Position numbers and translations under genes: made by a program | Sequence record: MT129652.1 | Origin: Escherichia phage MN01 | Length of the DNA: 64,000 nucleotides | Strand: one strand, 5' to 3' | Shown here: positions 1 through 64,000 of the stretch, one piece after another | How the letters are laid out: every line of letters begins with the position of its first letter | How positions within the stretch are numbered: position 1 is the stretch's first letter | The notes under the pieces: generated by a model | What the model was told of the DNA's origin: nothing | The model's input: only the letters and a program-made list of their open reading frames with translations | Databases searched by the model: none

Positions 1-5
1 CTTGT

Positions 6-224
6 TTGATACTGCAACGGATAATATTATTTATGAGCAATTTTTTAACCGGGCAGCATTTACTGGCTGTCCCTGAAATTAAACGGTATGTGTTAGTTAA
101 TACCTTTTCGAAAGATGAACACCTTGTCACTGAACGTGACTTGCAAAACGCTTTCGGTGAAGAATATGTTAAAATAATCGCGAACAGACACAATGCCTGG
201 TTCGCATATGAATACTTTGATTAA
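6..224 (+). CDS. hypothetical protein (may be 5-prime truncated at window edge)
   Basis: 72-aa track ORF upstream of gene 45 cluster; no recognisable motif. Confidence 0.3.
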   Translation: MILQRIILFMSNFLTGQHLLAVPEIKRYVLVNTFSKDEHLVTERDLQNAFGEEYVKIIANRHNAWFAYEYFD

Positions 225-656
225 TTGATAATGAATAGAGAGAATATTATGAACAACGTAACTGCTAAAGATATCCAAGTTAAAACCATCCGCACTGACG
301 CTAACCCGCATAACCAAAACCGTGTGCGCAAATCCTGGGTTCTGGCCTGTGATGAAGCATCTGCTACCCGTCTGCAGTCTCTGCCGCAAGAAATTAAATT
401 CATGCTGTACGGTGTGATTGATACTGATGTATCTGATAAGTGGATTGAACTGATGCGTAATCACTACAACGATTCACTGGCTGCTGGTGCTAAACTGGTT
501 ATCGACCGTGACGGTTCCGAACGTCTTGAAGATGATTATTGCGTTAACTCTGACGACCATCTGGTGCAAGCTGGTTCTATTATTGCTGCACAACTTCCAG
601 AGTATATTGAATCTCTTCCGGAAGCTATCCGCAAACAAATGGCAGTTGTTGCTTAA
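225..656 (+). CDS. hypothetical protein (rpbA/45.x position)
   Basis: 143-aa ORF, alternative start at 249; sits where T4 has rpbA/45.1/45.2 upstream of gene 45. Confidence 0.5.
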   Translation: MIMNRENIMNNVTAKDIQVKTIRTDANPHNQNRVRKSWVLACDEASATRLQSLPQEIKFMLYGVIDTDVSDKWIELMRNHYNDSLAAGAKLVIDRDGSERLEDDYCVNSDDHLVQAGSIIAAQLPEYIESLPEAIRKQMAVVA

Positions 657-686
657 TTAATTTTGATTTGAATAAAAGGTAATTAA

Positions 687-1382
687 ATGAAATTCTCTAA
701 AGACACTATCGCAGTTCTGAAAAACTTCACTTCCATTTACTCTGGCATTATGCTTAAGCCAGGTAATACCATCCTGACTCGTTCCGTAACTGGAGCGTCA
801 TATGGCGAATCTGAAATCAATGATACAATTGACTTTGAAGCTGCGATTTATGACCTGAACGGCTTCTTAAGTATCCTGGGCCTGGTAACTGACCAAGCTG
901 AAGTATCTCTGGCTGAAGACGCATCAAACATCATTATCAAAGACCAACGTTCAACGATTCACTGGCCTGCAGCAGACCCGAGCACTATCGTGTTCCCTGC
1001 TAAGAAGATTCCTTTCCCGGTAGCTAAGGTTATCTTCGACCTGAAAGGTAGTGACCTGCAGCAGCTTCTGCGCGTGGCTGGTGGTTTGTCTCTGGATACT
1101 TTTGCAATCACCAACAAAGACGGTAAGATTGTTATCCATGGTTATAATCAGCTCGAAGATAAAGAGTTGGCGCGTCCATTGTATTCCCTGGTGTGTGGCG
1201 ACTACGAAGGCGATGCAGCGTTTAAATTTATCATTAACAAACTGAACATGAAAATGATTCCGGCTGATTACCGTGTTATGCTTTGGGCGAAAGATGATAA
1301 ATTTGCTACGAAGTTTGAAGGCACACAAGCAAGCTATGTGATTGCAATGGAACAAGGCTCTAGCCACGAATTCCAAGATTAA
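687..1382 (+). CDS. 45: DNA polymerase sliding clamp gp45
   Basis: 231 aa; close match to recalled T4 gp45 (LKNF..I.SGIMLK, AADPST, FEGxxAxYV); synteny 45-44-62. Confidence 0.92.
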   Translation: MKFSKDTIAVLKNFTSIYSGIMLKPGNTILTRSVTGASYGESEINDTIDFEAAIYDLNGFLSILGLVTDQAEVSLAEDASNIIIKDQRSTIHWPAADPSTIVFPAKKIPFPVAKVIFDLKGSDLQQLLRVAGGLSLDTFAITNKDGKIVIHGYNQLEDKELARPLYSLVCGDYEGDAAFKFIINKLNMKMIPADYRVMLWAKDDKFATKFEGTQASYVIAMEQGSSHEFQD

Positions 1383-1385
1383 TAA

Positions 1386-1403
1386 ATGGGGCTTCGGCCC
1401 CAT
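1386..1403 (+). other. intercistronic CUUCGG hairpin (no U-tract) between genes 45 and 44
   Basis: ATGGGGC-ttcg-GCCCCAT; tetraloop stability hairpin typical of T4 mRNAs. Confidence 0.5.
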
Positions 1404-1438
1404 GGAGTACAAAGTAGAAACTAATATGAGGAAAATAT

Positions 1439-2398
1439 ATGTTAACGGTTAATGACAAAGAATTCATGTGGGAACAAAAATACCGCCCAGGTACATTATC
1501 AGAGTGTATTCTTCCTGCTCATGATAAAGAAACATTAGAGGCGATTGTTAAAAAAGGTTTGATTCCTAACTTGATTCTGGTCAGTAGTTCCCCTGGTACT
1601 GGTAAGACAACAGTTGCGAAAGCTATGTGCGCGGATACAAATTCTGATATGCTGTTTGTTAACGGCTCCGATTGCCGAATTGACTTTGTGCGTAATGAAT
1701 TGACTCGCTTTGCATCGTCCAAATCAATCGAAGGACGCCGCAAGGTAATCGTTATCGATGAGTTTGACCGTGCAGGTCTGGCTGAATCACAACGACACCT
1801 TCGCAGCTTTATGGAAGCTTATTCAAGCAACTGTTCAATCATTATGACCGCGAACAATATCGATGGCATCATCACTCCGTTGCAGTCTCGTTGTCGCGTA
1901 ATTAAGTTTGGTGAAGCAACTCCGGCTGACCAGACTACTATGATGAAAGAGATGATTCATCGCGCAGTCGCGGTATGTAAAAATGAAGGCGTTGAAATCG
2001 AAGACCTGAAAGTTGTTGCTGCTCTGGTTAAGCATAACTTCCCGGACCTGCGTAAGACAATTAACGAACTTGACCGTTACTCTGCAAAGGGTGTTATCGA
2101 TTCCGGTATTCTGAGTATCGTGACAAACAATCGCACGCCAATTGATGATGTGATTGATGCCCTTAAGGACCGCAACTTTAAAGTTCTCCGTGGTCTGGCT
2201 CCTAAGCATGCAAATGATTATTCAAACTTCATTGCAAAGCTGGCTGATGAAATGTACGGCAAACTGACTGGTGCAAGCATTATCCGTATGTATGAGATTG
2301 TGGGTGAGAATAATCAGTACCATGGCATTGCAGCCAATACCGAAGTTCACTTGACTTATCTGTTTGCTCAACTGGCTGGGGAAATGAAATGGCTGTAA
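1439..2398 (+). CDS. 44: clamp loader large subunit gp44 (AAA+ ATPase)
   Basis: 319 aa, same length as T4 gp44; Walker A SPGTGKTT, DEFD Walker B. Confidence 0.92.
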   Translation: MLTVNDKEFMWEQKYRPGTLSECILPAHDKETLEAIVKKGLIPNLILVSSSPGTGKTTVAKAMCADTNSDMLFVNGSDCRIDFVRNELTRFASSKSIEGRRKVIVIDEFDRAGLAESQRHLRSFMEAYSSNCSIIMTANNIDGIITPLQSRCRVIKFGEATPADQTTMMKEMIHRAVAVCKNEGVEIEDLKVVAALVKHNFPDLRKTINELDRYSAKGVIDSGILSIVTNNRTPIDDVIDALKDRNFKVLRGLAPKHANDYSNFIAKLADEMYGKLTGASIIRMYEIVGENNQYHGIAANTEVHLTYLFAQLAGEMKWL

Positions 2399-2967
2399 GT
2401 CTCTTTGATGATGACGTTCAATTAAACGAACATGAGGTTGCGTGGAAATCACGCGACTTTAACAAAATTCAGGAATTGTCCGATTCATACAAAGAGAAAG
2501 CAGAAAATGAATTGTTCGCGATTCTTAATGACATAACCGTTAGCAAAAAACCACGGAACCTGATTCAATCGGAAAACTACAATAAATTCTGGTTGGAAAA
2601 CGCATTGAGTCAACATGTCGATTGCATTATGCAGGTGAATGTGATGAACTTAATCGGTTCCGGGTTAACAGACCAACAGCATTATAATTATTTGCTGCAT
2701 GCAGTTCCACAAGGCAAGCGTTATGGCAAATGGGCAAAGGCTGAGCCGGATGTGGTCAACGTCCAGCTTGTGTTAAAGCTTTTAATGAAATATTATACAA
2801 TTAATGCAGATGATGCTTTGATGTATATGGAAACATTGAAAGTCAAAGGTAGTCTTAAAGATGTTTTGAAAAAGACAAAAGGTCTGGTAACGGATGAATT
2901 CTTAAAGACCGTTACCAGTAATGTGAAAGAACAAAAAGAAATTAAAAAACAAATATTGGAATGGTAA
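2389..2967 (+). CDS. 62: clamp loader small subunit gp62
   Basis: 192 aa, overlaps 3-prime end of gene 44 as in T4; synteny. Confidence 0.8.
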   Translation: MAVSLFDDDVQLNEHEVAWKSRDFNKIQELSDSYKEKAENELFAILNDITVSKKPRNLIQSENYNKFWLENALSQHVDCIMQVNVMNLIGSGLTDQQHYNYLLHAVPQGKRYGKWAKAEPDVVNVQLVLKLLMKYYTINADDALMYMETLKVKGSLKDVLKKTKGLVTDEFLKTVTSNVKEQKEIKKQILEW

Positions 2968-2968
2968 A

Positions 2969-3337
2969 ATGATTGAAATTACATTAAAGCAACCTGAAGA
3001 CTTCCTGAAAGTTAAAGAAACTCTGACCCGTATGGGCATCGCAAATAATAAAGACCGTGTACTGTACCAGAGCTGCCACATCCTCCAGAAGCAAGGTCGT
3101 TACTATATTGTTCACTTCAAAGAAATGCTGCGTATGGATGGTCGTCAGGTGGATATTGATGGCGAAGACTATCAGCGCCGTGATTCCATCGCTCAACTGC
3201 TCGAAGACTGGGGCTTAATCGCTATCAAAGAAGAAGAGCATAATGAATTGTTCGCAGTAACAAACAACTTCCGTGTTATCTCCTTTAAACAAAAAGACGA
3301 CTGGAAGCTCGTAGCCAAATATACAATTGGTAATTAA
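2969..3337 (+). CDS. regA: translational repressor RegA
   Basis: 122 aa, near-identical to recalled T4 RegA (MIEITLK.PEDFLKVKETLTRMGIANNKD). Confidence 0.92.
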   Translation: MIEITLKQPEDFLKVKETLTRMGIANNKDRVLYQSCHILQKQGRYYIVHFKEMLRMDGRQVDIDGEDYQRRDSIAQLLEDWGLIAIKEEEHNELFAVTNNFRVISFKQKDDWKLVAKYTIGN

Positions 3338-3345
3338 TTTAAAGC

Positions 3346-3369
3346 AAAGGGACTTCGGTCCCTTTTGTA
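3346..3369 (+). terminator. rho-independent terminator/hairpin after regA (UUCG tetraloop)
   Basis: AAAGGGAC-ttcg-GTCCCTTT then TTTT; next to TATAAT upstream of gene 43. Confidence 0.55.
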
Positions 3370-3427
3370 GTATAATAGCGTCAAGTCATAAAACAAAAGT
3401 CAATCACTCGACTATAAAGGAAACCAA

Positions 3428-6142
3428 ATGCAAGAATTTTATTTAACTATCGAACAAATCGGTGACAATCTGCTCGAACGATATATTGACAAGAACGGTC
3501 ATGAACGTGTTCGTGAAATCCCTTATGCTCCATGCTTGTTTATGCACGCCCGCGAAGACCAGGCTGCAAAGTATACAGACATCTATAATAAAGGTTGTGT
3601 GAAAAAAGAATTCGATTCCATGCGTGATGCATCCCAGTGGATGAAGCGAATGAATGAAATGGGTCTCGAAGCTATGGGTATGGATGACTTTAAACTCGCA
3701 TACTTGTCCGACCGTTACCCGCACGAAATCAAATACGATTCAAGTAAAATCCGTGTGGCTAACTTCGATATCGAGGTGACATCTCCTGATGGGTTCCCTG
3801 AGCCGTCTGAAGCACGTCACCCTATTGATGCCCTGACACACTATGATTCGGTAGACGATAAATTCTATGTCTTTGACCTTTTGAGCTCACCATACGCCAC
3901 TGTGGAGCAATGGTCTATCGATATTGCTGCCAAGCTGCAAGAAGATGGCGGCGATGAAGTCCCTGAAGAAATCCTGGAAAAAATTGTTTATATGGCTTTC
4001 GATTCAGAAGAAGAAATGCTCCAGCAGTATTTGGTATTCTGGAACGAGAAAACTCCGGTTATGTTAACTGGTTGGAACATCGAGAAGTTTGATATTCCAT
4101 ATATCTACAACCGCCTTAAAAATGTATTTGGTGAAGCTACGGCAAAACGTCTGAGTCCACATCGTCGTACAAAAGTTAAGGTCATTAACAACGGTTTCGG
4201 TGAAGAACAAGAAATCATTCAGATTCTGGGTATCTCTGTTCTGGATTATCTGGACCTGTATAAAAAGTTCAGCTTCACAAACCAACCGTCTTATTCGTTG
4301 GATTATGTTGCGGAATCTGAACTGGGTGTTGGTAAACTCCCGTATGATGGTCCGATTTCTAAACTGCGTGAATCAAATCACCAGCGGTATATTTCTTATA
4401 ACATCATTGACGTTTATCGTGTTGTGCAGATTGACCGTAAGCGGCAGTTTATTAACCTGAGTCAGTCAATGGGTTATTACGCAAAAATGCAGATTCAGTC
4501 TGTATTCAGCCCAATCAAAACTTGGGATGCGATTATCTTTAACAGCCTGAAGACTCAAAACAAAGTCATTCCGGAAACCAAATCGCATGTTCGTCAATCG
4601 TTCCCTGGTGCATTTGTTAAGGAACCGATTCCGAACGCATACAAATATGTAATGAGCTGTGACTTAACATCTCTGTATCCGAGCATCATCCGACAGATTA
4701 ACATCAGTCCAGAAACGATTGCCGGGTCATTTACACCAGCGCCGATGTATGAATACATTGCAGGAACTGCTGACCGCCCATCTGATACATTTAGTTGTGC
4801 TCCAAACGGTATGATGTATTTTAAAGATGTTGCGGGTATTATTCCGACAGAAGTCACCAAGGTGTTTAATCAGCGTAAAGAGCACAAAGGTTATATGCTT
4901 GCGGCTCAACGTAATGGTGAACTGATTAAGGAAGCCCTGCGTAATCCAGGAACTGGTACAACCGAGCCTGAAGTTGATTATCGTTATGACTTCGATGACA
5001 ATATGAAAACAACCTTGCACGGTCTGAATCAAACAGTTCTGAATGGTATGTTGTACAAAGCGCAGATGGAAGAAGTTGCAGGCATGACCGCACAGATTAA
5101 CCGTAAACTGCTTATCAACAGTTGTTATGGCGCTCTGGGTAATATCTGGTTCCGTTACTTTGACCTGCGAAATGCAACCGCGATTACATCTTTCGGACAA
5201 CTTGCATTGCAGTGGATTGAGCGTAAAGTTAACGAATATTTTGATAGTGTTTGCGGTACAAGTGGTGAAACATATGTATTCTATGGTGATACTGACTCCA
5301 TTTATATCCAGTGCGATAACCTGATTAAAAAGGTTGGTGGTGAATCTAAATTCCGCGATACAAACCACCTGGTTGACTTCATGGACAAGTTTGCGAAAGA
5401 CCGTTTGGAACCGGCAATCGATAAAGCTTTCCGTGAGCTGGCTGAATACATGAACAACAAACAGCACCTTATGTTTATGGACCGTGAAGCGATTGCATGT
5501 CCTCCGCTTGGTTCTAAAGGTGTTGGTGGATTCTGGACAGCGAAGAAGCGTTATGCTCTGAACGTGTACGATATGGAAGGCACACGATATGCTGTTCCGA
5601 AACTGAAAATCATGGGTCTGGAAACTCAAAAGTCGAGCACACCAAAAGCATGTCAGAAAGCTCTGAAAGAATGTATCCGCCGTATGTTGCAAGAAGGTGA
5701 AGAATCTCTGCAGACATACTTCAAGGAATTCAATAAGGAATTTAATGAGCTTAACTACATGACCATTGCAGGTGTATCATCGGTTAACAACATCCAGAAA
5801 TATAATGAAGGTGGTTTCCCTGGATTTAAGTGTCCGGCTCATATCAAAGGCGTGCTCGCTTACATGCGTGCAACCAAAGGGTTGAAGACTGTTCCACAAA
5901 TCATGGAAGGGGAAAAGGTGTATGTGCTTCCTCTTAAAGTTGGTAACCCGTTTGGCGAAACCGTGATTGCATGGCCATCAGGGATTGAACTCCCGATTGA
6001 AATTCGTGACCAAGTCTTGCAATGGATGGACTACAACACACTGTTCCAGAAGACTTTTGTTAAGCCATTGACAGGGTTCTCTGAAGCAGCTAAGGTTGAT
6101 TACGAGAAAAAAGCATCTCTTTTTGATATGTTTGACTTTTAA
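3428..6142 (+). CDS. 43: DNA polymerase gp43 (family B, 3-prime to 5-prime exonuclease)
   Basis: 904 aa; exo motif FDIE, pol motifs SLYPSII and YGDTDS; synteny. Confidence 0.95.
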   Translation: MQEFYLTIEQIGDNLLERYIDKNGHERVREIPYAPCLFMHAREDQAAKYTDIYNKGCVKKEFDSMRDASQWMKRMNEMGLEAMGMDDFKLAYLSDRYPHEIKYDSSKIRVANFDIEVTSPDGFPEPSEARHPIDALTHYDSVDDKFYVFDLLSSPYATVEQWSIDIAAKLQEDGGDEVPEEILEKIVYMAFDSEEEMLQQYLVFWNEKTPVMLTGWNIEKFDIPYIYNRLKNVFGEATAKRLSPHRRTKVKVINNGFGEEQEIIQILGISVLDYLDLYKKFSFTNQPSYSLDYVAESELGVGKLPYDGPISKLRESNHQRYISYNIIDVYRVVQIDRKRQFINLSQSMGYYAKMQIQSVFSPIKTWDAIIFNSLKTQNKVIPETKSHVRQSFPGAFVKEPIPNAYKYVMSCDLTSLYPSIIRQINISPETIAGSFTPAPMYEYIAGTADRPSDTFSCAPNGMMYFKDVAGIIPTEVTKVFNQRKEHKGYMLAAQRNGELIKEALRNPGTGTTEPEVDYRYDFDDNMKTTLHGLNQTVLNGMLYKAQMEEVAGMTAQINRKLLINSCYGALGNIWFRYFDLRNATAITSFGQLALQWIERKVNEYFDSVCGTSGETYVFYGDTDSIYIQCDNLIKKVGGESKFRDTNHLVDFMDKFAKDRLEPAIDKAFRELAEYMNNKQHLMFMDREAIACPPLGSKGVGGFWTAKKRYALNVYDMEGTRYAVPKLKIMGLETQKSSTPKACQKALKECIRRMLQEGEESLQTYFKEFNKEFNELNYMTIAGVSSVNNIQKYNEGGFPGFKCPAHIKGVLAYMRATKGLKTVPQIMEGEKVYVLPLKVGNPFGETVIAWPSGIELPIEIRDQVLQWMDYNTLFQKTFVKPLTGFSEAAKVDYEKKASLFDMFDF

Positions 6143-6143
6143 G

Positions 6144-6174
6144 TGTTTACAACGGCAAAGGACTGCCGTATGAT
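6144..6174 (+). promoter_or_regulatory. early sigma70-type promoter upstream of imm
   Basis: GTTTACA -35, about 18 bp, TATGAT -10; hairpin in spacer. Confidence 0.4.
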
Positions 6175-6211
6175 TACTCCATCAACTGATGATTAAATTA
6201 AGGATATTAAA

Positions 6212-6454
6212 ATGGAAACATTAATTGCAGGTACTGTTGTTCTTGGCGCTGGTTCTTTCTTCCTGGCTGCACTGGCATATTTTCTGCCGTGGATTATCGC
6301 ACTACTGCGAGGAACCAAAAGTAATTGCGGAATCTTCTTTGTTAACCTCCTGTTAGGTTGGACAATGGTCGGATGGTTTATTGCATTTATCTGGGCACTC
6401 GTTGCTGAGCGTAAATCAAACGCACAAGTAATTATCATCAAGGAAACCAAATGA
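6212..6454 (+). CDS. imm: superinfection immunity protein (Imm-like membrane protein)
   Basis: 80 aa, two TM helices, NLLLGWTxxGWxxAFIWAL motif; T4 imm position after gene 43. Confidence 0.65.
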   Translation: METLIAGTVVLGAGSFFLAALAYFLPWIIALLRGTKSNCGIFFVNLLLGWTMVGWFIAFIWALVAERKSNAQVIIIKETK

Positions 6455-6594
6455 AGATAATTACAATTATTGTACTGACTGCATTTTTTAGTATGTCAAT
6501 CTATTGGGCAATAATGACTCCGCATATGATTCCAACTTTAATTTTGGGTTGGGTATTTTTGGGACTCCAAGCTCGCTATGAATGTTTTAATTGA
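6451..6594 (+). CDS. small hydrophobic protein (47 aa)
   Basis: ATGA overlap with imm stop; hydrophobic; not in ORF track (below 60 aa). Confidence 0.3.
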   Translation: MKIITIIVLTAFFSMSIYWAIMTPHMIPTLILGWVFLGLQARYECFN

Positions 6595-6604
6595 GGAAAA
6601 TACA

Positions 6605-7108
6605 ATGAAAAAGTTAGCTATCGCAGCTGTTATGCTGCTATCTGGTTGTGCTTACCAGGGTGATGTTGTTAATGCCAACGAGATTGGTAAAGCGCGAATT
6701 GCTGCAGACCGTCAGGTGCATAATGGTTCCTTTGATTTCAAAGGTGGTACTGGACTTATCTACAAACGCGACAACAATCAATGTGGAAATAACTGCGCGA
6801 AATATGCTCAACGTGAAGTTGAATATCAGCGTGAACAAGCCGCGAAGCATGATGAAGTAATCGCTAAATTGGAAGCAGAAACCAAGCGACAAAATGACCT
6901 GGATACTGTTAACCAGATTTCACAGGTCTGCATGTCATATATCAATATGCAGATAAACATCATGCGTGCAGAAGCTTATCAGGCAGCGGAGACGGGTTCT
7001 CCAAAAGCCAATGAGTATCGCGATATGTATCAGCGTTCTGCTCAAAACCGTCTGAGCTATATTAATAAATGTGTAGCTAAAGAGAAAGCACGCCAAGGTA
7101 TTAACTGA
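6605..7108 (+). CDS. putative lipoprotein
   Basis: Signal peptide MKKLAIAAVMLLSGC with lipobox; SD GAGGAA upstream; track ORF 6578 trimmed to this start. Confidence 0.5.
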   Translation: MKKLAIAAVMLLSGCAYQGDVVNANEIGKARIAADRQVHNGSFDFKGGTGLIYKRDNNQCGNNCAKYAQREVEYQREQAAKHDEVIAKLEAETKRQNDLDTVNQISQVCMSYINMQINIMRAEAYQAAETGSPKANEYRDMYQRSAQNRLSYINKCVAKEKARQGIN

Positions 7109-7215
7109 TGCTATTATTACTTCTGATTGTTGGAACAGTAATTGGTTTGCTGCTATTAGAAAAGCGTAATAAGCATTTGGCTGAAGAAAACTGGAAACGT
7201 GGAAACGTTTACTAA
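7108..7215 (+). CDS. small membrane peptide (35 aa)
   Basis: Start overlaps preceding stop; single hydrophobic helix; speculative. Confidence 0.25.
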   Translation: MLLLLLIVGTVIGLLLLEKRNKHLAEENWKRGNVY

Positions 7216-7242
7216 ATTACTCTGAACTGCGAGAAAAATATT

Positions 7243-7371
7243 ATGATTGGTACGCTATTGATTAGTCTGTGGCTGTTGTCTGCATTTGGTATTGGTTTTA
7301 TGTACTGGTGGGACAAACGTCAGACCCGGAAGATTGTTGAACGTGCAATTAATCGTGGATTCAATCGTTAA
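7243..7371 (+). CDS. small membrane peptide (42 aa)
   Basis: Hydrophobic N-terminus then basic tail; speculative. Confidence 0.3.
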   Translation: MIGTLLISLWLLSAFGIGFMYWWDKRQTRKIVERAINRGFNR

Positions 7372-7397
7372 TTGCTCTAAAAATACAGTGATATAAT
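7372..7397 (+). promoter_or_regulatory. MotA-box middle promoter upstream of uvsX
   Basis: TTGCTCTAA, about 14 bp, TATAAT; T4 uvsX has a middle promoter. Confidence 0.4.
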
Positions 7398-7450
7398 TAT
7401 CCTATCTTAAACCTGTGAGAAAAATATAATGGTGCCTATGGAAAAAATGA

Positions 7451-8629
7451 ATGTCTATTGCAGATTTGAAATCCCGTTTGATTAAAGCTTCTACATCTAA
7501 AATGACTGCGACTCTTACCAAGTCCAAGTTTTTTAATGATAAAGATGTAGTTCGTACAAAAATCCCGATGCTGAACATTGCAATCAGCGGTGCACTAGAT
7601 GGTGGTATGCAGTCAGGTTTGACTATTTTTGCTGGTCCGTCAAAACACTTTAAATCCAATATGGGTTTAACGATGGTCTCTGCATATATGAACAAATACC
7701 CCGATGCAATCTGTTTGTTCTATGATTCAGAATTTGGTATCACAGAAGCATATCTTCGTGCAATGAAAGTAGACCCGGAACGTGTTATCCATACACCAAT
7801 CCAGTCGGTTGAACAATTGAAAGTTGATATGGTTAACCAGCTTGAAGCAATTGAGCGTGGTGAAAAAGTCATTATCTTTATTGACTCAATCGGTAACATG
7901 GCGTCGAAAAAAGAAACAGAAGATGCGATGAACGAAAAAGTCGTTGGCGATATGACTCGTGCTAAATCCCTGAAATCTCTGTTCCGTATTGTTACCCCAT
8001 ATTTTAGTATCAAGGATATTCCTTGTGTCGCGGTTAACCATACAATCGAGACGATTGAGATGTACAGCAAAACCGTTATGACCGGTGGTACAGGTGTTAT
8101 GTATTCTGCGGACACAGTATTCATTATCGGCAAACGCCAGATTAAAGAAACTGGTAAAGAACTTGAAGGTTTCCAATTTGTTCTGAACGCCGAAAAATCT
8201 CGTATGGTCAAAGAGAAAAGTAAATTCTTCATTGATGTAAAATTCGATGGTGGTATTGACCCGTATTCTGGTCTGCTTGATATGGCAATGGAAATCGGAT
8301 TTGTGGTGAAACCGAAAGTTGGTTGGTATAACCGTGAATATCTTGATGTTGAGACCGGTGAAATGGTCCGCGAAGAAAAATCATGGCGTGCAAAAGATAC
8401 TAACTGCACCGAATTCTGGGGTCCGTTGTTCAAGCACGAACCTTTCCGCGATGCAATCAAACGCCATTACCAACTGGGTGCAATCGATAGCAATGCTGTT
8501 GTTGATGCCGAAGTTGATGCGCTTATTGCCTCCAAGGTTGAAAAATACTCTGCTCCTGAAGGTAAGACAAAACCGTCTGCTGCAGATATCGAAAACGATT
8601 TAGATATGATGGAAGACCTTGATGAATGA
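7451..8629 (+). CDS. uvsX: recombinase UvsX (RecA-like)
   Basis: 392 aa; close match to recalled T4 UvsX (LKSRLIKASTSK, GPSKxFKSN Walker A). Confidence 0.93.
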   Translation: MSIADLKSRLIKASTSKMTATLTKSKFFNDKDVVRTKIPMLNIAISGALDGGMQSGLTIFAGPSKHFKSNMGLTMVSAYMNKYPDAICLFYDSEFGITEAYLRAMKVDPERVIHTPIQSVEQLKVDMVNQLEAIERGEKVIIFIDSIGNMASKKETEDAMNEKVVGDMTRAKSLKSLFRIVTPYFSIKDIPCVAVNHTIETIEMYSKTVMTGGTGVMYSADTVFIIGKRQIKETGKELEGFQFVLNAEKSRMVKEKSKFFIDVKFDGGIDPYSGLLDMAMEIGFVVKPKVGWYNREYLDVETGEMVREEKSWRAKDTNCTEFWGPLFKHEPFRDAIKRHYQLGAIDSNAVVDAEVDALIASKVEKYSAPEGKTKPSAADIENDLDMMEDLDE

Positions 8630-8963
8630 TATCGATTTATCTGATTTAGATAATTTCGAGAAAGATGCGGAGGGAGCTAAGGCTCCTTCTGTACCTTACT
8701 ACGAAAAAAGTTTGGAGATTATCCGGCAATCCATGGGAACTGTACGACAGGAAATTCTGTTATCACTCCCTGATGGGTCCAGTCACATCGTGTACGTAAC
8801 CGGAATTAAAATTGAACCATCTGGAAAAGTTTCAGTTGATTTCGGCACCCCTTCTGAAGACCGCAAAGCGGAGCTTGCAGTGCATGTAGAAAAGTGTGTT
8901 ACAATGCAAATACAAGATGAAATTGATAAGATTAAAATGAAAAAGAGGTGGTGGAAGTGGTAG
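8619..8963 (+). CDS. hypothetical protein at gene 40 position
   Basis: 114 aa between uvsX and 41 as T4 gene 40; no sequence recall to confirm. Confidence 0.5.
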   Translation: MMNDIDLSDLDNFEKDAEGAKAPSVPYYEKSLEIIRQSMGTVRQEILLSLPDGSSHIVYVTGIKIEPSGKVSVDFGTPSEDRKAELAVHVEKCVTMQIQDEIDKIKMKKRWWKW

Positions 8964-10387
8964 AAACTATTTTATCCCAGCTACTCTTTAACAAGGAATA
9001 TTTTGTTAAAGTCTGGCCATATCTGAATAACACATATTTTGAAAAGGGTCCAGCGAAGACCCTTTTCAATACGATTAACGAACACGTAAAAGAATATCAA
9101 GCGGTACCAACTAAGACTGCACTTGATATCGCGCTCGACAGCTCTGACCTTTCTGAAGTCGAATATGAAGGCACAAAGAAACTCTTAGGAGTCCTGGCCG
9201 ATACTCCAGAAGACCAGGAATGGTTGGTTAAAGAAACCGAGAAGTATGTACAGAAGTCTGCGATGTTCAATGCCACATCCAGGATTATCGAAATTCAGAG
9301 CAATGCCGAACTTCCGAAAGATAAACGTGATAAACGAATCCCGGATATTGGTGCTATCCCTGATATCATGCGGGATGCATTATCTATCTGTTTTGACTCT
9401 GCCCTGGGCCATGACTGGTTAAACGATTACGAAGCTCGATTCCAGACTTATCTGAACAAATCGAAAAAGGTTCCGTTTCGCATTAACATCCTGAATAAAA
9501 TCACGAAGGGTGGAGTTGAGTATGGTACAGAGAACGTTTTACTGGCCGGGACAAACGTCGGGAAATCTCTAGGACTTTGTTCATTAGCCGCTGACTATCT
9601 TCAGACTGGTCATAATGTGCTTTATATAAGCATGGAAATGGCTGAAGAAGTATGTGCCAAACGTATTGATGCCAACTTGCTGGATGTGTCTCTGGATGAT
9701 ATTGATGAAGGTCATATATCATGGGCGGAATATAAAGCTAAGATGGAAAAATGGCGTGCTTCCGGGACTCTTGGGACTCTGAAGATAAAACAATATCCAA
9801 CTGGTGGTGCTCATGCGGATACCTTCCGCGCATTGCTGAATGAATACAAACTGAAGCAGGGGTTTGTACCGGATGTGATTATTGTTGACTACCTGGCAAT
9901 CTGCGCAAGCTCAAGACTGAAAACGTTTACCGAAAATAGTTACGGTCTGATTAAGATGGTTGCAGAAGAACTTCGTGGTCTGGCAGTCGAGAAAAATGTG
10001 GTTCTATGGACCGCGGCGCAGACAACCAGGGGCGCGAACGTTGCAGCTGAGATTGATATGGCTGATATCGCAGAATCCTTTGGTATTGCTCACACGGCTG
10101 ACTTTATGTTGGGTGTTGTTGAGACCGAAGAATTCGCTCAAATGGGGCTGCAGTTAATCAAACAGCTTAAGTCTCGTTATGGCGATAAGAACTACTATAA
10201 TAAATTCAAGATGGGCGTTAAGAAAGGCAATCAGCGCTGGTATGAGGTTGATGATGATTCGGCTCCTAAACAAGGCCCTACGGTTAAAGAAGCCACCGGT
10301 GAGATGAATCGCCAGGCTGAAATGAATAGACAAACCAGGGTCAACAGGAGCGACCTGGACGACCTCGCTGCTCAAATGAAATTTTAA
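8957..10387 (+). CDS. 41: replicative DNA helicase gp41 (DnaB-like)
   Basis: Matches recalled T4 gp41 from MVExILS; Walker A GTNVGKS; GTG start chosen at 8957, track start 8948. Confidence 0.92.
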   Translation: MVETILSQLLFNKEYFVKVWPYLNNTYFEKGPAKTLFNTINEHVKEYQAVPTKTALDIALDSSDLSEVEYEGTKKLLGVLADTPEDQEWLVKETEKYVQKSAMFNATSRIIEIQSNAELPKDKRDKRIPDIGAIPDIMRDALSICFDSALGHDWLNDYEARFQTYLNKSKKVPFRINILNKITKGGVEYGTENVLLAGTNVGKSLGLCSLAADYLQTGHNVLYISMEMAEEVCAKRIDANLLDVSLDDIDEGHISWAEYKAKMEKWRASGTLGTLKIKQYPTGGAHADTFRALLNEYKLKQGFVPDVIIVDYLAICASSRLKTFTENSYGLIKMVAEELRGLAVEKNVVLWTAAQTTRGANVAAEIDMADIAESFGIAHTADFMLGVVETEEFAQMGLQLIKQLKSRYGDKNYYNKFKMGVKKGNQRWYEVDDDSAPKQGPTVKEATGEMNRQAEMNRQTRVNRSDLDDLAAQMKF

Positions 10388-10400
10388 AATATTTTTAAAA

Positions 10401-10435
10401 AAGGGGTGTACAAGCCCCTTGTCTTAGGACATAAT
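10401..10435 (+). promoter_or_regulatory. PeSL-like early promoter cassette (hairpin + promoter)
   Basis: AAGGGG-tgtaca-GCCCC hairpin with TGTACA as -35, 17-bp spacer, CATAAT -10; conserved leader CCGTACTGAGTTAC. Confidence 0.55.
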
Positions 10436-10485
10436 GATTCCGTACTGAGTTACACAATAAACCAACTGTTAAAAAGGAAAACCAT

Positions 10486-10788
10486 ATGTTTAATCAAACC
10501 GATATGAACCGTTACTATTTTGGTCAGTTCGCTCGCCGTGATGAAAACTGTGCTGCTCTTATCGCATCAGGCATTCAAACTGGTAAATTAATAAAGCTCA
10601 AAAGCGATGTTCAACCTTCATCTGTTCGCAGCTCTCTTCGTGAGTATCTGCTTGCAGGCGGTGAAGTATATGTTATCGCTGAACCTTTTGTTAACGTGTG
10701 TGATGATTACACAATTAGTGTGACTGTTATGCACCCAACTACTGGGAAAATTCGTTGTCTGACTATGCACAACTATGAGTTGGCGTAA
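10486..10788 (+). CDS. hypothetical protein
   Basis: 100 aa; preceded by promoter cassette, followed by terminator. Confidence 0.55.
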   Translation: MFNQTDMNRYYFGQFARRDENCAALIASGIQTGKLIKLKSDVQPSSVRSSLREYLLAGGEVYVIAEPFVNVCDDYTISVTVMHPTTGKIRCLTMHNYELA

Positions 10789-10794
10789 GTGAAC

Positions 10795-10817
10795 AAAGGG
10801 GCTTACAGCCCCTTTTT
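10795..10817 (+). terminator. rho-independent terminator
   Basis: AAAGGGGC-ttaca-GCCCCTTTTT; loop doubles as -35 of next promoter. Confidence 0.65.
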
Positions 10818-10830
10818 CTTATGTTATAAT
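10802..10830 (+). promoter_or_regulatory. early promoter cassette
   Basis: CTTACA -35 inside terminator loop, 17 bp, TATAAT; leader CTATCAACTACTGGAG. Confidence 0.55.
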
Positions 10831-10856
10831 GACTCTATCAACTACTGGAGAATAAA

Positions 10857-11174
10857 ATGAAAACCATTGATTGCAAGGCAGAATACAAAGTTTATTATCA
10901 TGGGTCAAGCTCTAATGCTGGAATCCAAAATATGCTTTGTCCTCCTGATGCAACTGGTGTTCTGTCAGAAGTTGGACGTAAGAAAAATTTAGGGCGTGTG
11001 TTTTTTACTGAAGATATTGGTTTGGCGCGTATCTATGCAGGAAGAGCAGCTCGCTCATATGGAGGAGAACCCCGTCTTTATCGTGTGATTGCACCGGTTG
11101 ACGTGGTTTGTTTAAATGATACTAAAGGCGCAACAGTTTATCACGCTGCCTGGGCCTTTTGTGAGGAAATCTAA
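10857..11174 (+). CDS. hypothetical protein
   Basis: 105 aa; SD GGAG; first of three translationally coupled ORFs. Confidence 0.55.
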   Translation: MKTIDCKAEYKVYYHGSSSNAGIQNMLCPPDATGVLSEVGRKKNLGRVFFTEDIGLARIYAGRAARSYGGEPRLYRVIAPVDVVCLNDTKGATVYHAAWAFCEEI

Positions 11175-11378
11175 ATGTATAAATTAGAGAACGTAGTGTT
11201 TATTGGTTGGTTTGAAAATGGTAATATGTTTACCAAAGAAACCGCCCTGGATGTCAGTGACAAAAATATGATTGAATGGGTTACAGTGCAGTATGCAGAA
11301 GTGAATAATGCGCTGGTTAAAGCCTTTGTTAATGACAATAAAGTTTTTGAATATGATGCCCGCATTGAGGAAATTTAA
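11175..11378 (+). CDS. hypothetical protein
   Basis: 67 aa; TAAATG coupling to neighbours. Confidence 0.45.
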   Translation: MYKLENVVFIGWFENGNMFTKETALDVSDKNMIEWVTVQYAEVNNALVKAFVNDNKVFEYDARIEEI

Positions 11379-11618
11379 ATGAATATCGCATTAATGAAAC
11401 CTACCCCTAGTTCTTTTTGGAATAAATCTTTTGGTAAGCATAATATGTTTATCCAACGCACCGTAAGCAGCTGGGAACTAGTTCTTTCAGTCGGCCACAA
11501 TGATTATGAACAAGAATACGTAGAGTTCTTCGATTTTCCTGTGAAACCTACCAAGCGTCAGATTCGTCAGACAAAACGCAAATTCCGCAAAATTTATCTG
11601 GAAGATGCATTAAAATAG
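11379..11618 (+). CDS. hypothetical protein
   Basis: 79 aa; basic C-terminus. Confidence 0.45.
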   Translation: MNIALMKPTPSSFWNKSFGKHNMFIQRTVSSWELVLSVGHNDYEQEYVEFFDFPVKPTKRQIRQTKRKFRKIYLEDALK

Positions 11619-11652
11619 TGTACAACAAAGGGATAATGCTGTATATTATCCC
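11619..11652 (+). promoter_or_regulatory. early promoter cassette with inverted repeat over -10
   Basis: TGTACA, 17 bp, TATATT; GGGATAAT...ATTATCCC 8-bp inverted repeat; leader CTATCAACTACTGAGGAG. Confidence 0.45.
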
Positions 11653-11675
11653 TATCAACTACTGAGGAGATTGAA

Positions 11676-11969
11676 ATGAAAAAGTTATTAATCGCGGCAA
11701 TTCTTACCGTAGCATCATGTGGTACAGCTCCAGTTACTGCTGGACTTGATAAAGACCTTTGTGAGTGGTCTATGACTGCCGACCAGACTGATGTTGAACA
11801 TCAGATTTATGCTGATATCATGAACATAACTAAACGTGACCGCCCTGATATGGTTAAAGAAGTATCTGACCAATTGACTTCTGGTGACGTTATGCAGTAT
11901 AACTATGTTCTGTATTGCGATGCTTCATTTGACAATAGCAAAATTGTTCAATGGGTTACAGGTGAATAA
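11676..11969 (+). CDS. secreted/lipoprotein, possible Spackle (Sp)-like periplasmic protein
   Basis: 97 aa, signal peptide MKKLLIAAILTVASC; same size and 41-61 location as T4 sp; identity not verified. Confidence 0.5.
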   Translation: MKKLLIAAILTVASCGTAPVTAGLDKDLCEWSMTADQTDVEHQIYADIMNITKRDRPDMVKEVSDQLTSGDVMQYNYVLYCDASFDNSKIVQWVTGE

Positions 11970-11970
11970 A

Positions 11971-12408
11971 ATGATTAACAGAAATTTAGTTATCAAAAAA
12001 CTTCGCTGTAAAAATCCAAATGCACAGGCATACCGGGTGTTTTGGAGCGATGAAATTCAATACCTGGGTTATTTTCTTGTTGATAGTGATGACAGAATTA
12101 CGTTTGCTCATAAGCTTCTTAACAAAGAATTAAACCATTGGCAAGAACTTATTGCAGTCAAGTCTAAATTATTTTCGCGCAATACAATGCACCAATTGGT
12201 TTATTTTTTCGCTGATGGTATTCCTGACAAGGTTGAATTTGATGGGTTTGAATTTAAAGACATCAACCCTGACAATGAATTGAATGACAGTATTGTTAAT
12301 ATGGGTATCCCAGGTAAGTACATTAAAAACAGTCTTTTGAAACTTCTGGAAACCCCTGTATATTCAGTAGACGACCAAATTTTTAATGCCTTTATGAAGC
12401 GAGATTAA
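11971..12408 (+). CDS. hypothetical protein
   Basis: 145 aa from internal ATG; C-terminus DDQIFNAFMKRD shared with next ORF. Confidence 0.5.
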   Translation: MINRNLVIKKLRCKNPNAQAYRVFWSDEIQYLGYFLVDSDDRITFAHKLLNKELNHWQELIAVKSKLFSRNTMHQLVYFFADGIPDKVEFDGFEFKDINPDNELNDSIVNMGIPGKYIKNSLLKLLETPVYSVDDQIFNAFMKRD

Positions 12409-12412
12409 TATG
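12370..12412. repeat. 43-bp gene-junction repeat, copy 1
   Basis: GACGACCAAATTTTTAATGCCTTTATGAAGCGAGATTAATATG; includes stop and next start. Confidence 0.7.
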
Positions 12413-12778
12413 TATATTCAAAGCGATTTATCTTATCTGAATTTTGAATTAGTTAAAAATAATGATGGTAATGCTCATTATGAATTCCGTGAACCCAGGT
12501 TTAATCAGGCGATTGGTTATATCATCGTTAAAGATGATGTTATCATAAAGGCTCGCTCATTTATGGTAATGAATGGGCCTTATGAAGATACTCGTGGCTA
12601 TCCATTTGATAAAAAGAATGTACGCGATTGTGCAGCATGGATAACCGGAAACCCTGAAATTGGGGTCATGTTATCTACTGAAGCAAATGACATTCTGGAT
12701 GCTGGCTGGGTTAAAGCTCAAGAACCGCCTACTGATATTGATGACCAGATTTTTAATGCTTTCATGAAGCGAGGTTAA
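12410..12778 (+). CDS. hypothetical protein
   Basis: 122 aa; C-terminus DDQIFNAFMKRG shared with previous ORF. Confidence 0.5.
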   Translation: MYIQSDLSYLNFELVKNNDGNAHYEFREPRFNQAIGYIIVKDDVIIKARSFMVMNGPYEDTRGYPFDKKNVRDCAAWITGNPEIGVMLSTEANDILDAGWVKAQEPPTDIDDQIFNAFMKRG

Positions 12779-12782
12779 TATG
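12740..12782. repeat. 43-bp gene-junction repeat, copy 2
   Basis: GATGACCAGATTTTTAATGCTTTCATGAAGCGAGGTTAATATG; 5 mismatches to copy 1. Confidence 0.7.
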
Positions 12783-12971
12783 ACTGCAATGTGTACGGGC
12801 TCTAAGATTTCGGTCTTCCAGATTTTTGAAGAATATGAAATCGTGTCGCAAGACCAAGAAGCAATCCATGTTATTGCTGATGATGGGGTTACCTGGATTA
12901 TTCCGTTGTATCATGAAGACACTTATGAAGTGACTGATGCAAATGGTGATAAAGCTATCTTCGTTGTATAA
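12780..12971 (+). CDS. hypothetical protein
   Basis: 63 aa, acidic. Confidence 0.45.
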   Translation: MTAMCTGSKISVFQIFEEYEIVSQDQEAIHVIADDGVTWIIPLYHEDTYEVTDANGDKAIFVV

Positions 12972-12974
12972 ATA
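12967..12974 (+). promoter_or_regulatory. TATAAATA late-promoter-like motif
   Basis: Overlaps stop of 12780..12971, 17 bp upstream of small ORF 12991. Confidence 0.3.
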
Positions 12975-12990
12975 GCGGAAAGGGGGTGTT

Positions 12991-13158
12991 ATGAAAACAT
13001 TCAAAGATTTTATCAACGAAGATATGGTTGCCGGTGATGCAGGCGGAAACCCAACTAATATCGCAACAGGTACCACTTCCGGGGCAGTTGTCAATAAAGG
13101 CCCTGAACAAATCCCATCAAAAAAGCGTAAGAACAAAGACGATAAACCTACAGTATAA
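12991..13158 (+). CDS. small hypothetical protein (55 aa)
   Basis: SD AGGGGG upstream; Gly/Thr-rich with basic tail; not in ORF track. Confidence 0.35.
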   Translation: MKTFKDFINEDMVAGDAGGNPTNIATGTTSGAVVNKGPEQIPSKKRKNKDDKPTV

Positions 13159-13190
13159 TGGTCCTTCGGGGCCATTGAAATGAGGAAACT

Positions 13191-14219
13191 ATGTCATATA
13201 TTGATAAAGAATTTGCAGTCAGAGCTTTATCGTATCAACCACGTTATAGAGAAGTCACCGGGAGCACATTTAAGGCAAACTGTCGTTGCAAGGTTTGCGG
13301 TGACTCTCAGAAAGATTCACACAAGGCCCGATTCTGGGCGTATACCAATCCGGCTGACGGTGCGGTTTACGTGAAATGTTTTAACTGTGACTACTCCACG
13401 CATATAAGCAAATACATAAAAGAGTTTGAGCCTGATTTACATCGGGAATATATGGTTGAGAAGTATAAGGAGAATGCCTTTGGCAGACAACGTAATGAAG
13501 TTGCAGAAACTCCGAAAGAACCAGAAAAAACTCCGGTTATTGAGCAACTTGCTTTTTGCGAAAGAATCGATACTTTACCAGAAGCGCATCCGATAGTTAA
13601 GTATGTAAAAAGTCGGTGTATTCCGAGCAATGTTTGGAACCGGTTATGGTTTACAAACAAATGGCCTGCATTAGTTAACTCCGTTAATCCTGGGACGTAT
13701 AAGAATGAAACGAATGAACCACGCTTGGTTATTCCTATCTTCAACGGCAAAAAAGAAATCGAATCTTTCCAAGGACGAGCTCTTCGCAAAGATGCACCAC
13801 AAAAATATATCACAATCAAAGCCCACCCAGAAGCTTCCAAAGTCTATGGTGTAGACAAGATTGACGAACGCAAGCGCGTGTGGGTAATGGAAGGTCCGAT
13901 TGATAGTTTGTTTATCCCTAACAGCATTGCGATAACCGGTGGAACATTAGCATTGGAAGCCGTTCCTTATGCAGAAACCCGAGTATGGGTAATGGACAAC
14001 GAGCCAAGACATCCTGATACGATTAAACGTATGAAGAAACTTGTTGAAGCCGGTGAAGCCGTTATGTTCTGGGACAATGCACCATGGCATACGAAAGACA
14101 TAAATGAGATGGTTAAATCAGAGGGTGCAACCCCTGAACAAATCGAATCATATATGGCCGATAACGTTACTCAAGGGCTGCTGGCGAGAATGCGACTTTC
14201 GAAGTACGCAAAAGTTTAG
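13191..14219 (+). CDS. 61: DNA primase gp61
   Basis: 342 aa as T4 gp61; N-terminal zinc ribbon CKVCGDS...CFNCDYS; synteny with 41. Confidence 0.9.
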   Translation: MSYIDKEFAVRALSYQPRYREVTGSTFKANCRCKVCGDSQKDSHKARFWAYTNPADGAVYVKCFNCDYSTHISKYIKEFEPDLHREYMVEKYKENAFGRQRNEVAETPKEPEKTPVIEQLAFCERIDTLPEAHPIVKYVKSRCIPSNVWNRLWFTNKWPALVNSVNPGTYKNETNEPRLVIPIFNGKKEIESFQGRALRKDAPQKYITIKAHPEASKVYGVDKIDERKRVWVMEGPIDSLFIPNSIAITGGTLALEAVPYAETRVWVMDNEPRHPDTIKRMKKLVEAGEAVMFWDNAPWHTKDINEMVKSEGATPEQIESYMADNVTQGLLARMRLSKYAKV

Positions 14220-14416
14220 GAAGGGATTCCGGTAAAGTAACCGATGATGGAATGGATATGTTCCATTGTGACCTGGGGTAAGTGTACCCCTTGTGATGCA
14301 GCGATAGGCACAACCAGTAAGTTCCACAGAAAAACATCAAGAGCTAAAAAGCCCATGATTAGTTTTTTGTCTTTCTTACTGGTTAATTTCCAAATCTGAT
14401 AGAATAATGTTCCCAT
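14216..14416 (-). CDS. small membrane protein
   Basis: Minus strand, 66 aa, shares LxWNxxVxPxA motif with upstream partner; converges on gene 61 stop. Confidence 0.45.
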   Translation of the reverse strand: MGTLFYQIWKLTSKKDKKLIMGFLALDVFLWNLLVVPIAASQGVHLPQVTMEHIHSIIGYFTGIPS

Positions 14417-14424
14417 AGTTCCAC

Positions 14425-14622
14425 CTATACAAGGCCGATTAATGCCAGTGAAACATCTACAACCGATTCGAGCGCGACGACTGGTAATATAATACCATAT
14501 GTCAATGCAACAGGAGCAACAATGAAGTTCCAGAGTAGAACTGAACAGAGCACCGAAAGGACCAGAATCGTTCGCTTACGACTGCCTTTGATGGCTTGAA
14601 TTAGACTAGATAGTTTTAGCAT
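14425..14622 (-). CDS. small membrane protein
   Basis: Minus strand; strong SD AAGGAGG 4 nt before ATG at 14622; hydrophobic; paralog of next ORF. Confidence 0.45.
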   Translation of the reverse strand: MLKLSSLIQAIKGSRKRTILVLSVLCSVLLWNFIVAPVALTYGIILPVVALESVVDVSLALIGLV

Positions 14623-14643
14623 ATATCCTCCTTTCTTGTATTT

Positions 14644-14668
14644 ATGCTTCAAACCAATACGATATAAT
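14644..14668 (+). promoter_or_regulatory. MotA-box middle promoter upstream of gene 56
   Basis: ATGCTTCA, 13 bp, TATAAT; in divergent region with minus-strand membrane genes. Confidence 0.45.
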
Positions 14669-14706
14669 TAACATACAAATAACATGAATTGATAAGGAAA
14701 AATATA

Positions 14707-15225
14707 ATGGCTCATTTTAACGAGTGTTCTCAACTGATTGCGGGTGTTGATAAAGCTGAAGAAGCTTATGACAATGCAATTATCGAAGGTACTGACCCGC
14801 TGCAGATTATGCTTGATATGCAGAAATCTTTGCAGGTCCGGTTGGCTACTGAAAAACCAGAATATAACTCACATCCAGATGAATTGGCTACTGCAGGTGA
14901 TGTTGTTACCTGGCTCCGCAACCAGAAAGATTATATTGATGATGAATTCCGCGAACTGATTACTGCATTAGGTGGCATGTCCAATGGCGAGAAAGCTGCC
15001 TCGGCCGTATGGAAACCATGGAAAGCACAACATGGTGAAATGCAGCAAACCCTGATTAACGATTTGTCTCCTGAAGACCAGCTCGAAATTAAATTCGAAA
15101 TGATTGATATCCTGCACTTTGTTCTGAACATGTTCCATGGTCTTGGTCTATCTGCAGAAGAAATCTTTAAACTGTATTACCTGAAAAACGCTGAGAACTT
15201 TGCTCGTCAGGACCGAGGTTATTAA
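14707..15225 (+). CDS. 56: dCTP pyrophosphatase gp56 (MazG-like)
   Basis: Matches recalled T4 gp56 (MAHFNEC, EFRELI, EIKFE, KNAENFARQD); MazG acidic motifs; adjacent to 61. Confidence 0.75.
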   Translation: MAHFNECSQLIAGVDKAEEAYDNAIIEGTDPLQIMLDMQKSLQVRLATEKPEYNSHPDELATAGDVVTWLRNQKDYIDDEFRELITALGGMSNGEKAASAVWKPWKAQHGEMQQTLINDLSPEDQLEIKFEMIDILHFVLNMFHGLGLSAEEIFKLYYLKNAENFARQDRGY

Positions 15226-15506
15226 TGGCTCGTTTAAATAAACGTCAGCTTAAGAAAGCTCGTAAGAAGCATATTAATGATATAATTGAAAACGCTAATG
15301 TTGAAATCTTTGTAGAACTTTTAGCCAATCAACTAAAAAATTTATCTAAACAAGAAATTGCTATGAATACTGAAAATGCTAAAAATGTAATCGAAACTCA
15401 TAATGTTTTTGCCCAAGCTACTGCTGAATACATTGCTAATCCTACTGCTGAAAATCTAGCTAAAATGACCGAAGCCAATAAAGCAGTCCAAGCCGCCAAA
15501 TTGTAA
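15225..15506 (+). CDS. hypothetical protein
   Basis: 93 aa, helical, basic N-terminus. Confidence 0.45.
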   Translation: MARLNKRQLKKARKKHINDIIENANVEIFVELLANQLKNLSKQEIAMNTENAKNVIETHNVFAQATAEYIANPTAENLAKMTEANKAVQAAKL

Positions 15507-15508
15507 GT

Positions 15509-15516
15509 TATAAATA
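15509..15516 (+). promoter_or_regulatory. late promoter (TATAAATA) for soc
   Basis: Exact TATAAATA about 30 bp upstream of soc ATG. Confidence 0.5.
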
Positions 15517-15547
15517 CACCTGTAATTAAACATCAAAGGAGATAATT

Positions 15548-15781
15548 ATGGGTGGTTTCGTTAATATCAAAACCTTTACGCATGCAGCTGGTGAAGGTAA
15601 AGAAGTTAAAGGTACTGAGGTTTCAGTTCCATTTGAAATCTATTCTGATGCGCATCGTATTGCTAATGCTCATTATCAGACTTTCCCTTCGGCCGTTGCA
15701 GCCTATTCTACTGTAGTGACTGATGCTGCTGACTGGAAGACCAAGAATGAGGCAATGTTTACGCCGACCGATATTGTTTAA
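15548..15781 (+). CDS. soc: small outer capsid protein Soc
   Basis: 77 aa; VNIKTF and AHYQTFPS..AAYSTV match recalled T4 Soc; TATAAATA late promoter upstream. Confidence 0.75.
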   Translation: MGGFVNIKTFTHAAGEGKEVKGTEVSVPFEIYSDAHRIANAHYQTFPSAVAAYSTVVTDAADWKTKNEAMFTPTDIV

Positions 15782-15786
15782 TTATA

Positions 15787-15810
15787 GGGACTCTTCGGAG
15801 TCCCTTTTTG
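15787..15810 (+). terminator. rho-independent terminator after soc
   Basis: GGGACTC-ttcg-GAGTCCC then TTTTT. Confidence 0.7.
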
Positions 15811-15832
15811 CTTTTAATAGAAGCGGTATAAT
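15808..15832 (+). promoter_or_regulatory. MotA-box middle promoter
   Basis: TTTGCTTTTA, 13 bp, TATAAT directly after soc terminator. Confidence 0.45.
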
Positions 15833-15857
15833 TATTTCAATTACAGAGGAGAATACT

Positions 15858-16055
15858 ATGTTAAACCGTTGGATTAAACCAAATAAAGCTTTAGATGAAA
15901 TTATTGCTCATGATGTCCATTTTAAGTATGGATTGGGTGTGTTTGATGAGGTTATCGTACATTCATTCATGATGCATGACGATGACTCTTTAGAATTCAA
16001 TATTGAAATCCGATGTGATGATGGTAAAGTTGAATTTAAACGAGGTTTCCTATGA
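15858..16055 (+). CDS. hypothetical protein
   Basis: 65 aa from SD-preceded ATG; track ORF 15723 trimmed. Confidence 0.45.
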   Translation: MLNRWIKPNKALDEIIAHDVHFKYGLGVFDEVIVHSFMMHDDDSLEFNIEIRCDDGKVEFKRGFL

Positions 16056-16393
16056 TTAGTTGGCTCAAGAATTTATTCAAGACTAAACCTGGTGAGGGTG
16101 TGGTTCCAGTTAACGTGCCAGATGTTAAGCTAAGAGAATATGTTTACATGGGCGACGGCATGATGGAAGAAGTGGTCAAATCGAAATCAAAAGACCTATA
16201 TTCTACAATGTCAGAAGAAGACTTACAAAAACGTTTAACTCGACTGCAAGAACAAAGAGCTCAAGCGCAAAGCAGTATCGATACTACTTCGATTGTGGTC
16301 ACCGCTGCTGCAGTCAGTTCGTGGACCGGTGATTCGTCTTATTCCTCCTATGATTCGGGAAGCTGTGATTCGTCTTCCAGCTCGTGTGATTAA
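16052..16393 (+). CDS. hypothetical protein with Ser-rich C-terminus
   Basis: 113 aa; C-terminal SSYSSYDSGSCDSSSSSCD low complexity. Confidence 0.5.
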   Translation: MISWLKNLFKTKPGEGVVPVNVPDVKLREYVYMGDGMMEEVVKSKSKDLYSTMSEEDLQKRLTRLQEQRAQAQSSIDTTSIVVTAAAVSSWTGDSSYSSYDSGSCDSSSSSCD

Positions 16394-16588
16394 ATGAGAA
16401 TTACAAGTTGGCTTAAAGATTGGTTGGTTACTCCAGGGATTGATGATTCCTGGGTGGCCAGAGCCGAGGAAGAAATGCAGCGCGAAGCCGAAGAATGGGC
16501 CGTTAACGGGCTTAAAGCCATGCAGGAAAAGAAGACCGAACGAGCAGCGCTTAAACTGATGCGTGATATCTACGGAGATAAATCATGA
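16394..16588 (+). CDS. hypothetical protein
   Basis: 64 aa; coupled to neighbours. Confidence 0.4.
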
Positions 16589-16734
16589 CACAAGAAGACG
16601 CTGAACGCCGGGCAAAAGAAGCGCTGGATTTGCTTTTGAAAATTGGCAGTAAAATGATGGAAGAAAACGAAAAGTACATCAAGGAAAATAAAGTTCCTGA
16701 TGGTCCATTAGTTGGTAAGAGGAAATCATTATGA
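16585..16734 (+). CDS. small hypothetical protein (49 aa)
   Basis: ATGA overlaps at both ends; not in ORF track. Confidence 0.3.
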
Positions 16735-17219
16735 AAGTATATGAATTAGAATTCTATGTCCGTGATTCCGCTGGACAGACACGACCTTACGATGCTACCG
16801 CATGCCTTATCATGGTTTACAATGGCATGGATTCGGTCACTGCATTGGAAACAAAATTAATGAACCTGACGATGCCAGAAAACGTTATGCTGAAAGTATT
16901 TCATAGAAAAAACGTTAATGTGGCCGAAGGGTGCCCGTTTACTGTTTCCGAAGCTCTGCACATCAAAGGCTATCGTTATCCGGACCATTATGCAGAAGGA
17001 ACCGCGGATATTTTCTATAAAGATACTGATAAAAATTCCAATGAACGTCTTCAGGGTCGCACTTATCTGATTTCTGCACCTGAAGACCTTACTGAAGTCG
17101 AACGTCAGATTTGGAAACACTTTGATATCGGCTTGCGCTTTACTTTAACAGAAGAAGCTCTGCGCGATACTAAAATGCGTGCTCGTATGTATGGTTACGG
17201 TCCTATCGGTGGTTACTAA
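16731..17219 (+). CDS. hypothetical protein (possible mrh-position gene)
   Basis: 162 aa; lies between soc and the mod genes where T4 has mrh (161 aa); no sequence confirmation. Confidence 0.5.
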
Positions 17220-17398
17220 TGGATTTATTTGAACTTTTTGAAGAGCCTAAAGCTCCTACGGAAGCCCGTGTTGACCTAGTTGACGAACTTGATGCGATTA
17301 TACAGAAGCACGGTTTTAGCCTCCCAATGGAAGTTCTACGCGACCTGGCCTCATATTATGACGACCCACCTCCATGGGCACCATGGGTGAAACAATGA
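17219..17398 (+). CDS. small hypothetical protein (59 aa)
   Basis: Acidic; overlapping start/stop with neighbours; not in ORF track. Confidence 0.3.
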   Translation: MDLFELFEEPKAPTEARVDLVDELDAIIQKHGFSLPMEVLRDLASYYDDPPPWAPWVKQ

Positions 17399-17649
17399 AC
17401 TGGTTAACAAATATTCCCACATCGGCGCTGGATATCGACCGTAAACATGCTCATAAGGAAATCGAGCAACAAAAAATTAATCGGTTACAAAGGCTTAAGA
17501 CTGAATCCGAGACAATTAAAGCCGAACGACCGACAGAATCGAAAAGTTCTTACTCATCATATCAATCTCCTAACTCATCATATCAATCTCCTATTGGCAT
17601 GGCCGTAGACATTGCAGTCTTTGGCGTTCCACTTGGAGTGTTTAAGTAG
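17395..17649 (+). CDS. hypothetical protein with SSYQSP repeat
   Basis: 84 aa from internal ATG; tandem 21-bp repeat encodes SSYQSPN-SSYQSP. Confidence 0.45.
   Translation: MNWLTNIPTSALDIDRKHAHKEIEQQKINRLQRLKTESETIKAERPTESKSSYSSYQSPNSSYQSPIGMAVDIAVFGVPLGVFK
17552..17592. repeat. tandem 21-bp direct repeat (coding, SSYQSP)
   Basis: ACTCATCATATCAATCTCCT twice, separated by one base. Confidence 0.7.
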
Positions 17650-17705
17650 TTTACTTACTCCCCTCCTAATGACATAATGGTCTTTCTTACAACAGAGAGA
17701 CCATT

Positions 17706-18266
17706 ATGAACATCATCAAATCTGATACCGAACCCAACCAGTTAAAATTTAGTGAAATGGAGATAGCTTCATTATTTGAATGCCGCACATCAAAGGTTGA
17801 TAAGACCTTGCATTCAAATGTCAACTCAATCATCAAGTCAAGGTTGTCTATACCCGATACAGTCTTGTGGCGCGGAGTAACCCAGCAAGAGATTGATTTG
17901 TTAGATGAAGCAAAAGAATCAATGCAACCTTTTGAATTTGGACGGGTAACCTCCTTTACAGAAGACTATGGTATTGCCAGGGATTTTGCTGCAATGGAAT
18001 ATGTGACTAGGACTATCGTCAGATTGAATCAGACCAAAGCTTTTTGTTACCATGATGCGATGCGCAAAATCGCGCTTGACGTTCCACTGGAATTCTTCAA
18101 TACAGCTTCTGGTTCCGCCCGGGCAGCTACATTAAGGCGCGAAGAATACATGGACATGATTGATTCTGAGCTTGAATGGTTTGTTCCAGTTGACCAGAAA
18201 TTCGTGGTAGTTGACGCTGGATTTGTTGGTGATTATTATGTTCTTGACTGTGTACAAGAGCAATAA
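17706..18266 (+). CDS. ADP-ribosyltransferase (ModA/ModB family)
   Basis: 186 aa; R (LWRG), S-T-S-like (TSFTED) and ExE (SELEW) ART motifs; mod position next to dda. Confidence 0.7.
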   Translation: MNIIKSDTEPNQLKFSEMEIASLFECRTSKVDKTLHSNVNSIIKSRLSIPDTVLWRGVTQQEIDLLDEAKESMQPFEFGRVTSFTEDYGIARDFAAMEYVTRTIVRLNQTKAFCYHDAMRKIALDVPLEFFNTASGSARAATLRREEYMDMIDSELEWFVPVDQKFVVVDAGFVGDYYVLDCVQEQ

Positions 18267-18279
18267 GACACGTTAAGAT
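18251..18279 (+). promoter_or_regulatory. early promoter cassette
   Basis: TGTACA, 17 bp, TAAGAT; leader CTATCAACTACTGATGAGGA. Confidence 0.45.
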
Positions 18280-18310
18280 GTTCCTATCAACTACTGATGA
18301 GGATAATAAA

Positions 18311-18925
18311 ATGCTGTACACTGATGACGTTTTGAATGGAATTATTGACACTGCCGCTTCTAGCGAGTCTTTTCGTGACCAATGTCAAGCTGAGATTGAT
18401 GCTCTTTATACAGATAATGAGCAATCAGTACTCTGGCAGTGTATGGAAAATAAACCCGACCTGATTCAAGAAGACTTGTCCAGGATTATCCGCAACAATC
18501 TGAATACTGCACCGCCGGCAGCATTGTTCCGTGGTATATCAAAGAAAACCATGGAATACCTGGAAGATTTAAGATATGTTGGTGCAATAATTGAGTTCAA
18601 CCGTGTGATGAGTTTTTCCAGAGACTGGCAGGTTGCAAGAAATTTTGCATCATACAGTTTCTATGGCACAAGGAACATTTTCTGTATAAACAATGCACCA
18701 TATGCGTATAACTATCAGGAAGCAATCTTCAAAATGATTTGCGGTGCTCCTCCCGAAGAGTTCAATGGTGCATATCCAGAAGCAACCAGGAAGTCAAACC
18801 TACACCTGGTTAATGATGAGGATGAGTTTATGTTTCCCGCTGGGACTACGCTTCGCGTAGACTTGATTGAAACTCACCCATTGAATAACCTTTATACTGT
18901 TTGGCATTTGACTGTTTTGAACTAA
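18311..18925 (+). CDS. ADP-ribosyltransferase (ModA/ModB family)
   Basis: 204 aa from SD-preceded ATG; ALFRG, SFSRD, EDEFMFP motifs; paralog of previous gene. Confidence 0.7.
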   Translation: MLYTDDVLNGIIDTAASSESFRDQCQAEIDALYTDNEQSVLWQCMENKPDLIQEDLSRIIRNNLNTAPPAALFRGISKKTMEYLEDLRYVGAIIEFNRVMSFSRDWQVARNFASYSFYGTRNIFCINNAPYAYNYQEAIFKMICGAPPEEFNGAYPEATRKSNLHLVNDEDEFMFPAGTTLRVDLIETHPLNNLYTVWHLTVLN

Positions 18926-18985
18926 CCAAAGACCTTAGAACCATTATACGCAGTAAAAATAAAAGCGTTAAAGGTGAAAAAGTAG

Positions 18986-19013
18986 TGTACATGAAAGATG
19001 AACAGTGTATAAT
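18986..19013 (+). promoter_or_regulatory. early promoter cassette
   Basis: AGTAGTGTACA, about 16 bp, TATAAT; leader CATACTGAGTTACCAAA. Confidence 0.5.
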
Positions 19014-19060
19014 AATTTCATACTGAGTTACCAAATCGTCCGTAAGATGAGAAAAATAAC

Positions 19061-19804
19061 ATGAATATGTCAAAAGAAGAGTTTGAATTAAAAGTTTACA
19101 AACGTCGCGAGCATACCAAAACGTCTGCAAAACGTCGTAACAAGGATTTCAATCTGTCTAGTAAGTATATTGCTAATCTTTTGAAACAAGAATTCTGTGC
19201 GTATTCTGGTGAACGTTTTGATGAAAATTCAACTCAAGATAAAGTTTCCTTTGAACGCTTTAACAATGATATAGGTTATATTGAAGGCAATGTTATCCCT
19301 GTCAAAACTAAGTACAACGGTTTACGTGCTGATTTATCTCTTGATGAACTTAAACGTGCACAGACTCGTTTGGCGGTGCGTATTAATGGCGGTTCTAAGA
19401 TGCCCAATAGTTTTAAAGTAACTCCTGATGGCTATTATAAAATTCGCAAAATTGTTAAAAATATTAAAGATACTGAACGTGGAATCAAGAAGCGTCAAAA
19501 ACATTTAAAAGAGCTTTATAAAAGTGGCGCTAAAGATACCACCCCTTCTGTGATTGCAGTCAAGGCTCGTATACATGGACAAATGGCTTCCATTGGAACT
19601 AGTCAACGTGGACTGAAAATGGTTATGGGTGGTCCTGACTGGCGTCTGAAAATGAAATCATCTGACGCTGAAACGCGTTACGATATGTATGATAAAATTA
19701 TTCAAGGTCTGGAGCGTTTAGATAAGTTGTCATTCATTGACCGTCTTAAACTGAAACGTGGCCTGCCTTTGAACGCGTCAATTTTTAAACTGATTAGAGG
19801 TTAA
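19061..19804 (+). CDS. hypothetical protein (srd position)
   Basis: 247 aa, basic; where T4 has srd (about 250 aa); possible degenerate HNH-like Cys motif; identity unverified. Confidence 0.5.
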   Translation: MNMSKEEFELKVYKRREHTKTSAKRRNKDFNLSSKYIANLLKQEFCAYSGERFDENSTQDKVSFERFNNDIGYIEGNVIPVKTKYNGLRADLSLDELKRAQTRLAVRINGGSKMPNSFKVTPDGYYKIRKIVKNIKDTERGIKKRQKHLKELYKSGAKDTTPSVIAVKARIHGQMASIGTSQRGLKMVMGGPDWRLKMKSSDAETRYDMYDKIIQGLERLDKLSFIDRLKLKRGLPLNASIFKLIRG

Positions 19805-19808
19805 TGTG

Positions 19809-20105
19809 ATGTACTACGCATATGTGCTGGTCCACAAAGATAAAGATGGTTTTGAACACCCATTGGAGTATAATGGAAAGGTTACCTTATACACCACAAA
19901 AGCGGGCGCAGAATATGAACTTGCCAACTATTCATATACTACAAACCGATATTTAAGTATGGGACGTATTGAAACCAGTTACATTCCCAGGAAGTGGTGG
20001 TTTGATAAACGGGAAACAAAAACAGTTTTTCCTACTGAAGAACACGCACGAGAATTGAAACAGGTTTTATATACTTTATATGTTAAGCGAGTAAAATTGG
20101 CATGA
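19809..20105 (+). CDS. hypothetical protein
   Basis: 98 aa; ends 4 nt into dda. Confidence 0.45.
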   Translation: MYYAYVLVHKDKDGFEHPLEYNGKVTLYTTKAGAEYELANYSYTTNRYLSMGRIETSYIPRKWWFDKRETKTVFPTEEHARELKQVLYTLYVKRVKLA

Positions 20106-21430
20106 TTAAATTTGAAGACTTGAACACAGGACAAAAAGAAGCTTTTGATTATATCACTGAAGCTATTCAGCGACGTTCAGGGGAATGTATCACTCTGAAT
20201 GGTCCAGCTGGCACAGGTAAGACCACTCTGACAAAATTTGTCATTGACCACTTAGTGCGTAATGGAGTTATGGGAATTGTGCTCGCTGCACCAACTCACC
20301 AGGCGAAAAAAGTTTTATCTAAATTGTCTGGTCAAACAGCGAATACAATCCATAGTATCTTGAAGATTAACCCGACCACATATGAAGACCAAAACGTTTT
20401 TGAACAGCGCGAAATGCCTGACATGTCAAAATGTAATGTTCTGGTTTGCGATGAAGCAAGTATGTATGACGGGTCTCTGTTTAAGATTATTCTTAACTCT
20501 GTTCCTGAATGGTGTACTATTCTTGGGATTGGTGATATGCACCAGCTGCAGCCGGTTGACCCAGGAAGTACACAACAAAAGATAAGTCCATTCTTTACGC
20601 ATCCTAAGTTCAAACAGATTCATTTGACTGAGGTCATGCGAAGCAATGCTCCTATCATTGAAGTGGCGACAGAAATTCGCAATGGTGGTTGGTTCCGCGA
20701 CTGTATGTATGAAGGTCATGGCGTGCAAGGTTTCACCTCACAAACTGCTTTAAAGGATTTCATGGTAAACTATTTCAGTATTGTAAAAGATGCTGATATG
20801 TTGATGGAAAACAGGATGTATGCATACACGAATAAATCAGTTGAAAAACTGAACAATATTATTCGTCGCAAGCTATATGAAACGGATAAAGCATTTTTAC
20901 CGTATGAAGTCCTGGTTATGCAAGAGCCGCACATGAAAGAGCTGGAATTTGAAGGTAAGAAATTCAGCGAAACCATTTTTAATAATGGTCAGTTGGTTCG
21001 CATCAAGGATTGCAAATACACTTCCACCATTCTCCGTTGTAAAGGCGAATCGCACCAGTTAGTGATTAATTACTGGGACCTGGAAGTTGAGTCAATTGAT
21101 GAAGATGAAGAATATCAGGTTGACCGCATTAAAGTTTTACCAGAAGACCAGCAACCAAAATTCCAGGCATATCTGGCGAAAGTTGCTGACACATACAAAC
21201 AGATGAAAGCCGCTGGTAAACGTCCAGAGTGGAAAGACTTCTGGAAAGCGCGCAGGACCTTTTTGAAAGTTCGTGCTCTTCCGGTCAGTACAATCCACAA
21301 GGCCCAGGGCGTTTCAGTGGACAAAGCATTCATCTATACTCCATGCATCCATATGGCCGAAGCTTCATTAGCGAGCCAGTTGGCTTATGTTGGAATCACA
21401 CGAGCGAGGTACGACGCATATTATGTATAA
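20102..21430 (+). CDS. dda: DNA helicase Dda (SF1B)
   Basis: 442 aa (T4 Dda 439); Walker A GPAGTGKTT, DEASM Walker B. Confidence 0.9.
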   Translation: MIKFEDLNTGQKEAFDYITEAIQRRSGECITLNGPAGTGKTTLTKFVIDHLVRNGVMGIVLAAPTHQAKKVLSKLSGQTANTIHSILKINPTTYEDQNVFEQREMPDMSKCNVLVCDEASMYDGSLFKIILNSVPEWCTILGIGDMHQLQPVDPGSTQQKISPFFTHPKFKQIHLTEVMRSNAPIIEVATEIRNGGWFRDCMYEGHGVQGFTSQTALKDFMVNYFSIVKDADMLMENRMYAYTNKSVEKLNNIIRRKLYETDKAFLPYEVLVMQEPHMKELEFEGKKFSETIFNNGQLVRIKDCKYTSTILRCKGESHQLVINYWDLEVESIDEDEEYQVDRIKVLPEDQQPKFQAYLAKVADTYKQMKAAGKRPEWKDFWKARRTFLKVRALPVSTIHKAQGVSVDKAFIYTPCIHMAEASLASQLAYVGITRARYDAYYV

Positions 21431-21668
21431 AGTACATAAAGAAGATTTAGATAATCTTATCTATGGTATTCAGGACGCGGTTGAATTTTTCGAAGATAAT
21501 CCGACTATCGTCGTGCAGGGTAATTACGTTTTGCTGGAACTGAATCTTATTCGGAAACGTATGGCCGCGATTGAATATTTTAACAATGAAGAGCCAGGGA
21601 TTTTTATCTCCGACTATGTTGCTGGTGAAATTCAGAAATTAAAAGAGATGTGCGATGGTTGCTGGTGA
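21423..21668 (+). CDS. hypothetical protein
   Basis: 81 aa from ATG overlapping dda stop; 3-prime end lies in a 40-bp tandem duplication. Confidence 0.45.
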   Translation: MYKVHKEDLDNLIYGIQDAVEFFEDNPTIVVQGNYVLLELNLIRKRMAAIEYFNNEEPGIFISDYVAGEIQKLKEMCDGCW

Positions 21669-21700
21669 AATTCAAAAATTAAAAGAGATGTGCGATGATT
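21621..21700. repeat. tandem duplication, 2 x 40 bp, at the dexA 5-prime junction
   Basis: GCTGGTGAAATTCAGAAATTAAAAGAGATGTGCGATGGTT followed by a copy with 2 mismatches; second copy carries the dexA start. Confidence 0.8.
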
Positions 21701-22378
21701 GATGCTATTATTGACTTTGAAACTCTGGGAAACGGCTCGAAGGGAGCCGTTATTGACCTGGCTCTGATTACATTCGAATCTGACCCTGCTATTGTGGAAT
21801 CATTCGAAACCCTGGTTAATCGCGGCAAACGTATTAAGTTCAGTCTCGAATACCAAAAAGGTAAGCGGTTGTTCGACACAACAACCATGGGTTGGTGGAA
21901 AAAGCAATCAGCGGAAGCCCGTGTTAACTTGGCTCCTTCTGCACAAGATGTTGATACTCTGACCGGTATCCAACAAGCAATTGATTATCTGAATGGTAAT
22001 GGAATTAACAAATACGAAAGCCTTATGTGGTGTCGTGGAATGTCTTTTGACTTCCCGTTGTTTGTTGACCTTATCCGCGACCTGCAACGCAATGAGGGGA
22101 TTCCTGAGCGCGAATTGAATACCTATGACCTGGAGCCGGTTGTATTCTGGAACCAGCGAGATATCAGGACAGCCATCGAAGCCCTATCACTCGTCCGTAA
22201 GATGTGTGAAACTCCATTACCGAAGGGGACTTTAGATGGATTTGTGGCGCATGATTCGGTGCATGACTGCGCGAAAGATATTTTGATGTTGAAGTATGCC
22301 CAGCGCTATGCTCTTGGTTTAGATGAAGTTCCTTCCGAAGAAGATGCAGACCCATTATCTTTACCGAAAAAACGATAA
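21695..22378 (+). CDS. dexA: exonuclease A DexA (DnaQ-like)
   Basis: 227 aa as T4 DexA; Exo I motif IIDFETLG. Confidence 0.88.
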   Translation: MIDAIIDFETLGNGSKGAVIDLALITFESDPAIVESFETLVNRGKRIKFSLEYQKGKRLFDTTTMGWWKKQSAEARVNLAPSAQDVDTLTGIQQAIDYLNGNGINKYESLMWCRGMSFDFPLFVDLIRDLQRNEGIPERELNTYDLEPVVFWNQRDIRTAIEALSLVRKMCETPLPKGTLDGFVAHDSVHDCAKDILMLKYAQRYALGLDEVPSEEDADPLSLPKKR

Positions 22379-22385
22379 AAAGTAG

Positions 22386-22414
22386 TGTACAAGGCCAATG
22401 GAAAGAGACATAAT
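22386..22414 (+). promoter_or_regulatory. early promoter cassette
   Basis: AAAAGTAGTGTACA, 17 bp, CATAAT; leader CATCAACTACTGATGAGGA. Confidence 0.55.
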
Positions 22415-22445
22415 TATCTCATCAACTACTGATGAGGATAACAAA

Positions 22446-22703
22446 ATGATTACTTCTTTTGAAATTGGCCAACAATATGAAATGTCTGCTCTTCAAGCTG
22501 CTGAAGCAGGTCTGACTAAAGCGTTTGAATGTGCATTTACAAATATTCGTGGTAAAATCTTTACTGTCAATAAAATTGCGGTATATGATAAAGAAACAGA
22601 CATGAACAAAGGCATCTACTTGAACGTGTCAAACGCAAAAGGTCGTCGTGAAATTATGGTTGTACAACCTAACCAACTGGCGATGTTCAATAAGGTTGCA
22701 TAA
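22446..22703 (+). CDS. hypothetical protein
   Basis: 85 aa from SD-preceded ATG; track ORF 22398 reads through the conserved leader. Confidence 0.5.
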   Translation: MITSFEIGQQYEMSALQAAEAGLTKAFECAFTNIRGKIFTVNKIAVYDKETDMNKGIYLNVSNAKGRREIMVVQPNQLAMFNKVA

Positions 22704-23458
22704 TGAAACCAGAATTTATTGACTTTGATGTTGTAAGCATGTATGTTCGCCCAATTAAACCATTAAAACTTGAGAAACAAAATATGACTATTGAAATTAA
22801 CAAAACTTATCAACTGATTGAACCTATTATTCAAAACGCAGCTATGGTTTCTGGGTATAATACTCTGACTGATGCTTTAGGCGAAGGTGAATTTATTGTT
22901 GAAACTTTTGTAAAAAGTAACTGGTTTGATAAAGCATATATTCTACATGCACGTCGCCTTGATACAAATGAAGTAGAAAAAATTACGGTTTATGAAGCTG
23001 AGATTGAACTCTTCAAAGAAGTTGAAGAAACTCCTATCAAAGTTGGTAAAACCTATCAGCTTATTGAAGATGCTAGTCAGTTTGGAAAGACCGTTGCAAT
23101 GCATGCTGGTTGGCGCGTACTGAAAGGTATTTTTGGATTTGCTCCATTTACCGTTAAAACAGTTAAGTACCACAATCACCAAAGCATCTTTGAATTTACT
23201 GCGGTCAATGAATCAGGTGACAATCTTGAAGCTATCCTTTATCCGCGTGAATCTGTACTGCTGGAAGAAGTTAGCGAACTGGGTGACCCTATTGACTTGC
23301 TGTGTAAACCAGTTCAAATCAAACGCCCATTTAACAGTTCCATTTGTGGTTGGGTAACAGACCAGTGGATTGAAGAGGGTGTTGAACTCCTGAACGTTGT
23401 TCATGCTGGTGAATTTACTGTTGTACCACGTTCCATGGTTGTTGAAATTTTTAATTAA
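22703..23458 (+). CDS. hypothetical protein (paralog family A)
   Basis: 251 aa; C-terminal TDQWIEEGVELLNVVHAGEFTVVP shared with 23538..24098. Confidence 0.55.
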   Translation: MKPEFIDFDVVSMYVRPIKPLKLEKQNMTIEINKTYQLIEPIIQNAAMVSGYNTLTDALGEGEFIVETFVKSNWFDKAYILHARRLDTNEVEKITVYEAEIELFKEVEETPIKVGKTYQLIEDASQFGKTVAMHAGWRVLKGIFGFAPFTVKTVKYHNHQSIFEFTAVNESGDNLEAILYPRESVLLEEVSELGDPIDLLCKPVQIKRPFNSSICGWVTDQWIEEGVELLNVVHAGEFTVVPRSMVVEIFN

Positions 23459-23466
23459 ATTTAAAG

Positions 23467-23500
23467 TGTACAAACTCTTGGGGTCGGAGTATAATGACCC
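23467..23500 (+). promoter_or_regulatory. early promoter cassette with inverted repeat bracketing -10
   Basis: TGTACA, 17 bp, TATAAT; TGGGGTC...GACCCCA flanks the -10. Confidence 0.55.
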
Positions 23501-23537
23501 CACTGGAGAATAAACTTATTAACCAAGAGAGAAAATT

Positions 23538-24098
23538 ATGAAAGTTGAAGCTGGCGAAATCGTTCGCGTATCCAAAAAATCTCGTTCAAGAGCTGCTGGA
23601 CGTTTTGTTGAGGTTGTCAGTATTCGTGCTGATATTTTTGTTGACCATCCTGATAATGAAGTAAAGGTGCGTATCATTCCCAAAAATGGTCAGACTGAAA
23701 CTCAATTCGCTTATGTACGTGCTAAATTCCTGGAATCAACTGCTATCACTGCCACCAACCTCCCTGTGGTTGAAGAAGTTGAATCCCATGATGGATATGT
23801 GTGCGAAAGCAATGATATTCGTGGCGTAATTGCTCAAGACGTTGAAACCATTGACCAGTCTCATGTTGGGGTTGATTTTAAATGGAAATTGGGCAAAGGT
23901 GTCTTTTTTGTTTCACCTAAACCGTTTGAATATGTTGACGAACCTTTTGGTACTTATGAAACCACTAGCATGTCTGGTTACATCACAGACCAGTGGGTTG
24001 AAGAAGGCGTTAAGCTCTATAACATCGTGTTCCTTGGAACCTTTAAGGTGGTTCCTGAAAGCTTTATCGTTGAGTATGCTGATATTCATCGTGCCTAA
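23538..24098 (+). CDS. hypothetical protein (paralog family A)
   Basis: 186 aa; C-terminal TDQWVEEGVKLYNIVFLGTFKVVP; own promoter cassette. Confidence 0.55.
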   Translation: MKVEAGEIVRVSKKSRSRAAGRFVEVVSIRADIFVDHPDNEVKVRIIPKNGQTETQFAYVRAKFLESTAITATNLPVVEEVESHDGYVCESNDIRGVIAQDVETIDQSHVGVDFKWKLGKGVFFVSPKPFEYVDEPFGTYETTSMSGYITDQWVEEGVKLYNIVFLGTFKVVPESFIVEYADIHRA

Positions 24099-24146
24099 AT
24101 TATAAAAATGATAGGGTAATTTTGCCCTATCAATGAGGAGAATATT

Positions 24147-24371
24147 ATGTTTAATGAAGATTGTGTAACCACTTCCCTGACCGCTGAAGAGTTTTGGGAT
24201 ACTGCTGAAAGTGATAAAGTGATTGTGAAGAAAAACATCAATGAATTTCTTTGCACCACTGATATCATTTATGTGTATGCAGACAAAGACGCAGAACTAC
24301 CTAGCTATGCACTGTTCCGCGAAGAATCAGAAAATGGTACAGATTTTTGGAAGGAGATTTATAATGTCTAA
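24147..24371 (+). CDS. hypothetical protein
   Basis: 74 aa; SD GAGGAG. Confidence 0.45.
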   Translation: MFNEDCVTTSLTAEEFWDTAESDKVIVKKNINEFLCTTDIIYVYADKDAELPSYALFREESENGTDFWKEIYNV

Positions 24372-24735
24372 ATTTGAAACTGATAAGTGGTATTATTTTA
24401 AAGATAATGTTGCTGAAAGCAGATTCCGTTTGTTATGCTCTGATAATGATAATATAGCCAATGCTATAATCAATGGCGAGGGATTTAGACCAGTCAGAAT
24501 TGAAGATGGTGATGTGTATAAAATGGAATTATCAACTGGTGAATTTGTGAGCCTATTCATAAAGGAAGATGAATTCCGTTTCTTTGAAGAAGAAAAAGAT
24601 GACGATACTGAAGATGAATGCGAAGACGCAGCTCCATCTGAGCCAAGCGAATTCCCTTTGACTAAAATCACCATCTCTAATAACTCCGAAGCCTGGACCG
24701 TTTACCAGATGTTGAAAGCACACTTTAAGGAATAA
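24364..24735 (+). CDS. hypothetical acidic protein
   Basis: 123 aa from internal ATG; acidic C-terminal stretch. Confidence 0.5.
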   Translation: MSKFETDKWYYFKDNVAESRFRLLCSDNDNIANAIINGEGFRPVRIEDGDVYKMELSTGEFVSLFIKEDEFRFFEEEKDDDTEDECEDAAPSEPSEFPLTKITISNNSEAWTVYQMLKAHFKE

Positions 24736-24736
24736 C

Positions 24737-24913
24737 ATGCCACTTTATGATTACAAATGTCAATCTGATGACTGCGCGAAAGAATACGAAAAAATCAAGA
24801 AAATCTCTGAAAGAGATAATGATGTTTGTCCTGATTGCCATCGGCTGGCTGTTCGGTTAGTCTCGGCTCCTAAACATGTTAATGGCGGTTTTTACGACCT
24901 GCTGACTAAGTGA
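24737..24913 (+). CDS. zinc-ribbon protein (FmdB-like CxxC...CxxC)
   Basis: 58 aa, MPLYDYKCQSDDC ... CPDCHRL; not in ORF track (below 60 aa). Confidence 0.45.
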   Translation: MPLYDYKCQSDDCAKEYEKIKKISERDNDVCPDCHRLAVRLVSAPKHVNGGFYDLLTK

Positions 24914-24919
24914 GAAATT

Positions 24920-25180
24920 ATGAAATACATTAATCGTTCTATTGCCGCGCTGGTGCTGGCGGTTTCATTGGCTGGTTGTACTGATGCAGATAACGCCATT
25001 CGTGTATTAGATGCAAACGGCTATGAGCAAATCCAAATCACCGGTTATAACTGGTTGGGTTGCTCTGAAGATGATTTTCAGCATACTGGTTTTACAGCCG
25101 TAGGCCCAACTGGTAAGAAAGTTAAAGGAACTGTTTGTTCTGGTTTGCTGTTTAAGAATTCAACCATCCGATTTGAATGA
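24920..25180 (+). CDS. putative lipoprotein
   Basis: 86 aa; signal peptide with lipobox LAGC. Confidence 0.5.
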   Translation: MKYINRSIAALVLAVSLAGCTDADNAIRVLDANGYEQIQITGYNWLGCSEDDFQHTGFTAVGPTGKKVKGTVCSGLLFKNSTIRFE

Positions 25181-25187
25181 GGCTATT

Positions 25188-25592
25188 ATGTTTAAAATTG
25201 GAAAGAGTTATTGCATTAAAGATTTAGATGGCTTCCTTAAACATGTCGGTATGCCCGGTAGCATTTTGAACCAACAAGGAACCTCTATTATTGATTTGGT
25301 TACTACCAAAGAGTTTTCAGTCACTAAGATGGAAGCAAATGTTGTTACGGAATTTAGTACTATCGATGGAACTGGATTTTCTTTCCATAGTCGTAATGGA
25401 ACCGGTCTTATTTTTGGTGATGAATTTAAATATTTTGAAGAAACCCCGATAAAGGAATGTGATTCTGAAATAACCGAACAGGAATCAAAAGAGGATATCG
25501 TTGTTACCGGTGGCGATGTTATTATTACGGTTAAAACTGAAGTCGGACGCCTACAAGCTATTAAAATGTTAGAGCAGCTTCGATTCAAATAA
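25188..25592 (+). CDS. hypothetical protein
   Basis: 134 aa (alt. start 25173); followed by CUUCGG terminator. Confidence 0.5.
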   Translation: MFKIGKSYCIKDLDGFLKHVGMPGSILNQQGTSIIDLVTTKEFSVTKMEANVVTEFSTIDGTGFSFHSRNGTGLIFGDEFKYFEETPIKECDSEITEQESKEDIVVTGGDVIITVKTEVGRLQAIKMLEQLRFK

Positions 25593-25611
25593 AAGGCCTT
25601 CGGGCCTTTTT
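25591..25611 (+). terminator. rho-independent terminator
   Basis: AAAAGGCC-ttcg-GGCCTTTTT. Confidence 0.7.
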
Positions 25612-25635
25612 GCTTTAAAATATGTGACTTATAAT
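25610..25635 (+). promoter_or_regulatory. MotA-box middle promoter upstream of gene 39
   Basis: TTTGCTTTAA, 14 bp, TATAAT. Confidence 0.45.
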
Positions 25636-25657
25636 ACCTCCATACACAAGAGGAAAG

Positions 25658-27490
25658 ATGATGATTAATAATGAAATTAAAGTACTCTCGGACGTTGAGC
25701 ATATCAAAAAACGTTCCGGGATGTATATTGGTTCCAGTTCAAATGAAGCGCATGAGCGATTCTTGTTTGGTGAATATAAGTCCGTAAGCTATGTTCCTGG
25801 TATTGTAAAACTGATTGATGAAATTATCGATAACTCTGTTGATGAAGCAATTCGCACCAGTTTTAAATTTGCCAATAAAATTGATGTCCAAATTAAAGAT
25901 AATCAGATTTCGGTTTCCGATAATGGCCGTGGTATTCCACAGGCAATGGTTACAGACCAAAACGGTGAACAAATCCCTGGCCCTGTTGCAGCATGGACTA
26001 TTCCAAAAGCTGGTGGTAACTTCGGCGATGATGCTGAACGTAAAACTGGCGGGATGAACGGCGTCGGGTCTTCTCTGACCAATATTTTCTCTGTATTGTT
26101 TACCGGGATTACCGCTGATGGTGCAAATGAAATCACCGTTAACTGCTCCAATGGTATGGAAAACAAATGTTGGTCGACTAAGAAATCAAAAGGTAAAGGT
26201 ACGACTGTTATATTTATTCCAGACTTTAGTCACTTTGAAGAAAATAGTCTGTCCCAGATTTATCTGGATATTACATTGGACCGTCTGCAGACTCTTGCGG
26301 TTGTTTATCCGGATATTCAGTTTACCTTTAATGGTAAAAAGGTTGATGGTAATTTCAAAAAGTTTGCCAAGCAATTCGGAACCGAAGTTGTTATCCAGGA
26401 AACTGATACAGTATCGATGGCCTTTACGACTAGTCCGGATGGTTTCCGTCAGTTGACTTATGTCAACAACATTCATACAAAGAATGGTGGGCACCACGTT
26501 GAATGTGTTATGGATGATATCTGTGAACATCTTCAACCAGCCATTAAACGCAAATATAAAGGCATTGAGGTGACCAAGGCACGAGTTAAAGAATGTCTCA
26601 CCATGCTTATGTTCATCCGCGATATGAGCAACATGCGATTTGATTCCCAGACTAAGGAGCGATTGACTTCTCCGGCTGGTGAAATTCGAAATCACATTAA
26701 GATTGATGCCAAGAAAATCGCGCAAGCTATTCTGAAAAATGAACCGCTGATTATGCCGATTGTTGAAGCTGCATTAGCCCGTAAATTGGCAGCAGAGAAA
26801 GCAGCAGAGACAAAGGCGAATAAGAAAGCTTCGAAGGCCAAGGTGCAGAAACATATCAAGGCAAACGAATGGGGTAATGATAAACTGGAAACGACTCTGT
26901 TCCTGACCGAAGGTGATTCCGCAACCGGTCCATTTATCAAGGTTCGCGACCGTGAATTGCAAGGTGCTTATCCGTTACGCGGTAAGTTCAAAAACACATG
27001 GGGTCTGAAAGCTGTTGACGTTATGAAGAACGCCGAAGCCTTTGATGTGTGTGCGATTACTGGTTTAACGATTGGACAACCGGCCGAGAATATGAATTAC
27101 CGAAACATTGCTATCATGACAGATGCGGATGTGGATGGTGTCGGTAGTATCTATCCATCGTTATTGGCGTTTTTCAGTAACTGGCCAGAGTTGTTCCATG
27201 AAGGACGAATTCGCTTTGTGAAAACTCCTGTTATTATTGCGCAGCTCAAAGATAAACAAGAATGGTTCTATTCTCTTCCTGACTATGAAGAAGCTAAGGA
27301 TAAACTTCCGAAGCACACCATCCGATATATCAAGGGGCTTGGTTCTCTGGAAGATGCCGAGTACAAACGCGTATTGCTCGAACCGGTATTCGAAGTTGTT
27401 GAATTACCTGACAACTGGAAAGAACTGTTCGAAATGCTCTTCGGTAAAGATTCCCAGCAGCGTAAAGATTGGATGAATGCGACACTATAA
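25658..27490 (+). CDS. 39: DNA topoisomerase II large subunit gp39 (GyrB-like; gene 39 and 60 in one reading frame)
   Basis: 610 aa; GHKL ATPase and TOPRIM (EGDSA) motifs; single uninterrupted ORF. Confidence 0.9.
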   Translation: MMINNEIKVLSDVEHIKKRSGMYIGSSSNEAHERFLFGEYKSVSYVPGIVKLIDEIIDNSVDEAIRTSFKFANKIDVQIKDNQISVSDNGRGIPQAMVTDQNGEQIPGPVAAWTIPKAGGNFGDDAERKTGGMNGVGSSLTNIFSVLFTGITADGANEITVNCSNGMENKCWSTKKSKGKGTTVIFIPDFSHFEENSLSQIYLDITLDRLQTLAVVYPDIQFTFNGKKVDGNFKKFAKQFGTEVVIQETDTVSMAFTTSPDGFRQLTYVNNIHTKNGGHHVECVMDDICEHLQPAIKRKYKGIEVTKARVKECLTMLMFIRDMSNMRFDSQTKERLTSPAGEIRNHIKIDAKKIAQAILKNEPLIMPIVEAALARKLAAEKAAETKANKKASKAKVQKHIKANEWGNDKLETTLFLTEGDSATGPFIKVRDRELQGAYPLRGKFKNTWGLKAVDVMKNAEAFDVCAITGLTIGQPAENMNYRNIAIMTDADVDGVGSIYPSLLAFFSNWPELFHEGRIRFVKTPVIIAQLKDKQEWFYSLPDYEEAKDKLPKHTIRYIKGLGSLEDAEYKRVLLEPVFEVVELPDNWKELFEMLFGKDSQQRKDWMNATL

Positions 27491-27493
27491 ATA
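27486..27493 (+). promoter_or_regulatory. TATAAATA late-promoter-like motif
   Basis: Overlaps gene 39 stop; followed by a palindrome and small ORF 27533. Confidence 0.3.
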
Positions 27494-27496
27494 GAT

Positions 27497-27516
27497 ACGG
27501 GAGAATATTCTCCCGT
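27497..27516. repeat. 20-bp perfect palindrome
   Basis: ACGGGAGAATATTCTCCCGT just after gene 39 stop, before small ORF 27533. Confidence 0.6.
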
Positions 27517-27532
27517 CTTATAGGAGAAGTCC

Positions 27533-27685
27533 ATGAAAAAGTGGTGGGTTACGTTGTCAAATGGCGAATACGGTTATCTGTGGGCCGATACTAAACCTCT
27601 GTTTGCATCCTTTGTCACCATTATGTGCGAGACTTGGGATGGCGAATACTATACCGCATATGGGCAAGTCTATAAAGTTGAGTAG
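27533..27685 (+). CDS. small hypothetical protein (50 aa)
   Basis: SD AGGAGAA upstream; Trp/Tyr-rich; followed by terminator; not in ORF track. Confidence 0.35.
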   Translation: MKKWWVTLSNGEYGYLWADTKPLFASFVTIMCETWDGEYYTAYGQVYKVE

Positions 27686-27687
27686 CC

Positions 27688-27714
27688 AAAAGGACCTTCG
27701 GGTCCTTTTTTATT
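27688..27714 (+). terminator. rho-independent terminator
   Basis: AAAAGGACC-ttcg-GGTCCTTTTTT. Confidence 0.7.
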
Positions 27715-27715
27715 A

Positions 27716-27744
27716 TGTACAAGCCACAAAAATTACGTTAAGAT
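27716..27744 (+). promoter_or_regulatory. early promoter cassette
   Basis: TGTACA right after terminator, 17 bp, TAAGAT. Confidence 0.45.
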
Positions 27745-27761
27745 ATCCTTGAGGTGAACAT

Positions 27762-28061
27762 ATGATTATGTCTGACGGAAGTTTAGTTAATCTGCAGAAT
27801 GTTGCACGTTGTATTATGGAAGCTGGTCTGAGGAAGGTACAGGAGCTCCCAGATAGCGACAGGAAGCGAAGTTACTTGTTGGCTGTAAGAGCATCAGCCA
27901 TGAGCATTAAGGCTGGCCAGAAGGTTCCTGAGGAGCGAATTGAAGCACTCCTTGCATTGATATACCATGGCCAAGAACATAAAGCTACCATGCGTAGTAT
28001 GAGAAAAATATTGCAGGAGATTGGAAATGACAAACTTCAAAGTGAATATGGAACTGTTTGA
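27762..28061 (+). CDS. hypothetical protein
   Basis: 99 aa; SD GAGGTG; promoter cassette upstream. Confidence 0.5.
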   Translation: MIMSDGSLVNLQNVARCIMEAGLRKVQELPDSDRKRSYLLAVRASAMSIKAGQKVPEERIEALLALIYHGQEHKATMRSMRKILQEIGNDKLQSEYGTV

Positions 28062-28230
28062 TAAGGCTATCCATAAAGAATACCGTGTTATCCAACGATT
28101 TTTTGATATAAGAGAAGCTGAAGAGTTTAAAGAACGCTTCAAAGAAATCCGTATTAAAATAGCTTCAGACACCGCAACAAAGGATGAACTTCTTGAAGTT
28201 GCAGAATTAATCAAACGTAACATAAAGTGA
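28027..28230 (+). CDS. hypothetical protein (rIIA.1 position)
   Basis: 67 aa, alternate frame overlapping previous ORF end; uncertain. Confidence 0.3.
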   Translation: MTNFKVNMELFDKAIHKEYRVIQRFFDIREAEEFKERFKEIRIKIASDTATKDELLEVAELIKRNIK

Positions 28231-28237
28231 GAAAAAC

Positions 28238-30472
28238 ATGATTTTAGAAACTGAAAAGGAAACAATCCTTGGTAATGGTGCCAAGGCATCAGCATTCACA
28301 ATCCAGGCATCTCCAAAGGTGTTTAAGATTCTGACCAGCGACCTTTACACAAATAAGGTGCGTGCAGTTGTTCGTGAGCTGATTACCAATATGATTGATG
28401 CTCATATGCTCAATGGCTGTCAGGATAAATTCATTGTCCAAGCTCCTGGTGAACTGGACCCACGTTTTGTGTGTCGTGACTTTGGTCCGGGTATGAGTGA
28501 TTTCCAGATTCGTGGTGATGAAAATACTCCAGGTCTGTATAACAGTTTCTTTGCATCATCCAAGGCTGAATCCAATGATTTTATTGGTGGCTTTGGTCTG
28601 GGTTCTAAATCTCCGTTCAGTTATACAGAGACGTTTAGCCTGATTTCGTATCATGATGGCCAAGTTAATGGTTATGTCGCTTATATGGATGGCGATGGTC
28701 CACAGATTAAGCCGACCTTTAGCGAACCAATGAAACCCGGTGACCGTACGGGGATTGAAGTTGTTGTCCCGGTTGATAGTAATGATTTTGGTAAGTTCCG
28801 CCACGAGATTTCATATATCATGCGCCCATTTGCTGGACTGGCTGAAGTACAAGGCGTAGGCGAAATTAATTACTTCCCGGAATTTGATGATTATTATGCT
28901 CCAGAGCGTATTGATTATAGCAGCCCAGAACGTTATGGTCTTTATGCAATTTACGGTGGAATTGTTTATCCAATTGCCGACGGTTATACAAAGAAAACCT
29001 GGATGACCGCCAAAAATGATGTTGTCTTTATTAAGTTCCCGATGGGTTCGTTGGATATTGCACCTTCTCGCGAAGCATTATCACTGGATAAACGTACGGT
29101 CGCAAATATCGTTGAACGTATTGAATCCCTTGATAAGAAAGTCATGGAAGATGATTGTAAGAAATGGCAGGAATCAGAATGTATCCGCCACACGTATCGC
29201 GAATTACAGAGTCTGAGTTATGAAGCTCGTAATTTTCTGAAAGCTCGTAATGCTGAAACGAAATTTACGAAATCGCAATTGACCTTTAACCAGATGTATG
29301 AAATGTTCGAGCTGGACAAAGACCTTATTAATGCCGGGGTTGTCTATGATATCTATAGCACTACCCGTCTGAAACGTCTGCGTAACTCAAGCTCGAACAC
29401 GAATACTGCAAGCCTGACGAGCATGTTTGGTATTCAGAATAATACCTTGAACATTGTTATTGACGATGCTAAAGGGCGAATTGCGATGATTCGGGGCATC
29501 AGTTCAATGCTGTATGACACCAGCGCGAAAGCCAAAAAGCTCAAAGCATCTGGTAAAGTCCCGACTGTACAAGGTAGTAGTCTATTGTTCGTTGACCCAA
29601 CCAGCGAAATTCAAACACGTCTGATGGTTCAACTTCAAGAACGATTTAAAGGCGATACAGTTAATATCTATCGTACGTCTGAACTGACCGCCCTTGTAAA
29701 AGACTGGATTCCGGTTGCTGACCCGAAAGCGCGCGTTAAGTCAAAGACTCCATCATTGATTCGTTGGACTAAAACTAATGGCAAATGGCAGTCTGTTGAA
29801 GAATTTACATGTGCAGCTGATGCAGAGGAAATCGATGGTTATGCTGTATTCATTAACCGCAGTAGCATTTCCCCGTTGAATCAAGAATATGGCACCACGA
29901 CCTTCGGGACCCAGACATTGTGTAAACTGGCAAACCTGTTGGAAATCAATGAATTCTGTGTTATTCGTCCACAGCTTCAGAAAAAGGTTACCAAGCTGGC
30001 GCAGTGTGATTGTTTGATTGAAGCTGCAGTCAATCGTTATGTGGAATTGATTGATTCAGTTGATGCGGACCAGTACATTGCCGCTTCAAGCCGTTCGCGT
30101 TATTATATTCCTATCCTGTCTGAATATGCGGAACTGAATTTTATGTTCAAGTATTTTTATGCAAAAGATGTTCAGAAAGATGTGAATACTGACTATGCCG
30201 AACTAATGCAGTTCAATAAGTTCTTTGCTTATAACGCATATAACAGTGGAACGGTTGATAAGACCATGCAGGAAACTCTGGTCCTTTGTAATAAGATTTA
30301 TGACGACCTGACCAAAAACGCTTCGGTAACAAGTGATAAAATGGTTTTTGAATTTGAAAAGAATCACCCGATTGTTTCACACTTTTTATATAACCGTAAC
30401 GCCATGTCAACTGAACAAGTACAGAACGTTGCTCAAATCATGAAGGCCGTGGAAGCGGCCAATAAGGAATAA
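28238..30472 (+). CDS. rIIA: rIIA protein (GHKL-ATPase-like, membrane-associated)
   Basis: 744 aa; N-terminus matches recalled T4 rIIA (TEKETILGNG, VRELITNMIDAH). Confidence 0.9.
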   Translation: MILETEKETILGNGAKASAFTIQASPKVFKILTSDLYTNKVRAVVRELITNMIDAHMLNGCQDKFIVQAPGELDPRFVCRDFGPGMSDFQIRGDENTPGLYNSFFASSKAESNDFIGGFGLGSKSPFSYTETFSLISYHDGQVNGYVAYMDGDGPQIKPTFSEPMKPGDRTGIEVVVPVDSNDFGKFRHEISYIMRPFAGLAEVQGVGEINYFPEFDDYYAPERIDYSSPERYGLYAIYGGIVYPIADGYTKKTWMTAKNDVVFIKFPMGSLDIAPSREALSLDKRTVANIVERIESLDKKVMEDDCKKWQESECIRHTYRELQSLSYEARNFLKARNAETKFTKSQLTFNQMYEMFELDKDLINAGVVYDIYSTTRLKRLRNSSSNTNTASLTSMFGIQNNTLNIVIDDAKGRIAMIRGISSMLYDTSAKAKKLKASGKVPTVQGSSLLFVDPTSEIQTRLMVQLQERFKGDTVNIYRTSELTALVKDWIPVADPKARVKSKTPSLIRWTKTNGKWQSVEEFTCAADAEEIDGYAVFINRSSISPLNQEYGTTTFGTQTLCKLANLLEINEFCVIRPQLQKKVTKLAQCDCLIEAAVNRYVELIDSVDADQYIAASSRSRYYIPILSEYAELNFMFKYFYAKDVQKDVNTDYAELMQFNKFFAYNAYNSGTVDKTMQETLVLCNKIYDDLTKNASVTSDKMVFEFEKNHPIVSHFLYNRNAMSTEQVQNVAQIMKAVEAANKE

Positions 30473-30473
30473 T

Positions 30474-31451
30474 ATGTTTAATATCAAATGTATGTCTAAA
30501 GCCGAACAAGCTGATGTGGTCCAGATGTATTCAACGGGCAATTATACCCAGCCTGAATTGGCAGAATATTTTGCTGTGTCCGTTGACACCATTCGCCGCG
30601 TTTTGAAAAATGATAAAGAATCAAAATTAGCTAGAACCATTTCCGCATCACTGAAAGCAGCTGTTGGTGTGGCGATTAATGCTCCGGTGACAGTAACGGT
30701 TGAAGTCCCGGTTGCTGATACAATCGGCGGTAGCCGCCCGGAAATCGTATGGAACGCATCAAGCAAATTCGTTTCCATCACCGAAGGCCGCACGGTCTGG
30801 AACGCAACAAAAGACCATAAACACTTTGATGATATTATTCAGGCATTGATTGAATTCCGGTATGAAGATGCTATCGAGTTTATCTCTATCAAAGCTGCAG
30901 TGCAAAAATATGTGAAAGGTGATGTGCGTATTGAAGGTGGTAGCCTGTTCTATCAGGGAATTGAACTGCGCTCTGGTTTGGTTACTCGTATCATCGATTC
31001 AATGCAAAATGGCGAAGACTTTGAATTCTATCTGCCATTCCTTGAAAATCTCCTTGAGAACCCGAGTGAGAAAGCTGTACAGCGTTTGTTTGACTTCTTG
31101 GTTGCTAACGATATCGAAATCACCGAAGATGGCCATTTCATCGCCTGGAAAATGGTTCGTTCAACCTACAAAGATTGCCACTCAAATACATTCGACAACA
31201 GCCCTGGTCAATATGTTAAAATGCCGCGCTCTCGTGTGAATGACAATGACGAACAGACCTGTTCAACTGGGCTGCACGTTTGTTCTAAAGGTTATATCGG
31301 AAGTGGCTTTGGTCATGGTGATGGGCGCATCGTATCCTGTAAAGTTCACCCGCGCGATGTTGTAAGCATCCCGGTGGATTATTCCGATAGTAAGATGAGG
31401 GTTTGCGGTTACCTGGTTCTTGAAGATGTGACCGAACGTTTCAATGATTAA
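30474..31451 (+). CDS. rIIB: rIIB protein
   Basis: 325 aa; long blocks match recalled T4 rIIB (GDVRIEGGSLFYQ, FEFYxPFLENLLENPS, VHPRDVVSIP). Confidence 0.88.
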   Translation: MFNIKCMSKAEQADVVQMYSTGNYTQPELAEYFAVSVDTIRRVLKNDKESKLARTISASLKAAVGVAINAPVTVTVEVPVADTIGGSRPEIVWNASSKFVSITEGRTVWNATKDHKHFDDIIQALIEFRYEDAIEFISIKAAVQKYVKGDVRIEGGSLFYQGIELRSGLVTRIIDSMQNGEDFEFYLPFLENLLENPSEKAVQRLFDFLVANDIEITEDGHFIAWKMVRSTYKDCHSNTFDNSPGQYVKMPRSRVNDNDEQTCSTGLHVCSKGYIGSGFGHGDGRIVSCKVHPRDVVSIPVDYSDSKMRVCGYLVLEDVTERFND

Positions 31452-31935
31452 ACAAACAATTGCTAAAGATGGCTCGGCTCGTGGTATTGTCCACGGGCTA
31501 GGTCACACGCCTGAATACATTGTATGGATTGGCATGAAAGCTCGGTGTTGCAATCCAACACATATTAGTTATTCTCGATATGGCGGTCGGGGTATCACTG
31601 TTTGCGATGAATGGCTGCATGATTTTGAAAGATTTTATACAGATATGGGGCCACGACCCACTGACAAACATCAACTTGACCGAACAGATAACGATAAAGG
31701 GTACTCTCCCGATAACTGCAGATGGGTTAGTCCAGGCGAGAATGCTTTAAATAAGCGCCCGTATAATAACAACAAGTCTGGATTTAAAGGAGTCTCGTTT
31801 GATAAACGAGCTTTGAATAAACCATGGCGAGCCACTATTATGCGAAATAAAAAACAAATTCAAGTCGGAGCTTTTGCAACTCCAGAAGAAGCAAATGAAG
31901 CTCGATTAAAATATATGGAAGAACACAATGTCTAA
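31444..31935 (+). CDS. HNH-like/AP2-domain endonuclease (free-standing homing-endonuclease-like gene)
   Basis: 163 aa; YGGRGI.VC..W, LDRxDNDKGYxPDNCRW (HNH_3-like), C-terminal AP2-like SGFKGVSF..WRA; overlaps rIIB stop. Confidence 0.6.
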   Translation: MIKQTIAKDGSARGIVHGLGHTPEYIVWIGMKARCCNPTHISYSRYGGRGITVCDEWLHDFERFYTDMGPRPTDKHQLDRTDNDKGYSPDNCRWVSPGENALNKRPYNNNKSGFKGVSFDKRALNKPWRATIMRNKKQIQVGAFATPEEANEARLKYMEEHNV

Positions 31936-32137
31936 AGAAATGTTAGGTTTCCAAGCACGTGTAGTTGAAGAATATGACCAGCTGGTTTTGAAAATCAATG
32001 CTCTTGAAGAGTTTATCAAGGGTGGAGTTTTTGAAACTCTTGATATCCGTCAACAAGGTCTTTTGATTGCCCAACTGGATGCGATGGGCGCATATGCTCA
32101 TGTACTGGCAATCCGTATCTCTTATTTTGGTGAATAA
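31928..32137 (+). CDS. hypothetical protein
   Basis: 69 aa, helical. Confidence 0.45.
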   Translation: MSKEMLGFQARVVEEYDQLVLKINALEEFIKGGVFETLDIRQQGLLIAQLDAMGAYAHVLAIRISYFGE

Positions 32138-32140
32138 ATT

Positions 32141-32410
32141 ATGATTAAGCATTTCAATGTGTCAGACCGTGACATCAAAGTTTCAAATCTCCGGGGTCAC
32201 CATTATGCAGGAATAGTTTACTGTGGTAAGCTCATCAAGCATGAAGGTGATGTTCACTATGGCTGGTTGGAATGTGATGAAGTAGTTGTTGGGGAATTCC
32301 CTGACCCGGATTCTGATACATTTGATGCTAATGACCGTTTGTACTATGGCGAGCTTCATATCCGGGGAATCGTCGGTATCGATGAGGTAAAAGATGATTC
32401 AGAAGAGTAA
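32141..32410 (+). CDS. hypothetical protein
   Basis: 89 aa, acidic C-terminus. Confidence 0.45.
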   Translation: MIKHFNVSDRDIKVSNLRGHHYAGIVYCGKLIKHEGDVHYGWLECDEVVVGEFPDPDSDTFDANDRLYYGELHIRGIVGIDEVKDDSEE

Positions 32411-32987
32411 AACATGGGAGCATCTGAAAAAGATGCCCTCCTTTCTTTATACAAAAGAAGACTTAACCCCTGAATCTCTACAAAAGATTGTAGACACAGC
32501 CAGGTATTCATTGCGTAAAGACCCAGGTCAAGACCGTGAGCAAGTCATGCAAAGATGTATGGTGGCTACAATGGCCGAACAAGCTATTGCTAAATGGACC
32601 TCCGGCTTTTTATGTGGCGGCGATGAAGATTACGATAATCCTTATTCCTTTGCATTTGATGTAGTTTCGAAGGAAGGAGTAAGAATCGAAGTCAAGACCC
32701 ATCAGTCTGGTTCCAAATGGATATCCGTGCATACTGGCCACCAGGGTGATTATCCACATGGTTACGGGATTAATCTTGGTCCTTTTATGCAGCACAAGCT
32801 TGCCGACCTTATGATTATGCTCGATGTAAAAGAGACTCTCAAAGGTTATAGATTTAAACCAAAATTCCTTGCTGGACCTGGTGCTTTCGTTCCTGAGTCT
32901 GGTCTTGTGCAGAAGTCACAAGGGGATGGCTGGTACCTCCGTTCTTGTTCAGAAGAAAAATTTCCCTATCACCGGTTTACAAGCTGA
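32394..32987 (+). CDS. hypothetical protein with PD-(D/E)xK-like motif (possible nuclease)
   Basis: 197 aa; AFDVV...RIEVKT resembles D...(D/E)xK core; near where T4 has denB; unverified. Confidence 0.5.
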   Translation: MIQKSKTWEHLKKMPSFLYTKEDLTPESLQKIVDTARYSLRKDPGQDREQVMQRCMVATMAEQAIAKWTSGFLCGGDEDYDNPYSFAFDVVSKEGVRIEVKTHQSGSKWISVHTGHQGDYPHGYGINLGPFMQHKLADLMIMLDVKETLKGYRFKPKFLAGPGAFVPESGLVQKSQGDGWYLRSCSEEKFPYHRFTS

Positions 32988-33004
32988 ACCAACCATGTAA
33001 TAAT
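32976..33004 (+). promoter_or_regulatory. early promoter (GTTTACA type)
   Basis: GTTTACA, 17 bp, AATAAT with TG two bases upstream. Confidence 0.45.
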
Positions 33005-33032
33005 GTCCTCACACCAACAAATGAGGACATTA
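33001..33032 (+). promoter_or_regulatory. perfect 11-bp stem hairpin sequestering the SD of ORF 33035
   Basis: TAATGTCCTCA-(10 nt loop)-TGAGGACATTA; GAGGA SD lies in the 3-prime arm, ATG 3 nt downstream. Confidence 0.6.
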
Positions 33033-33034
33033 TC

Positions 33035-33310
33035 ATGGAACAAGTTACTACTCAAAACATCAAACAAATTCTTATTCAAGCACTCAAAAACAACAACATC
33101 AATTTTCCAACCCATGAAATTTTTGATGTGGTATTCAACGAAGTCCAGGGTCAAGTTGCATATTATGACGTTATCATTTATCTTTCAGAATTTGAAGTCT
33201 ACCACCTGACTGAAATCGCTTTCTATCTCTATCGTGGGACTGCAGATTTTACCGGGGTCGTGAATGCAGTTGGTGCATATAAAGAAGTTAAAGAACAAAT
33301 GCACAATTAA
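33035..33310 (+). CDS. hypothetical protein
   Basis: 91 aa from ATG just after a perfect 11-bp hairpin covering the SD. Confidence 0.5.
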   Translation: MEQVTTQNIKQILIQALKNNNINFPTHEIFDVVFNEVQGQVAYYDVIIYLSEFEVYHLTEIAFYLYRGTADFTGVVNAVGAYKEVKEQMHN

Positions 33311-33321
33311 TTAAAAAGTAG

Positions 33322-33350
33322 TGTACATCAGTATGGAGTCTATGTATAAT
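33322..33350 (+). promoter_or_regulatory. early promoter cassette
   Basis: AAAAGTAGTGTACA, 17 bp, TATAAT; leader CCATACTGAGTTACCAAA. Confidence 0.55.
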
Positions 33351-33386
33351 GATTCCATACTGAGTTACCAAATACTGGAGAATAAA

Positions 33387-33542
33387 ATGAAACCTGCTCA
33401 ATATGCAATGACTTTATACCTTGAAGTTAATGGCGATATTACTGAATTTTTTAAATTAATGCAACAGCGCGGAAAAAGTTTTGCAGTTACTGAGCGTCAA
33501 TTTTACGCGTGTCGCAAAAATACATACAATCGTTATGCATGA
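33387..33542 (+). CDS. small hypothetical protein (51 aa)
   Basis: SD GGAG; promoter cassette upstream; track ORF 33321 trimmed. Confidence 0.4.
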   Translation: MKPAQYAMTLYLEVNGDITEFFKLMQQRGKSFAVTERQFYACRKNTYNRYA

Positions 33543-33552
33543 GGAAAATAAA

Positions 33553-33813
33553 ATGGATATCAAATTATATTACGCTAAACACAAAGTTACAGGTAAAGTT
33601 GTTGCTGCTATGTACGATGCATCAGGTGAAGATGTTACTACGGAATTATCCCTTTCTAATTGTAGATTTCTTCGTCCTTTGCTAGCGTCAAAAAAAGATT
33701 TACAAAAACTTATCGACGGTAAATTAGATAATGTCGATGGTATAGATATTCATTATGAACTCCGCCATGCACTGACTGATGGGTTTATGGAAATAAAAGA
33801 GATAGTATTATGA
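33553..33813 (+). CDS. hypothetical protein
   Basis: 86 aa from SD-preceded ATG. Confidence 0.5.
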   Translation: MDIKLYYAKHKVTGKVVAAMYDASGEDVTTELSLSNCRFLRPLLASKKDLQKLIDGKLDNVDGIDIHYELRHALTDGFMEIKEIVL

Positions 33814-33904
33814 GTAGCAAAACTTGGTGCCTTATCTGGATATTGTGTATCCCAGTAATTTGCGTTTGTTTTAGTTTATTATTAATGAAACTTGCATAAA
33901 AGAG

Positions 33905-33955
33905 TATACATCTCCAGTGGTTGTAGTATAATGAACCTATCAACTACTGGAGATG
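33905..33955 (+). promoter_or_regulatory. early promoter cassette with 10-bp inverted repeat
   Basis: TATACA, about 16 bp, TATAAT; CATCTCCAGT...ACTGGAGATG brackets -10 and leader. Confidence 0.4.
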
Positions 33956-33958
33956 ATT

Positions 33959-34075
33959 ATGAAAAAGTTACTTAAAGCCATTTGGAACATGTTTGTACTG
34001 TTTGTTGTCCTGAGCATTTTCCCAATTGTTTTTATGATTGACCATGTACGTGTTTACTTTAACTATTTCTTTTGA
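33959..34075 (+). CDS. small membrane peptide (38 aa)
   Basis: SD GGAG; hydrophobic; promoter cassette upstream; not in ORF track. Confidence 0.3.
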   Translation: MKKLLKAIWNMFVLFVVLSIFPIVFMIDHVRVYFNYFF

Positions 34076-34085
34076 GGATAATATT

Positions 34086-34232
34086 ATGATAGTTATGAAA
34101 AAGTTTAAAGAATATCATTGCTATGAATGTGGCAAAAAGATTGATTCTATTCATTCATTAAGCGTCTTTTCTTTTGATAATTTAAACTATGCACACATTT
34201 GGTGCCTTCGTGGAATGACTAAATTTAACTGA
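34086..34232 (+). CDS. small Cys/His protein (48 aa)
   Basis: CYECGKK ... HIWC pattern suggests a small zinc finger; SD GAGGA. Confidence 0.35.
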   Translation: MIVMKKFKEYHCYECGKKIDSIHSLSVFSFDNLNYAHIWCLRGMTKFN

Positions 34233-34242
34233 GGATAATATT

Positions 34243-34449
34243 ATGAATTACAATTCACAATTTCAGAAATCCAATCGTCGCTTTGACTTTATGTTCAAGT
34301 TTATCATGGCGATGATTATCCTGATTTTCATTGGTGCCATTGCAATGATTGGTTTCCAGCTCTGGATTGCTGCTGAAGTGTTCACACAAATCCAGGATAA
34401 TGGTTTGAAGTCTGTTGTTGATGTAATTTGGAATGGAGCTAAGCAATGA
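34243..34449 (+). CDS. small membrane protein
   Basis: 68 aa with long hydrophobic helix; SD GAGGA. Confidence 0.45.
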   Translation: MNYNSQFQKSNRRFDFMFKFIMAMIILIFIGAIAMIGFQLWIAAEVFTQIQDNGLKSVVDVIWNGAKQ

Positions 34450-34691
34450 AACTTTTTAAAGACATTGCAGTTGGTGAAAAATTTGTCCTGGGTAATGGTC
34501 AACAACTGATTCGCATTTCGCCTTTGATGGATAACAGCGAGCGCCCTGTGCGCACTGAAAACTGTTTGGATTATCCTTTTTATCAGAAGCGTTTTGCAAT
34601 TGAAAATAATACTGAGTGCTTCACAGTTGATGAACTGATGGAATCATCAGAAGAAGTTGACTTGTGGGATGGCGCAGTTGATGTAGAATAG
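34446..34691 (+). CDS. hypothetical protein
   Basis: 81 aa; ATGA coupling. Confidence 0.45.
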   Translation: MKLFKDIAVGEKFVLGNGQQLIRISPLMDNSERPVRTENCLDYPFYQKRFAIENNTECFTVDELMESSEEVDLWDGAVDVE

Positions 34692-34720
34692 TGTACAAAC
34701 TTTTGGGAGCAGAGTATAAT
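34692..34720 (+). promoter_or_regulatory. early promoter cassette
   Basis: TAGTGTACA, 17 bp, TATAAT; TGGGA...TCCCA inverted repeat. Confidence 0.55.
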
Positions 34721-34759
34721 GTTCCCAGTGGATAATAAAATTTAGCTGAGGAAATCATT

Positions 34760-35104
34760 ATGTCTAAAGTATTTTTTGGTAATCGCAACATTATGTTCTT
34801 TAAACAGATTAGCGTATCAGAAGCATTTGATTTAAGTTATTCAGGCGGTACAAAAGCTGTTAACCTTAAAAATTTGATGTCTGCAGAATTTGCATTCTAT
34901 CAGGACCCTGAAACTGGTTTCTACAAATTTATTAAGTTCCGCATGACTATGGACCGCGATTATCGTGATGTTTATTATACAAGTTATGAAAGTGTTATCA
35001 ATGCAATTCGTGAAGCTTATGGATTGGATTCGTTGTCGCTTGACCGCCTGTATAATGCAAGCCTTTACACCAGTGGATTTATTTTAGAACAGCTTCAAAA
35101 ATAG
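34760..35104 (+). CDS. hypothetical protein
   Basis: 114 aa; promoter cassette upstream. Confidence 0.5.
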   Translation: MSKVFFGNRNIMFFKQISVSEAFDLSYSGGTKAVNLKNLMSAEFAFYQDPETGFYKFIKFRMTMDRDYRDVYYTSYESVINAIREAYGLDSLSLDRLYNASLYTSGFILEQLQK

Positions 35105-35138
35105 TGTACAAACTCTTGGGGTCTGAGTATAATGACCC
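35105..35138 (+). promoter_or_regulatory. early promoter cassette
   Basis: TAGTGTACA, 17 bp, TATAAT; TGGGGTC...GACCCCA nearly identical to the 23467 cassette. Confidence 0.55.
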
Positions 35139-35177
35139 CACTGGAGCACAAAACTTTAACTTACTGAGGAAATTAAT

Positions 35178-35627
35178 ATGAATACTTACATGACCCGTCG
35201 TGACGTACTGAATGCTGGCGCTACTACTGTTGCTTATATCCATAATGGTAATTATGTTGCAGGTCGCCCGACTAAAGAAGCTATCACTCAACCAGGTTTT
35301 TATTTCGTGGTTAAAGGTGAAGGTGAATCACGTATTGTTGCCGCACGTTTTTATGTTGGTAACCAACGTTCACAACAAGGGTTTGACACTGTATTAAGTC
35401 ACATCCGCAAACAGCGTTCGCAACTGTCTCGCACAATGGCGAACAATGGGGTTATCTATGAAGTCCTGTTTGTCCCAGTTTCTAAAATGAAACCTCTGAC
35501 AACTGGTTATGGTAAAGGTCAAATTGCGATGGCGTTCACTCGCTCACATAGTTCTGATTGCCAGACCCTTTCAGAAATGAATCGCATGCTTGCTGATAAC
35601 TTTAAATTCATTCTGCAGAGTTATTAA
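35178..35627 (+). CDS. ndd: nucleoid disruption protein Ndd-like
   Basis: 149 aa (T4 Ndd 151); [29 protein letters not shown] resemble recalled T4 Ndd; between rIIB and 52. Confidence 0.55.
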
Positions 35628-35716
35628 TATGAGTAATTTCCATAATGAACACGTGATGCAATGGCATCGTCATAATCTGAAATTAACTGGCGTCTTTGGA
35701 CGCCCTTGAGGAAAAT

Positions 35717-35869
35717 ATGAAATTTGTTCATGGCGTAGCTTTTTTCTGTTGGTCATTTTTATTTGTTGGAACATTAATAACTGGAGAAACTTCAGTATTT
35801 CTGCAGTCAACAGCTCAAGGTGTATTAGCGACTTTAACACTATTTAAATTATTGGATAAAAATGATTAA
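35717..35869 (+). CDS. small membrane protein (50 aa), possible Ac-like
   Basis: Hydrophobic; T4 has the 51-aa membrane protein ac beside gene 52; not in ORF track. Confidence 0.35.
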   Translation: MKFVHGVAFFCWSFLFVGTLITGETSVFLQSTAQGVLATLTLFKLLDKND

Positions 35870-36002
35870 GAAAATCCTGGGCTACTCGTTAGCCCTTGCT
35901 GCCTTATTGGTGGCACTGTATTATGGAGTTGTGTTTGCATTAGTGCAGGTTGTGCTTTTTATTTCTGATGCTATAATGGCAGTACATTCGTTAATCTGGT
36001 AA
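35862..36002 (+). CDS. small membrane protein (46 aa)
   Basis: Hydrophobic; overlaps previous ORF end; just upstream of gene 52. Confidence 0.3.
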   Translation: MIKKILGYSLALAALLVALYYGVVFALVQVVLFISDAIMAVHSLIW

Positions 36003-36010
36003 GGTGATAT

Positions 36011-37390
36011 ATGTCTGACGTTTTAAGTATGATGTCCAAACAGTTCAGTGATTCTATGGGGACCCTTAACCCACGCAGTTTAAAAGACATTATTGATGTG
36101 GAAGCATTGTCATATGCTATCTACACTGTGGAAGGTCGTGCCATCCCAAACATGATTGATGGTTTTAAACCAGTTCACAGATTTGTTATGGCGAGAGCAT
36201 TAGACCTGGCTCGCGGTGATAAGAATAAATTCCATAAGGTTGCATCCATCGCAGGGGGCGTAGCTGATTATGGTTATCACCATGGCGAAGCATCAGCGGA
36301 AGAAGCAACTTCTGGTCTGGTCGCAACATATAAAAATGAATATCCTATGTTTGATGGGCAAGGTAACTTTGGTTCCAGAATGGTTCCAGAAGCATCATCA
36401 GCTCGTTATGTATTCGCAAGGGTTTCAAAGAACTTTTACAACCTGTTTAAGGATACAGAATATGCTCCGGTCCATCCTGATGAAGAACATAAGCCTCCTG
36501 CTTTTTATCTTCCTGTTATTCCTACTGTATTACTTAACGCCACTTCTGGGATTGCTGTTGGCTTTGCTACTGATATCCTTCCTCATTCGTTCCAGGACGT
36601 CAAGGAAGCTGTTAAAGCTATCGTGGAAGGTCGTGAGCCGGTTGCTCCGAAAGTAAAATATCCAGAATTCCGTGGTAAAGTTGTTGAGCTGGAAGAGCCC
36701 GGTAAGTATGAACTTCATGGCACGTACAAAATGACCTCCAGGACTCAAATGGAAATTACTGAAATCCCAGTTCAATGGAACCTGGAAAAGTATACAAGTA
36801 AAATCCTGGACCCGCTGGAAGAGAAAGGTTTTATCACCTGGAAAGATAACTGCGGCGAGCATGGTTTTGGGTTTAAGATTAAATTCCGCAAAGAATACAA
36901 GTTGGATGGCACTGAAGAAGAGAATCATGAGAAAATCATGAAAGACTTTGGTCTGATTGAGAAGCTCTCCCAGAACTTAACTGTGCTTAACCACAAAGGC
37001 AAATTGGCTGAATATACCAACACGCTTGACCTGATTCGCGATTTCGTTGATGTCCGTAAGACTTATGTTCAAGTGCGAATTGACAGTAAGATTAAAGAAA
37101 CTGAAGCGGCATTTAAACTGGCCCGGGCAAAAGTCTTCTTTATTAAAGAAGTGATTGATGGTAAGGTTGTTATCCAGGGGAAACCTCGTAAGAAGTTGAT
37201 TGAGGAGCTCCAGGCGAGTGAAATATATGGCGATTATGCAGAGAAGTTAGTGGCGATGAACATCTACCATATGACCTCTGATGAAGCTAAGAAGCTTGCG
37301 GATGAAGCTAAGGCTAAGAAAGCTGAGCATGAGTACTGGAAGACAACTGACGTTAAAACTGAATACCTTAATGATTTGGAGGCTCTATGA
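36011..37390 (+). CDS. 52: DNA topoisomerase II medium subunit gp52 (GyrA-like)
   Basis: 459 aa (T4 gp52 about 440); GyrA-like N-terminus IPNMIDGFKPVHR; synteny. Confidence 0.9.
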   Translation: MSDVLSMMSKQFSDSMGTLNPRSLKDIIDVEALSYAIYTVEGRAIPNMIDGFKPVHRFVMARALDLARGDKNKFHKVASIAGGVADYGYHHGEASAEEATSGLVATYKNEYPMFDGQGNFGSRMVPEASSARYVFARVSKNFYNLFKDTEYAPVHPDEEHKPPAFYLPVIPTVLLNATSGIAVGFATDILPHSFQDVKEAVKAIVEGREPVAPKVKYPEFRGKVVELEEPGKYELHGTYKMTSRTQMEITEIPVQWNLEKYTSKILDPLEEKGFITWKDNCGEHGFGFKIKFRKEYKLDGTEEENHEKIMKDFGLIEKLSQNLTVLNHKGKLAEYTNTLDLIRDFVDVRKTYVQVRIDSKIKETEAAFKLARAKVFFIKEVIDGKVVIQGKPRKKLIEELQASEIYGDYAEKLVAMNIYHMTSDEAKKLADEAKAKKAEHEYWKTTDVKTEYLNDLEAL

Positions 37391-37485
37391 GTTTTGGAGT
37401 TGAGTTTGCATTGCTTTGTATTTTCGCGGCAATCGCAGGTGTGATTGTTGGTATGTTTATTGGTAATAAGATAGATAAAGACTAG
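37387..37485 (+). CDS. small membrane peptide (32 aa)
   Basis: Overlaps gene 52 stop; hydrophobic; followed by terminator. Confidence 0.3.
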   Translation: MSFGVEFALLCIFAAIAGVIVGMFIGNKIDKD

Positions 37486-37507
37486 GACCCTTCGGGGTCC
37501 TTTTTTA
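37484..37507 (+). terminator. rho-independent terminator after gene 52 region
   Basis: AGGACCC-ttcg-GGGTCCT then TTTTTT. Confidence 0.7.
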
Positions 37508-37531
37508 TTTTAAAATATTTTAAAAAAGTAG

Positions 37532-37560
37532 TGTACATGACCCTTGACCTGATGCATAAT
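37532..37560 (+). promoter_or_regulatory. early promoter cassette
   Basis: AAAAGTAGTGTACA, 17 bp, CATAAT; leader CCATACTGAGTTACACAA. Confidence 0.55.
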
Positions 37561-37609
37561 GATTCCATACTGAGTTACACAATGAATCACAAAAACTTTG
37601 GAGAATAAA

Positions 37610-37825
37610 ATGTTTACTGCACAACAGAATGAAGGTCAAGAATACATTAACGCTAAATTCAAATCCAATAAAGAAGCTTGCTATTACTACTTTGACATGT
37701 TCAAACTGGCGAATTCTAAAGAAGAACGTAAACAAGCGATTGATGTTATTGTTTCCACTTCCCATATGAAACGTACTGTGGTACAATCATATGCATCAAA
37801 TTACATGAAATCTATTAAGGGATAA
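37610..37825 (+). CDS. hypothetical protein
   Basis: 71 aa from SD-preceded ATG; promoter cassette upstream. Confidence 0.5.
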   Translation: MFTAQQNEGQEYINAKFKSNKEACYYYFDMFKLANSKEERKQAIDVIVSTSHMKRTVVQSYASNYMKSIKG

Positions 37826-37827
37826 TT

Positions 37828-38436
37828 ATGAACAAGCTAAATTATATCGTTAAATGCTCCCAGAACGCTCTACATGAGACTGATGTTAATGCTCTGGTGT
37901 TTGTATACAAAAACAACTTCGTGAGTCCAGAGGTTGTTTTAGGCCAGCAGAACACGTCAATTGATAGCGTACAGACATTGTTGAATAACAACTATGTTGA
38001 AGCTTCTGGTGATGGTTTGATGATTACAGAAAAAGGTGTTGACCTTATTCTGGATGCAGCAGAACTGTGGGCGAATGAAAATAATCCTGACCTTCTGGAA
38101 GTGAAGAAGACAAGAACAAAACGCGGTGTGACTGATGAAATGGAAGCGACTGCAGAATATATCAAAGAGCAATTGTTGTCTATTGGTATTGACTTTAAGA
38201 GCATTTCAGAAGACCGCAGCAATCTGATTGTGAAGTTCAAACGTGTCAAGACACTAAAACAGATTGATGTGCGTCGTGATGGTCAGATTCGTGTGCATGC
38301 GTATAATACTGAACAAAAGATAGTAAAACAGTTTACAGACGTGGGATTTAGCGTTAAAGTAGGTGGATTGAATACCTACATTGACAATCATATGTCAACT
38401 GAAAACATTCAACATGTTATTAACATCTTAAAGTGA
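37828..38436 (+). CDS. motA: middle transcription activator MotA
   Basis: 202 aa (T4 MotA 211); EKSGDGL..IT and KQFTDIG-like segments match recalled T4 MotA. Confidence 0.75.
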   Translation: MNKLNYIVKCSQNALHETDVNALVFVYKNNFVSPEVVLGQQNTSIDSVQTLLNNNYVEASGDGLMITEKGVDLILDAAELWANENNPDLLEVKKTRTKRGVTDEMEATAEYIKEQLLSIGIDFKSISEDRSNLIVKFKRVKTLKQIDVRRDGQIRVHAYNTEQKIVKQFTDVGFSVKVGGLNTYIDNHMSTENIQHVINILK

Positions 38437-38446
38437 GGAAATTATT

Positions 38447-38623
38447 ATGAACATCTATCTGATTAAGTACTTAAAAGATGGTAAAGAACGTGATTACCAA
38501 ATCCCCGCAAAAAATGAATATGATGCGTGCGTTCGCCTTGGTCAGATTCATGGCGATGACCGTGAATATCGCGATGATGTTGAAATTGAAATCCAATCTG
38601 TAACTTTGAAAGTGAGAGGCTAA
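38447..38623 (+). CDS. small hypothetical protein (58 aa)
   Basis: SD GAGGAA; not in ORF track. Confidence 0.35.
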   Translation: MNIYLIKYLKDGKERDYQIPAKNEYDACVRLGQIHGDDREYRDDVEIEIQSVTLKVRG

Positions 38624-38625
38624 TT

Positions 38626-38958
38626 ATGAATAAGCTGAATATTGTTAATGAATTGCGTGCTTGCGTAGAACCTACTCAAGAGGGTTGGGATGTTTGGTAT
38701 CATGGCGCTTACCTTGGAACTATTGTCAAGGTCAAAGCTGGTCAGTATCTTATTCATCGTCAGGATGATGCAGTAGCTCCGTTTGGTGCACGCAAGAACT
38801 TCATGGCGGCGATTGGTGCCTTTGTCCCAGCAGCATATGAAGTATATAAAGCTGACTACAAAGAATACCAGGAATCACAACCAGTTATTCGCTCAATTGG
38901 TGTTAATAAAGCTCAACAGAAAAGTCTGTGGCAACGTGTTAAAGGTTGGTTCAAATGA
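38626..38958 (+). CDS. hypothetical protein
   Basis: 110 aa; SD GAGAGG. Confidence 0.5.
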
Positions 38959-39443
38959 ATCCATTAAAAGGTAAAGAATTATCCTTTAAAGACCGTATGG
39001 CTTTATTAGATAAAGCTCTTTCTCGTGAAACTCCTGAAAGTCTCGCTGCTAAATTACAGGCATATGGTGATTACGCTGAATATACAGAAGAGGATGTTTT
39101 AGAAGAAGTCCCGGAAATCTGTTGGCAGATTGCTCATTGGAATAACAATGAAAAATATCAGCGACGGATTGTATGCGCAGCCAACCGCTTTAAGTTAAAA
39201 GATGGTGGGACTCTGGTTATTCCTGGTGCCAGACATTATTCAAAAGATATGGCAGAAGTGCTTGACCAGGTAAGTGATAAACTTGTGTCAGACCATGTTT
39301 GTGGTGACGACCAAGGGTTCATTGACCAATACAGCAATTACTGGACCCGTGAAGAAGCGATGATTATTGCGACTTATGCAAATCAGGTGCGTATTGAACG
39401 TGGTGGTAGTGAAAAAGAACTTTATTCAGAGGACCTTTATTAA
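38946..39443 (+). CDS. hypothetical protein
   Basis: 165 aa; conserved-looking blocks ([24 protein letters not shown]); function unknown. Confidence 0.5.
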
Positions 39444-39721
39444 TGAACCTTAAACAACTCCAGATTGATGCAATCGAAAACCATATCAATCATATCAAAC
39501 GTCTGAACACCATGATGGAAGACAATTGGGGAACTTATGTTAACCAGCCGGCTTGGGATGCTTTAGACCATGAATATATAAAGGATATTAGTGATAACAC
39601 GTATAGAGTTAGAGAAGGTCTGAAACCCTTCCTGCGTGATATGTATATTGCAACTAATAAAGAAATTATCAGTTCTCTTGAATATCAATTAAGGAAATTG
39701 CATGAACAACCTGGTAGCTAA
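39443..39721 (+). CDS. hypothetical protein (arn position)
   Basis: 92 aa, same length as T4 Arn and in the motA-asiA interval, but not markedly acidic; unverified. Confidence 0.45.
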   Translation: MNLKQLQIDAIENHINHIKRLNTMMEDNWGTYVNQPAWDALDHEYIKDISDNTYRVREGLKPFLRDMYIATNKEIISSLEYQLRKLHEQPGS

Positions 39722-39810
39722 GCACGATTTCAATAAGGCGTCTGTCCATAAGGATAAGAAGAAAACTGAAATGCAGTCCAAACGTAAGCAGAAGCACAAG
39801 GGGAATCATT

Positions 39811-39975
39811 ATGAGTCATAACTTAGAGAACACCATTACTGGCCAGCGTACACGCGAACAGTCTTGCTTTGAGGAATTCCTTGGAGCAGATTTTAAGTTC
39901 CAGGAACCAGTTGAACAGATGTATCAGGAATATGTTGTACAGATGGAAAATCATGTGTACAACCCAGAGGAATAA
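39811..39975 (+). CDS. small hypothetical protein (54 aa)
   Basis: SD AAGGGG; acidic; not in ORF track. Confidence 0.3.
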   Translation: MSHNLENTITGQRTREQSCFEEFLGADFKFQEPVEQMYQEYVVQMENHVYNPEE

Positions 39976-40033
39976 TAGTATAATATCCTTACTGAATAAT
40001 TGAATGTCTTATTGAATACTTGAGTAAATTAAA

Positions 40034-40309
40034 ATGACTAAATTTGAAATCGTTTCTGAAATTGTTACTGTAACTTCAATTTTGATTAAAACCGACCGGG
40101 AAGATATTACGATGAAGCGTGATGTATTTATCGCGTTTTTGAATGAGTTGGGATTGAGAAATGAGAATGGGAATGAGTTAAACAATGTATCGTTTAACAA
40201 GTTGTTTAAAAGTTTATCTGAAGATGAAATTGAACAAATTATTGAACAATTTAACGAAGGATTCGAAGATATACACCGTTATCTTATGATGTATACCTCC
40301 GGATTCTAA
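40034..40309 (+). CDS. asiA: anti-sigma70 factor AsiA
   Basis: 91 aa; IxTVxSILIK and FNEGFEDxxRYLxMYT match recalled T4 AsiA. Confidence 0.85.
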   Translation: MTKFEIVSEIVTVTSILIKTDREDITMKRDVFIAFLNELGLRNENGNELNNVSFNKLFKSLSEDEIEQIIEQFNEGFEDIHRYLMMYTSGF

Positions 40310-40959
40310 CGTGTACGCCCAAGCGTACGACCTGCTTGTCCACACATAGCAGAAAGCCTATCAAAACCAAGGTTAGGTTTTTGCTTATACCAGTACAGTG
40401 AGACTGTGCCTGCATAAACGTTTTCCAAATTAAAGAACGGGCAGCTGAACATATATGCGAAGCTGCTTTTTTTCTTTGTTGGTAAGAATACAGATTCCGT
40501 ACTGGATTCAAAATAATTACCATTAACCCCCGCCAAATATTCCGCCGAAGTTTTATCTATTGGAAACCCACCTAAATTTTTTTCGTCGACTGTATCAGGC
40601 AATATCCCCTCGTATCCCACCATATCCACAAAGTAGTTAAGGTTAGTTGGTCTAAAAGAATATATTGCTGTAAAGTCTGCCCCACTTGACGAGTGGACTA
40701 TCTGGATTTGCTCGATAGCTGCAATTTTAAATCTGTTATCCTGGTCTTGCCTTATCATTTCAGTGTATGAGGCATATGAAGCATCCCTGTACGCATCTAA
40801 AAGTGCATCACCTTTATACCAGATTACCGCCATTAAAAATAATAGAACAATAACTAGTACCCGGGAAAAAACAACTTTCCCGGTCGCATTATCTTTAAAA
40901 ATTCTATCAAGAAGTCCAAAAAGTAGGTCGGGTATTGATATTCCTACTTTTGGTTCCAT
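40306..40959 (-). CDS. t: holin T
   Basis: 217 aa (T4 T 218); LLFGxLDRxFKDNATGKV and FVDxxxYEGxLP match recalled T4 holin; TATAAATA upstream. Confidence 0.9.
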   Translation of the reverse strand: MEPKVGISIPDLLFGLLDRIFKDNATGKVVFSRVLVIVLLFLMAVIWYKGDALLDAYRDASYASYTEMIRQDQDNRFKIAAIEQIQIVHSSSGADFTAIYSFRPTNLNYFVDMVGYEGILPDTVDEKNLGGFPIDKTSAEYLAGVNGNYFESSTESVFLPTKKKSSFAYMFSCPFFNLENVYAGTVSLYWYKQKPNLGFDRLSAMCGQAGRTLGRTR

Positions 40960-40977
40960 ACTTTTCTCCTTTAAAGA

Positions 40978-40985
40978 TATTTATA
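40978..40985 (-). promoter_or_regulatory. late promoter (TATAAATA) for holin gene t
   Basis: Minus-strand TATAAATA about 20 bp upstream of t start; SD AGGAG follows. Confidence 0.5.
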
Positions 40986-40996
40986 GCGCTTATGTA

Positions 40997-41779
40997 CTAT
41001 AGCCAGGAGCCGTAGATAGTGCCTGTAGCGCCCCATGAAGGAGAACTTCCGAATACAGCTCGTCCAGCTCCGCCTTGTGAGCCGTATGTAACGCTTCGTC
41101 CGTAAGCACCGCCACCAGCCCCGCCCGCATCGCCACCATTACCACCACCCCACTGTCCGCCAAAGCTACCACCGCCACCTGGGCCTGTATAACTAGCGTT
41201 GCCACCTGGGTTTACGGCACCATTAGTACCACCTAATCCATATGGTCTACCGCCACCGCCACCGGCAGTACCAGCTTCAAGCCAAGAGTTATTTGAAGCG
41301 CATCCGGCACCACCGCCACCACCTGAAGCTATAACGCCATAGTTCCAGATACGGAGTCTGCCTCCAATGTCGTTTTGAATTACATCACCGCCATTTGTAC
41401 CTGCTATCCAAACACGGGTCCCACCATTACCACCGCGTCCCCACATATGAACCCCACCATGAATATTCAAAGTAACATATTCATTAGGAGTATCACCGTA
41501 CATAAAGAACAATGGAACATCTTTAGTATAAGATACTAAATCACCTGTGATATTAAACACAATAGGGGCAGCACCGGCTTCAAAACAACGGTCTCTAAAC
41601 CATTGCCCGTTAAAGTTATGGTCGGCTCCAAGCGTGTGAATTACTTCAACAGATCGACCTATCATATTACTCATCCAAAATGGAACACCCATTCTTAATC
41701 TTACGGCTGCTCCTGCCATCCAAGGGTCTCCAGTTTGTACCCTTGCAGACCATCCTACCCACGGTCCTTCAACTGCCAT
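40997..41779 (-). CDS. 38: tail fibre adhesin gp38 (T2-type, glycine-rich motifs)
   Basis: About 260 aa from ATG at 41779 with SD GGAGG (track start 41791 is TTG); poly-Gly motifs between variable segments. Confidence 0.8.
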
Positions 41780-41791
41780 ATAAACCTCCAA

Positions 41792-41805
41792 GGGGCCGAA
41801 GCCCC
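41792..41805 (-). other. intercistronic CUUCGG hairpin between genes 37 and 38
   Basis: Minus strand GGGGC-ttcg-GCCCC immediately 5-prime of gp38 SD GGAGG. Confidence 0.5.
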
Positions 41806-41810
41806 TCTTA

Positions 41811-44800
41811 TTATTTTAACAATGATTTAACTAAAGATTTAAGTTCTTCAATCTCTGATTTCAATTCTGCTATTTCAGCAGTATGCTCATTGATTGCAGC
41901 TGTATTTAAACCAATTACACCGTTATAGTTCAAACGAAGTAAAGCTTCACCATCAGGGTCACCTTCAACCAATTCAGGTAAAATAGCTTGAACTTCTTGG
42001 GCAATTAAACCAGCATTAGGTTCCCATTTCTGATTACCTTCCTCATCTAGGCCTCGCTTCTGCATATAAGTGTAACCGTTAATTTTAGAAAGCTTCTGAG
42101 AAGCATTTTCAAATTTAACAAGGTCCTTTTTAACACGAATATCAGAGCGGACATAAACATCTCGAACATATGTAGAATAGGCATCACTTTGTTGGACTAA
42201 ATGACCGAAAGAAATAATAGCTCGTCCTGTTTCGGTCCACAAAGCACCGGTGGTATCCCAAAGACCTTCATGGATATGGTAAGAGCTAGACCATGAAGCA
42301 ATATGAACACCATTGGCAACCATATTGATTCGGCCGTCACCACCATGAACTAATCCGGTATCATTATCACCAATAACAAGACACGGGCCTGTCCATACAG
42401 GGTCACCACCACCAGCTGATAATCTTGCTCCAGTTTGAACCATGTTAGGAACATACAAAACTCCGTTATGATGGAATTCATATATAGCTTGTGGGTCGGA
42501 ACCGTTTTCCTGGTTACCTACACGAATAATACCTTGCGCCCAGTTATTAGTAATGCGTCGCATACCAAAATCAACACCTGATATGAATCCTTCACCAGTA
42601 ATACCTGATTTTCCTTTGATAATAGGATAATAACTATCATTACCAACATTACCAAAATCCACAAATACCGGTGCTTCTTGCTTCCATTGATTACCAAAAC
42701 CACCACCTTGGTGAGCCGTCCAGACAGAGCCATTAATAAAAAGCCGGTCCCTATTAAAATTAAAAGTGGCTGAACCTTGTGGGTTTAAAGCAATATCACC
42801 ACCTGCATTAATATTAACACCCGAATTAGTTTGAAAACTATAAAATGATATAGCATTATCAGCACCACCGTTACCTACATACCAGTTATCAATACCAGCT
42901 TTTTGTCCTTTCAAATAACCAGATTCGGTTGCAGCACTGTTAATAACAATAGCATCCGAGTTTACATTCAGAGTTAAACGGCCGGTCATTGTATCGCCGC
43001 CTTTACCAACACGAGTATTCACCGCCGCGTCAAGGTTAGTAGCACCGCTATACTTGTTCCAAATAGAACCTGCAATATTACCATCAGTATTCATGAAAGC
43101 TGTACCGGCATATAAGCGGTTCTGAGCCATGAAGTTACCTTCTTTGGTAAAGCGCCAATATTTTAATCCTGTAGCATCACCATCACCAAGCAAATCACCT
43201 TGAGCAACAATTCGGTATTCGCTCGTAGCTCGGTCCATACCTTGAGTAACGGTTATATTCGAATCGATATTTTTCTGCTTAGTAATAGGATAAAATGCTT
43301 GAGTTGCAGCATCGAGCGTTTGATACACCAGAGCTTTAGTCGTGTTCTGGTTGGCATAAGATGCACCGTTACTATTAGGGAATTCCAATGCACCATTACC
43401 CCTAAAATAAACCTGGTCTGCTTCTAAGTTAGGGATTTTAACACGACCAGTGTCTAACATAATACTTAATGGGCGTAATGGGCCTAATCCGCCACTTTCG
43501 CCGGCATTAACATTGGTCGGGATAATATGCAGCTGGTCTTCCGAATTTCGAAAAATAACACCGTACTTGTCGTTCCAAATACGAAGTCCACTAGCAGCGC
43601 GAACTTTAATTTCATTGGAAACATACAGATTGCGTTTTAAGGATGTATCTTGATTGACAGTCAATCCTTCAATTACATTCATGGTACCATTTAAATAGGA
43701 TTCGACTTTACCTGCTGTAGTTCGTTGAATATAATGCATCCAGCCGGTAGCATCAGATGTTTCCATTACGTTTTTACGGTCGCCATCGACACTAGTAAAG
43801 GTATTACCCCAAACGCTGATAGTCATATTATCAACTGAACTACTTCCTGTTGTATTTCCTTTAAAAAGCACTGTCGAAGCAGTACTGAGACCATCAATAT
43901 TAACCGAACCACCACGGACTTCAACGTTACCAGGAGTAACCAACAACCCACCATCGGTGTTAACGTTTGTTACACCTTTGCCACGAAAATAATGGTGATA
44001 TTTGCCGCTTTGGTGATAACCTAAAAGAGTTTGACCGTCGCCGAAGCCGTTTTTATCATTAGTAGTATTAACAATAACTAATGGATAGTTTTGAGTTGTA
44101 GGAAGAATTAAATCAGAACCGTTGGTTGAATAACCCGCAACTAACTGTTTAAGGCTTGTAACTTCAGTTGGAGTTGTAAGTAAAGTATAAGCTCCATTAT
44201 TAACTGTATGGAACTGGCCATCTTGCTTCCATTTCAAACCTGTGTTATTGTCGCCAAGTGCGATAGCAGACGGACCTAATGTTGAGTATCCTGAGCTATC
44301 CCCAGGTAGGCCAACGGAAAGAGAATTTGATGTTTTGACATCGCCATCTGCATTAAATGACCAAAGATACTTAGCTGTTCCGGCTGTAGAAATAGAATGC
44401 CATGAAATACCATTTACATTATTAAGTTCACGATACCTAATTCCATCGACAGCGTGTCTACTTATTCTAAGATAGTTAATAGCTGTTGCGCTTGAACTTG
44501 CAGGATTATTATTTGCTAATGAAGATATATCATAATCAAGAGCTGATTTATTACCAGTATCAACGGTATTAGTATAAATTACTGGAGATTTCACCGATGT
44601 TCCGCTGGAAATAGACGGAGCATAAAATAAACCGTCACCGTTGAATGCAAAAATATTAGATGTTGAATTAGTATAATCCTGGACACGAACGTTCAAGATT
44701 TGCTTGGTAGTTCCTGGGCGTGATTGTGAATAAATTATGCCTCTTTCACGTGCATCAGCCAAATCCTGGAATCGAACGTGGGTGGTTCCTGTACCCCGTA

Positions 44801-45137
44801 CAAGAACTTCACCGTTATCTGTCATTAGGCGAGATTTTGCTGTGATATCACCATTTGCTGTTACACTTCCGGATGTCGCATAACTACCTGTTTGGGTAAA
44901 AGTACCATTCAGGGCATAATCACCGGTCTGATTGTAATTTCCTTTATGAATAACATTACCATCGATATTACCACCTTTAGCAAAGCCAAGGTCGATAATA
45001 GCTCCAGTGTCGTCTTTAGTAAAAAGTAAGCGGTCTTTCAGGTTGATAGCCAGTTCACCTTCAGCAAGAACTGTTGGCGCCGGACGAACGCCGGCAACCT
45101 TACTTCTTTTAAATTGTATTTGTTTTAAAGTAGCCAT
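41811..45137 (-). CDS. 37: long tail fibre distal subunit gp37 with C-terminal intramolecular chaperone-like domain
   Basis: 1108 aa; N-terminus [13 protein letters not shown] matches T4 gp37; C-terminal about 120 aa resembles self-cleaving chaperone domains. Confidence 0.88.
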
Positions 45138-45145
45138 AATGCCTC

Positions 45146-45793
45146 TTAATAATATCCAAAATCTTGTACGGAGTCTTTAAGAACGATTTGGTCAAAACGA
45201 GGCACATGGGCCGGGTCTGATGCTGGGTTCCTAGAGAAGAAATTAGGTGCTGACAAGTTACCTGTCATTGTTTGCAATGTACTATTATTTAGTTCCACTT
45301 GTTGTTGGTTGGTTACATTACCAAGACCGACTTGAGCTTTTGATGGAGTGTTCCCTGGAGAAAATACACGACCTGTTTCATCATAAATGTGACGAGCTAA
45401 CGTATCACCCATAACAGTAAGACGTTTTGCTCCTGTCGTAGTGTCAGGGTCAAAAATAACAAATGGTGTTCCTGTTTCAGTCTCAAATCCAAACGGTCCT
45501 TTAATACGGAAAGATGCTGTAAATGGTGCTCCACCTGTTCTCGCTCCCAACTTAATCCCGTAACCATTTGAATCGTTAAATGTCAGGCCTTGTTCGAAAT
45601 ACACATTTGCTTTATAATTACCACCCAGAGCTTTAGAAACAAAATCGTTATCGACTGCTTGTGGCTTGTTATATTCGGAATAAATTTTATAAGTTTTGAA
45701 ATATAAGTCATTGCTGACTGGTGTTAATGGGAAATTACCCTGGTGCCAGAGGACCGAACCTCCGGCTGTTGAGCCTAGTTTTAAATCTGCCAT
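45146..45793 (-). CDS. 36: long tail fibre hinge/distal connector gp36
   Basis: 215 aa (T4 gp36 221), between 35 and 37; TATAAATA upstream. Confidence 0.7.
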   Translation of the reverse strand: MADLKLGSTAGGSVLWHQGNFPLTPVSNDLYFKTYKIYSEYNKPQAVDNDFVSKALGGNYKANVYFEQGLTFNDSNGYGIKLGARTGGAPFTASFRIKGPFGFETETGTPFVIFDPDTTTGAKRLTVMGDTLARHIYDETGRVFSPGNTPSKAQVGLGNVTNQQQVELNNSTLQTMTGNLSAPNFFSRNPASDPAHVPRFDQIVLKDSVQDFGYY

Positions 45794-45828
45794 TTATAAG
45801 TCCTCTTCAACCGGCATATGATATTTTG

Positions 45829-45836
45829 TATTTATA
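45829..45836 (-). promoter_or_regulatory. late promoter (TATAAATA) for gene 36-37-38 transcript
   Basis: Minus-strand TATAAATA between gene 35 terminator and gene 36 start. Confidence 0.5.
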
Positions 45837-45840
45837 ACGA

Positions 45841-45862
45841 AAAAAGGACTCCGAAGAGTCCT
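45841..45862 (-). terminator. rho-independent terminator after gene 35 (minus strand)
   Basis: On minus strand AGGACTC-ttcg-GAGTCCT followed by TTTTT; overlaps gene 35 stop. Confidence 0.6.
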
Positions 45863-46991
45863 ATTGTTTTTCTCGTAGTTCGGCTGCGTATATCTTGCCG
45901 GCTCTCGGAGCTTGTGCATCTGGGAATGTTACAATTGTATTACCTGTATTTGTTGCATCGTTTGCATATGACATCCTTATGCCGTTGACACCAAATTCAG
46001 CTGGTTTGAATGCCGAGTCGCCTCTGGTTATCTCACCAATAACAATATTACGTATTGACCCTGTTCCAGTAGCTACAGTTCTTGATGTTACTACCGTAAA
46101 GCCATCAGCTCCCGCTGGAATCTCGACATATCTTTCGAAACTCGCCCAAGCCCCGGCTGGAACGTTTGCTGCAATATCGATGTTTGTATTTGATATTGGA
46201 GCAGTGCTAGGGCTTTTAAAGAATCGAACCGAAGTCCTTACAGTTCCGGCGGCTTTCAGTTCTGCGTCAAATGACATCTGAAACTTCAAGTAAAGCACAT
46301 CCAAAGGTAAAAGGTTATAGGTATCCATAGGAGTCACCAGGTCCTCTGTGGGAAACCTTTTAATTGTGGTTGGTGTTCCATCACCTGTTGATGAATACGT
46401 GCTCTCGTCTTCCGTTATGCGCACAGGATAGCCTGTTGCCCCTATATCACTAAAGGTATCATAAACGACTTCAAGCGGAGTCGAAACATCCTCAACTAAC
46501 TTCCCGTCATTATACTTAACATGCTCCGAAACAATTACGTTCCTGCCGGTTATGTAAAAAGCCGAGTACGATGTATCAACTTTATCAATCAACCATTTCT
46601 CTGGGAATGCTCTTGAACCACATTTACGGAACCAGTCAATTAATGTCTGTGATGCATTTAGTTTCCCAGAAGAAATAAAAGCAATCAATCTTCCAGCTGG
46701 TACAGATTCCACAAAGGTGATTAATGCCTGACTGATTACATCGTGTGAGCTAGTTAATGAATAGTTTTTTGTGTTAACAATTTTATTCGTAGTTGTATCA
46801 ATTTCTAATAGAGTCAAACCATTACCAAAAGTAGTTGGTCCGATTCGTTCATCCTGGAATTTGATATACGATTTCACCGTGGAAAGAGTACAGCTCCCTG
46901 CTATACTCATTTTAAATTTAACGGCATTATTTTCTGATATAACTGGCGTTTGGACATATCCTTGTCCAAACTCTGCCATAAATTTTTCCAT
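45861..46991 (-). CDS. 35: long tail fibre hinge gp35
   Basis: 376 aa (T4 gp35 372), between 34 and 36. Confidence 0.7.
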   Translation of the reverse strand: MEKFMAEFGQGYVQTPVISENNAVKFKMSIAGSCTLSTVKSYIKFQDERIGPTTFGNGLTLLEIDTTTNKIVNTKNYSLTSSHDVISQALITFVESVPAGRLIAFISSGKLNASQTLIDWFRKCGSRAFPEKWLIDKVDTSYSAFYITGRNVIVSEHVKYNDGKLVEDVSTPLEVVYDTFSDIGATGYPVRITEDESTYSSTGDGTPTTIKRFPTEDLVTPMDTYNLLPLDVLYLKFQMSFDAELKAAGTVRTSVRFFKSPSTAPISNTNIDIAANVPAGAWASFERYVEIPAGADGFTVVTSRTVATGTGSIRNIVIGEITRGDSAFKPAEFGVNGIRMSYANDATNTGNTIVTFPDAQAPRAGKIYAAELREKQ

Positions 46992-46999
46992 ATTACCTC

Positions 47000-49900
47000 T
47001 TATTCAATCCATTCAAACTTAACGGATTTAGTGGTCGGGTCTGGGATGATACGTACGTTACCGATACGTAACCAATCGAGAATGGTTAAGTTCCCCATCG
47101 TTGTGTTGTCAGCCGGTAATGCACCAACATCCTCTGCAGACGGAGGGTTATCCGCGGTGTAAACCATTGCGAAAGTCGTCCATGCGGATTTATTTTTCTG
47201 CCATGTACGAGTATAACGAATAGTACCACCGTTCAATCCAGTTGGATAGCAAACCCAATCTTGATAACATGAATCCAGCGTATTACCAAACTGAGTCAAT
47301 GTACCAGGATATTTAATTTGTTTGTCACGAACTGAATAGTCAAACCATGTTCCGCGTAGTTTCTGTCCAGAGCTACCTAATACTTCATCACCAAGTGTAC
47401 CATCATCATTACGATAACGAATAGCAGGCGAGGCGAAAGTTCCGTTTTCAGTTAACCAACCAGAAGCATTCCAAACTTCATCAGTTACCCCAGCAGGTTT
47501 AGTTTGAACCGTATCAATGTTTACTTGACGTTTTAACTTCATTGTCCAATAACCAGGGAACTGGCTATAAGTCGCTTCATCATTGATATCGACAGACCAG
47601 AAGCCAACAGTATCAGCAGTCGGAGCTTGTGCAATAAGACTCGGTTTCGTACCAAATACACGGACCGGAGCATTCACACGGAGTACACCAGACATTGTAT
47701 CACCAGCCTGGTTAACAAAGTTTCTATCAACAATTTCTACTGCGTTTTTCTCGGTCAGAACTTTAAATGCACCGCCACCATTTGCTATGATATTGCCAGC
47801 ATCAAGAGTTTTGAGCACTAAATTCTGTGAGTTATCACCCAGAGACAAAGTTGCGCCAGAAGCTTCACCTGTTGTGGTTGCAATAGTACGACCATTTAGA
47901 ACGTAATTATTTTTGGCTTGAACATCGTTTCCGGCGCTGAGGTTGTTCAATACAGCAACATTACCCGAGGCGGTGTTTAATGTCAATACGTTAGTCGTAT
48001 CGCCGATAGTCATTGTCGTTCCAGTGGAAGGAGCAGTGATTTTCCACTTGTTAGTTCCGTTAACAACATTCACAGTCCCGAACGTCGAAGTGCCAGCCGT
48101 TACATCAGTAAACACTGCAGTGCTCGTCGATACAACCGGAGCAGAGATATTTGTCTGTTTAGTGAGAGTTAATGCACCTTCAACAGTCTGGGCAATATCA
48201 CGACGAATAAATTGGGTCGAATCGAGACTATCAAGTTTTTCAGCATTAACAGCCATCGCATTTATCGGTAAGAAGTTTTGCAATACGCGGTTTAATTCGT
48301 AAGGCGAAACTGCATATCCAGATTTTGCATAGCTAACCAGTTTACTTGGGTCCGGAGTATACACACCATTTGCATATGTAAATCCTGCACCTGTCGTTGT
48401 AGTTGCGGCCGAAGTAGCTGCACCAGAAGATAAACGAACAAATCCTCGCAGTGTTTCAGATGATTCCCAGGTGGTTTCCGTTTGTGCAATATATTTCAGC
48501 GCAGACGGACTAATGGCCAAGACTTTTGATGTACCAGCGGTTGCTTCGGCGTTTGTCGCAATGCGAACAATACCTTCGGCATTTTCAGTAGCTTTTTTCG
48601 ACATCAATTTAAGCGGGGTAACGATTGTTTTATCGTCAGTGCCGGTATTGACTTCGCCCTGAGTTGCTAATCTTGCTGTACCACGTTGAGTCTCATTTGC
48701 TTCAAGAATATTCAGGCTATAATGGTCCCAGAGCGTCCCTGTTTCTACTAAACCACTTAATGCATTAACAGAAGTACGAGCAGTATTATTAAATCTATTT
48801 TTAATTTTTAATGGAGTTGAGATACGAGTATCATCAGTTCCAGTATCAAATTCTGATTGCGTAGCAATCTCGGCTATGCCGGATAATGTTTCTGATGCTT
48901 TACGGTCATTTAACGTTTTAGGAGTTACAGCTCTGGTATAATCAGTTCCTGCATTTGTTTCCGCCTGAGTAGCAATCTCGATTAAACCAATACGGGAATC
49001 AAGAGCAGTTTTGCGATGCAACATTTCTGGAGTAACGACTGCGTTTGCCCAGTCAGATTGAGAAGTACCGGCGATTACTTCACTTTCAACCGCAAGAATA
49101 ACCGCGCCTTGCTGAGTGTAAGTAGCTTTGTACTGGTCAAGAGCTTTCGGAGAAACAACCAGATTAACCGTATTTTTATTATAAACGTTTGTACCATTTA
49201 ATTCACGCGAAGCAGCAGGAGTTGCACCAGTCGTTGAAACGTAAGTTACAATGCCGGATAGCGATTCTGAACCCTGACGAGCTTGCAGTTTCTTTGGAGT
49301 TATAATTGTGGTATCATCTACACCTGCATCAGTTTCTTGCTGTGTGGCGAGTTCTGCGAGCCCACGTCTCGTTTCTGTTGCCGTACGTTCATTGAGTTTT
49401 TTCGGAGAAATAATTACATCATCAACAAATGCAAAATCACTGTTCTGATTTACTTGGGCAGTCGTTGCGATTCTGGCAATGCCTCGTTGGTTCTCTTTAG
49501 CAACACGGTTGGCTAAAGTCTGAGGGGTAATTGCGAGTTCTTTCTCTGGGTTATTTTCATGGTCAACGTTTGCCTGAGTCTGGTTTGCCAGAGCAATAAC
49601 ACCAAGACGTGCACGCGTGGAATCATTTAATGAGTCAACTCGTTCGACAGTCGGAACGTTCTGAGCGACAACCCAATAACTTTTTCCAGATACTTTATCT
49701 TCTGCATATGACAATTCAATAACCGGAGTATAACTGATATTACCGTTAAAGGTCAATGAATCAACCAACACCCAAGTTGTATCCGGTGGATACTCGGAAC
49801 GTTTAGGGAATTGCAGTAATTTAATGTCAGATGCAATCTTATCGCCAACAGCAGCTCTTATATTAACAGTCTGTGATTTACGGAGATAGTTCAGTGCAAT

Positions 49901-50956
49901 CTTAACGATGTCACCTTGTAAAACATCAGTTGGTAAATCGATATTAATCGTTGCCGGAGTTGAGTTATCTTCGCCAAATACAATGATGCTTTCGTTTGGT
50001 AAAAGTTTAACACTATCGCGAATAATACGCAGACGAGTTTTATTATCACCGTCCCAGACATGCCAGAGTTTTTCTGCAGCATTATAAACGAAGAAACCAT
50101 CACCTGTGGTACGGAATTCCATTTGATGCTGACCAGCTTTACCAAGACTGGAACTGGTGTCAAAGGTTTCAACCATCAGGTGGAACGTTGGCCCCATGCC
50201 ATCGATATCAACAGATTTGACAATATCACCCTGGTTTGCATACTTAGGAAGAATGAAAGTAATCGGTGCACCAGTTGTATAACGACGCATAATAAAGTCG
50301 CCAGCTTGTGCATGGAAACGTCCGGTCGACGGTTCTATTCTGATACCACGTTCTTCGTTACCTGCTTCCCAAAATTGCCATAAGCGGTTTGAAAAGATAA
50401 GCATGTTATAAGAGAACGGTTTGGTAATTAAAACTTCTGAATACTGATTACCAAAGCGAACAATCTTTTGGTTACCTGCCCCTGGTACGTTGCTTGACTG
50501 GATTTTAATTTCATTATAACCAACGTTCCCACCAATATCTTTAATAACGATGGTATCGCCGTCAACCGGGTTTGCAGGCAATGTAAATGTGGTAAAGCTT
50601 GCAGCTGAGTCGACTGCGATAAATTCCCCCGAGTTAAGCTGACGGGTTGGAGATGCAACAGTTTCCCATTTAGGGTCAGTACGAGTTGCCAACCAATACT
50701 GAGGCGTAAATGCTCCAGCAGGGGCCGGAATATCACGTTGAGCAACCCAAATACGGTTATCATTAATAACTGCAAAGTTCTTTTTGTATCCGCGTGTTGC
50801 ATCATATTGTTGAACTGTGTTTTCTTCTATAAAGAAACCTACGTTAACGCCGTCTGATAAAACTGAGTAATCAGCTTTTGCGACATTAATGACTTTCTCA
50901 CCAGCAGCATCGAGACCGGATGTTGCTCTGAATGCTGGTTTTAAAATATCGGCCAT
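47000..50956 (-). CDS. 34: long tail fibre proximal subunit gp34
   Basis: 1318 aa; N-terminus (GLDAxGxKxINVA, IxENTVQQYDxTRGY) matches recalled T4 gp34; internal repeats. Confidence 0.88.
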   Translation of the reverse strand: MADILKPAFRATSGLDAAGEKVINVAKADYSVLSDGVNVGFFIEENTVQQYDATRGYKKNFAVINDNRIWVAQRDIPAPAGAFTPQYWLATRTDPKWETVASPTRQLNSGEFIAVDSAASFTTFTLPANPVDGDTIVIKDIGGNVGYNEIKIQSSNVPGAGNQKIVRFGNQYSEVLITKPFSYNMLIFSNRLWQFWEAGNEERGIRIEPSTGRFHAQAGDFIMRRYTTGAPITFILPKYANQGDIVKSVDIDGMGPTFHLMVETFDTSSSLGKAGQHQMEFRTTGDGFFVYNAAEKLWHVWDGDNKTRLRIIRDSVKLLPNESIIVFGEDNSTPATINIDLPTDVLQGDIVKIALNYLRKSQTVNIRAAVGDKIASDIKLLQFPKRSEYPPDTTWVLVDSLTFNGNISYTPVIELSYAEDKVSGKSYWVVAQNVPTVERVDSLNDSTRARLGVIALANQTQANVDHENNPEKELAITPQTLANRVAKENQRGIARIATTAQVNQNSDFAFVDDVIISPKKLNERTATETRRGLAELATQQETDAGVDDTTIITPKKLQARQGSESLSGIVTYVSTTGATPAASRELNGTNVYNKNTVNLVVSPKALDQYKATYTQQGAVILAVESEVIAGTSQSDWANAVVTPEMLHRKTALDSRIGLIEIATQAETNAGTDYTRAVTPKTLNDRKASETLSGIAEIATQSEFDTGTDDTRISTPLKIKNRFNNTARTSVNALSGLVETGTLWDHYSLNILEANETQRGTARLATQGEVNTGTDDKTIVTPLKLMSKKATENAEGIVRIATNAEATAGTSKVLAISPSALKYIAQTETTWESSETLRGFVRLSSGAATSAATTTTGAGFTYANGVYTPDPSKLVSYAKSGYAVSPYELNRVLQNFLPINAMAVNAEKLDSLDSTQFIRRDIAQTVEGALTLTKQTNISAPVVSTSTAVFTDVTAGTSTFGTVNVVNGTNKWKITAPSTGTTMTIGDTTNVLTLNTASGNVAVLNNLSAGNDVQAKNNYVLNGRTIATTTGEASGATLSLGDNSQNLVLKTLDAGNIIANGGGAFKVLTEKNAVEIVDRNFVNQAGDTMSGVLRVNAPVRVFGTKPSLIAQAPTADTVGFWSVDINDEATYSQFPGYWTMKLKRQVNIDTVQTKPAGVTDEVWNASGWLTENGTFASPAIRYRNDDGTLGDEVLGSSGQKLRGTWFDYSVRDKQIKYPGTLTQFGNTLDSCYQDWVCYPTGLNGGTIRYTRTWQKNKSAWTTFAMVYTADNPPSAEDVGALPADNTTMGNLTILDWLRIGNVRIIPDPTTKSVKFEWIE

Positions 50957-50987
50957 GTGCTTTATCCTTATTGATTTGGTATATGTG

Positions 50988-50995
50988 TATTTATA
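50988..50995 (-). promoter_or_regulatory. late promoter (TATAAATA) for gene 34-35
   Basis: Minus-strand TATAAATA about 32 bp upstream of gene 34 ATG. Confidence 0.5.
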
Positions 50996-51024
50996 TTGCT
51001 TTAAAAATTTTATGCTAATATAAT
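50996..51024 (+). promoter_or_regulatory. sigma70/middle-type promoter for rnh
   Basis: TTGCTTTAA, 17 bp, TATAAT upstream of rnh; divergent from gene 34 late promoter. Confidence 0.4.
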
Positions 51025-51052
51025 CGAGTCAACTAATTGAACAGAGGTTCAT

Positions 51053-51997
51053 ATGAATTTAGATTTTTTACTCCCTGAAGAAGACCGTCAAAAAGATGGT
51101 TTTCAGTTACTCGATTTTAGTCAGCTCATCATGGCTGCCGCCTTCCAGGAATTCGGCAAAGACGCAGGCTTTCCGAAAGTAACAACTGCAATGACCAGAC
51201 ACCTGGTTCTGAACTCCATCCGAAAAAATATTGTGCAGTTCAAAAAGCTCGGTTATACGATTCCGATTATTTGTGTTGATAACTCGAAGAACGGTTATTG
51301 GCGCCGGACGAAATCTTATTATTATAAGAAAAACCGTGCGAAAGCTCGTGAAGAGTCTCAATTCGATTGGGAAGGTCTACATGCTGCCATGCACATCATC
51401 ATCGATGAAATGGAAAAATACATGCCTTACATCGTGATGAATATGGATAAAGTTGAGGCTGATGACCATATTGCAGTATTAACGAAGTTGCTCACTGGTC
51501 TAGGACATCCGGTTATGATTGTTTCTTCGGATGGTGACTTTACGCAGTTGCATAAATTCCCTGGGGTGAAACAATGGTCCCCGATGCAGAAAAAATATGT
51601 CAAAACTAAATCAGGCGATGCCCTTATGGATTGCGTGACAAAGGTTGTTAAAGGTGACAAAAAAGATAACGTGTCAAGCATCAAAGTTCGTGGCGATTTT
51701 TATTACACTCATGAAGAAGGTGAACGTACTCCGGCGACCCGTGCTGCTGAGCTTGAACAAATTGCGCTCAATTATTACGACCATGACGTTTTGAAAACGC
51801 TTTTAACAGAAGAGCAATATAATAGATTCTGTGAAAACCAATTACTGATTGATATGGACTTTATCCCAACGGAAATATCCGCTTCAATCTTAGAACGATA
51901 TAATAACTACGTTATCCCAGCCAAAAGTAAAGTTTATCCTTACTTTGTTAAGTCTGGTCTGTCTAAACTAACTGCAAATATTGCTGAATTTTATTAA
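51053..51997 (+). CDS. rnh: RNase H / 5-prime to 3-prime flap exonuclease
   Basis: 314 aa; GYWRR, YYKKNRxKAREES, SSDGDFTQLHK match recalled T4 RNase H. Confidence 0.9.
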   Translation: MNLDFLLPEEDRQKDGFQLLDFSQLIMAAAFQEFGKDAGFPKVTTAMTRHLVLNSIRKNIVQFKKLGYTIPIICVDNSKNGYWRRTKSYYYKKNRAKAREESQFDWEGLHAAMHIIIDEMEKYMPYIVMNMDKVEADDHIAVLTKLLTGLGHPVMIVSSDGDFTQLHKFPGVKQWSPMQKKYVKTKSGDALMDCVTKVVKGDKKDNVSSIKVRGDFYYTHEEGERTPATRAAELEQIALNYYDHDVLKTLLTEEQYNRFCENQLLIDMDFIPTEISASILERYNNYVIPAKSKVYPYFVKSGLSKLTANIAEFY

Positions 51998-52005
51998 GGT
52001 ATATT

Positions 52006-52275
52006 ATGAAAGAGAAAAAAGTGAAAGTTGAATTTTGTCCTGATACTCATGGCGCTGAACTGGCCAAGCTGATTAAAGCTGCTTCCGATACCAAATTAAA
52101 AATGGAAGCATATGCAGACGAAATTAAAGACCTTAAAGATAAGGCAAAAACTGAATTAGGCGTTGACGGTAAGATGTTCAATACACAGCTCGGGCTGTAT
52201 CATAAAGGCACTCGTGAACGTTTTGAAGATGAAAAAACCGAAGCTGTGGAGCTCTATGATGTCCTCTTTAGTTAA
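52006..52275 (+). CDS. dsbA: dsDNA-binding protein DsbA (late transcription enhancer)
   Basis: 89 aa as T4 DsbA; between rnh and 33. Confidence 0.55.
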   Translation: MKEKKVKVEFCPDTHGAELAKLIKAASDTKLKMEAYADEIKDLKDKAKTELGVDGKMFNTQLGLYHKGTRERFEDEKTEAVELYDVLFS

Positions 52276-52549
52276 TTTCGATACACAGAAAACTGAATCG
52301 CCTTCCGGGGCGATTAGTAAGCAGCAAAACGGGCTTGATATTGAAGCCATGGTTGAGTCAACTGAAATGTCTTATCTGGAAGCTGCGACTGCCTGGTTGG
52401 AAGAACGTGGAATTCCTGAAGGTAATTTTGCGCGATACATTCCCGCGGGAATTGTTGATAAGATTATGAATGAAGCATATGATGATAACCTGCTTCGCCC
52501 AAGTATGTCTCGTACACAGAAAACTAATACGCTGGACTTTTTGTTATGA
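52256..52549 (+). CDS. 33: late transcription co-activator gp33
   Basis: Between dsbA and 59; start after SD GGAG chosen (track ORF 52163 is longer); acidic C-terminus. Confidence 0.5.
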   Translation: MMSSLVNFDTQKTESPSGAISKQQNGLDIEAMVESTEMSYLEAATAWLEERGIPEGNFARYIPAGIVDKIMNEAYDDNLLRPSMSRTQKTNTLDFLL

Positions 52550-53214
52550 TTACGATTCGCATGCCTCCAAATAACAACCGATACATAAATGGTAAATCAG
52601 TATATCAACTGTACTTATCCATCAAACAGCATTTTTCGGGTCGTTATGATATTATCAAATATAACTGGACCATGCGAATCTCCGATAGTGCTTATCAAAA
52701 ACGTCGCGATAAGTATTTTTTCGAAAAGCTTAGCGATAAGTACACTCTCAAAGAATTAACATTAATATTCATGTCAAACCTGGTCGCGAACCAGGATGCA
52801 TGGATAGGTGATATAAGTGATGCTGATGCTCTGATATTTTATCGAGAATACATTGGCAGACTTAAAAGAATTAAACAAGTATACGAAGATGATATAAAGA
52901 ATATCTATTACTTCAGTAAGAAAGTCGAAGTCAAATCGCTTCAAGAGATTTTCGAGTATAATACTAAAGTAAACACAAGTTATATTTTCAAACTTCTCCA
53001 ATCGAATGTTATCTCATTTGAAACGTTTTGTTTGCTTGATTCATTTTTAGGTATTATAAATAAACATGATGAACAGACCAACGACTTGGTTTGGGAAAAG
53101 TATTCAACCAAACTAAATGCCTATAAGAAAATCTTAAATATCGATTCTCTTGAAGCTCGTAAATTGTTCATCGAGACCGTTAAAAACTGTCAAATAACGC
53201 TTCAAGCACTTTGA
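52546..53214 (+). CDS. 59: helicase loader gp59
   Basis: 222 aa; long identities to recalled T4 gp59 (DIIKYNW, LVANQDAWIGDISDADAL, YYFSKKVEV). Confidence 0.9.
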   Translation: MITIRMPPNNNRYINGKSVYQLYLSIKQHFSGRYDIIKYNWTMRISDSAYQKRRDKYFFEKLSDKYTLKELTLIFMSNLVANQDAWIGDISDADALIFYREYIGRLKRIKQVYEDDIKNIYYFSKKVEVKSLQEIFEYNTKVNTSYIFKLLQSNVISFETFCLLDSFLGIINKHDEQTNDLVWEKYSTKLNAYKKILNIDSLEARKLFIETVKNCQITLQAL

Positions 53215-53274
53215 AGTATAATTAATACGTAATCAAAACAACTGCTAAAAATCAAATAATCTAAGGAAAATCAT
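53215..53274 (+). promoter_or_regulatory. gene 32 AU-rich leader (putative autoregulatory translational operator)
   Basis: Long A/U-rich unstructured leader upstream of gene 32; T4 gp32 autoregulates via such a leader. Confidence 0.3.
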
Positions 53275-54186
53275 ATGTCTATGTTTAAACGTAAAAACCC
53301 TGCTGACCTGGCCGCTTCCCTTAACGCTCTGAAAGGCGGTTCTGGTTTCTCTTCTGACGATAAAAAAGAATGGAAACTGAAAGATACTGATGGCGTCGGC
53401 TCTGCGGTTATTCGTTTCCTGCCTTCCAAGAATGAAGAAAATCCATCTCCGTTCATCAAGCTCGTTAACCATGGCTTTAAAAATGCTGGTCAATGGTATA
53501 TTGAAAACTGTACTTCTACTCACGGCGATTATGAAAACTGCCCTGTGTGTGCGTACATGAATAAGAATGACCTGTACAACACAAACGAATCCGAATATCG
53601 TAAACTGAAGCGTAATACTTCTTACTGGGCTAACATCCTGGTCATTAAAGACCCTGCTGTTCCGTCTAACGAAGGTCAAGTATTCAAATATCGCTTCGGC
53701 AAGAAAATCATGGACAAAATTAACCAGATGGTTGAAGTCGATGTTGACATGGGCGAAACAGCTATTGATGTAACTTGTCCTTTTGAAGGTGCAAACTTTG
53801 TACTGAAATCTAAACTGGTTTCCGGTTATAAAAACTACGATGATTCCAAATTCATGAACCAGTCTGAAATCGCTGGTATCAATGATGAAGCATTCCAGAA
53901 AAAACTTTGGGACGAAATGTCTGACCTGAATGAATTGCTGGTGTTTAAATCCCTTGAAGAGAATCAGAAGAAATTCTCTAAAGTAATGGGTACAGCTGCT
54001 CTCGGTGGTGCTGCTTCTAAAGCCGCTGCACAAGCTGATAAACTGGGCGCTGACCTGGACGATTTCGATAAAGATATGGAAGACTTCACTTCCAGCAAAC
54101 CTGCTAAGTCTGAACGCACTGCGACTGCTCCAAGCACTCCAGAGCCTTCCGATGATGGTCTTGACGACCTGCTGGCTGGCCTTTAA
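53275..54186 (+). CDS. 32: ssDNA-binding protein gp32
   Basis: 303 aa; [17 protein letters not shown], acidic C-terminus DDLLxxL as in T4 gp32. Confidence 0.93.
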
Positions 54187-54191
54187 TATAA

Positions 54192-54215
54192 GGGGACCTT
54201 CGGGTCCCTTTTTTA
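54192..54215 (+). terminator. rho-independent terminator after gene 32
   Basis: GGGGACC-ttcg-GGTCCC then TTTTTT. Confidence 0.7.
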
Positions 54216-54229
54216 TTTTCAAAAAGTAG

Positions 54230-54258
54230 TGTACAAGTCCTTTGAGCTAAGGCATAAT
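54230..54258 (+). promoter_or_regulatory. early promoter cassette
   Basis: AAAAGTAGTGTACA, 17 bp, CATAAT; leader CCATCAACTACTGA. Confidence 0.55.
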
Positions 54259-54296
54259 GATTCCATCAACTACTGATAACAACTGAGGAAATAAAA

Positions 54297-54659
54297 ATGG
54301 AAATCGGCAAAAAATATGAGTTCAATCCACATCGTATTAAATCTTTCATTGATATTAGTTCATCGAATGCCAGTATGGTTGACATCATCCAAGAAAATGG
54401 CGGTTGGTTTGAAGTTAAATCAATATCAAGTGCAGACGGATATGATTATGTAACCGAAATCATTTGTGCTAATGGTGCAATCTATAATGATGATGGCATG
54501 GGTGATGATTATTTTGAACTTAGTGAAGAAGAGTTTTATTGCTTCCGCGAATACTCTAATTATGCAAAAACACCTTCAGGGGCGGTTTCTATTAATTGTG
54601 TTGTGGATGCTAATAACGTTGACCAAATCATTGAACTTTTGCAAAAAGCTTTCAAATAG
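54297..54659 (+). CDS. hypothetical protein (paralog family B)
   Basis: 120 aa; paralog of 55010..55372 (DDYFELSEEEF, C-terminal LLQKAFK). Confidence 0.55.
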   Translation: MEIGKKYEFNPHRIKSFIDISSSNASMVDIIQENGGWFEVKSISSADGYDYVTEIICANGAIYNDDGMGDDYFELSEEEFYCFREYSNYAKTPSGAVSINCVVDANNVDQIIELLQKAFK

Positions 54660-54662
54660 CAG

Positions 54663-54697
54663 TTTACAACGGGTCTATGGTTGAGATACTATAGACC
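54663..54697 (+). promoter_or_regulatory. early promoter cassette with inverted repeat
   Basis: GTTTACA -35; GGTCTAT...ATAGACC over -10 region; leader CTATCAACTACATGAGGAA. Confidence 0.4.
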
Positions 54698-54721
54698 TAT
54701 CAACTACATGAGGAAAATAAA

Positions 54722-54949
54722 ATGGCTAAGGTTAATATTGATATCGTTGATTTTGAATACACTTACGAAGTTATTCGTAATCGGTATCCTTCTTTGTGTA
54801 TGACTTACATTAAAGATACTGAAGTCTTTGGTATTCAAATTGAAGTCCAAGGTCCTCTTGAAGATATTACCCGCTTTATGCAAAATGAATATTGTGACGG
54901 TATGTATCCAGAAGACACTAAATTTTATATGAATTTGATTGAAGCTTAA
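54722..54949 (+). CDS. hypothetical protein
   Basis: 75 aa; promoter cassette upstream. Confidence 0.5.
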
Positions 54950-54950
54950 G

Positions 54951-54985
54951 TATACAAACAAACGGGAACATGATAATATGTTCCC
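54951..54985 (+). promoter_or_regulatory. early promoter cassette with -10 hexamer as hairpin loop
   Basis: TATACA -35; perfect GGGAACAT-gataat-ATGTTCCC inverted repeat. Confidence 0.45.
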
Positions 54986-55009
54986 TCAATTGAATATGAG
55001 GAAATTAAA

Positions 55010-55372
55010 ATGGAAACTGGTAAATTTTACGTATTAGACCCTGCTGCCAAAAAACAATTCATCGCTGGTAGTCCTGATGATAATTCGTGCATCGTCAAGT
55101 TGATGGAACAACACGGTAATTCCTTCAAAGTCCTGGATATGTGTTATATTGAAGGTGATTATTTTGTTGAAAAAGTTGAAATGAAAGATGGTACCATTCT
55201 GAATAGTATGGGTGATTCTGATGAGTACTTTGAACTTGGTGAATGGGAATTCCAACATTTCATGGAAGTTGATGGCGATGCACCTGTTGATACCCAAACC
55301 ATTCATGTGCAGGTAAATCACAAAAATGCGGCAGAAGTTGTTGCCTTGATTAAAGCAACTTTTGGAATTTAA
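55010..55372 (+). CDS. hypothetical protein (paralog family B)
   Basis: 120 aa; paralog of 54297..54659. Confidence 0.55.
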   Translation: METGKFYVLDPAAKKQFIAGSPDDNSCIVKLMEQHGNSFKVLDMCYIEGDYFVEKVEMKDGTILNSMGDSDEYFELGEWEFQHFMEVDGDAPVDTQTIHVQVNHKNAAEVVALIKATFGI

Positions 55373-55373
55373 C

Positions 55374-55628
55374 ATGACTAAAGATGATTTCCTGGATGCA
55401 GTGGAAAAAGCCAGTGAACAATTTGAAGTGATGGGTGTGCGTTTGCATAAAGACAGAAATTATGGTCTGGATGTTCAAACCTACTCATTATGGCTTGTGG
55501 GTGAGCACAGTCTTGCAACCAATCTTGTTATGGGTGTAGATACATATCCTTTATTAGTTAAGTTCAGAAGTATGGAAAAAGCCAACAAGGAAATGATTAA
55601 ACTTGGCAAATGGCTTGATAAAATTTAA
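55374..55628 (+). CDS. hypothetical protein
   Basis: 84 aa from ATG after previous stop. Confidence 0.45.
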   Translation: MTKDDFLDAVEKASEQFEVMGVRLHKDRNYGLDVQTYSLWLVGEHSLATNLVMGVDTYPLLVKFRSMEKANKEMIKLGKWLDKI

Positions 55629-55635
55629 AAAGTAG

Positions 55636-55664
55636 TGTACAACCAAATGGGGCTATGACATAAT
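55636..55664 (+). promoter_or_regulatory. early promoter cassette
   Basis: AAAAGTAGTGTACA, 17 bp, CATAAT; leader CCCATACTGAGTTAACAA. Confidence 0.55.
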
Positions 55665-55705
55665 GGTCCCATACTGAGTTAACAACTAAAACACTGGAGA
55701 ATAAA

Positions 55706-55945
55706 ATGAAATTACAACGTGAGAGCATCAAAGATTCAGAAGTTAAAGGCAAATGGTACTTCACAATCCAAGGTAACAATCCAGAAGCTCTGGAAAAAGC
55801 TGAACAAGCTTTGTGTGAAATGGGTTGGAAAGATGAGTGTGATGGTTGCCCTCTTTATGAAGATGGTAGCTCATCCGGTTTCTGGATTTACCACTCTGAC
55901 GTTGACCAATTTAAAGCTGACTGGAAAGTTGCCAAGAAAGCGTGA
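55706..55945 (+). CDS. hypothetical protein
   Basis: 79 aa; SD GGAG; promoter cassette upstream. Confidence 0.5.
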   Translation: MKLQRESIKDSEVKGKWYFTIQGNNPEALEKAEQALCEMGWKDECDGCPLYEDGSSSGFWIYHSDVDQFKADWKVAKKA

Positions 55946-55955
55946 GGAAAATATA

Positions 55956-57731
<1,776 letters not shown>

Positions 57732-57732
<1 letters not shown>

Positions 57733-57929
57733 TGAATATTCGTATAGTAAACAATAGATACGGCACCAATGAGGTGCTGTTTGAAAAAATGAATATAAGT
57801 CTCGATGAACTGCCTAAAGAGAAAACAACTATTTTTGTTCAGGGCAAAGAACTTTATGTTATGCGCGTGATTAAATCGTATGAATATGATGATTTCAATC
57901 GGTCTATCTGGTTTATTGTCGAGGTCTAA
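57732..57929 (+). CDS. hypothetical protein
   Basis: 65 aa; ATGA coupling to td. Confidence 0.4.
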
Positions 57930-57990
57930 TGAAAATTCAAATTGCTGGTATTTTGTTTTTGGTCGTAATGGTCGGGCTTAACTTCCTACT

Positions 57991-58290
57991 ATGAAAGCCT
58001 GTCGGGTTGTTAACAAATATCAATCCGACTTTGATGTGAATATTCAACGGGGTACCATGTGGGGAAATCCATATAAAGATGGTACCCGAGAAGAAAACAT
58101 AAAGAACTTTAAAGAATATTTCATAGCAAAGATTAAATCGGGTGAAATCAAAAGAGAACACCTTGAAACCCTTCGCGGAATGCGATTAGCGTGTACATGC
58201 AAACCGAAAGCATGTCATGGCGATGTTATCGCTCTGGTCGTTAACAAACTTTTCAAAGACACCTTTTCGCTCGAGGATTTGGGTGCATAA
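57991..58290 (+). CDS. hypothetical protein with CxC..P..CH.D motif
   Basis: 99 aa; WGNPY ... ACTCKPKACHGD resembles small conserved phage/bacterial proteins of unknown function. Confidence 0.45.
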   Translation: MKACRVVNKYQSDFDVNIQRGTMWGNPYKDGTREENIKNFKEYFIAKIKSGEIKREHLETLRGMRLACTCKPKACHGDVIALVVNKLFKDTFSLEDLGA

Positions 58291-58299
58291 ATACGATTC

Positions 58300-58323
58300 C
58301 GCTTCAGGGCACCGTGATATAAT
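58300..58323 (+). promoter_or_regulatory. possible MotA-box-like promoter
   Basis: CGCTTCA (one mismatch), 12 bp, TATAAT. Confidence 0.3.
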
Positions 58324-58349
58324 TATTTAAAATTTAATGAGAGGAAATT

Positions 58350-58595
58350 ATGAATTTACGATTTAAACGCCAGTCAGGTGAAGTCATTTTTGAAATGCCA
58401 CAATTTACCGAACAGGATTTACCTGCCCCAAATTCTTATATCACTATTGACGGAATCAAATTTCTGGCCAAACGACATGAACGTGTCTACTGTCATGATT
58501 CAGCCGGTGATGTCCAGTCATATTTTGACATCACTGTTCAGTCAGAAGAAGAATATAATGATGAAATGACTTCGGAACTACCAGAGACAATTTAA
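58350..58595 (+). CDS. hypothetical protein
   Basis: 81 aa; SD GAGAGG. Confidence 0.45.
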   Translation: MNLRFKRQSGEVIFEMPQFTEQDLPAPNSYITIDGIKFLAKRHERVYCHDSAGDVQSYFDITVQSEEEYNDEMTSELPETI

Positions 58596-58628
58596 GGTTC
58601 CCAACCCTTTTGAACTATAGAGGAAAAC

Positions 58629-60884
58629 ATGCAAGTACAAAAAAGTAGTGGTGTATCTCAAGATTTTGATGGCCAAAAAATTATTAAAGTTCTTTCCTGG
58701 TCATGTGAAGGAACTAATATCGACCCATACGAATTATACGAAACAATTAAACCACATCTGCGCGATGGTATGACTACTCGCGATATTCAGACGGTTATCA
58801 TCAAAGTATCTGCTGGGCTTATCTCGGTTGAAGAACCAGATTACCAATATGTTGCAGCGAAGGCTACGATGTTTGCTCTGCGTAAAGATGTTTATGGACA
58901 ATTTGAGCCACGTTCTTTTATTGACCAGATTTCTTATTGTGTTAATGAAGGTAAATATGACCCAGAGCTATTATCAAGCTACTCGGCTGAAGAGATTACT
59001 TACCTGGAATCTCGTATTAAGCACGAACGCGATTTTGACCTGACTTATGCAGGCGCGATGCAGCTTAAAGAGAAATACCTGGTTAAAGATAAAACCACTG
59101 GGAAAATCTATGAGACTCCGCAATTCGCTATCATGGCTATCGGCATGGCACTGCACCAGGATGAACCAACGGACCGCCTGAAGCATGTTTGCCGTTTTTA
59201 TGATGCAGTATCCACGCGACAGGTTTCGTTGCCCACACCTATCATGGCGGGCGCCAGAACACCTACCAGGCAGTTCAGTTCCTGTGTGGTTATCGAAGCT
59301 GCTGACTCCCTGAAGTCAATCAATAAGACTGCTAACTCAATCATCGAATATATCAGTAAGCGTGCAGGTATCGGCATCAACGTTGGCATGATTCGTGCCG
59401 AGGGTTCGAAAATCGGTATGGGCGAAGTCAAGCATACTGGTGTTATTCCGTTCTGGAAACATTTCCAAACGGCTGTTAAATCATGTTCACAAGGTGGAAT
59501 CCGTGGCGGCGCTGCTACTGCTTATTATCCTATTTGGCATTTGGAAGTTGAAAATTTACTCGTTCTGAAGAACAACAAGGGCGTTGAAGAAAACCGCATC
59601 AGACATATGGACTATGGTGTCCAGCTGAATAACCTGATGATGGAACGACTGGCTAAGAATGATTACATCACTCTGTTTAGTCCGCACGAAGCTGGCGGTG
59701 AATTGTATTATTCATATTTTGATAACCCGGATAAATTCCGCGAGTTATATGAAGCCTTAGAAAAAGACCCGACAGTTCGTAAGAAGCGCATCAAAGCAAA
59801 AGATGTATTTGAATTATTCATGACCGAACGTTCCGGGACAGCCAGGGTTTATCCACAGTTCGTTGATAACGTGAATGACTACACCCCGTTCATCCGTGAT
59901 AAGGCTCCAATTCGTCAATCAAACCTTTGCTGCGAAATTGCAATCCCGACCACTGATGTAAACAGCGAAGATGCTGAAATCGGATTGTGCACATTGTCTG
60001 CATTTGTTCTGGATAGTTTTGACTGGCAGGACCAAGATAAAATTAACGAGCTGGCCGAAGTACAAGTTCGTGCTCTTGATAACCTGTTGGACTACCAGGG
60101 GTATCCGGTTAAAGAAGCTCTGAAAGCCAAAAAACGGCGCAACCTGGGTGTTGGGGTTACTAACTATGCTGCATGGCTGGCAAGTAATTTCGCTTCATAC
60201 GCTGATGCAAATGATTTAACACACGAACTATTTGAGAGATTACAATATGGCCTTATCCGTGCATCAATCAAGCTCGCCAAAGAAAAAGGACCTTGCGAAT
60301 ATTATTCAGACACTCGTTGGGCTCGAGGCGAATTACCTATCGACTGGTACAATAAAAAGATTGACCAAATCGCAGCTCCAAACTACGTTTGCGACTGGGC
60401 GTTGCTGCGGGAAGACCTGGTTGCACACGGCATCCGTAATAGCACCTTATCTGCGCTCATGCCTTGCGAGTCGAGCAGCCAAGTTTCCAACTCTACAAAC
60501 GGTATCGAACCTCCGCGCGGTCCAGTAAGTATCAAGGAAAGTAAAGAAGGTTCCTTTAATCAGGTTGTTCCAAATATCGAGCACAATAAAGGATTGTATG
60601 ATTACGCATGGGTGCTGGCTAAGCAAGGCAACAAACCTTATCTGACTCAAGTCGCGATTATGTTGAAATGGATTTGTCAGTCAGCATCGGCAAATACGTA
60701 TTATGACCCGCAGAATTATCCGAAAGGAAAAGTTCCGATGTCAGTTATGCTTGACGACTTGATGTACTTCTGGTATTTTGGTGGTAAAAACCTTTATTAT
60801 CATAACACTAGAGATGGTTCCGGTACAGACGATTACGAAATCGAAGCTCCTAAAGCAGAAGACTGCTCCGCCTGTAAACTTTGA
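58629..60884 (+). CDS. nrdA: ribonucleotide reductase large subunit NrdA (class Ia)
   Basis: 751 aa; N-terminal ATP-cone, catalytic NLCCEI and C-terminal Cys pair; synteny. Confidence 0.93.
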   Translation: MQVQKSSGVSQDFDGQKIIKVLSWSCEGTNIDPYELYETIKPHLRDGMTTRDIQTVIIKVSAGLISVEEPDYQYVAAKATMFALRKDVYGQFEPRSFIDQISYCVNEGKYDPELLSSYSAEEITYLESRIKHERDFDLTYAGAMQLKEKYLVKDKTTGKIYETPQFAIMAIGMALHQDEPTDRLKHVCRFYDAVSTRQVSLPTPIMAGARTPTRQFSSCVVIEAADSLKSINKTANSIIEYISKRAGIGINVGMIRAEGSKIGMGEVKHTGVIPFWKHFQTAVKSCSQGGIRGGAATAYYPIWHLEVENLLVLKNNKGVEENRIRHMDYGVQLNNLMMERLAKNDYITLFSPHEAGGELYYSYFDNPDKFRELYEALEKDPTVRKKRIKAKDVFELFMTERSGTARVYPQFVDNVNDYTPFIRDKAPIRQSNLCCEIAIPTTDVNSEDAEIGLCTLSAFVLDSFDWQDQDKINELAEVQVRALDNLLDYQGYPVKEALKAKKRRNLGVGVTNYAAWLASNFASYADANDLTHELFERLQYGLIRASIKLAKEKGPCEYYSDTRWARGELPIDWYNKKIDQIAAPNYVCDWALLREDLVAHGIRNSTLSALMPCESSSQVSNSTNGIEPPRGPVSIKESKEGSFNQVVPNIEHNKGLYDYAWVLAKQGNKPYLTQVAIMLKWICQSASANTYYDPQNYPKGKVPMSVMLDDLMYFWYFGGKNLYYHNTRDGSGTDDYEIEAPKAEDCSACKL

Positions 60885-60922
60885 TATAATTATGCTCATG
60901 GATGAGCTATTGAGGAAATAAA

Positions 60923-62101
60923 ATGAGTACAGTTTTTAATACCACTCCGGTGGATGTTTTAGCCGAGCCAATGTTCTTCGGTTCAGGATTGGGAATTGCC
61001 CGTTATGATATCCAGCGTCATAAAGTTTTCGAAGAATTAACAGAAAAGCAATTATCATTCTTCTGGCGTCCAGAGGAAGTAAACCTGATGATGGACGGAG
61101 CCCAATTTAATAAGCTTCCTGAACATCAACAAAATATTTTTACCAACAACCTGAAGTACCAATCACTCCTGGATAGTATCCAGGGTCGTGCTCCAGCTGC
61201 AGCATTAGCCGCATTAGTTTCTGACCCAAGTCTTGATACATGGATTCAGACCTGGACATTCAGCGAGACAATTCACTCTCGTTCTTATACGCACATCATG
61301 CGAAATCTCTATACGGACCCGGCGAAGGTATTCGACGAAATCCTATTAGATGATGCAATCATGAAGCGAGCAGAATCCATTGGCCATTACTATGATGATG
61401 TTCTGAATAAAACTCGTCAATGGCAAAACCAGATTGCTTTTGTTGAACTGGCCAAAGAAACTCCCGAAGCGGACGAACGTTTGGAACGAGCTATCAAACA
61501 AGAAGCTATCGCCAAACGAGCATTGATGAAGTCTCTTTATCTCTGCCTGCATGTCATTAATGCCCTGGAAGCCATTCGTTTTTATGTATCTTTTGCCTGT
61601 ACTTTCAACTTCCATAAGAACATGGAAATCATGGAAGGCAATGCGAAGATAATGAAGTTCATCGCCCGTGATGAACAGCTCCACCTTAAGGGGACCCAAT
61701 ATATTCTTCGTCAGCTGCAGACTGGTGTTGACGGTGACGAATGGGTTAAAATCGCTCACGAATGTGAAGCAGAAGCCGCAGCCATTTTCATGGAAGTTAA
61801 TCGCCAGGAAAAAGAATGGGCCGTGCATCTGTTTAAAGATGGTGGACTCCCTGGGTTGAGCGTCGAGATTCTTAACCGGTTCATCGATTACCTTACGGTT
61901 TCTCGTATGAAGCAATGCGGCCTCCCGTGTGAAATCGTGTTAGAATCTACTAAGCACCCGATTCCATGGATTCGCGAATATCTTAACTCTGACAATGTGC
62001 AATCAGCACCACAAGAAGTTGAGTTGTCTGCTTACCTGGTAGCCCAGATTGACAATGACGTCGATGAGAACGTTCTTGCTGGTTTCCGTAAATATCTATA
62101 A
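60923..62101 (+). CDS. nrdB: ribonucleotide reductase small subunit NrdB (uninterrupted)
   Basis: 392 aa; di-iron ligand ExxH motifs; continuous ORF. Confidence 0.93.
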   Translation: MSTVFNTTPVDVLAEPMFFGSGLGIARYDIQRHKVFEELTEKQLSFFWRPEEVNLMMDGAQFNKLPEHQQNIFTNNLKYQSLLDSIQGRAPAAALAALVSDPSLDTWIQTWTFSETIHSRSYTHIMRNLYTDPAKVFDEILLDDAIMKRAESIGHYYDDVLNKTRQWQNQIAFVELAKETPEADERLERAIKQEAIAKRALMKSLYLCLHVINALEAIRFYVSFACTFNFHKNMEIMEGNAKIMKFIARDEQLHLKGTQYILRQLQTGVDGDEWVKIAHECEAEAAAIFMEVNRQEKEWAVHLFKDGGLPGLSVEILNRFIDYLTVSRMKQCGLPCEIVLESTKHPIPWIREYLNSDNVQSAPQEVELSAYLVAQIDNDVDENVLAGFRKYL

Positions 62102-62103
62102 GG

Positions 62104-62123
62104 AAAGGGCTTCGGCCCTTTTT
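62104..62123 (+). terminator. rho-independent terminator after nrdB
   Basis: AAAGGGC-ttcg-GCCCTTTTT. Confidence 0.65.
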
Positions 62124-62127
62124 GTCT

Positions 62128-62538
62128 ATGAAACAAATCGCTGACGAATACAGTTTTATAAAATACGCGGAGTTAGAGTTAGTCGATGGTAAAATCCCTA
62201 TCCTTACTCTCGCAAACAAGAAAAATGTTATCTATGCTATTTCAGTTGATGATGAACTAGTGTATATTGGTAAGACGAACAACCTTAAGAAGCGTATCAA
62301 CTATTACCGGACTGCAATTAACCGAATCGAACAGACGAGTGATTCAAACAAATCCCGGATGATACATGAAGCTTTACAAGAAGGCAAAAAGGTGGTATTC
62401 TATGCACGACAATGTTTCAATCTGTCAATGACCAATGAACTTGGTACGATGTCAGTCGAAACGATGTCTCTGGAAGAGCCGATGTTCATCAAGCTTTTTA
62501 ATCCCCCGTGGAATTACCAACATAAGGTGAAGAAATGA
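62128..62538 (+). CDS. denA: endonuclease II DenA (GIY-YIG-like)
   Basis: Matches recalled T4 DenA (EYSFIKY, VYIGKTxNLxKRINYYRTAINR, FYARQCFNLSMTNELGTM); start ATG 62128. Confidence 0.85.
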   Translation: MKQIADEYSFIKYAELELVDGKIPILTLANKKNVIYAISVDDELVYIGKTNNLKKRINYYRTAINRIEQTSDSNKSRMIHEALQEGKKVVFYARQCFNLSMTNELGTMSVETMSLEEPMFIKLFNPPWNYQHKVKK

Positions 62539-63671
62539 TTGAATTATATGATAACTTAATGAAGCTTTGCGCCGAATCTGATAAAGGTAAGTTTTTCTAT
62601 ACGGATTTTGTTTCTCCATTTGAAACTAAGTTCCGCATCTTTAGCTATAACTATGCTTCCTATAGTGATTGGCTCCTTGATGATGCGCTGGAGTGCCGTG
62701 GCATTATGTTTGAAATGGGTGACAATGGTCCAGTTCGCATTGCTGCTCGTCCTATGGAAAAATTCTTTAATCTGGGTGAGAATCCAATGACCATGGACCT
62801 TAACCTTGATGAGGTTGTCCTGGTTACTGCAAAAGCTGATGGTAGCTTGGTTTCTACTTATATGGACCAGACTAATATCGCCTTTAAATCTAAAGGGTCA
62901 ATCAAAAGTTCCCAAGCTGCTGAATCCTTGCAGGTGTTTAAACAAGAGCATCGCAGTGCATTCAGGGCTCGCGTAACTGAAATTACTGAAGCTGGTTATA
63001 CATGCAATATGGAATATGTTGCACCGACCAACCGCATTGTTTTGCCTTACCAGGAACGTGACCTGATTTTGCTGAACGTTCGTCATAATGAAACGGGTGA
63101 ATATATCCCCTATCAGGAACTGTTCAAAGATGCTGCACTCCGTCCTTTCCTGGTTGAAGCATATGACCCGGCAACCATTGAGAATGTTCGCGGTATGAAA
63201 GAGATTGAAGGCTTCGTCTATGAGATGGCTAACGGTCAGAAGTTCAAGATGAAAACAGAATGGTATTGTGCTCTGCATCATACTAAAGACTCCATTAATA
63301 ATAATGAGCGACTGTTTGAAGTTGTTGTTGCTGGCGGGGCAGATGATGTTATTGCCATGTTTACTGGCGATACTTATGCTCGTGAAAAAGTTACTGCCTT
63401 TACTGTAACGCATCTGGATTATCTGTCCAATACACTGGGATTGTTGCTTGATGCTCAGAAACAATTGGCAGGAAAAGACCGACGCGAGTTTGCGATTAAA
63501 GGTCAAGAGTTATGCAAACCATACCCGGGATTGTTCTCCGTATTAATGAACACCTATCAACGCCCACAGGAAACTGAACAAACGATTGCTCAAATCAATA
63601 AAGTTTTCCTTAAAAATCATAAACTTTACATTCCGTTGGACTACCAAGCGGAAGTAATCCTTCCTGAATAA
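62535..63671 (+). CDS. rnlA: RNA ligase 1 (gp63, tail-fibre attachment)
   Basis: 378 aa; RIFSYNYASYSDWLL, ECRGIMFEM and KxDG adenylation motif (AKADGSL) match recalled T4 Rnl1. Confidence 0.88.
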   Translation: MIELYDNLMKLCAESDKGKFFYTDFVSPFETKFRIFSYNYASYSDWLLDDALECRGIMFEMGDNGPVRIAARPMEKFFNLGENPMTMDLNLDEVVLVTAKADGSLVSTYMDQTNIAFKSKGSIKSSQAAESLQVFKQEHRSAFRARVTEITEAGYTCNMEYVAPTNRIVLPYQERDLILLNVRHNETGEYIPYQELFKDAALRPFLVEAYDPATIENVRGMKEIEGFVYEMANGQKFKMKTEWYCALHHTKDSINNNERLFEVVVAGGADDVIAMFTGDTYAREKVTAFTVTHLDYLSNTLGLLLDAQKQLAGKDRREFAIKGQELCKPYPGLFSVLMNTYQRPQETEQTIAQINKVFLKNHKLYIPLDYQAEVILPE

Positions 63672-63676
63672 TAAAA

Positions 63677-63700
63677 AAGGGGTGTACAAGCCCCTTCTTT
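63677..63700 (+). terminator. hairpin/weak terminator after rnlA, fused to promoter -35
   Basis: AAAAAGGGG-tgtacaa-GCCCCTTCTTT. Confidence 0.45.
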
Positions 63701-63711
63701 CTATACATAAT
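63683..63711 (+). promoter_or_regulatory. PeSL-like early promoter cassette
   Basis: Hairpin-embedded TGTACA, 17 bp, CATAAT; leader CCATCAACTACTGATGAGGA. Confidence 0.5.
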
Positions 63712-63742
63712 GGTTCCATCAACTACTGATGAGGACCAAAAC

Positions 63743-63976
63743 ATGTTAAACTTAATTACAAATGACAGAGTTACACAGGCATATGGTGACAGAAATGATG
63801 GAATCTATGTCTACAAGGGAGACCGCCGGATTGGTTTCATTACTGACCTGAAGGCCAAATTGTTAAAAGAATTGAAAGCTCAAACAAGTGATTCTGGGTT
63901 TAGAGCAAGAGCCAAAAAGAAAGATGAGCGCCTGGGTGCCAACTCTTTTGGTCCCCGGGGTTACAACCGCTACTAA
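63743..63976 (+). CDS. hypothetical protein
   Basis: 77 aa from SD-preceded ATG; track ORF 63710 reads through the leader. Confidence 0.45.
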   Translation: MLNLITNDRVTQAYGDRNDGIYVYKGDRRIGFITDLKAKLLKELKAQTSDSGFRARAKKKDERLGANSFGPRGYNRY

Positions 63977-64000
63977 TGAGGAAAATATTATGGATATGCA

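What the first reader, a model, noticed from the sequence alone, without database searches (positions are those of the whole stretch)
6143..7450. Canonical dCMP hydroxymethylase/beta-glucosyltransferase locus replaced by small membrane and lipoprotein ORFs
In T4 the 43-uvsX interval contains imm, gene 42 and beta-gt. Here the 1.3 kb gap holds only imm, a 167-aa lipoprotein and three short hydrophobic ORFs, with no room for gene 42. Yet dCTPase (56) and endonuclease II (denA), hallmarks of cytosine-modifying phages, are present. Either the modification genes lie elsewhere in the genome or this phage uses a different cytosine strategy.
Basis: partly seen in the sequence, partly recalled or inferred. 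Interest (0 to 1): 0.55.

Follow-up and report, generated by a model that had tools for sequence, protein, structure and literature searches.

The report
T4-like phage probably making 5-methylcytosine DNA
This T4-like coliphage really lacks the usual cytosine-hydroxymethylating and sugar-adding genes, and its only "thymidylate synthase" gene carries the one amino-acid switch known to redirect that enzyme to dCMP, so it most likely fills its DNA with 5-methylcytosine, which would answer a question left open in the literature.

Summary
Between gene 43 (3428-6142) and uvsX (7451-8629) there are only imm, a 47-aa membrane ORF, a 167-aa lipoprotein and two tiny ORFs of 35 and 42 aa. No gene 42, glucosyltransferase or arabinosylation gene is present.

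The window is a Gaprivervirus (97% identical to phage RZ, about 94% to VR7). Papers from 2021 and 2025 already note that this genus lacks gene 42 yet keeps 56, denA, denB and alc, and they leave the base unknown.

A thymidylate-synthase (TS) superfamily profile finds one hit in the window and one in the whole VR7 genome: "td" (56872-57732). Of the 12 residues near C5 of the substrate, td differs from T4 thymidylate synthase only by Asn177 to Asp (codon 57430-57432). This is the documented dUMP-to-dCMP switch. Leu143 and Asp169 are kept, which argues for a methyl product.

Asp177 occurs in td of every lineage reported to lack a known enzyme (Gaprivervirus, ZZ1, 133, MP1). Every td checked from gene-42-bearing relatives has Asn, as does the one unmodified-cytosine relative checked.

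Published restriction analysis reports VR7 DNA as cytosine-modified and not glycosylated.

Most likely this is an Xp12-style 5-methylcytosine pathway. It has not been shown biochemically.

The parts
3428..6142 (+). gene 43 DNA polymerase (left flank of the interval)
   Evidence: 904 aa; 98% identical to VR7 gp43 and 78% to JS98 gp43.
6212..6454 (+). imm, superinfection immunity membrane protein
   Evidence: Pfam Imm_superinfect 1e-17; PHROG 1039; 52% identical to T4 Imm; two hydrophobic segments.
6451..6594 (+). 47-aa hydrophobic ORF (T4 '42.1'-like)
   Evidence: PHROG 3610, 2.7e-26. Conserved in RZ and VR7, 53% identical in JS98, and 57% over 30 aa in T4 between imm and gene 42.
6605..7108 (+). 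167-aa predicted lipoprotein of unknown function
   Evidence: Signal peptide with lipobox LLSG|C. PHROG 1754, 8.4e-47. 54% identical to JS98 orf43; N-terminus similar to T4 imm.1.
7108..7215 (+). 35-aa single-pass hydrophobic ORF; coding status uncertain
   Evidence: Identical in RZ. Absent from VR7 as a roughly 100-bp indel. No family match.
7243..7371 (+). 42-aa single-pass hydrophobic ORF just upstream of uvsX
   Evidence: 95-98% identical in RZ and VR7. Its C-terminal 23 aa are 52% identical to an unannotated stretch just upstream of uvsX in JS98.
7451..8629 (+). uvsX recombinase (right flank of the interval)
   Evidence: 392 aa; 99% identical to VR7 UvsX.
14707..15225 (+). gene 56 dCTP/dUTP pyrophosphatase homolog, which removes unmodified dCTP
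   Evidence: Pfam dUTPase_2 and PRA-PH; PHROG 173. 87% identical to JS98 gp56 but only 72% to VR7 gp56.
32394..32987 (+). denB, endonuclease IV homolog (in T4, specific for dC-containing DNA)
   Evidence: PHROG 1360 DenB-like, 3.4e-80, full length; 95% identical to VR7 DenB.
56294..56875 (+). frd dihydrofolate reductase, overlapping the td start by 4 nt
   Evidence: Pfam DHFR_1, 3.6e-21; 96% identical to VR7 frd. It would recycle the dihydrofolate produced by a reductive methyl transfer.
56872..57732 (+). 'td': the only TS-family gene; predicted dCMP 5-methyltransferase (5-methyl-dCMP synthase)
   Evidence: Pfam Thymidylat_synt 5.8e-91; end-to-end match to T4 TS 1TIS, 7.5e-128. Signature in E. 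coli ThyA numbering: L143, C146, H147, D169, D177. Only TS-superfamily hit in the window and in the VR7 genome.
57430..57432 (+). GAC codon for Asp187, equivalent to E. coli ThyA Asn177: the substrate-specificity switch
   Evidence: Read directly from the sequence. The motif is [10 protein letters not shown] here and LGLPFNIASY in T4, JS98 and E. coli.
62128..62538 (+). denA, endonuclease II homolog
   Evidence: Pfam GIY-YIG; 97% identical to VR7 and 77% to JS98 DenA.
63710..63976 (+). 88-aa ORF resembling the N-terminal part of Alc; in VR7 the full alc gene lies just beyond the window end
   Evidence: Pfam ALC 2.4e-10, profile positions 3-62 of 177. Matches VR7ORF243c next to VR7 alc.

Best explanation
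The 43-uvsX slot holds the cytosine-modification cassette in relatives: gene 42 plus beta-gt in T4, and an RB69-type 5-hydroxy-dCMP synthase plus arabinosylation genes in JS98. In this Gaprivervirus the slot is empty. Only the resident membrane genes remain (imm, the 42.1-like ORF, a lipoprotein) plus two tiny ORFs.

Cytosine replacement is instead done by the gene annotated td. It is a bona fide T4-type thymidylate synthase in fold, position and every catalytic residue, except that the specificity residue Asn177 is Asp.

Inferred pathway:
1. gp56 hydrolyses dCTP and dCDP to dCMP.
2. The Asp177 td methylates dCMP to 5-methyl-dCMP using methylene-tetrahydrofolate, and the adjacent Frd recycles the dihydrofolate.
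3. The gp1 dNMP kinase and host NDP kinase convert it to 5-methyl-dCTP, which gp43 incorporates, so 5-methylcytosine replaces cytosine throughout the genome.
4. Alc, DenB and DenA then act selectively on the cytosine-containing host DNA.
5. dTMP or dTTP comes from deamination of 5-methyl-dC nucleotides by the cd deaminase, from host ThyA, or from breakdown of host DNA.

What is shown: the gene content, the single TS-family gene, the residue signature, and its co-variation with loss of gene 42 across lineages. What is inferred: the enzyme activity, the identity of the base, and the source of thymidylate.
For: 1. Only one TS-family gene. T4 gp42 and beta-gt give no tblastn hit in the window or the whole VR7 genome. 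A TS-superfamily HMM was built from TS, gp42, the JS98 orf39 5-hydroxy-dCMP-synthase-type homolog and the Xp12 TS homolog. It hits only td among 1679 six-frame segments. The VR7 annotation lists no 42, a-gt or b-gt.

2. Empty slot. JS98 carries a TS homolog with D177/E143/N169 and arabinosylation genes exactly between the lipoprotein homolog and uvsX. PMC13326640 covers the RB69-type cluster and its residue rules.

3. Residue signature. td aligns end to end with T4 TS 1TIS (7.5e-128). Of the 12 residues within 6 A of C5 it differs only at N177D; L143 and D169 are kept.

4. Published rules. N177D, and N229D in L. casei, converts TS into a dCMP methylase. Asp177 marks cytosine-modified contigs (PMC8670742). 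An acidic residue at 143 marks hydroxymethyl or hydroxy products, and D169N marks 5-hydroxy (PMC13326640). Five of seven tested Asp177 homologs made 5-methyl-dCMP in vivo when co-expressed with T4 gp1 (bioRxiv 10.1101/2024.12.05.627091).

5. Co-variation.
- Asp177: Gaprivervirus td (the window plus four protein clusters), ZZ1, MP1 and phage 133. These are exactly the lineages that PMC8056088 lists as lacking any known enzyme.
- Asn177: 115 of the 120 listed best td matches, plus JS98, T4, Kimel, Morttis and Acj9.
- Asn177: Phi1, from a genus reported to lack 42, alc and denB (PMC12115623).

6. Experiment on a relative. Restriction analysis reports that VR7 DNA 'has modified cytosines' and is unglycosylated. 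It is classed apart from hydroxymethylated T4 147 in an assay that included T4 beta-glucosyltransferase treatment. The panel included EcoRII (blocked by Dcm methylation), SalI (blocked by CpG methylation) and Csp6I (methylation-insensitive). Source: PMC6326788 and its supplement.

7. Supporting genes. frd overlaps td. cd is intact with its zinc motifs, and gp1 is present in VR7. Xp12, the 5-methylcytosine archetype, has TS homolog, dCMP deaminase and DHFR side by side, and its TS homolog has D177 and D169.
Against: - No enzymatic or nucleoside-level data exist for this phage or genus. I did not see the restriction gels, only the legend and text.
- Engineered N177D enzymes are slow, so good activity here depends on unexamined compensating changes. 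There are 22 differences fixed in td of the Asp group (the window, four Gaprivervirus clusters and one unassigned metagenomic protein) and seen in none of the 115 Asn-type sequences.
- The position-143 rule is not strict: Xp12 has Asn there in my alignment.
- It is untested whether Alc and DenB spare 5-methylcytosine DNA.
- E. coli K-12 restricts 5-methylcytosine DNA with McrA, McrBC and Mrr. No arn homolog is annotated in VR7, so an unknown counter-defence would be needed.
- The co-variation rests on about four Asp177 lineages.
Confidence: 0.7

Rival explanations
1. A non-TS enzyme encoded elsewhere in the genome makes a truly unknown cytosine derivative, as the 2021 and 2025 papers speculate. 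On this reading td's Asp177 is incidental.
For: PMC8056088 and PMC12115623 propose an unknown protein or base. Many Gaprivervirus ORFs have no known function. The VR7ORF147c family occurs only in phages whose sole TS homolog has Asp177.
Against: Among VR7 ORFs of at least 70 aa outside the structural block, those with no JS98 counterpart are homing endonucleases, internal-head-type proteins and proteins under about 185 aa without enzyme motifs. ORF147c has no deaminase motifs; it looks like a Rho_N/SAP-type small protein, and its MP1 homolog is listed among proteins identified by mass spectrometry. The Asp177 co-variation would be left unexplained.
Confidence: 0.1
2. The Asp177 td acts on dCMP but makes something other than a methyl group, such as 5-hydroxymethyl-dCMP. 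Alternatively it is bifunctional (dUMP and dCMP), and 5-methylcytosine replaces cytosine only in part.
For: Asp177 is shared by hydroxymethylases and 5-hydroxy-dCMP synthases. Two of seven Asp177 homologs tested in bioRxiv 10.1101/2024.12.05.627091 did not yield 5-methyl-dCMP. The position-143 rule is imperfect.
Against: Leu143, Asp169, His147 and the full TS C-terminus are retained, and frd is co-located. The same single change in E. coli and L. casei TS gives a methylase (PMC8670742). VR7 DNA was classed separately from hydroxymethylated T4 147 in an assay that used T4 beta-glucosyltransferase.
Confidence: 0.12
3. The phage packages ordinary cytosine DNA. Its 56, alc and denB homologs are inactive or retargeted, and the cassette was simply lost.
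For: Krischvirus and Pseudotevenvirus T4-like phages lack gene 42 and are treated in the literature as having ordinary cytosine DNA (PMC12115623).
Against: Those genera also lack alc and denB, and the one Krischvirus td checked (Phi1) keeps Asn177. Here 56, denB and denA are full length and strongly match their families. The gp56 allele is 87% identical to that of JS98, which carries an RB69-type cytosine-modification cassette. VR7 DNA is reported as cytosine-modified.
Confidence: 0.05

Closest known systems
Xanthomonas phage Xp12 (and Pseudomonas phage PaMx74): complete 5-methylcytosine substitution through a TS-family dCMP methyltransferase
   Same: - A single TS homolog with Asp at position 177 and Asp169.
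- A companion DHFR and a dCMP-deaminase-family enzyme.
- No second thymidylate synthase.
- Predicted pre-replicative synthesis of 5-methyl-dCMP.

   Different: - Only about 30% identity to the Xp12 enzyme.
- The enzyme here is a T4-type td changed in place, 65% identical to T4 TS and still in the frd-td-nrdA position.
- It sits in a T4-type genome with gp56 dCTPase, Alc, DenA and DenB.
- cd is not adjacent to td.
- Activity and base identity are not demonstrated.
T4 gene 42 dCMP hydroxymethylase with alpha- and beta-glucosyltransferases
   Same: The surrounding logic is the same: gp56 removes dCTP, a TS-fold enzyme with Asp at the specificity position modifies dCMP, gp1 phosphorylates the product, and Alc and DenB discriminate against cytosine-containing DNA.
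   Different: No gene 42 or glucosyltransferase is present. td has Leu rather than Asp at position 143 and a full TS C-terminus, so methyl rather than hydroxymethyl is predicted. VR7 DNA is reported as unglycosylated.
RB69/JS98-type 5-hydroxy-dCMP synthase plus arabinosylation cluster
   Same: In JS98 the cluster occupies the same imm-to-uvsX slot, next to homologs of the same imm, 47-aa ORF and lipoprotein genes.
   Different: The whole cluster of about 4.2 kb is absent here. td has D169, not the diagnostic N169.
Engineered E. coli N177D and L. casei N229D thymidylate synthases
   Same: The same single active-site substitution in an otherwise canonical TS. These mutants methylate dCMP to 5-methyl-dCMP (cited in PMC8670742).
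   Different: This is a natural enzyme. 22 further substitutions are fixed in the Asp group (mainly Gaprivervirus) and absent from the Asn group.

Membership tests
TS-family dCMP 5-methyltransferase (Xp12 type) | Thymidylate synthase fold or domain over the full length | tested here: met
   Pfam PF00303 5.8e-91, residues 2-286; 1TIS match 1-286, 7.5e-128.
TS-family dCMP 5-methyltransferase (Xp12 type) | Catalytic Cys146 and the phosphate and pyrimidine ligands R21, E58, Y94, R166, S167, H207, Y209 | tested here: met
   All conserved in the alignment with E. coli ThyA and T4 TS.
TS-family dCMP 5-methyltransferase (Xp12 type) | Asp instead of Asn at position 177 (dCMP rather than dUMP) | tested here: met
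   Asp187, codon GAC at 57430-57432. The Xp12 TS homolog also has Asp.
TS-family dCMP 5-methyltransferase (Xp12 type) | Lacks the marks of hydroxymethyl or hydroxy products (no acidic residue at 143; Asp169 not Asn) | tested here: met
   L143 and D169. Rule from PMC13326640. The rule is not strict, since Xp12 has N143 in my alignment.
TS-family dCMP 5-methyltransferase (Xp12 type) | Enzyme converts dCMP to 5-methyl-dCMP | not testable with these tools
   Needs expression with gp1 plus LC-MS, or a purified-enzyme assay.
TS-family dCMP 5-methyltransferase (Xp12 type) | Virion DNA has 5-methylcytosine in place of cytosine | not testable with these tools
   Indirect evidence only. VR7 DNA is reported as 'modified cytosines', unglycosylated and distinct from hydroxymethylated DNA, by restriction analysis (PMC6326788).
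TS-family dCMP 5-methyltransferase (Xp12 type) | Companion DHFR, dCMP-deaminase-family enzyme and dNMP kinase; no separate dUMP-specific TS | tested here: met
   frd at 56294-56875. cd and gp1 are present in VR7, outside the window. td is the only TS-family gene.
Canonical thymidylate synthase (T4 td) | Asn at position 177 for dUMP specificity | tested here: not met
   Asp here. Asn in 115 of the 120 listed best td matches, and in T4, JS98 and E. coli.
T4 gene 42 dCMP hydroxymethylase | A gp42-like protein encoded in the genome, classically between imm and uvsX | tested here: not met
   No tblastn hit at E<0.1 in the window or the VR7 genome. The interval has no ORF longer than 176 aa.
T4 alpha/beta-glucosyltransferase | A homolog of b-gt or a-gt | tested here: not met
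   T4 b-gt tblastn gives only chance-level hits. a-gt was not searched by sequence; the VR7 annotation lists none between genes 47 and a-gt.2.
RB69/JS98 arabinosyl-5-hydroxycytosine cluster | D169N TS homolog plus sugar-nucleotide and glycosyltransferase genes | tested here: not met
   JS98 orf38-orf42 have no counterpart in this interval. JS98 orf39 gives no hit in the window or VR7.
Imm superinfection immunity protein | Imm_superinfect domain in a small two-pass membrane protein next to gene 43 | tested here: met
   Pfam 1e-17; two hydrophobic segments.
Bacterial-type lipoprotein | N-terminal signal peptide ending in a lipobox with Cys | tested here: met
   MKKLAIAAVMLLSG|C read directly from the translation. 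No dedicated predictor was available.

The most novel reading that the evidence does not exclude
Gaprivervirus coliphages, and independently Acinetobacter phages ZZ1 and 133 and Morganella phage MP1, are T4-like phages that replace cytosine fully with 5-methylcytosine. They achieved this by changing their own thymidylate synthase in place (Asn177 to Asp) after losing the gene-42-type cassette. They keep the T4 machinery that excludes cytosine-containing DNA (gp56, Alc, DenB) and obtain thymidylate by deaminating 5-methyl-dC nucleotides. A small protein family, VR7ORF147c with a paralog at window 37610-37825, was found only in such phages and may be a 5-methylcytosine-specific accessory or counter-defence factor.
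Probability: 0.55. Interest if true: 0.7.

Novelty: new member of a known kind. Interest (0 to 1): 0.6.

Why it matters
Two papers (2021 and 2025) state that Gaprivervirus phages could not replicate without a non-canonical base, yet encode no known enzyme to make one. The 2025 paper withholds a recommendation on their use in phage therapy for that reason.

The present analysis gives a specific and cheaply testable answer: 5-methylcytosine made by the gene annotated td.

If true, several things follow:
- 5-methylcytosine joins glucosyl-hydroxymethylcytosine and arabinosyl-5-hydroxycytosine among the cytosine replacements of T4-like coliphages.
- It would be a natural counterpart of the classical N177D specificity-switch experiment, apparently repeated in several lineages.
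- It explains why BREX blocks VR7.
- It predicts sensitivity to the 5-methylcytosine-dependent systems McrA, McrBC and Mrr.
- 'Thymidylate synthase' annotations in phages should be read at position 177 before a phage is called unmodified.

Tried and rejected
- **Relocated gene 42, b-gt or RB69-type synthase.** I searched the window and the complete VR7 genome with tblastn and a TS-superfamily HMM. Only td was found.
- **A new enzyme among genus-specific ORFs.** I listed VR7 ORFs of at least 70 aa with no JS98 hit and ran Pfam on ten candidates. They are homing endonucleases (Endonuclease_7, T5orf172), DUF7275/7277, or proteins with no match. This search did not cover the VR7 structural block at 81-131 kb.
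- **VR7ORF147c as a second deaminase.** It was originally annotated as similar to a cytidine/dCMP deaminase. It has no Pfam hit and no H(C)xE or PCxxC zinc motifs. It looks like a Rho_N/SAP-type small protein, and its MP1 homolog is listed among proteins identified by mass spectrometry. I rejected it as the modifying enzyme and kept it as a co-occurring accessory family.
- **Neighbourhoods of ORF147c homologs in ZZ1, MP1 and BP63.** No shared enzyme cluster was found.
- **Regulatory signals in the interval.** The promoter and terminator scan gave nothing above the shuffled expectation.
- **Prior statement of the td explanation.** Literature searches found none for Gaprivervirus, ZZ1, 133 or MP1 in the held library.
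- **Not attempted.** I did not predict the structure of the lipoprotein or of td, and did not use the last large protein search.
Full report
**Identity of the window.** The window is a T4-like phage of the genus Gaprivervirus. Bases 5500-8000 are 97% identical to Escherichia phage vB_EcoM_RZ and about 94-96% identical to VR7, VR20, VR26 and SP18. The + strand carries the T4 early genes in the order 45, 44, 62, regA, 43, imm ... uvsX, 40, 41, 61, 56 ... rIIA, rIIB, denB. The tail-fibre genes 34-38 follow on the - strand. Then come rnh, 32, frd, td, nrdA, nrdB, denA and rnlA.

**Checking the observation.** Between gene 43 (3428-6142) and uvsX (7451-8629) lie 1308 bp with five ORFs.
- imm, 6212-6454. 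Pfam Imm_superinfect 1e-17.
- A 47-aa hydrophobic ORF, 6451-6594. PHROG 3610; VR7 annotates it as '42.1', and it also has matches in JS98 and T4.
- A 167-aa lipoprotein, 6605-7108, with lipobox LLSG|C. PHROG 1754; 54% identical to JS98 orf43.
- A 35-aa ORF, 7108-7215. It is a roughly 100-bp indel absent from VR7.
- A 42-aa ORF, 7243-7371.

The same interval is 3635 bp in T4 (imm.1, imm, 42, b-gt, segA) and 5378 bp in JS98. T4 gp42 and b-gt give no tblastn hit in the window or anywhere in the VR7 genome. Gene 56, denA and denB are present and full length.

**What the interval is.** JS98 (genus Dhakavirus) is the informative comparison. It has imm, a small ORF and the lipoprotein homolog orf43. 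It then has orf42 to orf38, annotated as homologs of RB69 orf052, 051, 045, 048 and 047, before uvsX. PMC13326640 assigns functions to this RB69 set. RB69 gp48 is a TS homolog that makes 5-hydroxy-dCMP, and the other genes make UDP-arabinose and transfer arabinose to DNA.

JS98 orf39 carries the matching signature: D177, E143 and N169.

So the imm-to-uvsX slot is where T4-like phages keep their cytosine-modification cassette. In this phage the cassette of about 4.2 kb is missing. The membrane and lipoprotein genes are resident neighbours of the slot, not replacements. The C-terminal part of the 42-aa ORF is even recognisable just upstream of uvsX in JS98.

**What was already known.** PMC8056088 (2021) reports four groups of phages that lack any known enzyme for a non-canonical base: Gaprivervirus, Acinetobacter phages ZZ1 and 133, and Morganella phage MP1. 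It notes that Gaprivervirus nevertheless has DenA, DenB, Alc and the dCTPase, and suggests an unknown protein. That paper never mentions methylcytosine or the td gene.

PMC12115623 (2025) repeats the point. [quoted passage not shown]

PMC6326788 (2019) gives experimental data on VR7. By restriction analysis VR7 DNA 'has modified cytosines' and is unglycosylated. It is classed apart from hydroxymethylated T4 147 in an assay that included T4 beta-glucosyltransferase treatment. The enzymes used were EcoRII (blocked by Dcm methylation), SalI (blocked by CpG methylation) and Csp6I (insensitive to methylation). BREX blocks VR7 completely.

**Search for the missing enzyme.** VR7 ORFs of at least 70 aa with no counterpart in JS98 are homing endonucleases, internal-head-type proteins and small proteins without enzyme motifs. 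The VR7 structural block at 81-131 kb was not part of this comparison. VR7ORF147c had once been annotated as deaminase-like. It has no deaminase motifs and looks like a Rho_N/SAP-type small protein.

I built a TS-superfamily HMM from canonical TS, T4 gp42, the JS98 orf39 5-hydroxy-dCMP-synthase-type homolog and the Xp12 TS homolog. Searched against all 1679 six-frame segments of the window plus the VR7 genome, it hits only td.

**The td gene.** td (56872-57732) matches Pfam Thymidylat_synt at 5.8e-91. It aligns end to end with T4 thymidylate synthase 1TIS at 7.5e-128. PMC13326640 lists 12 residues within 6 A of C5 of the substrate. td is identical to T4 TS at all of them except one: E. coli Asn177 is Asp here (motif [10 protein letters not shown]; codon GAC at 57430-57432).

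The functional meaning of these positions is documented.
- Asn177 to Asp (Asn229 to Asp in L. casei) turns TS into a dCMP methylase. Asp177 marks cytosine-modified contigs in metaviromes (PMC8670742).
- An acidic residue at 143 goes with hydroxymethyl or hydroxy products, and D169N goes with 5-hydroxy (PMC13326640).
- Five of seven Asp177 homologs tested made 5-methyl-dCMP in vivo when co-expressed with T4 gp1 (bioRxiv 10.1101/2024.12.05.627091).

td keeps L143, D169, H147 and the full TS C-terminus. It overlaps frd (DHFR), as expected for a reductive methyl transfer.

**Co-variation across lineages.** Of the 120 listed best matches to td, the four Gaprivervirus clusters and one protein from a 5.4-kb metagenomic contig have Asp. 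The other 115, all T4-like td proteins, have Asn. The results for named phages are:

| Phage or group | gene 42-type enzyme | alc and denB | td residue 177 |
|---|---|---|---|
| Gaprivervirus (window, VR7) | absent | present | Asp |
| Acinetobacter phage ZZ1 | absent | present | Asp |
| Acinetobacter phage 133 | absent | present | Asp |
| Morganella phage MP1 | absent | present | Asp |
| T4 | present | present | Asn |
| JS98 | present | present | Asn |
| Kimel, Morttis, Acj9 | not listed as lacking (PMC8056088) | not checked | Asn |
| Phi1 (Krischvirus) | absent | absent | Asn |

For ZZ1, 133 and MP1, the gene-42 status is taken from PMC8056088. For phage 133 the alc and denB entry also comes from that paper. 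For Phi1, both entries are the genus-level values in PMC12115623.

So Asp177 appears exactly in the lineages that lost a gp42-type enzyme but kept the machinery that excludes cytosine-containing DNA. These td proteins are 32-53% identical to each other. In the ranked matches to ZZ1 td, Asp and Asn types are interleaved. This points to several independent switches.

Xp12 is the archetypal phage with 5-methylcytosine in place of cytosine. It has TS homolog, dCMP deaminase and DHFR side by side, and its TS homolog has D177 and D169.

**Proposed mechanism.** The steps below are inferred except where a call is cited.
1. gp56 converts dCTP and dCDP to dCMP.
2. td methylates dCMP to 5-methyl-dCMP, and Frd regenerates the folate.
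3. gp1 and host NDP kinase produce 5-methyl-dCTP, which gp43 incorporates.
4. Alc, DenB and DenA act on the cytosine-containing host DNA.
5. Thymidylate comes from cd, host ThyA, or host DNA breakdown. cd is intact in VR7, and deamination of 5-methyl-dC nucleotides is the route proposed for Xp12-type phages.

This accounts for several facts at once: the retention of 56, alc and denB; the empty cassette slot; the published restriction pattern of VR7; and the sensitivity of VR7 to BREX.

**Caveats.**
- Nothing has been shown biochemically for this genus.
- I read only the legend of the restriction figure, not the gels.
- Engineered N177D enzymes are slow, so good activity would depend on other changes. 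22 substitutions are fixed in the Asp group and absent from the Asn group.
- The position-143 rule is imperfect, since Xp12 has Asn there in my alignment.
- 5-methylcytosine DNA should be attacked by McrA, McrBC and Mrr in E. coli K-12, and VR7 has no annotated arn homolog. Some counter-defence must therefore exist.

I put about 0.7 on 5-methylcytosine made by td. The rest is split three ways: another product or partial substitution (0.12), an unknown non-TS pathway (0.10), and unmodified DNA (0.05).

**Verdict.** The absence of gene 42 is real but already published. The explanation offered here uses known enzymology and a known kind of system (Xp12-type), so I rate it a new member of a known kind. 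I found no statement of it in the searched literature. It makes a question posed in 2021 and 2025 directly testable with a single LC-MS run.

Noticed in passing
window 37610-37825 (+); VR7 record 65136-65561 (L004:34137-34562, -): A 71-aa ORF upstream of motA is a paralog of the C-terminal domain of VR7ORF147c (PHROGs 17275 and 9997). Among 50,697 phage records the ORF147c family occurs in only 101. Among those listed are the Gaprivervirus genomes, ZZ1, 133, W16 and MP1, about 52-kb BP63- and ZCSE2-like myophages, and two Erwinia phages. In every one whose TS homolog I checked (VR7, ZZ1, 133, MP1, BP63), that homolog is the only one found or annotated and has Asp177. The family may be an accessory or counter-defence factor linked to 5-methylcytosine.
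   Followed up: partly
window 14707-15225, 38955-39443, 40034-40309, 40306-40959 (-), 40997-41779 (-): The window is a mosaic with Dhakavirus. gp56 is 87% identical to JS98 but 72% to VR7. The holin t is 100% identical to JS98, and asiA and arn.3 are 98-99%. The gp38-type adhesin is 90% identical to JS98 orf244 and has no VR7 counterpart. This points to recent exchange between phages predicted to carry different cytosine modifications.
   Followed up: partly
window 63710-63976 (+): An 88-aa ORF matches only the N-terminal third of the Alc profile (Pfam ALC 2.4e-10). In VR7 it sits directly next to the full-length alc gene, so it may be a partial duplication or a split of alc.
   Followed up: no
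window 57991-58290 and 58350-58595 (+): Two small ORFs between td and nrdA (DUF4326 and DUF5496) are absent from VR7. The first is 93% identical to a stretch of JS98 within the annotated nrdA.1/td overlap.
   Followed up: no
window 25188-25592 (+) and 15225-15506 (+): A 134-aa ORF and a 93-aa ORF have no match in VR7 or JS98. They occupy the positions where VR7 carries homing endonucleases: an Endonuclease VII-type gene next to gene 39, and segF next to gene 56.
   Followed up: no
window 56872-57732, residues 45-57, 64-97, 158, 238, 276 and 283: Besides Asp187, 21 other positions in td are fixed in the Asp group (the window, four Gaprivervirus clusters and one unassigned metagenomic protein) and never seen in the 115 Asn-type T4-like td proteins. 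They cluster at residues 45-57 and 64-97 and may be compensating changes for dCMP use.
   Followed up: partly
JS98 locus L008:3960-4658 (-), orf39: The JS98 TS homolog has E143, N169 and D177, the published signature of 5-hydroxy-dCMP synthases. Dhakavirus therefore probably carries RB69-type arabinosyl-5-hydroxycytosine rather than hydroxymethylcytosine.
   Followed up: partly
BP63 locus L014:37219-38103 (-), gp55: The annotated thymidylate synthase of Salmonella phage BP63 (Rosemountvirus) also has L143, D169 and D177, with Y147. It sits next to a nucleotide pyrophosphohydrolase gene, and a dCMP deaminase is encoded elsewhere in the genome. This genus may also replace cytosine.
   Followed up: no
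VR7 locus L004:39191-39868 (-), gene 1: The VR7 dNMP kinase gp1 is only 54% identical to JS98 gp1, lower than for most replication proteins compared between this window and JS98. This may reflect a different modified dCMP substrate.
   Followed up: no

Follow-up and report, generated by a model that had tools for sequence, protein, structure and literature searches.

A Repeated Gene Junction in a T-Even Phage Is a Conserved C-Terminal Peptide of Probable AdfA-Family Paralogs Joined to an Ordinary Stop/Start Overlap

The junction that is repeated at the ends of two adjacent genes in the 64-kb stretch of phage DNA analyzed here (the window) is an almost invariant C-terminal peptide combined with an ordinary overlap of ribosome-binding site, stop codon, and start codon, and it is no dedicated DNA exchange site. 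The two genes, denoted P1 and P2, are probably old and strongly diverged tandem paralogs of the AdfA family that have a common C-terminal helix and reside in the dmd-tifA-sp-adfA island. The best explanation of the 43-bp repeat as a whole, and one that we consider likely to be correct, is that it consists of the coding sequence of this helix (33 nt) and a generic context, approximately 10 nt long, for translational coupling of the T4 type.

The window is from an SP18/Gaprivervirus-like T-even phage; the identities determined by megablast were 97.8% for ECML-359 and 94.5% for SP18. The gene order of dmd, 61.4-like, sp, P1, P2, a 63-aa gene, 61.1, and 61 was confirmed, and the features are collected in Table 1. 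The reading frames of P1 and P2 are found between spackle and gene 61.1, which is the slot occupied in T4 by gene 61.2 (adfA, anti-DarT factor A). Genes bearing the same C-terminal tail are located directly 3' of sp in T4, RB69, RB32, SP18, VR7, and JS10, and in the metagenomic loci L024, L027, L028, and L029. The name tifA was given to T4 gene 61.4, and the dmd-tifA region has been proposed to be an anti-toxin island (PMC9391042). An element resembling the PeSL of T4-type phages, which is described below, lies near the locus at positions 10795-10830.

Table 1. Features of the dmd to gene 61 locus in the window
Feature	Position	Strand	Evidence
dmd (anti-RnlA/LsoA antitoxin), start of anti-toxin island	11175..11378	+	Pfam Dmd 1.1e-20, PHROG 2102
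61.4-like ORF (DUF7279; T4 61.4 = tifA)	11379..11618	+	Pfam DUF7279 1.1e-19
sp (spackle)	11676..11969	+	Pfam T4_Spackle 1.7e-43
P1, 145 aa, phrog_8539, slot of T4/RB69 adfA (61.2)	11971..12408	+	ORF, PHROG, structure model
Tail peptide 1, VDDQIFNAFMKRD, coding	12367..12405	+	predicted helix 133-142, pLDDT <50
Repeat copy 1, 43 nt	12370..12412	+	direct-repeat search
Junction 1, GAGATTAATATG: weak Shine-Dalgarno in last codons, TAA, overlapping P2 ATG	12401..12412	+	sequence
P2, 122 aa, phrog_4122, single-domain, AdfA-C-half-like, ortholog of RB32 ORF033c	12410..12778	+	ORF, PHROG, structure model
Tail peptide 2, IDDQIFNAFMKRG, coding	12737..12775	+	predicted helix 110-120, pLDDT about 50
Repeat copy 2, 43 nt	12740..12782	+	direct-repeat search
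Junction 2, GAGGTTAATATG: Shine-Dalgarno GAGG, TAA, overlapping ATG of 63-aa gene	12771..12782	+	sequence
63-aa gene, phrog_3249, 3' of junction 2	12780..12971	+	PHROG
Gene 61.1 homolog	12991..13158	+	PHROG 1823; SP18 and VR7 annotations
gp61 DNA primase, right anchor of locus	13191..14219	+	context

An earlier inspection of the DNA (the sequence-only reading) had noted that P1 and P2 end with the same 11 residues, DDQIFNAFMKR, followed by TAATATG, and both features were confirmed on the + strand. In the two proteins these residues are followed by Asp or Gly and then by a TAA codon that overlaps an ATG. The 43-bp copies described at the same time were recovered by a direct-repeat search as one 43-nt direct repeat with an identity of 88%, 5 mismatches, and a start-to-start distance of 370 bp. 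The synonymous mismatches are GAC/GAT, CAA/CAG, GCC/GCT, and TTT/TTC, and the sole nonsynonymous mismatch is GAT/GGT (Asp/Gly). The longest exact runs between the copies are 11, 10, and 8 nt. The degenerate back-translation of DDQIFNAFMK has exactly 2 matches in the window versus 0.01 expected from shuffled sequences, and thus a chance origin of the repeat is excluded. The last 12 nt of the repeat are a generic context of ribosome-binding site, stop, and start that is also present elsewhere in the window.

The AdfA proteins of T4 and RB69 were found to have this peptide, [IV]DDQIFNAFMNRG, at their C-termini. The C-terminus of T4 gp61.2 is IDDQIFNAFMNRG, followed by TAATATG, and that of RB69 AdfA is VDDQIFNAFMNRG, followed by TAAAATG. 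The AdfA C-terminal motif, [IV]DDQIFNAFM[NK]RG, was recognized in both P1 (VDDQIFNAFMKRD) and P2 (IDDQIFNAFMKRG). A search of 1.84e9 representative proteins with a profile of the tail (hmmsearch) gave 9 matches, all of which belong to AdfA or to the P1 (145 aa) or P2 (122 aa) families, and all of the matches with a retrievable context are located directly after sp. A protein search with a 48-aa tail query returned mostly short fragments, since short proteins are favored when candidates are collected. The rare variants among unconstrained protein matches are DQQIF, DVQIF, ..AFL, ..MERG, and ..MSRG.

The sequence DDQIFNAFM is encoded in 32 of 32 instances (23 fetched loci and the window), an invariance that is partly circular because the searches were constrained to the peptide. 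Under the same constraint, the nucleotide variation within these nine codons is confined to third positions. Additional synonymous variants (AAC, TTC, GAT, and GGC) are present in more distant loci, and every degenerate third position of the tail varies among the relatives. In the locus L027 the peptide is retained and the junction is different. The two tail copies in the window differ at 4 of 33 nt, relative to 5.47 expected from a codon-usage model with independent codon choice (P(<=4) = 0.28). The nucleotide identity of P2 between the window and RB32 is 58.7% for the body and 85.7% for the tail, and the conservation of the C-terminal helix of 12-13 residues greatly exceeds that of the remainder of the proteins that carry it. 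Since the synonymous positions vary and L027 maintains the peptide without TAATATG, it is the peptide that is the target of purifying selection, and the DNA is free to drift at its synonymous positions. The back-translated peptide was located at 16 loci in IMG/VR, which is too few for statistics on the positions of crossovers.

P1 and P2 had been described as unrelated reading frames that differ outside of the shared residues. The latter description is correct for pairwise comparison, where BLASTP aligned the last 18 residues alone and no full-length similarity of P1 with P2 was found, and it probably does not hold at the level of profiles and structures. T4 gp61.2 scores 450 bits against the Pfam AdfA profile (PF23813), which has a gathering cut-off of 27 bits. 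The P2 family aligns with the C-terminal half of AdfA. The Tequatrovirus ortholog of P2 (P0051) exceeds the threshold over about 100 residues, with a score of 32.4 bits for the alignment of residues 21-118 to profile positions 112-211, and P0054 scores 26.1 bits (residues 35-120 to positions 134-211). P2 and P1 from the window differ from AdfA in being below this cut-off: P2 scores 20.5 bits over the tail only (residues 109-122), P1 has no match at E<=0.1, and the members of the P1 family match in the tail only. P2 from the window is linked to AdfA by transitivity, via its ortholog with 51% identity.

With Foldseek, the AF2 model of P2 (pLDDT 76) matched two BFVD entries, one from the P1 family (E 7.4e-5, TMq 0.58, 141 columns) and one of 212 aa that is a putative AdfA (E 1.7e-4, TMq 0.50), and the best non-self match of the P1 model (pLDDT 66, moderate confidence) was a P2-family entry (E 8.1e-5, TMt 0.55); these E-values include the amino acid identity of the shared tail, and the RMSDs are large (8-17 Å). 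Apart from self-matches, P1 and P2 each have the other as the best match, with TM values of 0.46-0.58 for models that include the tail, which itself has a pLDDT of about 50 or below in both. The same order of elements is predicted for the two proteins: five strands precede a helix, which is followed by a single strand in P2 and by two in P1, and then by the C-terminal helices. The model of P1 contains a beta-meander/alpha/beta domain, a flexible linker, and two C-terminal helices, of which the last is the shared tail and the other an additional helix (116-127) ahead of it.

Profiles were also aligned using hhalign after removal of the last 14 residues, with 300 column shuffles as the control. 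None of the 300 shuffles reached the observed score for P2 with the N-terminal half (z 7.1) or the C-terminal half (z 5.0) of AdfA. The scores for tail-less P1 were reached by 4 of 300 shuffles with P2, 7 of 300 with the C-terminal half of AdfA, and 10 of 300 with the N-terminal half, and the hhalign probabilities of the P1 body with AdfA or P2 were 1-5%. For the two halves of AdfA with one another, 1 of 300 shuffles reached the observed score; these halves resemble each other and P2. A hairpin, 'hGhhhVKDNxI', and the helix that follows it are also shared with AdfA. Support for a relationship of the bodies is good for P2 with AdfA and weaker for P1. The claim that the two reading frames are unrelated is therefore probably wrong, in view of the Pfam match of the P2 ortholog, the reciprocal Foldseek matches (TM about 0.5), the common order of elements, and tail-less profiles that outscore the shuffled controls. 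Homology over the full length, which would make P1 and P2 simple tandem paralogs, is approached by profiles and structures and is not seen pairwise.

P1 and P2 are similar to AdfA in their slot directly after spackle within the dmd-61 region and in their C-terminal peptide and stop/start junction, but AdfA is a two-domain protein of 208-212 aa whereas P1 and P2 have one predicted beta-meander/alpha/beta domain each in 145 and 122 aa. Fission of AdfA into P1 and P2 was ruled out because RB32 and its relatives carry a full-length AdfA in addition to P2, and because P2 matches both halves of AdfA. The ortholog of P2 is represented by ORF033c of RB32 and its relatives (phrog_4122, including the '61.2' of a T2 record), a group annotated as 'similar to gp61.2' that is 51% identical in amino acid sequence and has the same tail. 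Both are positioned after a gene of the AdfA family, but the left and right neighbors are AdfA and 61.1 in Tequatrovirus and P1 and the 63-aa gene in the window. In T2 the copy of P2 is truncated and adfA is absent. The tail-less body of P1 was found in 85 phage records of INPHARED (tblastn) and that of P2 in 332. Sequence and Foldseek searches of the PDB gave no significant relative, and even T4 AdfA is matched by none of the NCBIfam models. AdfA is known to bind DarT1, and for the RB69 protein specificity is determined at residue 164, where the His164 allele neutralizes the toxin (PMC11257639). This residue would be located in the corresponding helix of the domain, the alignment of its counterpart in P1 and P2 being of low confidence.

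When the 43-mer was followed in other T4-type genomes, as had been suggested, the junction was found to flank different genes. In T-even genomes the tail and junction follow three gene bodies (AdfA, P1, and P2) and precede at least four downstream genes (P2, a 73-aa 61.4-like gene, the 63-aa gene, and 61.1). The architectures are AdfA/61.1 in T4, AdfA/P2/61.1 in RB32, P1/73-aa in VR26, P1/P2/73-aa/63-aa in SP18 and VR7, P1/63-aa in JS10, and P1/P2/63-aa in the window; in RB69 and JS10 the 63-aa gene is directly after AdfA or P1. The presence or absence of P2 ends at the repeats, as illustrated by T4 versus RB32 and by VR26 versus VR7 and SP18. A 49-mer of the junction occurs 753 times across 556 phage records, and the tail and junction are duplicated in tandem (59 bp) in vB_Eco_CP. 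In a small sample, Tequatrovirus genomes with AdfA only have the AGA (Arg) variant of the tail, as does the P2 that adjoins 61.1 in RB32 and L021, and the AdfA of two-gene genomes has AAA in place of AGA. P2 from the window is 51% identical in amino acid sequence to P2 from RB32, and the flanking orthologs are 60-70% identical. Because P2 has diverged as much as the backbone genes, we reject a recent horizontal transfer of this gene.

T4 is known to amplify and delete DNA at microhomologies of 6-10 bp in the dmd-tifA region (PMC9391042). The 43-nt repeat, with its exact runs, offers homology of this kind: a segment of this anti-toxin island is flanked by direct repeats, the difference between natural variants is exactly the unit between the repeats, and one tandemly duplicated junction is known. 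However, the documented events occurred at 6-10 bp repeats under laboratory selection (PMC9391042), whereas the 43-bp repeat results from the conservation of a peptide, as its by-product, and is known from sequence variants. Because the flanking genes differ, the P2 indels coincide with the repeats, and T4 recombines at such short homologies, the repeat is plausibly a recombination substrate, with the occasional loss of the second gene as a by-product. Direct repeats 370 bp apart would be a substrate for the very active short-homology recombination of the phage, and this may account for P2 having been cleanly lost or gained among the relatives.

The sequence-only reading suggested that the junction could be a microhomology site for the exchange of gene modules. 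In this case the 43-bp module would be kept as DNA, as a portable recombination site that swaps unrelated cassettes and as a coding analog of the PeSL. The PeSL (promoter-early stem-loop), a mobile regulatory cassette of T4-type phages, is an intergenic element that combines a terminator-like stem-loop with an early promoter. Such elements are short repeats found where sequence has been inserted, deleted, or replaced in hyperplastic regions, and they have reportedly been proposed to mediate modular shuffling by homologous recombination. The copies of the repeat in the window likewise border indels between relatives (T4/RB32; VR26 versus VR7/SP18), but the repeat is coding and unstructured and has neither the intergenic stem-loop nor the sigma-70 promoter, and no promoter or terminator match was found inside either copy. 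It is true that the gene bodies upstream of the module and the genes downstream of it both vary, that the presence or absence of P2 concerns exactly the interval between the copies, that the module is duplicated in tandem in vB_Eco_CP, and that short-homology recombination is known in the locus (PMC9391042). However, the synonymous divergence is at the level of independent codon choice and all such positions vary among relatives, the peptide persists in L027 despite a different junction DNA, and the 'cargo' genes are one superfamily for which the module is their own C-terminus. The divergence of P2 between genera (51% amino acid identity) is like that of the flanking backbone, with no sign of recent transfer. 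A 43-bp site is also not required for exchange, because the indel of the neighboring 73-aa gene needs only AATATG. A DNA exchange site as the reason for the conservation is thus largely refuted, and we consider it unlikely; what survives of the suggestion is a plausible recombination substrate at the P2 indels, in which the conserved object is the peptide and not the DNA.

The tails could also be kept alike by concerted evolution, either because the tandem duplication is recent or because gene conversion between them is still in progress. Both copies encode Lys-Arg (AAG CGA) in the Gapriverviruses and Asn-Arg/Lys (AAT AGA or AAA) in the Tequatroviruses, and both copies in L021 have an otherwise rare GAT as the second codon, both of which favor this explanation. 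It is nevertheless very unlikely: the bodies of P1 and P2 have no similarity detectable by BLAST, the 4 differences in 33 coding nt compare with the 5.47 expected and the synonymous sites of the tail are saturated, the P2 tail of the window has 4 mismatches with that of RB32 and 5 with that of its own P1, and the tails of L028 differ from one another (MERG versus MSRG; CGA versus AGA). The least probable of the explanations is that the coding sequence harbors a regulatory RNA or DNA element serving the downstream gene, such as a MotA-dependent middle promoter, an enhancer, an element for translational coupling, or a site for a repressor. The sequence TGCTTTC-N12-TAATAT of copy 2 resembles a MotA box and a -10 element, the Arg-Gly codons double as the Shine-Dalgarno sequence for the gene that follows, and its start codon overlaps the stop codon. 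The MotA-like pattern, however, occurs 20 times in the window versus about 10 expected, so that a single match is weak, and the GCC in copy 1 and in most P1 tails breaks TGCTT. The synonymous variation is unconstrained, and any regulatory appearance is limited to the last 10-12 nt, which are generic. An explanation by RNA structure was rejected, since the predicted fold is neither stable nor unusual (z +1.6 for junction 1 and +0.1 for junction 2). The reading of copy 2 as a middle promoter is a weak side possibility, and a literature search found neither a mapped promoter nor an earlier description of this junction.

With the conserved peptide as the preferred explanation, P1 and P2 would each be one copy of an alpha/beta domain that AdfA apparently carries twice. 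The domain would be followed by a flexible linker and by the near-invariant amphipathic helix, [IV]DDQIFNAFM[KN]R[GD], and the Shine-Dalgarno sequence GAGG/GAGA would be built into the Arg-Gly/Asp codons, ahead of TAA and the overlapping ATG. The variable domains may be target-binding heads, probably diversified against different toxins or defense proteins, and the tail helix, which is invariant and unpacked, may act as a shared handle that contacts one constant partner or serves self-association. To our knowledge, no such design of variable head and constant handle has been described for phage counter-defense proteins. The core of the tail, IFNAF, loosely resembles SLFDMFDF, the putative clamp-binding C-terminus of gp43 from the window phage; in RB69 this end of gp43 binds the clamp. 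It is conceivable, if doubtful, that the tail helix docks the diversifying anti-toxin heads of AdfA, P1, and P2 on a single constant partner, with the replisome sliding clamp gp45 as one candidate. If true, docking on gp45 would bring proteins that inhibit DarT and similar DNA-modifying toxins to the replication fork.

The striking repeated junction is fully explicable by a shared peptide and a generic ribosome-binding context. Two genes that are 'hypothetical' in hundreds of T-even phage genomes are hereby placed, with the confidence stated above, in the AdfA counter-defense family, and their C-terminal helix gives mutagenesis and the search for partners a well-defined target. Because they lie inside the proposed anti-toxin island (PMC9391042), P1 and P2 are concrete candidates for proteins that inhibit toxins, whether DarT-like or of another kind.

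A direct-repeat search of the window identified a single 43-nt repeat, with copies that are 88% identical and spaced 370 bp apart, at the 3' ends of two adjacent genes for proteins denoted here as P1 and P2. The gene order is dmd, 61.4-like, sp, P1, P2, the 63-aa gene, 61.1, and 61. Both proteins terminate in DDQIFNAFMKR[D/G], hereafter the tail, followed by a TAA/ATG overlap in the form TAATATG. Four of the five mismatches between the copies are synonymous third-position changes, and the fifth alters the final residue from Asp to Gly. The degenerate back-translation of the tail has two exact matches in the window, compared with 0.01 expected. The sequence-only reading of two ORFs with the same 11-residue end, the same TAATATG, and 43-bp copies 370 bp apart was confirmed as written. 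The alignment of P1 with P2 by BLASTP is confined to the last 18 residues. Gaprivervirus-type coliphages such as ECML-359 and SP18 are 94–98% identical to this region.

Features of the window discussed in the text
Feature	Coordinates	Strand	Product or description
Sliding clamp gene	687-1382		gp45
DNA polymerase gene	3428-6142		gp43
100-aa ORF	10486-10788
Stem-loop and promoter	10795-10830		AAAGGGGCTTACAGCCCCTTT + T-run; CTTACA-17-TATAAT with TG
105-aa ORF	10857-11174
Second repeated junction	11162-11181, 11366-11385		20 nt
dmd	11175-11378
61.4-like gene	11379-11618		DUF7279
spackle, sp	11676-11969
P1	11971-12408	+	145 aa
43-nt repeat, copy 1	12370-12412
P2	12410-12778	+	122 aa
43-nt repeat, copy 2	12740-12782
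MotA-like pattern	12757-12781		TGCTTTC-N12-TAATAT
63-aa gene	12780-12971		63 aa
61.1	12991-13158
UUCG-tetraloop hairpin	~13157-13176		aatggtcc-ttcg-gggccatt
Primase gene 61	13191-14219

Between sp and 61.1, T4 carries gene 61.2, which has been renamed adfA (anti-DarT factor A) and whose product binds the DarT1 toxin (PMC11257639). The products of dmd, tifA (61.4), and adfA are all toxin inhibitors, and the region is therefore termed the anti-toxin island (PMC11257639, PMC9391042). The tail is the C-terminus of AdfA. T4 gp61.2 ends in IDDQIFNAFMNRG, followed by TAATATG at the start of 61.1, and RB69 AdfA ends in VDDQIFNAFMNRG, followed by TAAAATG at the start of the 63-aa gene. P2 of the window is matched by the Pfam AdfA model (PF23813) and by PHROG 3781 solely through its last 14 residues.

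The 49-nt junction was found by blastn at 753 places in 556 phage records, with two copies in many and three in one, and the tail-less bodies of AdfA, P2, and P1 were found by tblastn in 487, 332, and 85 records, respectively. By these counts, T-even-like coliphages commonly have P2 after AdfA or P1. An exhaustive hmmsearch of 1.84 billion representative proteins with a tail-centred profile returned nine matches, all from the AdfA, P1, or P2 families; among them are two divergent P2-like proteins (P0053 and P0054) and a divergent P1-like one (P0036). Every match with fetchable context lies directly after sp, and thus the tail is restricted to this gene family and to the post-sp locus. Three 33-aa proteins from contigs of ~135–168 kb (P0048, P0049, and P0050), MLSDEINDLLND...SIDDQIFNAFMNRG, are identical to the C-terminal 33 residues of Tequatrovirus P2; either their starts were mis-called or they are remnants of a truncated P2 that keep the tail.

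The bodies of P1 and P2 had been read as unrelated, and this was not borne out by Pfam, structural models, Foldseek, or hhalign; the proteins are probably related but very diverged. Pfam AdfA gives the Tequatrovirus P2 orthologue P0051 (RB32 ORF033c type) 32.4 bits, past the cut-off of 27 bits, with residues 21–118 aligned to positions 112–211, the C-terminal half of AdfA. P0054 scores 26.1 bits (35–120 against 134–211). The AlphaFold2 models of P2 (pLDDT 76; E9-18, E21-28, E33-41, E44-50, E58-60, H68-79, E85-88, H90-104, tail helix H110-120) and P1 (pLDDT 66; E5-11, E19-25, E30-37, E42-51, E56-59, H70-81, E87-90, E93-96, a disordered linker, H116-127, tail helix H133-142) have the same order of elements. 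In both, the tail helix is of low confidence, as is the linker that sets it apart from the domain.

The Foldseek results for these models must be read with the identical tail present and RMSDs that are large. Against BFVD, the P2 model gave just three significant matches outside its own family: a 157-aa protein of Yersinia phage fPS-65 (E 2.4e-5, TMq 0.53), the P1-family protein of VR25 (E 7.4e-5, TMq 0.58, 141 columns), and a 212-aa entry that matches AdfA in length (E 1.7e-4, TMq 0.50). The best non-self match of the P1 model was the P2 family (E 8.1e-5, TMt 0.55). No significant match was found in the PDB by Foldseek. Using hhalign with the last 14 residues deleted, colinear alignments were obtained around a common hairpin, hGhhhV[KD][DN]xxI, and the next helix. 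The hhalign probabilities were low (1–32%), and the observed scores were reached by column shuffles (300 per pair) in 0 cases for P2/AdfA-N (z 7.1), 0 for P2/AdfA-C (z 5.0), 1 for AdfA-N/AdfA-C, 4 for P1/P2, 7 for P1/AdfA-C, and 10 for P1/AdfA-N. There is good support for a domain that occurs twice in AdfA and for P2 as a relative with a single domain. P1 is supported as a more distant single-domain relative in AdfA's own slot, weakly by sequence, on the basis of position, tail, an N-terminal PNAQxY motif, the hairpin, and structure. Neither protein of the window passes the Pfam threshold itself, and both are therefore classed as AdfA-like paralogues rather than AdfA.

The similarity of the two repeat copies could reflect selection on DNA, recent duplication, gene conversion, or selection on the peptide. 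DDQIFNAFM is encoded in 32 of 32 instances from 24 sequence sets (23 fetched loci and the window), with nucleotide variation at third positions only, in searches that required the peptide. Relatives found by profile search provide independent evidence, in that they retain the peptide but encode it with further synonymous variants (AAC, TTC, GAT, and GGC), including cases with a very divergent body. Amino-acid variants are rare (DQQIF, DVQIF, AFL, MERG, and MSRG). Peptide and junction DNA are separable, as shown by a P2-like gene of divergent sequence immediately downstream of sp (L027, Logan SRR23924977 contig, 4340-4400) that keeps SIDDQIFNAFMNRG with the junction TAAagaggctaATG, not TAATATG. 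Two independent encodings of DDQIFNAFMKR at the codon usage of the window would differ at 5.47 of 33 nt, compared with 4 observed (P(≤4) = 0.28). Between the P2 genes of the window and RB32, DNA identity is 58.7% in the body and 85.7% in the tail; protein identity is 51%, comparable to that of flanking orthologues (dmd 60%, sp 66%, 61.1 70%, gp61 61%). The repeat closes with 12 nt (GAG[AG]TTAATATG) of generic Shine-Dalgarno/stop/start context; near-matches to them number nine in the window, where 0.8 would be expected. The predicted RNA folds of the two copies are unremarkable (z +1.6 and +0.1). Nothing in the repeat comparisons points to selection at the DNA level, to recent duplication, or to strong gene conversion. 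A strongly selected peptide and an ordinary translational-coupling junction account fully for the similarity.

A shorter case of this RBS/stop/start pattern is the second repeated junction, TGAGGAAAT[C/T]TAAATG (90% identical), where the 105-aa ORF and dmd both end in ...EEI* right before the next ATG. Copy 2 of the 43-nt repeat also contains a pattern resembling a MotA box and -10 of a middle promoter, which is weak evidence as a single match when the window has 20 against 9.8 expected; copy 1 lacks it because GCC disrupts TGCTT. PeSL cassettes of T4-type phages are promoter-terminator elements. The 43-nt repeat was rejected as a PeSL, being coding and unstructured with no promoter inside. 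The G+C-rich stem-loop overlapping a sigma-70-like promoter between the 100- and 105-aa ORFs does have the PeSL anatomy. The short spacer that separates 61.1 from gene 61 contains the UUCG-tetraloop hairpin.

The tail is found in varied arrangements: AdfA then 61.1 (T4); AdfA then the 63-aa gene (RB69); AdfA, P2, 61.1 (RB32); P1 then the 63-aa gene (JS10); P1 then a 73-aa gene (VR26 and several Dhakavirus-like loci); P1, P2, and the 73- and 63-aa genes (SP18 and VR7); and P1, P2, and the 63-aa gene (the window). On the question of whether the module flanks different genes elsewhere, it ends the AdfA, P1, and P2 bodies, which probably belong to one superfamily, and precedes different downstream neighbours. 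In two genera, genomes with and without P2 differ by exactly the unit that lies between the two tail copies. AdfA-only Tequatroviruses carry an AGA tail variant (in a small sample), which sits on P2 next to 61.1 in RB32 and L021, while the AdfA of two-gene genomes has AAA; this distribution is what would be produced by crossover within the tail. In vB_Eco_CP (an Escherichia phage, L022, OZ034683.1, 2431-2548), a 59-bp unit of tgctgcaccttctatt + tail + TAATATG is perfectly duplicated in tandem. The duplication yields a 21-codon mini-ORF, nearly all tail, between a P2-type gene and 61.1, and is a natural product of slippage or unequal recombination at the junction.

The 73-aa DUF7279 (61.4/tifA-like) gene is present in SP18 (L001, 2664-2885) and VR7 and absent from the window, an indel bounded at each end by the AATATG hexamer alone (SP18 versus 12776-12782 of the window); the island therefore also has a variable second tifA-like paralogue. 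T2 has been remarked in print to lack adfA, and its locus (L030, LC348380.1, 885-1548) agrees. There, sp is shortened to 279 nt and the label 61.2 stands on a P2-type gene truncated to 108 aa, so the deletion endpoints are not at the tail junction.

Because T4 amplifies and deletes DNA at 6–10 bp microhomologies in this locus (PMC9391042), the 43-bp repeat is very likely a substrate for deletion or duplication. The proposal of a micro-homology site for gene exchange finds partial support in the P2 indels, which end at the repeats; the junction itself is generic. Recombination at the repeat would follow from the shared peptide and does not account for the conservation.

The closest known entities are AdfA, RB32 ORF033c, the PeSL cassettes (PMC2839356, PMC4122927), and T4 short-homology recombination (PMC9391042). 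Similarity to 61.2 was previously noted by annotators, with RB32 ORF033c already annotated as "similar to gp61.2"; P1 and P2 are added AdfA-like members. No description of the shared tail of AdfA, P1, and P2 was found in the literature consulted. The tail is a conserved, family-specific C-terminal helix, maintained at the peptide level and common to three diverged families. Genes for the sliding clamp gp45 and the DNA polymerase gp43 are also present in the window, and the C-terminus of gp43, KKASLFDMFDF, is of the RB69 type. The ...SLFDMFDF end is a clamp-binding tail, and the loose resemblance of IFNAF to its hF[DN]xF core may serve as a lead to a partner of the AdfA-family tail.

The variable domains of AdfA, P1, and P2 may be target-binding heads, since AdfA binds DarT1 and residue 164, the specificity residue of RB69 AdfA, lies in the domain helix (PMC11257639). 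The invariant, unpacked amphipathic tail would contact a constant partner or mediate self-association. The main value of these results is that P1 and P2 are nominated as counter-defence candidates and that the tail provides a defined target for experiment.

Follow-up and report, generated by a model that had tools for sequence, protein, structure and literature searches.

Two antisense small membrane-protein genes beside the primase gene of T4-type phages: candidate late-expressed relatives of 3TM holins

Two small open reading frames (ORFs) lie on the minus strand between the primase gene (gene 61) and the dCTPase gene (gene 56) of an MN01-like phage, a member of Gaprivervirus, and raise the question of whether they are genes, when they would be expressed and what their products might do. 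The window, which is the whole stretch of DNA analysed, comprises 64,000 nucleotides of Escherichia phage MN01 (MT129652.1), and its relevant features are collected in Table 1. A preliminary description had reported two tandem ORFs of 65 and 66 aa, each with a Shine-Dalgarno sequence and sharing an LxWNxxVxPxA motif, and all of these features were recovered. The motif reads LLWNFIVAPVA in one member of the pair and FLWNLLVVPIA in the other, and the two products, ORF-A and ORF-B, are 38% identical over 42 aa. The overlap with the gene 61 stop also holds, as the two convergent stops share 4 nt (14216-14219). The same description regarded the pair as the only minus-strand genes of the early block. 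In agreement with this, the other minus-strand ORFs from position 1 to about 40.3 kb (6193-6438, 12762-13175, 24095-24268 and 37520-37765) gave no PHROG match and look spurious; plus-strand ORFs run across at least the first two of them, the one over the first being Imm (6212-6451). Three points had escaped the first reading: a late-promoter-like box, the near-universal occurrence of the gene, T4 included, and the apparent dispensability of ORF-B.

Table 1. Positions of the two ORFs, their signals and the genes considered with them in the window
Feature	Position	Strand	Details
ORF-A	14425-14622	minus	65 aa from ATG; TAG stop 14425-14427; A-type small membrane protein
ORF-B	14216-14416	minus	66 aa; TAA stop 14216-14218; B-type paralogue of ORF-A
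Shine-Dalgarno AAGGAGG of ORF-A	14627-14633	minus	4 nt from the ORF-A ATG
Shine-Dalgarno AGGTGG of ORF-B	14421-14426	minus	Overlaps the ORF-A stop codon (14425-14427)
Late-promoter-like box CATAAATA	14639-14646	minus	5 nt upstream of the ORF-A Shine-Dalgarno; T4 consensus TATAAATA
Middle-promoter-like site of gene 56	14642-14668	plus	MotA box TTATGCTTCA 14642-14651, 11-nt spacer, -10 TATAAT 14663-14668; consensus match only
Gene 61, DNA primase (convergent neighbour)	13191-14219	plus	phrog_47, E 1e-93
Gene 56, dCTPase/NTP pyrophosphohydrolase (divergent neighbour)	14707-15225	plus	phrog_173, E 2.7e-46
Imm	6212-6451	plus	PF14373, 64 bits
T holin	40309-40959		PF11031; preceded by its own TATAAATA

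Both ORFs match PHROG 2024, a family of unknown function (ORF-B, E 1.1e-27, residues 1-64 of 66; ORF-A, E 2.3e-26, residues 1-65 of 65). The alignment of this family is gap-free across genera, and the W, N and P of the LxWNxxVxPxA motif are invariant throughout it. Synonymous changes among the homologues have almost reached saturation (pS 0.8-0.96) compared with a pN of 0.15-0.2, and codon position 3 changes 3-9 times more often than position 2. Purifying selection is evident from dN/dS values of 0.06-0.46 overall (0.18-0.46 for ORF-A and 0.06-0.2 for ORF-B). An intact ORF, with at least 80% coverage, is kept in 686 of the 694 phage records with the A-type and in 106 of the 126 with the B-type. 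Judged by sequence conservation, ORF-A and ORF-B are genuine genes, and the original observation is confirmed.

A search for homologues near the primase genes of other T4-type phages had been suggested. In about 800 Tevenvirinae records, a PHROG 2024 member lies next to the stop of gene 61 in antisense orientation, so the ORFs are conserved among relatives. The A-type is the form found in T4, T2 and Mosigvirus, and the B-type is that of Dhakavirus, Marfavirus and Kanagawavirus. The gene abuts gene 61 in antisense orientation in 12 genera, with Tequatro-, Mosig-, Dhaka-, Gapriver- and Marfavirus and the Kanagawa-, Mosuguk-, Gelderland- and Moon-type phages among them. The T4 orthologue lies at 17738-17938 of AF158101.6 and is unannotated in the T4 reference records, and RB69ORF029w is a PHROG 2024 member at the same genome position. 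From these records, the gene is near-universal in enterobacterial Tevenvirinae, T4 included.

Most genera carry one member of the family, and the MN01-like window carries an A-type and a B-type in tandem. ORF-B is truncated or degraded in SP18, VR20 and other Gapriverviruses; as far as their genomes indicate, it is dispensable in these sister phages. The single copy of SP18 was considered as an A/B hybrid formed by recombination at the WN motif. This origin was ruled out, because ORF-A is intact in SP18 and only the last 31 codons of ORF-B are left. No copy follows gene 61 in Krischvirus, Pseudotevenvirus, Biquartavirus and the T4-like phages of Acinetobacter. This absence, together with the truncation of ORF-B, indicates that the PHROG 2024 gene is accessory and not core.

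An exhaustive profile search returned 17 cluster representatives among 1.84 billion proteins, which shows that the family is narrow. Two divergent representatives, P0093 and P0097, had no informative matches in cultured phages. Searches with a protein word index returned close relatives only, named "hypothetical protein" save for three evident mislabels, and two database entries already label homologues "holin". Nothing relevant was found in the literature on RB69ORF029w, on unannotated small ORFs of T4 or on antisense and late transcripts of T4.

The timing of expression can be approached through the region upstream of ORF-A. T4 late promoters have a TATAAATA-type box about 6 nt before the transcription start and no -35 element, and their transcription depends on gp55, gp33 and gp45 and begins once DNA replication has started. 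In all examined lineages but two, the motif NATAAATA precedes the Shine-Dalgarno sequence by 5-16 nt (about 10 nt in most lineages); the two exceptions, the Gelderlandvirus and Moon-type phages, carry TTAAATA. A perfect TATAAATA is present in Marfavirus and Kanagawavirus. The surrounding sequence has otherwise diverged between lineages, and the Shine-Dalgarno sequence of ORF-A is conserved in all of them. The box of the window, CATAAATA, is a variant with C at -13. The first T of the T4 late-promoter box is known to vary (PMC2988020, PMC1524935), and A is found at -13 in 9 of 50 T4 late promoters (PMC2988020). The late-box motif is rare in the window, with 12 sites against about 29 expected, and the other copies that are followed by a Shine-Dalgarno sequence and ATG precede soc, gp34, gp36 and the t holin gene.

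The conserved box makes ORF-A and ORF-B probable late genes that do not belong to the early programme. Most likely, by its promoter motifs, the pair is expressed late from a gp55-type promoter at CATAAATA that is divergent from the adjoining gene 56 middle promoter, and the resulting mRNA would start around 14633. The preliminary description had proposed that the upstream region is shared with a MotA-box promoter of gene 56. This proposal stands as a motif match only (TTATGCTTCA plus TATAAT); the MotA box overlaps the late box on the opposite strand by 5 nt, and the middle-promoter-like site is conserved in VR20, SP18, VR25 and VR26. Only 8 nt separate ORF-A from ORF-B, and no promoter box is present in them; by this arrangement, ORF-B is probably carried on the ORF-A mRNA and translationally coupled to ORF-A. 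The antisense placement would silence both genes during early and middle transcription of the other strand. In this way, a gene placed antisense within an early transcription unit can have the synthesis of a potentially harmful membrane protein confined to the late phase. [quoted passage not shown]

The predicted proteins have the features of small inner-membrane proteins. The topology prediction called for earlier gave a basic N-terminus and a transmembrane (TM) helix in both ORFs by hydropathy, and for ORF-A also by an AF2 model. The N-terminal net charge of the window proteins is +5 or +4, and their best 19-residue hydropathy windows reach 2.1-2.4. ORF-A has a net charge of +5 in its first 20 residues, a TM helix at about 18-41 and a second hydrophobic segment at 44-65; in its AF2 model, residues 14-41 form a long helix and residues 51-62 another one. 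ORF-B has one clear TM helix (about 20-40), and its C-terminal segment is less hydrophobic and contains His. During late infection, both proteins would enter the inner membrane in an N-in orientation. A structure search against viral models returned family members only, with everything else above E = 2.

The remote relationships of the family lead to the 3TM holins of PF11351/phrog_3427, such as the holin rcc00556 of the Rhodobacter capsulatus gene transfer agent (GTA). The family shares a membrane core with the 3TM holins at 90-97% in profile-profile comparison. The reference set comprised 101 verified PF11351 proteins scoring 41-99 bits (gathering score 24.8) and matching phrog_3427 "holin" at E 1e-25 to 1e-34. 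In hhalign, the T4-like family aligned with this set at 90.4% (E 1.4e-6, 51 columns), and a merged profile did so at 95.9%. Reversed and 30 column-shuffled controls reached a probability of at most 5.8% and a score of at most 19. The similarity covers the last two hydrophobic segments of the 3TM holins; the alignment starts at template column 67-72 of 151, and the window proteins begin about 17 residues before their TM helix.

A group of 92-99 aa proteins stands between the two families. These are encoded at the ends of Enterobacterales prophages (Escherichia, Serratia, Yersinia, Pectobacterium, Erwinia and Pantoea) and of uncultured phage contigs, and their TM and C-terminal region is homologous to the T4-like family (hhalign 96.9%, E 1.5e-10). 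They aligned with PF11351 over the full length at 97.2% (E 3.9e-11), with individual scores of 12.7-22.3 bits that remain below threshold. A tblastn search with a 92-aa member against cultured phages returned only the T4-like small ORFs. Unlike the latter, the prophage proteins have one more helix at the N-terminus and a polar linker that contains TWRQ, and their module lies about 1.4 kb from a GH24 lysozyme and is not antisense to a primase gene.

By direct criteria, ORF-A and ORF-B fail membership of PF11351. Neither had a match in Pfam even at E <= 1, PF11351 with its threshold of 24.8 bits included, and NCBIfam gave nothing or noise only. The AGWRPxxGW motif and the N-terminal domain of PF11351 are absent from the window proteins, ORF-A has two hydrophobic segments and ORF-B one clear segment in place of three, and the adjacent genes encode primase and dCTPase, with no endolysin. 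All but one divergent member of the family scored E 0.002-0.8 as single sequences against a PF11351-like HMM; with such weak scores, the holin link rests on profile-profile comparison of short hydrophobic segments. The T4-like proteins (61-74 aa) are about half as long as the holins (about 130 aa). They share with them a phage-encoded, small inner-membrane nature, an expected late expression and the sequence features of the core, namely (W/Y)N(F/Y)xxxP within a TM helix, LPx(V/L)xx(D/E) in a loop and a small-residue Gly motif at the end of the final hydrophobic helix. In contrast, they lack AGWRPxxGW, the basic RTxEKxKG tail and any amphipathic or helical domain at the N-terminus, they are not encoded beside an endolysin, and their phage already has a T-type holin.

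These comparisons support the view that ORF-A and ORF-B are truncated, diverged relatives of 3TM holins. They would have kept the penultimate TM helix with (W/Y)N(F/Y)xxxP, the loop with LPxVxxE on the periplasmic side and the hydrophobic helix that comes last, and would have lost the N-terminal domain with AGWRPxxGW and the basic C-terminal tail. The holin function of PF11351 itself has a thin experimental basis, as the evidence for the GTA holin is genetic and contextual. Among sampled PF11351 genes, 8 of 12 lie beside endolysins, which belong to four unrelated families (GH108, Hydrolase_2, Peptidase_M15 and phage-lysozyme). ICP1 TeaA is an experimentally tested holin placed in the 3TM family by its authors. 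It matched neither PF11351 by hmmscan nor the PF11351-like HMM, nor any of the profiles by hhalign, and no relationship with TeaA is therefore claimed.

Several functions had been offered in the preliminary description. Holin-like membrane perturbation gained support from the profile similarity to PF11351, whereas superinfection exclusion and toxin action were supported by no test, and no similarity to Imm was found. The joint explanation, which has about an even chance of being correct, is that ORF-A and ORF-B are genuine late inner-membrane proteins derived from 3TM holins and act as accessory modulators of lysis or permeability. They would adjust how the membrane is permeabilised or when lysis occurs, and could do so as a weak factor of the pinholin kind or as a regulator that interacts with a holin. 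The canonical T holin is present in the phage, so ORF-A and ORF-B are not its main holin. [quoted passage not shown] T4 t mutants are reported neither to lyse nor to stop respiring (Josslin 1970), which argues against autonomous holin activity of the T4 orthologue; alone, it would not collapse the membrane during infection.

The T holin and the antiholins RI and RIII of T4 offer a comparison within the same phage group. All three are late-expressed lysis-timing proteins, T and RI are membrane proteins, and the t gene of the window has the same promoter-box-to-Shine-Dalgarno architecture as ORF-A. However, T, RI and RIII have no sequence similarity to ORF-A or ORF-B, T has a large periplasmic domain, and the T4 ORF has no known genetic link to r phenotypes. 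A bolder and rather unlikely proposal is that the gene is an unrecognised lysis component of T4, a late holin-derived mini-protein that tunes or gates permeabilisation through priming or delay of the T holin, lysis inhibition or neutralisation of prophage 3TM holins. If true, it would be the first truncated member of a holin family kept as a regulator where the main holin belongs to another family.

T4 lysis and lysis inhibition are textbook subjects, and their components (T, E, spanins, RI and RIII) are regarded as completely listed. The T4 reference genome has, in a gap of its annotation, a conserved and probably late-type gene for a holin-related membrane protein, and hundreds of relatives that are used in phage therapy carry it as well. 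If the T4 orthologue affects lysis timing, it would be a missing piece of the T4 lysis system. The claim is testable directly in T4 genetics, and the tandem A-type and B-type genes, together with sister phages in which ORF-B is naturally degraded, form a ready-made comparison set. If a knockout has no phenotype, the finding shrinks to a correction of the T4 annotation and a note on the remote homology of PHROG 2024.

Superinfection exclusion or envelope protection, in which the proteins would block DNA injection or lysis from without at the inner membrane and the holin similarity would reflect ancestry only, is an improbable alternative. T4-type phages use small N-in membrane proteins of this kind for exclusion, Imm is encoded in the window, and spackle is annotated just upstream in relatives. 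Imm and Sp of T4 are likewise small envelope proteins, with genes that stand among the early genes of this region, and an accessory family with variable copy number is typical of phage-phage competition genes. However, the genes of Imm and Sp share the plus strand of the early genes, whereas ORF-A and ORF-B are antisense with a late-type box. T4 makes its exclusion proteins early, whereas the conserved promoter box belongs to the late class. Pfam and NCBIfam scans found no similarity to Imm (PF14373) or to any exclusion family, and the sole detectable remote relatives are holins.

A truncated holin might instead serve as a decoy that co-assembles with the 3TM-type holins of resident prophages or of membrane-acting defence systems, poisons them and so averts premature lysis of the infected cell. 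The closest relatives outside the T4-like phages are the 92-99 aa prophage-end proteins of the same host group, and the similarity spans exactly the membrane-embedded part. N-terminally altered forms of holins act as antiholins elsewhere (lambda S107 and phage 21 S71), which provides a precedent from other phages. This role is nevertheless purely inferential, late timing seems ill suited to stopping early abortive lysis, and its probability is judged to be quite low.

It is highly unlikely that the main function of the locus lies at the RNA level, with a late antisense transcript that down-regulates primase mRNA, early read-through that is conversely blocked, and ORFs of secondary importance. 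The promoter and terminator scan found no convincing terminator between the convergent ORF-B and gene 61, whose stops overlap, so that late transcription would be expected to continue into gene 61 on the antisense strand; the transcription of both T4 strands noted above also fits this reading. However, Rfam yielded nothing for 13800-15000 beyond a chance match to a miRNA (E 0.71), and the folding signal at the 3' junction is weak (z-score -2.3). The protein is evidently the object of selection: dN/dS falls as low as 0.06 while synonymous sites are saturated, W, N and P do not vary, and strong Shine-Dalgarno sequences are conserved. An antisense effect could exist as a by-product of the proposed late membrane-protein genes.

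A noncoding spacer that is fortuitously open on the minus strand has negligible probability: an open frame of 65 codons is expected at about 1% per position at the local base composition and the ORF is missing from the T4 annotation, but this reading is refuted by the conservation data, that is, by PHROG matches at E ~1e-27, the coding-type substitution pattern, the intact ORFs of both types and the conserved ribosome-binding site and promoter box.

The 487-bp interval between gene 61 (primase) and gene 56 (dCTPase) is filled by two minus-strand genes for small membrane proteins, ORF-A and ORF-B. As the preliminary description had stated, they lie in tandem, each with its own Shine-Dalgarno (SD) sequence. 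The spacing between them is 8 nt. The 3' overlap with the gene 61 stop that it described belongs to ORF-B and spans 4 nt. The two proteins share 38% identity across 42 residues, and the proposed WN...P...A motif is present in both. They are also encoded by the only minus-strand genes in the early block, as claimed, and all other credible genes from 1 to ~40.3 kb lie on the plus strand. The range also holds four further minus-strand ORFs of 57-137 aa, none of which matches a PHROG and at least two of which overlap ORFs on the plus strand. Gaprivervirus phages VR20, SP18, and TH41 have 92-95% DNA identity to the region, and the ORF-A product shares 100% identity with a protein from Escherichia phage MN01. 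The gene of the canonical T holin is adjoined in the window by the gp38 adhesin gene.

Features of the ORF-A/ORF-B locus and related elements in the window
Feature	Position	Strand	Remark
Gene 61, primase	13191-14219	+	Convergent with ORF-B
ORF-B	14216-14416	-	66 aa
SD of ORF-B, AGGTGG	14421-14426	-	Overlaps ORF-A TAG stop
ORF-A	14425-14622	-	65 aa; stop TAG
SD of ORF-A, AAGGAGG	14627-14633	-
Late box CATAAATA	14639-14646	-	5 nt upstream of ORF-A SD
MotA-type box TTATGCTTCA	14642-14651	+	Gene 56 middle-type promoter; motif match
Gene 56, dCTPase	14707-15225	+
Imm superinfection-immunity protein	6212-6451	+	PF14373, 64 bits
T holin, canonical	40309-40959	-	PF11031, 224 bits; own TATAAATA
NATAAATA sites	35-, 12967+, 14646-, 15509+, 26218-, 27486+, 40132-, 40985-, 45836-, 50995-, 53055+, 58286+

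ORF-A and ORF-B are genes, and chance ORFs are ruled out by the conservation data. Both belong to PHROG 2024, a function-unknown family, with full-length matches (E 1.1e-27 for ORF-B and 2.3e-26 for ORF-A). Conservation in relatives, on which the preliminary description had made its reading depend, is extensive: tblastn recovered the A-type form of the family in 694 phage records and the B-type form in 126, almost all at full length. In Nei-Gojobori comparisons, dN/dS ranges over 0.06-0.2 when both sequences are B-type and 0.18-0.46 when both are A-type. Comparisons between genera show saturation at synonymous sites (pS 0.8-0.96 versus pN 0.15-0.2), and one example has 16, 5, and 45 substitutions at the three codon positions. 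The core of the cross-genus alignments has no gaps. W31, N32, P37, G43, P47, and V49 are invariant among 11 sequences; when 27 are aligned, this still holds for the W, the N, and the two prolines. An antisense role purely at the RNA level is considered less likely for these genes.

A search near the primase genes of other T4-type phages, as had been suggested, found the homologue antisense and converging on the 3' end of gene 61 in all annotated relatives examined. These include T4, T2, Mosigviruses phiC120 and PhAPEC2 (where it is annotated "similar to RB69ORF029w"), Dhakavirus JS10, Marfavirus F48, Kanagawaviruses Q7622, Kosakonia 305, and PEi20, Mosugukvirus PM2, Gelderlandviruses SEA1 and STML-198, and Moon-like Citrobacter phages. 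The T4 homologue of ORF-A is an intact 66-aa ORF (AF158101.6, 17738-17938, plus strand) with AAGGAGG and a GATAAATA box. It sits in the 309-bp dam-61 gap and is unannotated in both AF158101.6 and NC_000866.4; its exact sequence enters the protein collection from raw-read assemblies only. In the T2 record and in many relatives the gene is annotated, as hypothetical. In T4_ev240 (LR597657.1), one nucleotide is missing from an A-run, and the homologue is frameshifted after codon 18; this may reflect either true loss of the gene or misreading of the homopolymer in sequencing. No such gene follows gene 61 in four more distant T4-likes, Acinetobacter Ac42, Aeromonas 44RR, Pseudotevenvirus leB, and Krischvirus JEP8, in which 0-131 bp separate gene 61 from a next gene of the same orientation. 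The family is narrow: when 1.84 billion representatives were searched exhaustively with its profile, only 17 clusters emerged. The 61-56 interval is a hot spot for mobile insertions, as observed in F48, Kosakonia phage 305, and records RZ and DK-13. Homing endonuclease genes lie between 61 and 56 in several phages, and in Klebsiella phage F48 gene 56 is annotated as two pieces flanking a 250-aa ORF.

The A-type occurs in Tequatrovirus and Mosigvirus, the B-type in Dhaka-, Marfa-, Kanagawa-, and Mosugukvirus, and both together only in Gapriverviruses. ORF-B shares 77% identity with its JS10 counterpart, against 68% for the flanking primase; between ORF-A and its T4 and Mosigvirus counterparts the identity is 48-51%, against 59-61% for the primase. 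From this rough agreement with the primase, both copies are old. SP18 retains only the last 31 codons of ORF-B, VR20 has lost its N-terminus, and several further records match just 45-64% of it. ORF-B is thus decaying in part of the genus, and these remnants in sister phages show that it is dispensable where ORF-A is present.

A T4 late-promoter-like octamer, NATAAATA, precedes the SD of the homologue in nearly all lineages, with a gap of 5 nt in the window and 5-16 nt elsewhere. The box reads TATAAATA in Marfavirus and two Kanagawaviruses, AATAAATA in Dhakavirus, Mosigvirus, and some Tequatroviruses, GATAAATA in T4, T2, and PM2, and CATAAATA in the window and PEi20; Gelderland- and Moon-type phages have TTAAATA in its place. 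The surrounding sequence is otherwise unalignable across lineages. The T4 late promoter is TATAAATA at -13 to -6 with a variable first T; A(-13) occurs in 9 of 50 T4 late sites, and -13 is poorly conserved in other T4-likes (PMC2988020, PMC1524935). The octamer is under-represented in the window, with 12 sites on both strands versus ~29 expected from base composition. Half of these are followed by an SD and ATG, namely those of soc, gp34, gp36, the t holin, a 63-aa ORF, and ORF-A, and the box-SD spacing is alike for ORF-A (5 nt) and t (7 nt). ORF-B has no box of its own. Judging from these motifs, the two ORFs very probably form a late pair that shares a single short-leader mRNA. The 5' region was said to be shared with the gene 56 MotA-box promoter, and at the motif level the late box and the MotA-type box do overlap by 5 nt, which points to a compact back-to-back middle/late promoter pair. 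Elsewhere in the early block, a perfect TATAAATA, an inverted repeat ACGGGAGAA-tat-TCTCCCGT, and an SD occupy 27486-27560 on the plus strand before a 63-aa ORF (27561-27752); together they could make up a late promoter followed by a hairpin in the leader.

Both N-termini are basic, with a net charge of +5 (ORF-A) and +4 (ORF-B) in the first 20 residues, and would be cytoplasmic by the positive-inside rule. A strongly hydrophobic helix follows, with the best 19-residue windows at 18-36 in ORF-A (hydropathy 2.4) and 20-38 in ORF-B (2.1). ORF-A residues 44-65 form a second hydrophobic segment dotted with acidic residues; its ORF-B counterpart is far less hydrophobic and carries three histidines. 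The AlphaFold model of ORF-A (pLDDT 68) has helices at 14-41 and 51-62, with a conserved GxxLPxV loop between them.

The family was compared with PF11351 (GTA_holin_3TM; phrog_3427), a family of 3TM holins. The reference set consisted of viral-contig proteins with AGWRPxxGW, which we take to be the motif of that family; 119 candidates were found, and 101 near-full-length ones entered the profile. Six sampled proteins scored 41-99 bits on PF11351, and the four of them checked on PHROGs gave E 1e-25 to 1e-34 on phrog_3427. Endolysins of four unrelated families adjoin 8 of 12 sampled reference genes, and such proximity to endolysins of diverse kinds is the hallmark of holins. In profile-profile comparison, the T4-like family matched this set at 90.4% (E 1.4e-6, 51 columns), and the merged profile did so at 95.9%. 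In control runs, with target or query reversed or with 30 queries whose columns had been shuffled, scores stayed at 10-19 and no probability exceeded 5.8%. The alignment takes in the second hydrophobic helix of the holins, their loop, and their final helix, with the motifs (W/Y)N(F/Y)xxxP ... LPx(V/L)xx(D/E) ... xLGL. Single-sequence HMMER scores were non-significant except for one divergent member.

Intermediates between the two families, 92-99 aa long, were recovered by a scan with divergent PHROG 2024 members, from uncultured phage contigs and from prophage ends in Escherichia, Serratia, Yersinia, Pectobacterium, Erwinia, Pantoea, and related genera. They match PHROG 2024 at E 1e-7 to 1e-11 and reach 12.7-22.3 bits on PF11351, below the gathering score of 24.8; two of four tested match the phrog_3427 "holin" profile (E 0.003-0.05). 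As a group they match the T4-like family at 96.9% (E 1.5e-10) and the PF11351 set at 97.2% (E 3.9e-11, 94 columns, full length) in profile-profile comparison. A GH24 lysozyme is encoded ~1.4 kb from their genes, within a conserved module. In Enterobacterales prophage ends, this module comprises a tail fibre, an 82-106 aa TM and coiled-coil protein, the GH24 lysozyme, ORFs of 142-164, 188-202, and 103-124 aa, and then the 92-99 aa holin-like protein. Three loci have the lysozyme gene on the opposite strand, and two have it on the same strand. A decoy role of ORF-A and ORF-B against 3TM holins of prophages is considered less likely.

The holin-like function raised in the preliminary description is upheld as far as the profile similarity to PF11351. 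Membership itself was rejected: ORF-A and ORF-B have no direct Pfam match and depart from the defining features of PF11351, namely its length, its N-terminal domain with the motif, the presence of three hydrophobic segments, the threshold score, and a neighbouring endolysin gene. Most simply read, they would be a truncated offshoot of that family. Experimental support for PF11351 is itself limited. For the GTA holin it comes from genetics and context, and ICP1 TeaA, which collapses the proton-motive force, was assigned to PF11351 by its authors via remote homology (PMC7182436). TeaA (ORF137) gave no hmmscan match to PF11351 at E <= 10 and none to the PF11351-like HMM and profiles built here.

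T4 t mutants are reported to remain unlysed and to keep respiring, which argues against autonomous holin activity of the T4 orthologue. Superinfection exclusion, also proposed initially, is considered less likely than the preferred reading, in which ORF-A and ORF-B would be accessory late inner-membrane modulators of permeabilisation or lysis timing. Their antisense position within the early transcription unit would confine a membrane protein that is potentially harmful to strictly late expression. The tested PF11351 link via prophage intermediates, the conserved late-promoter box, the T4 annotation gap, and the A/B tandem with natural decay of B appear to be new. The gene is annotated as "hypothetical protein" in hundreds of genomes. 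The only functional labels met for family members are "Holin" or "holin family protein" in two entries (UniProt A0A482MZV5 of phage OE5505, and EAWsc9), for which no underlying publication was found. Stray names on family members, such as "DNA packaging ATPase" and "dCTP pyrophosphatase", have probably slipped from neighbouring genes.
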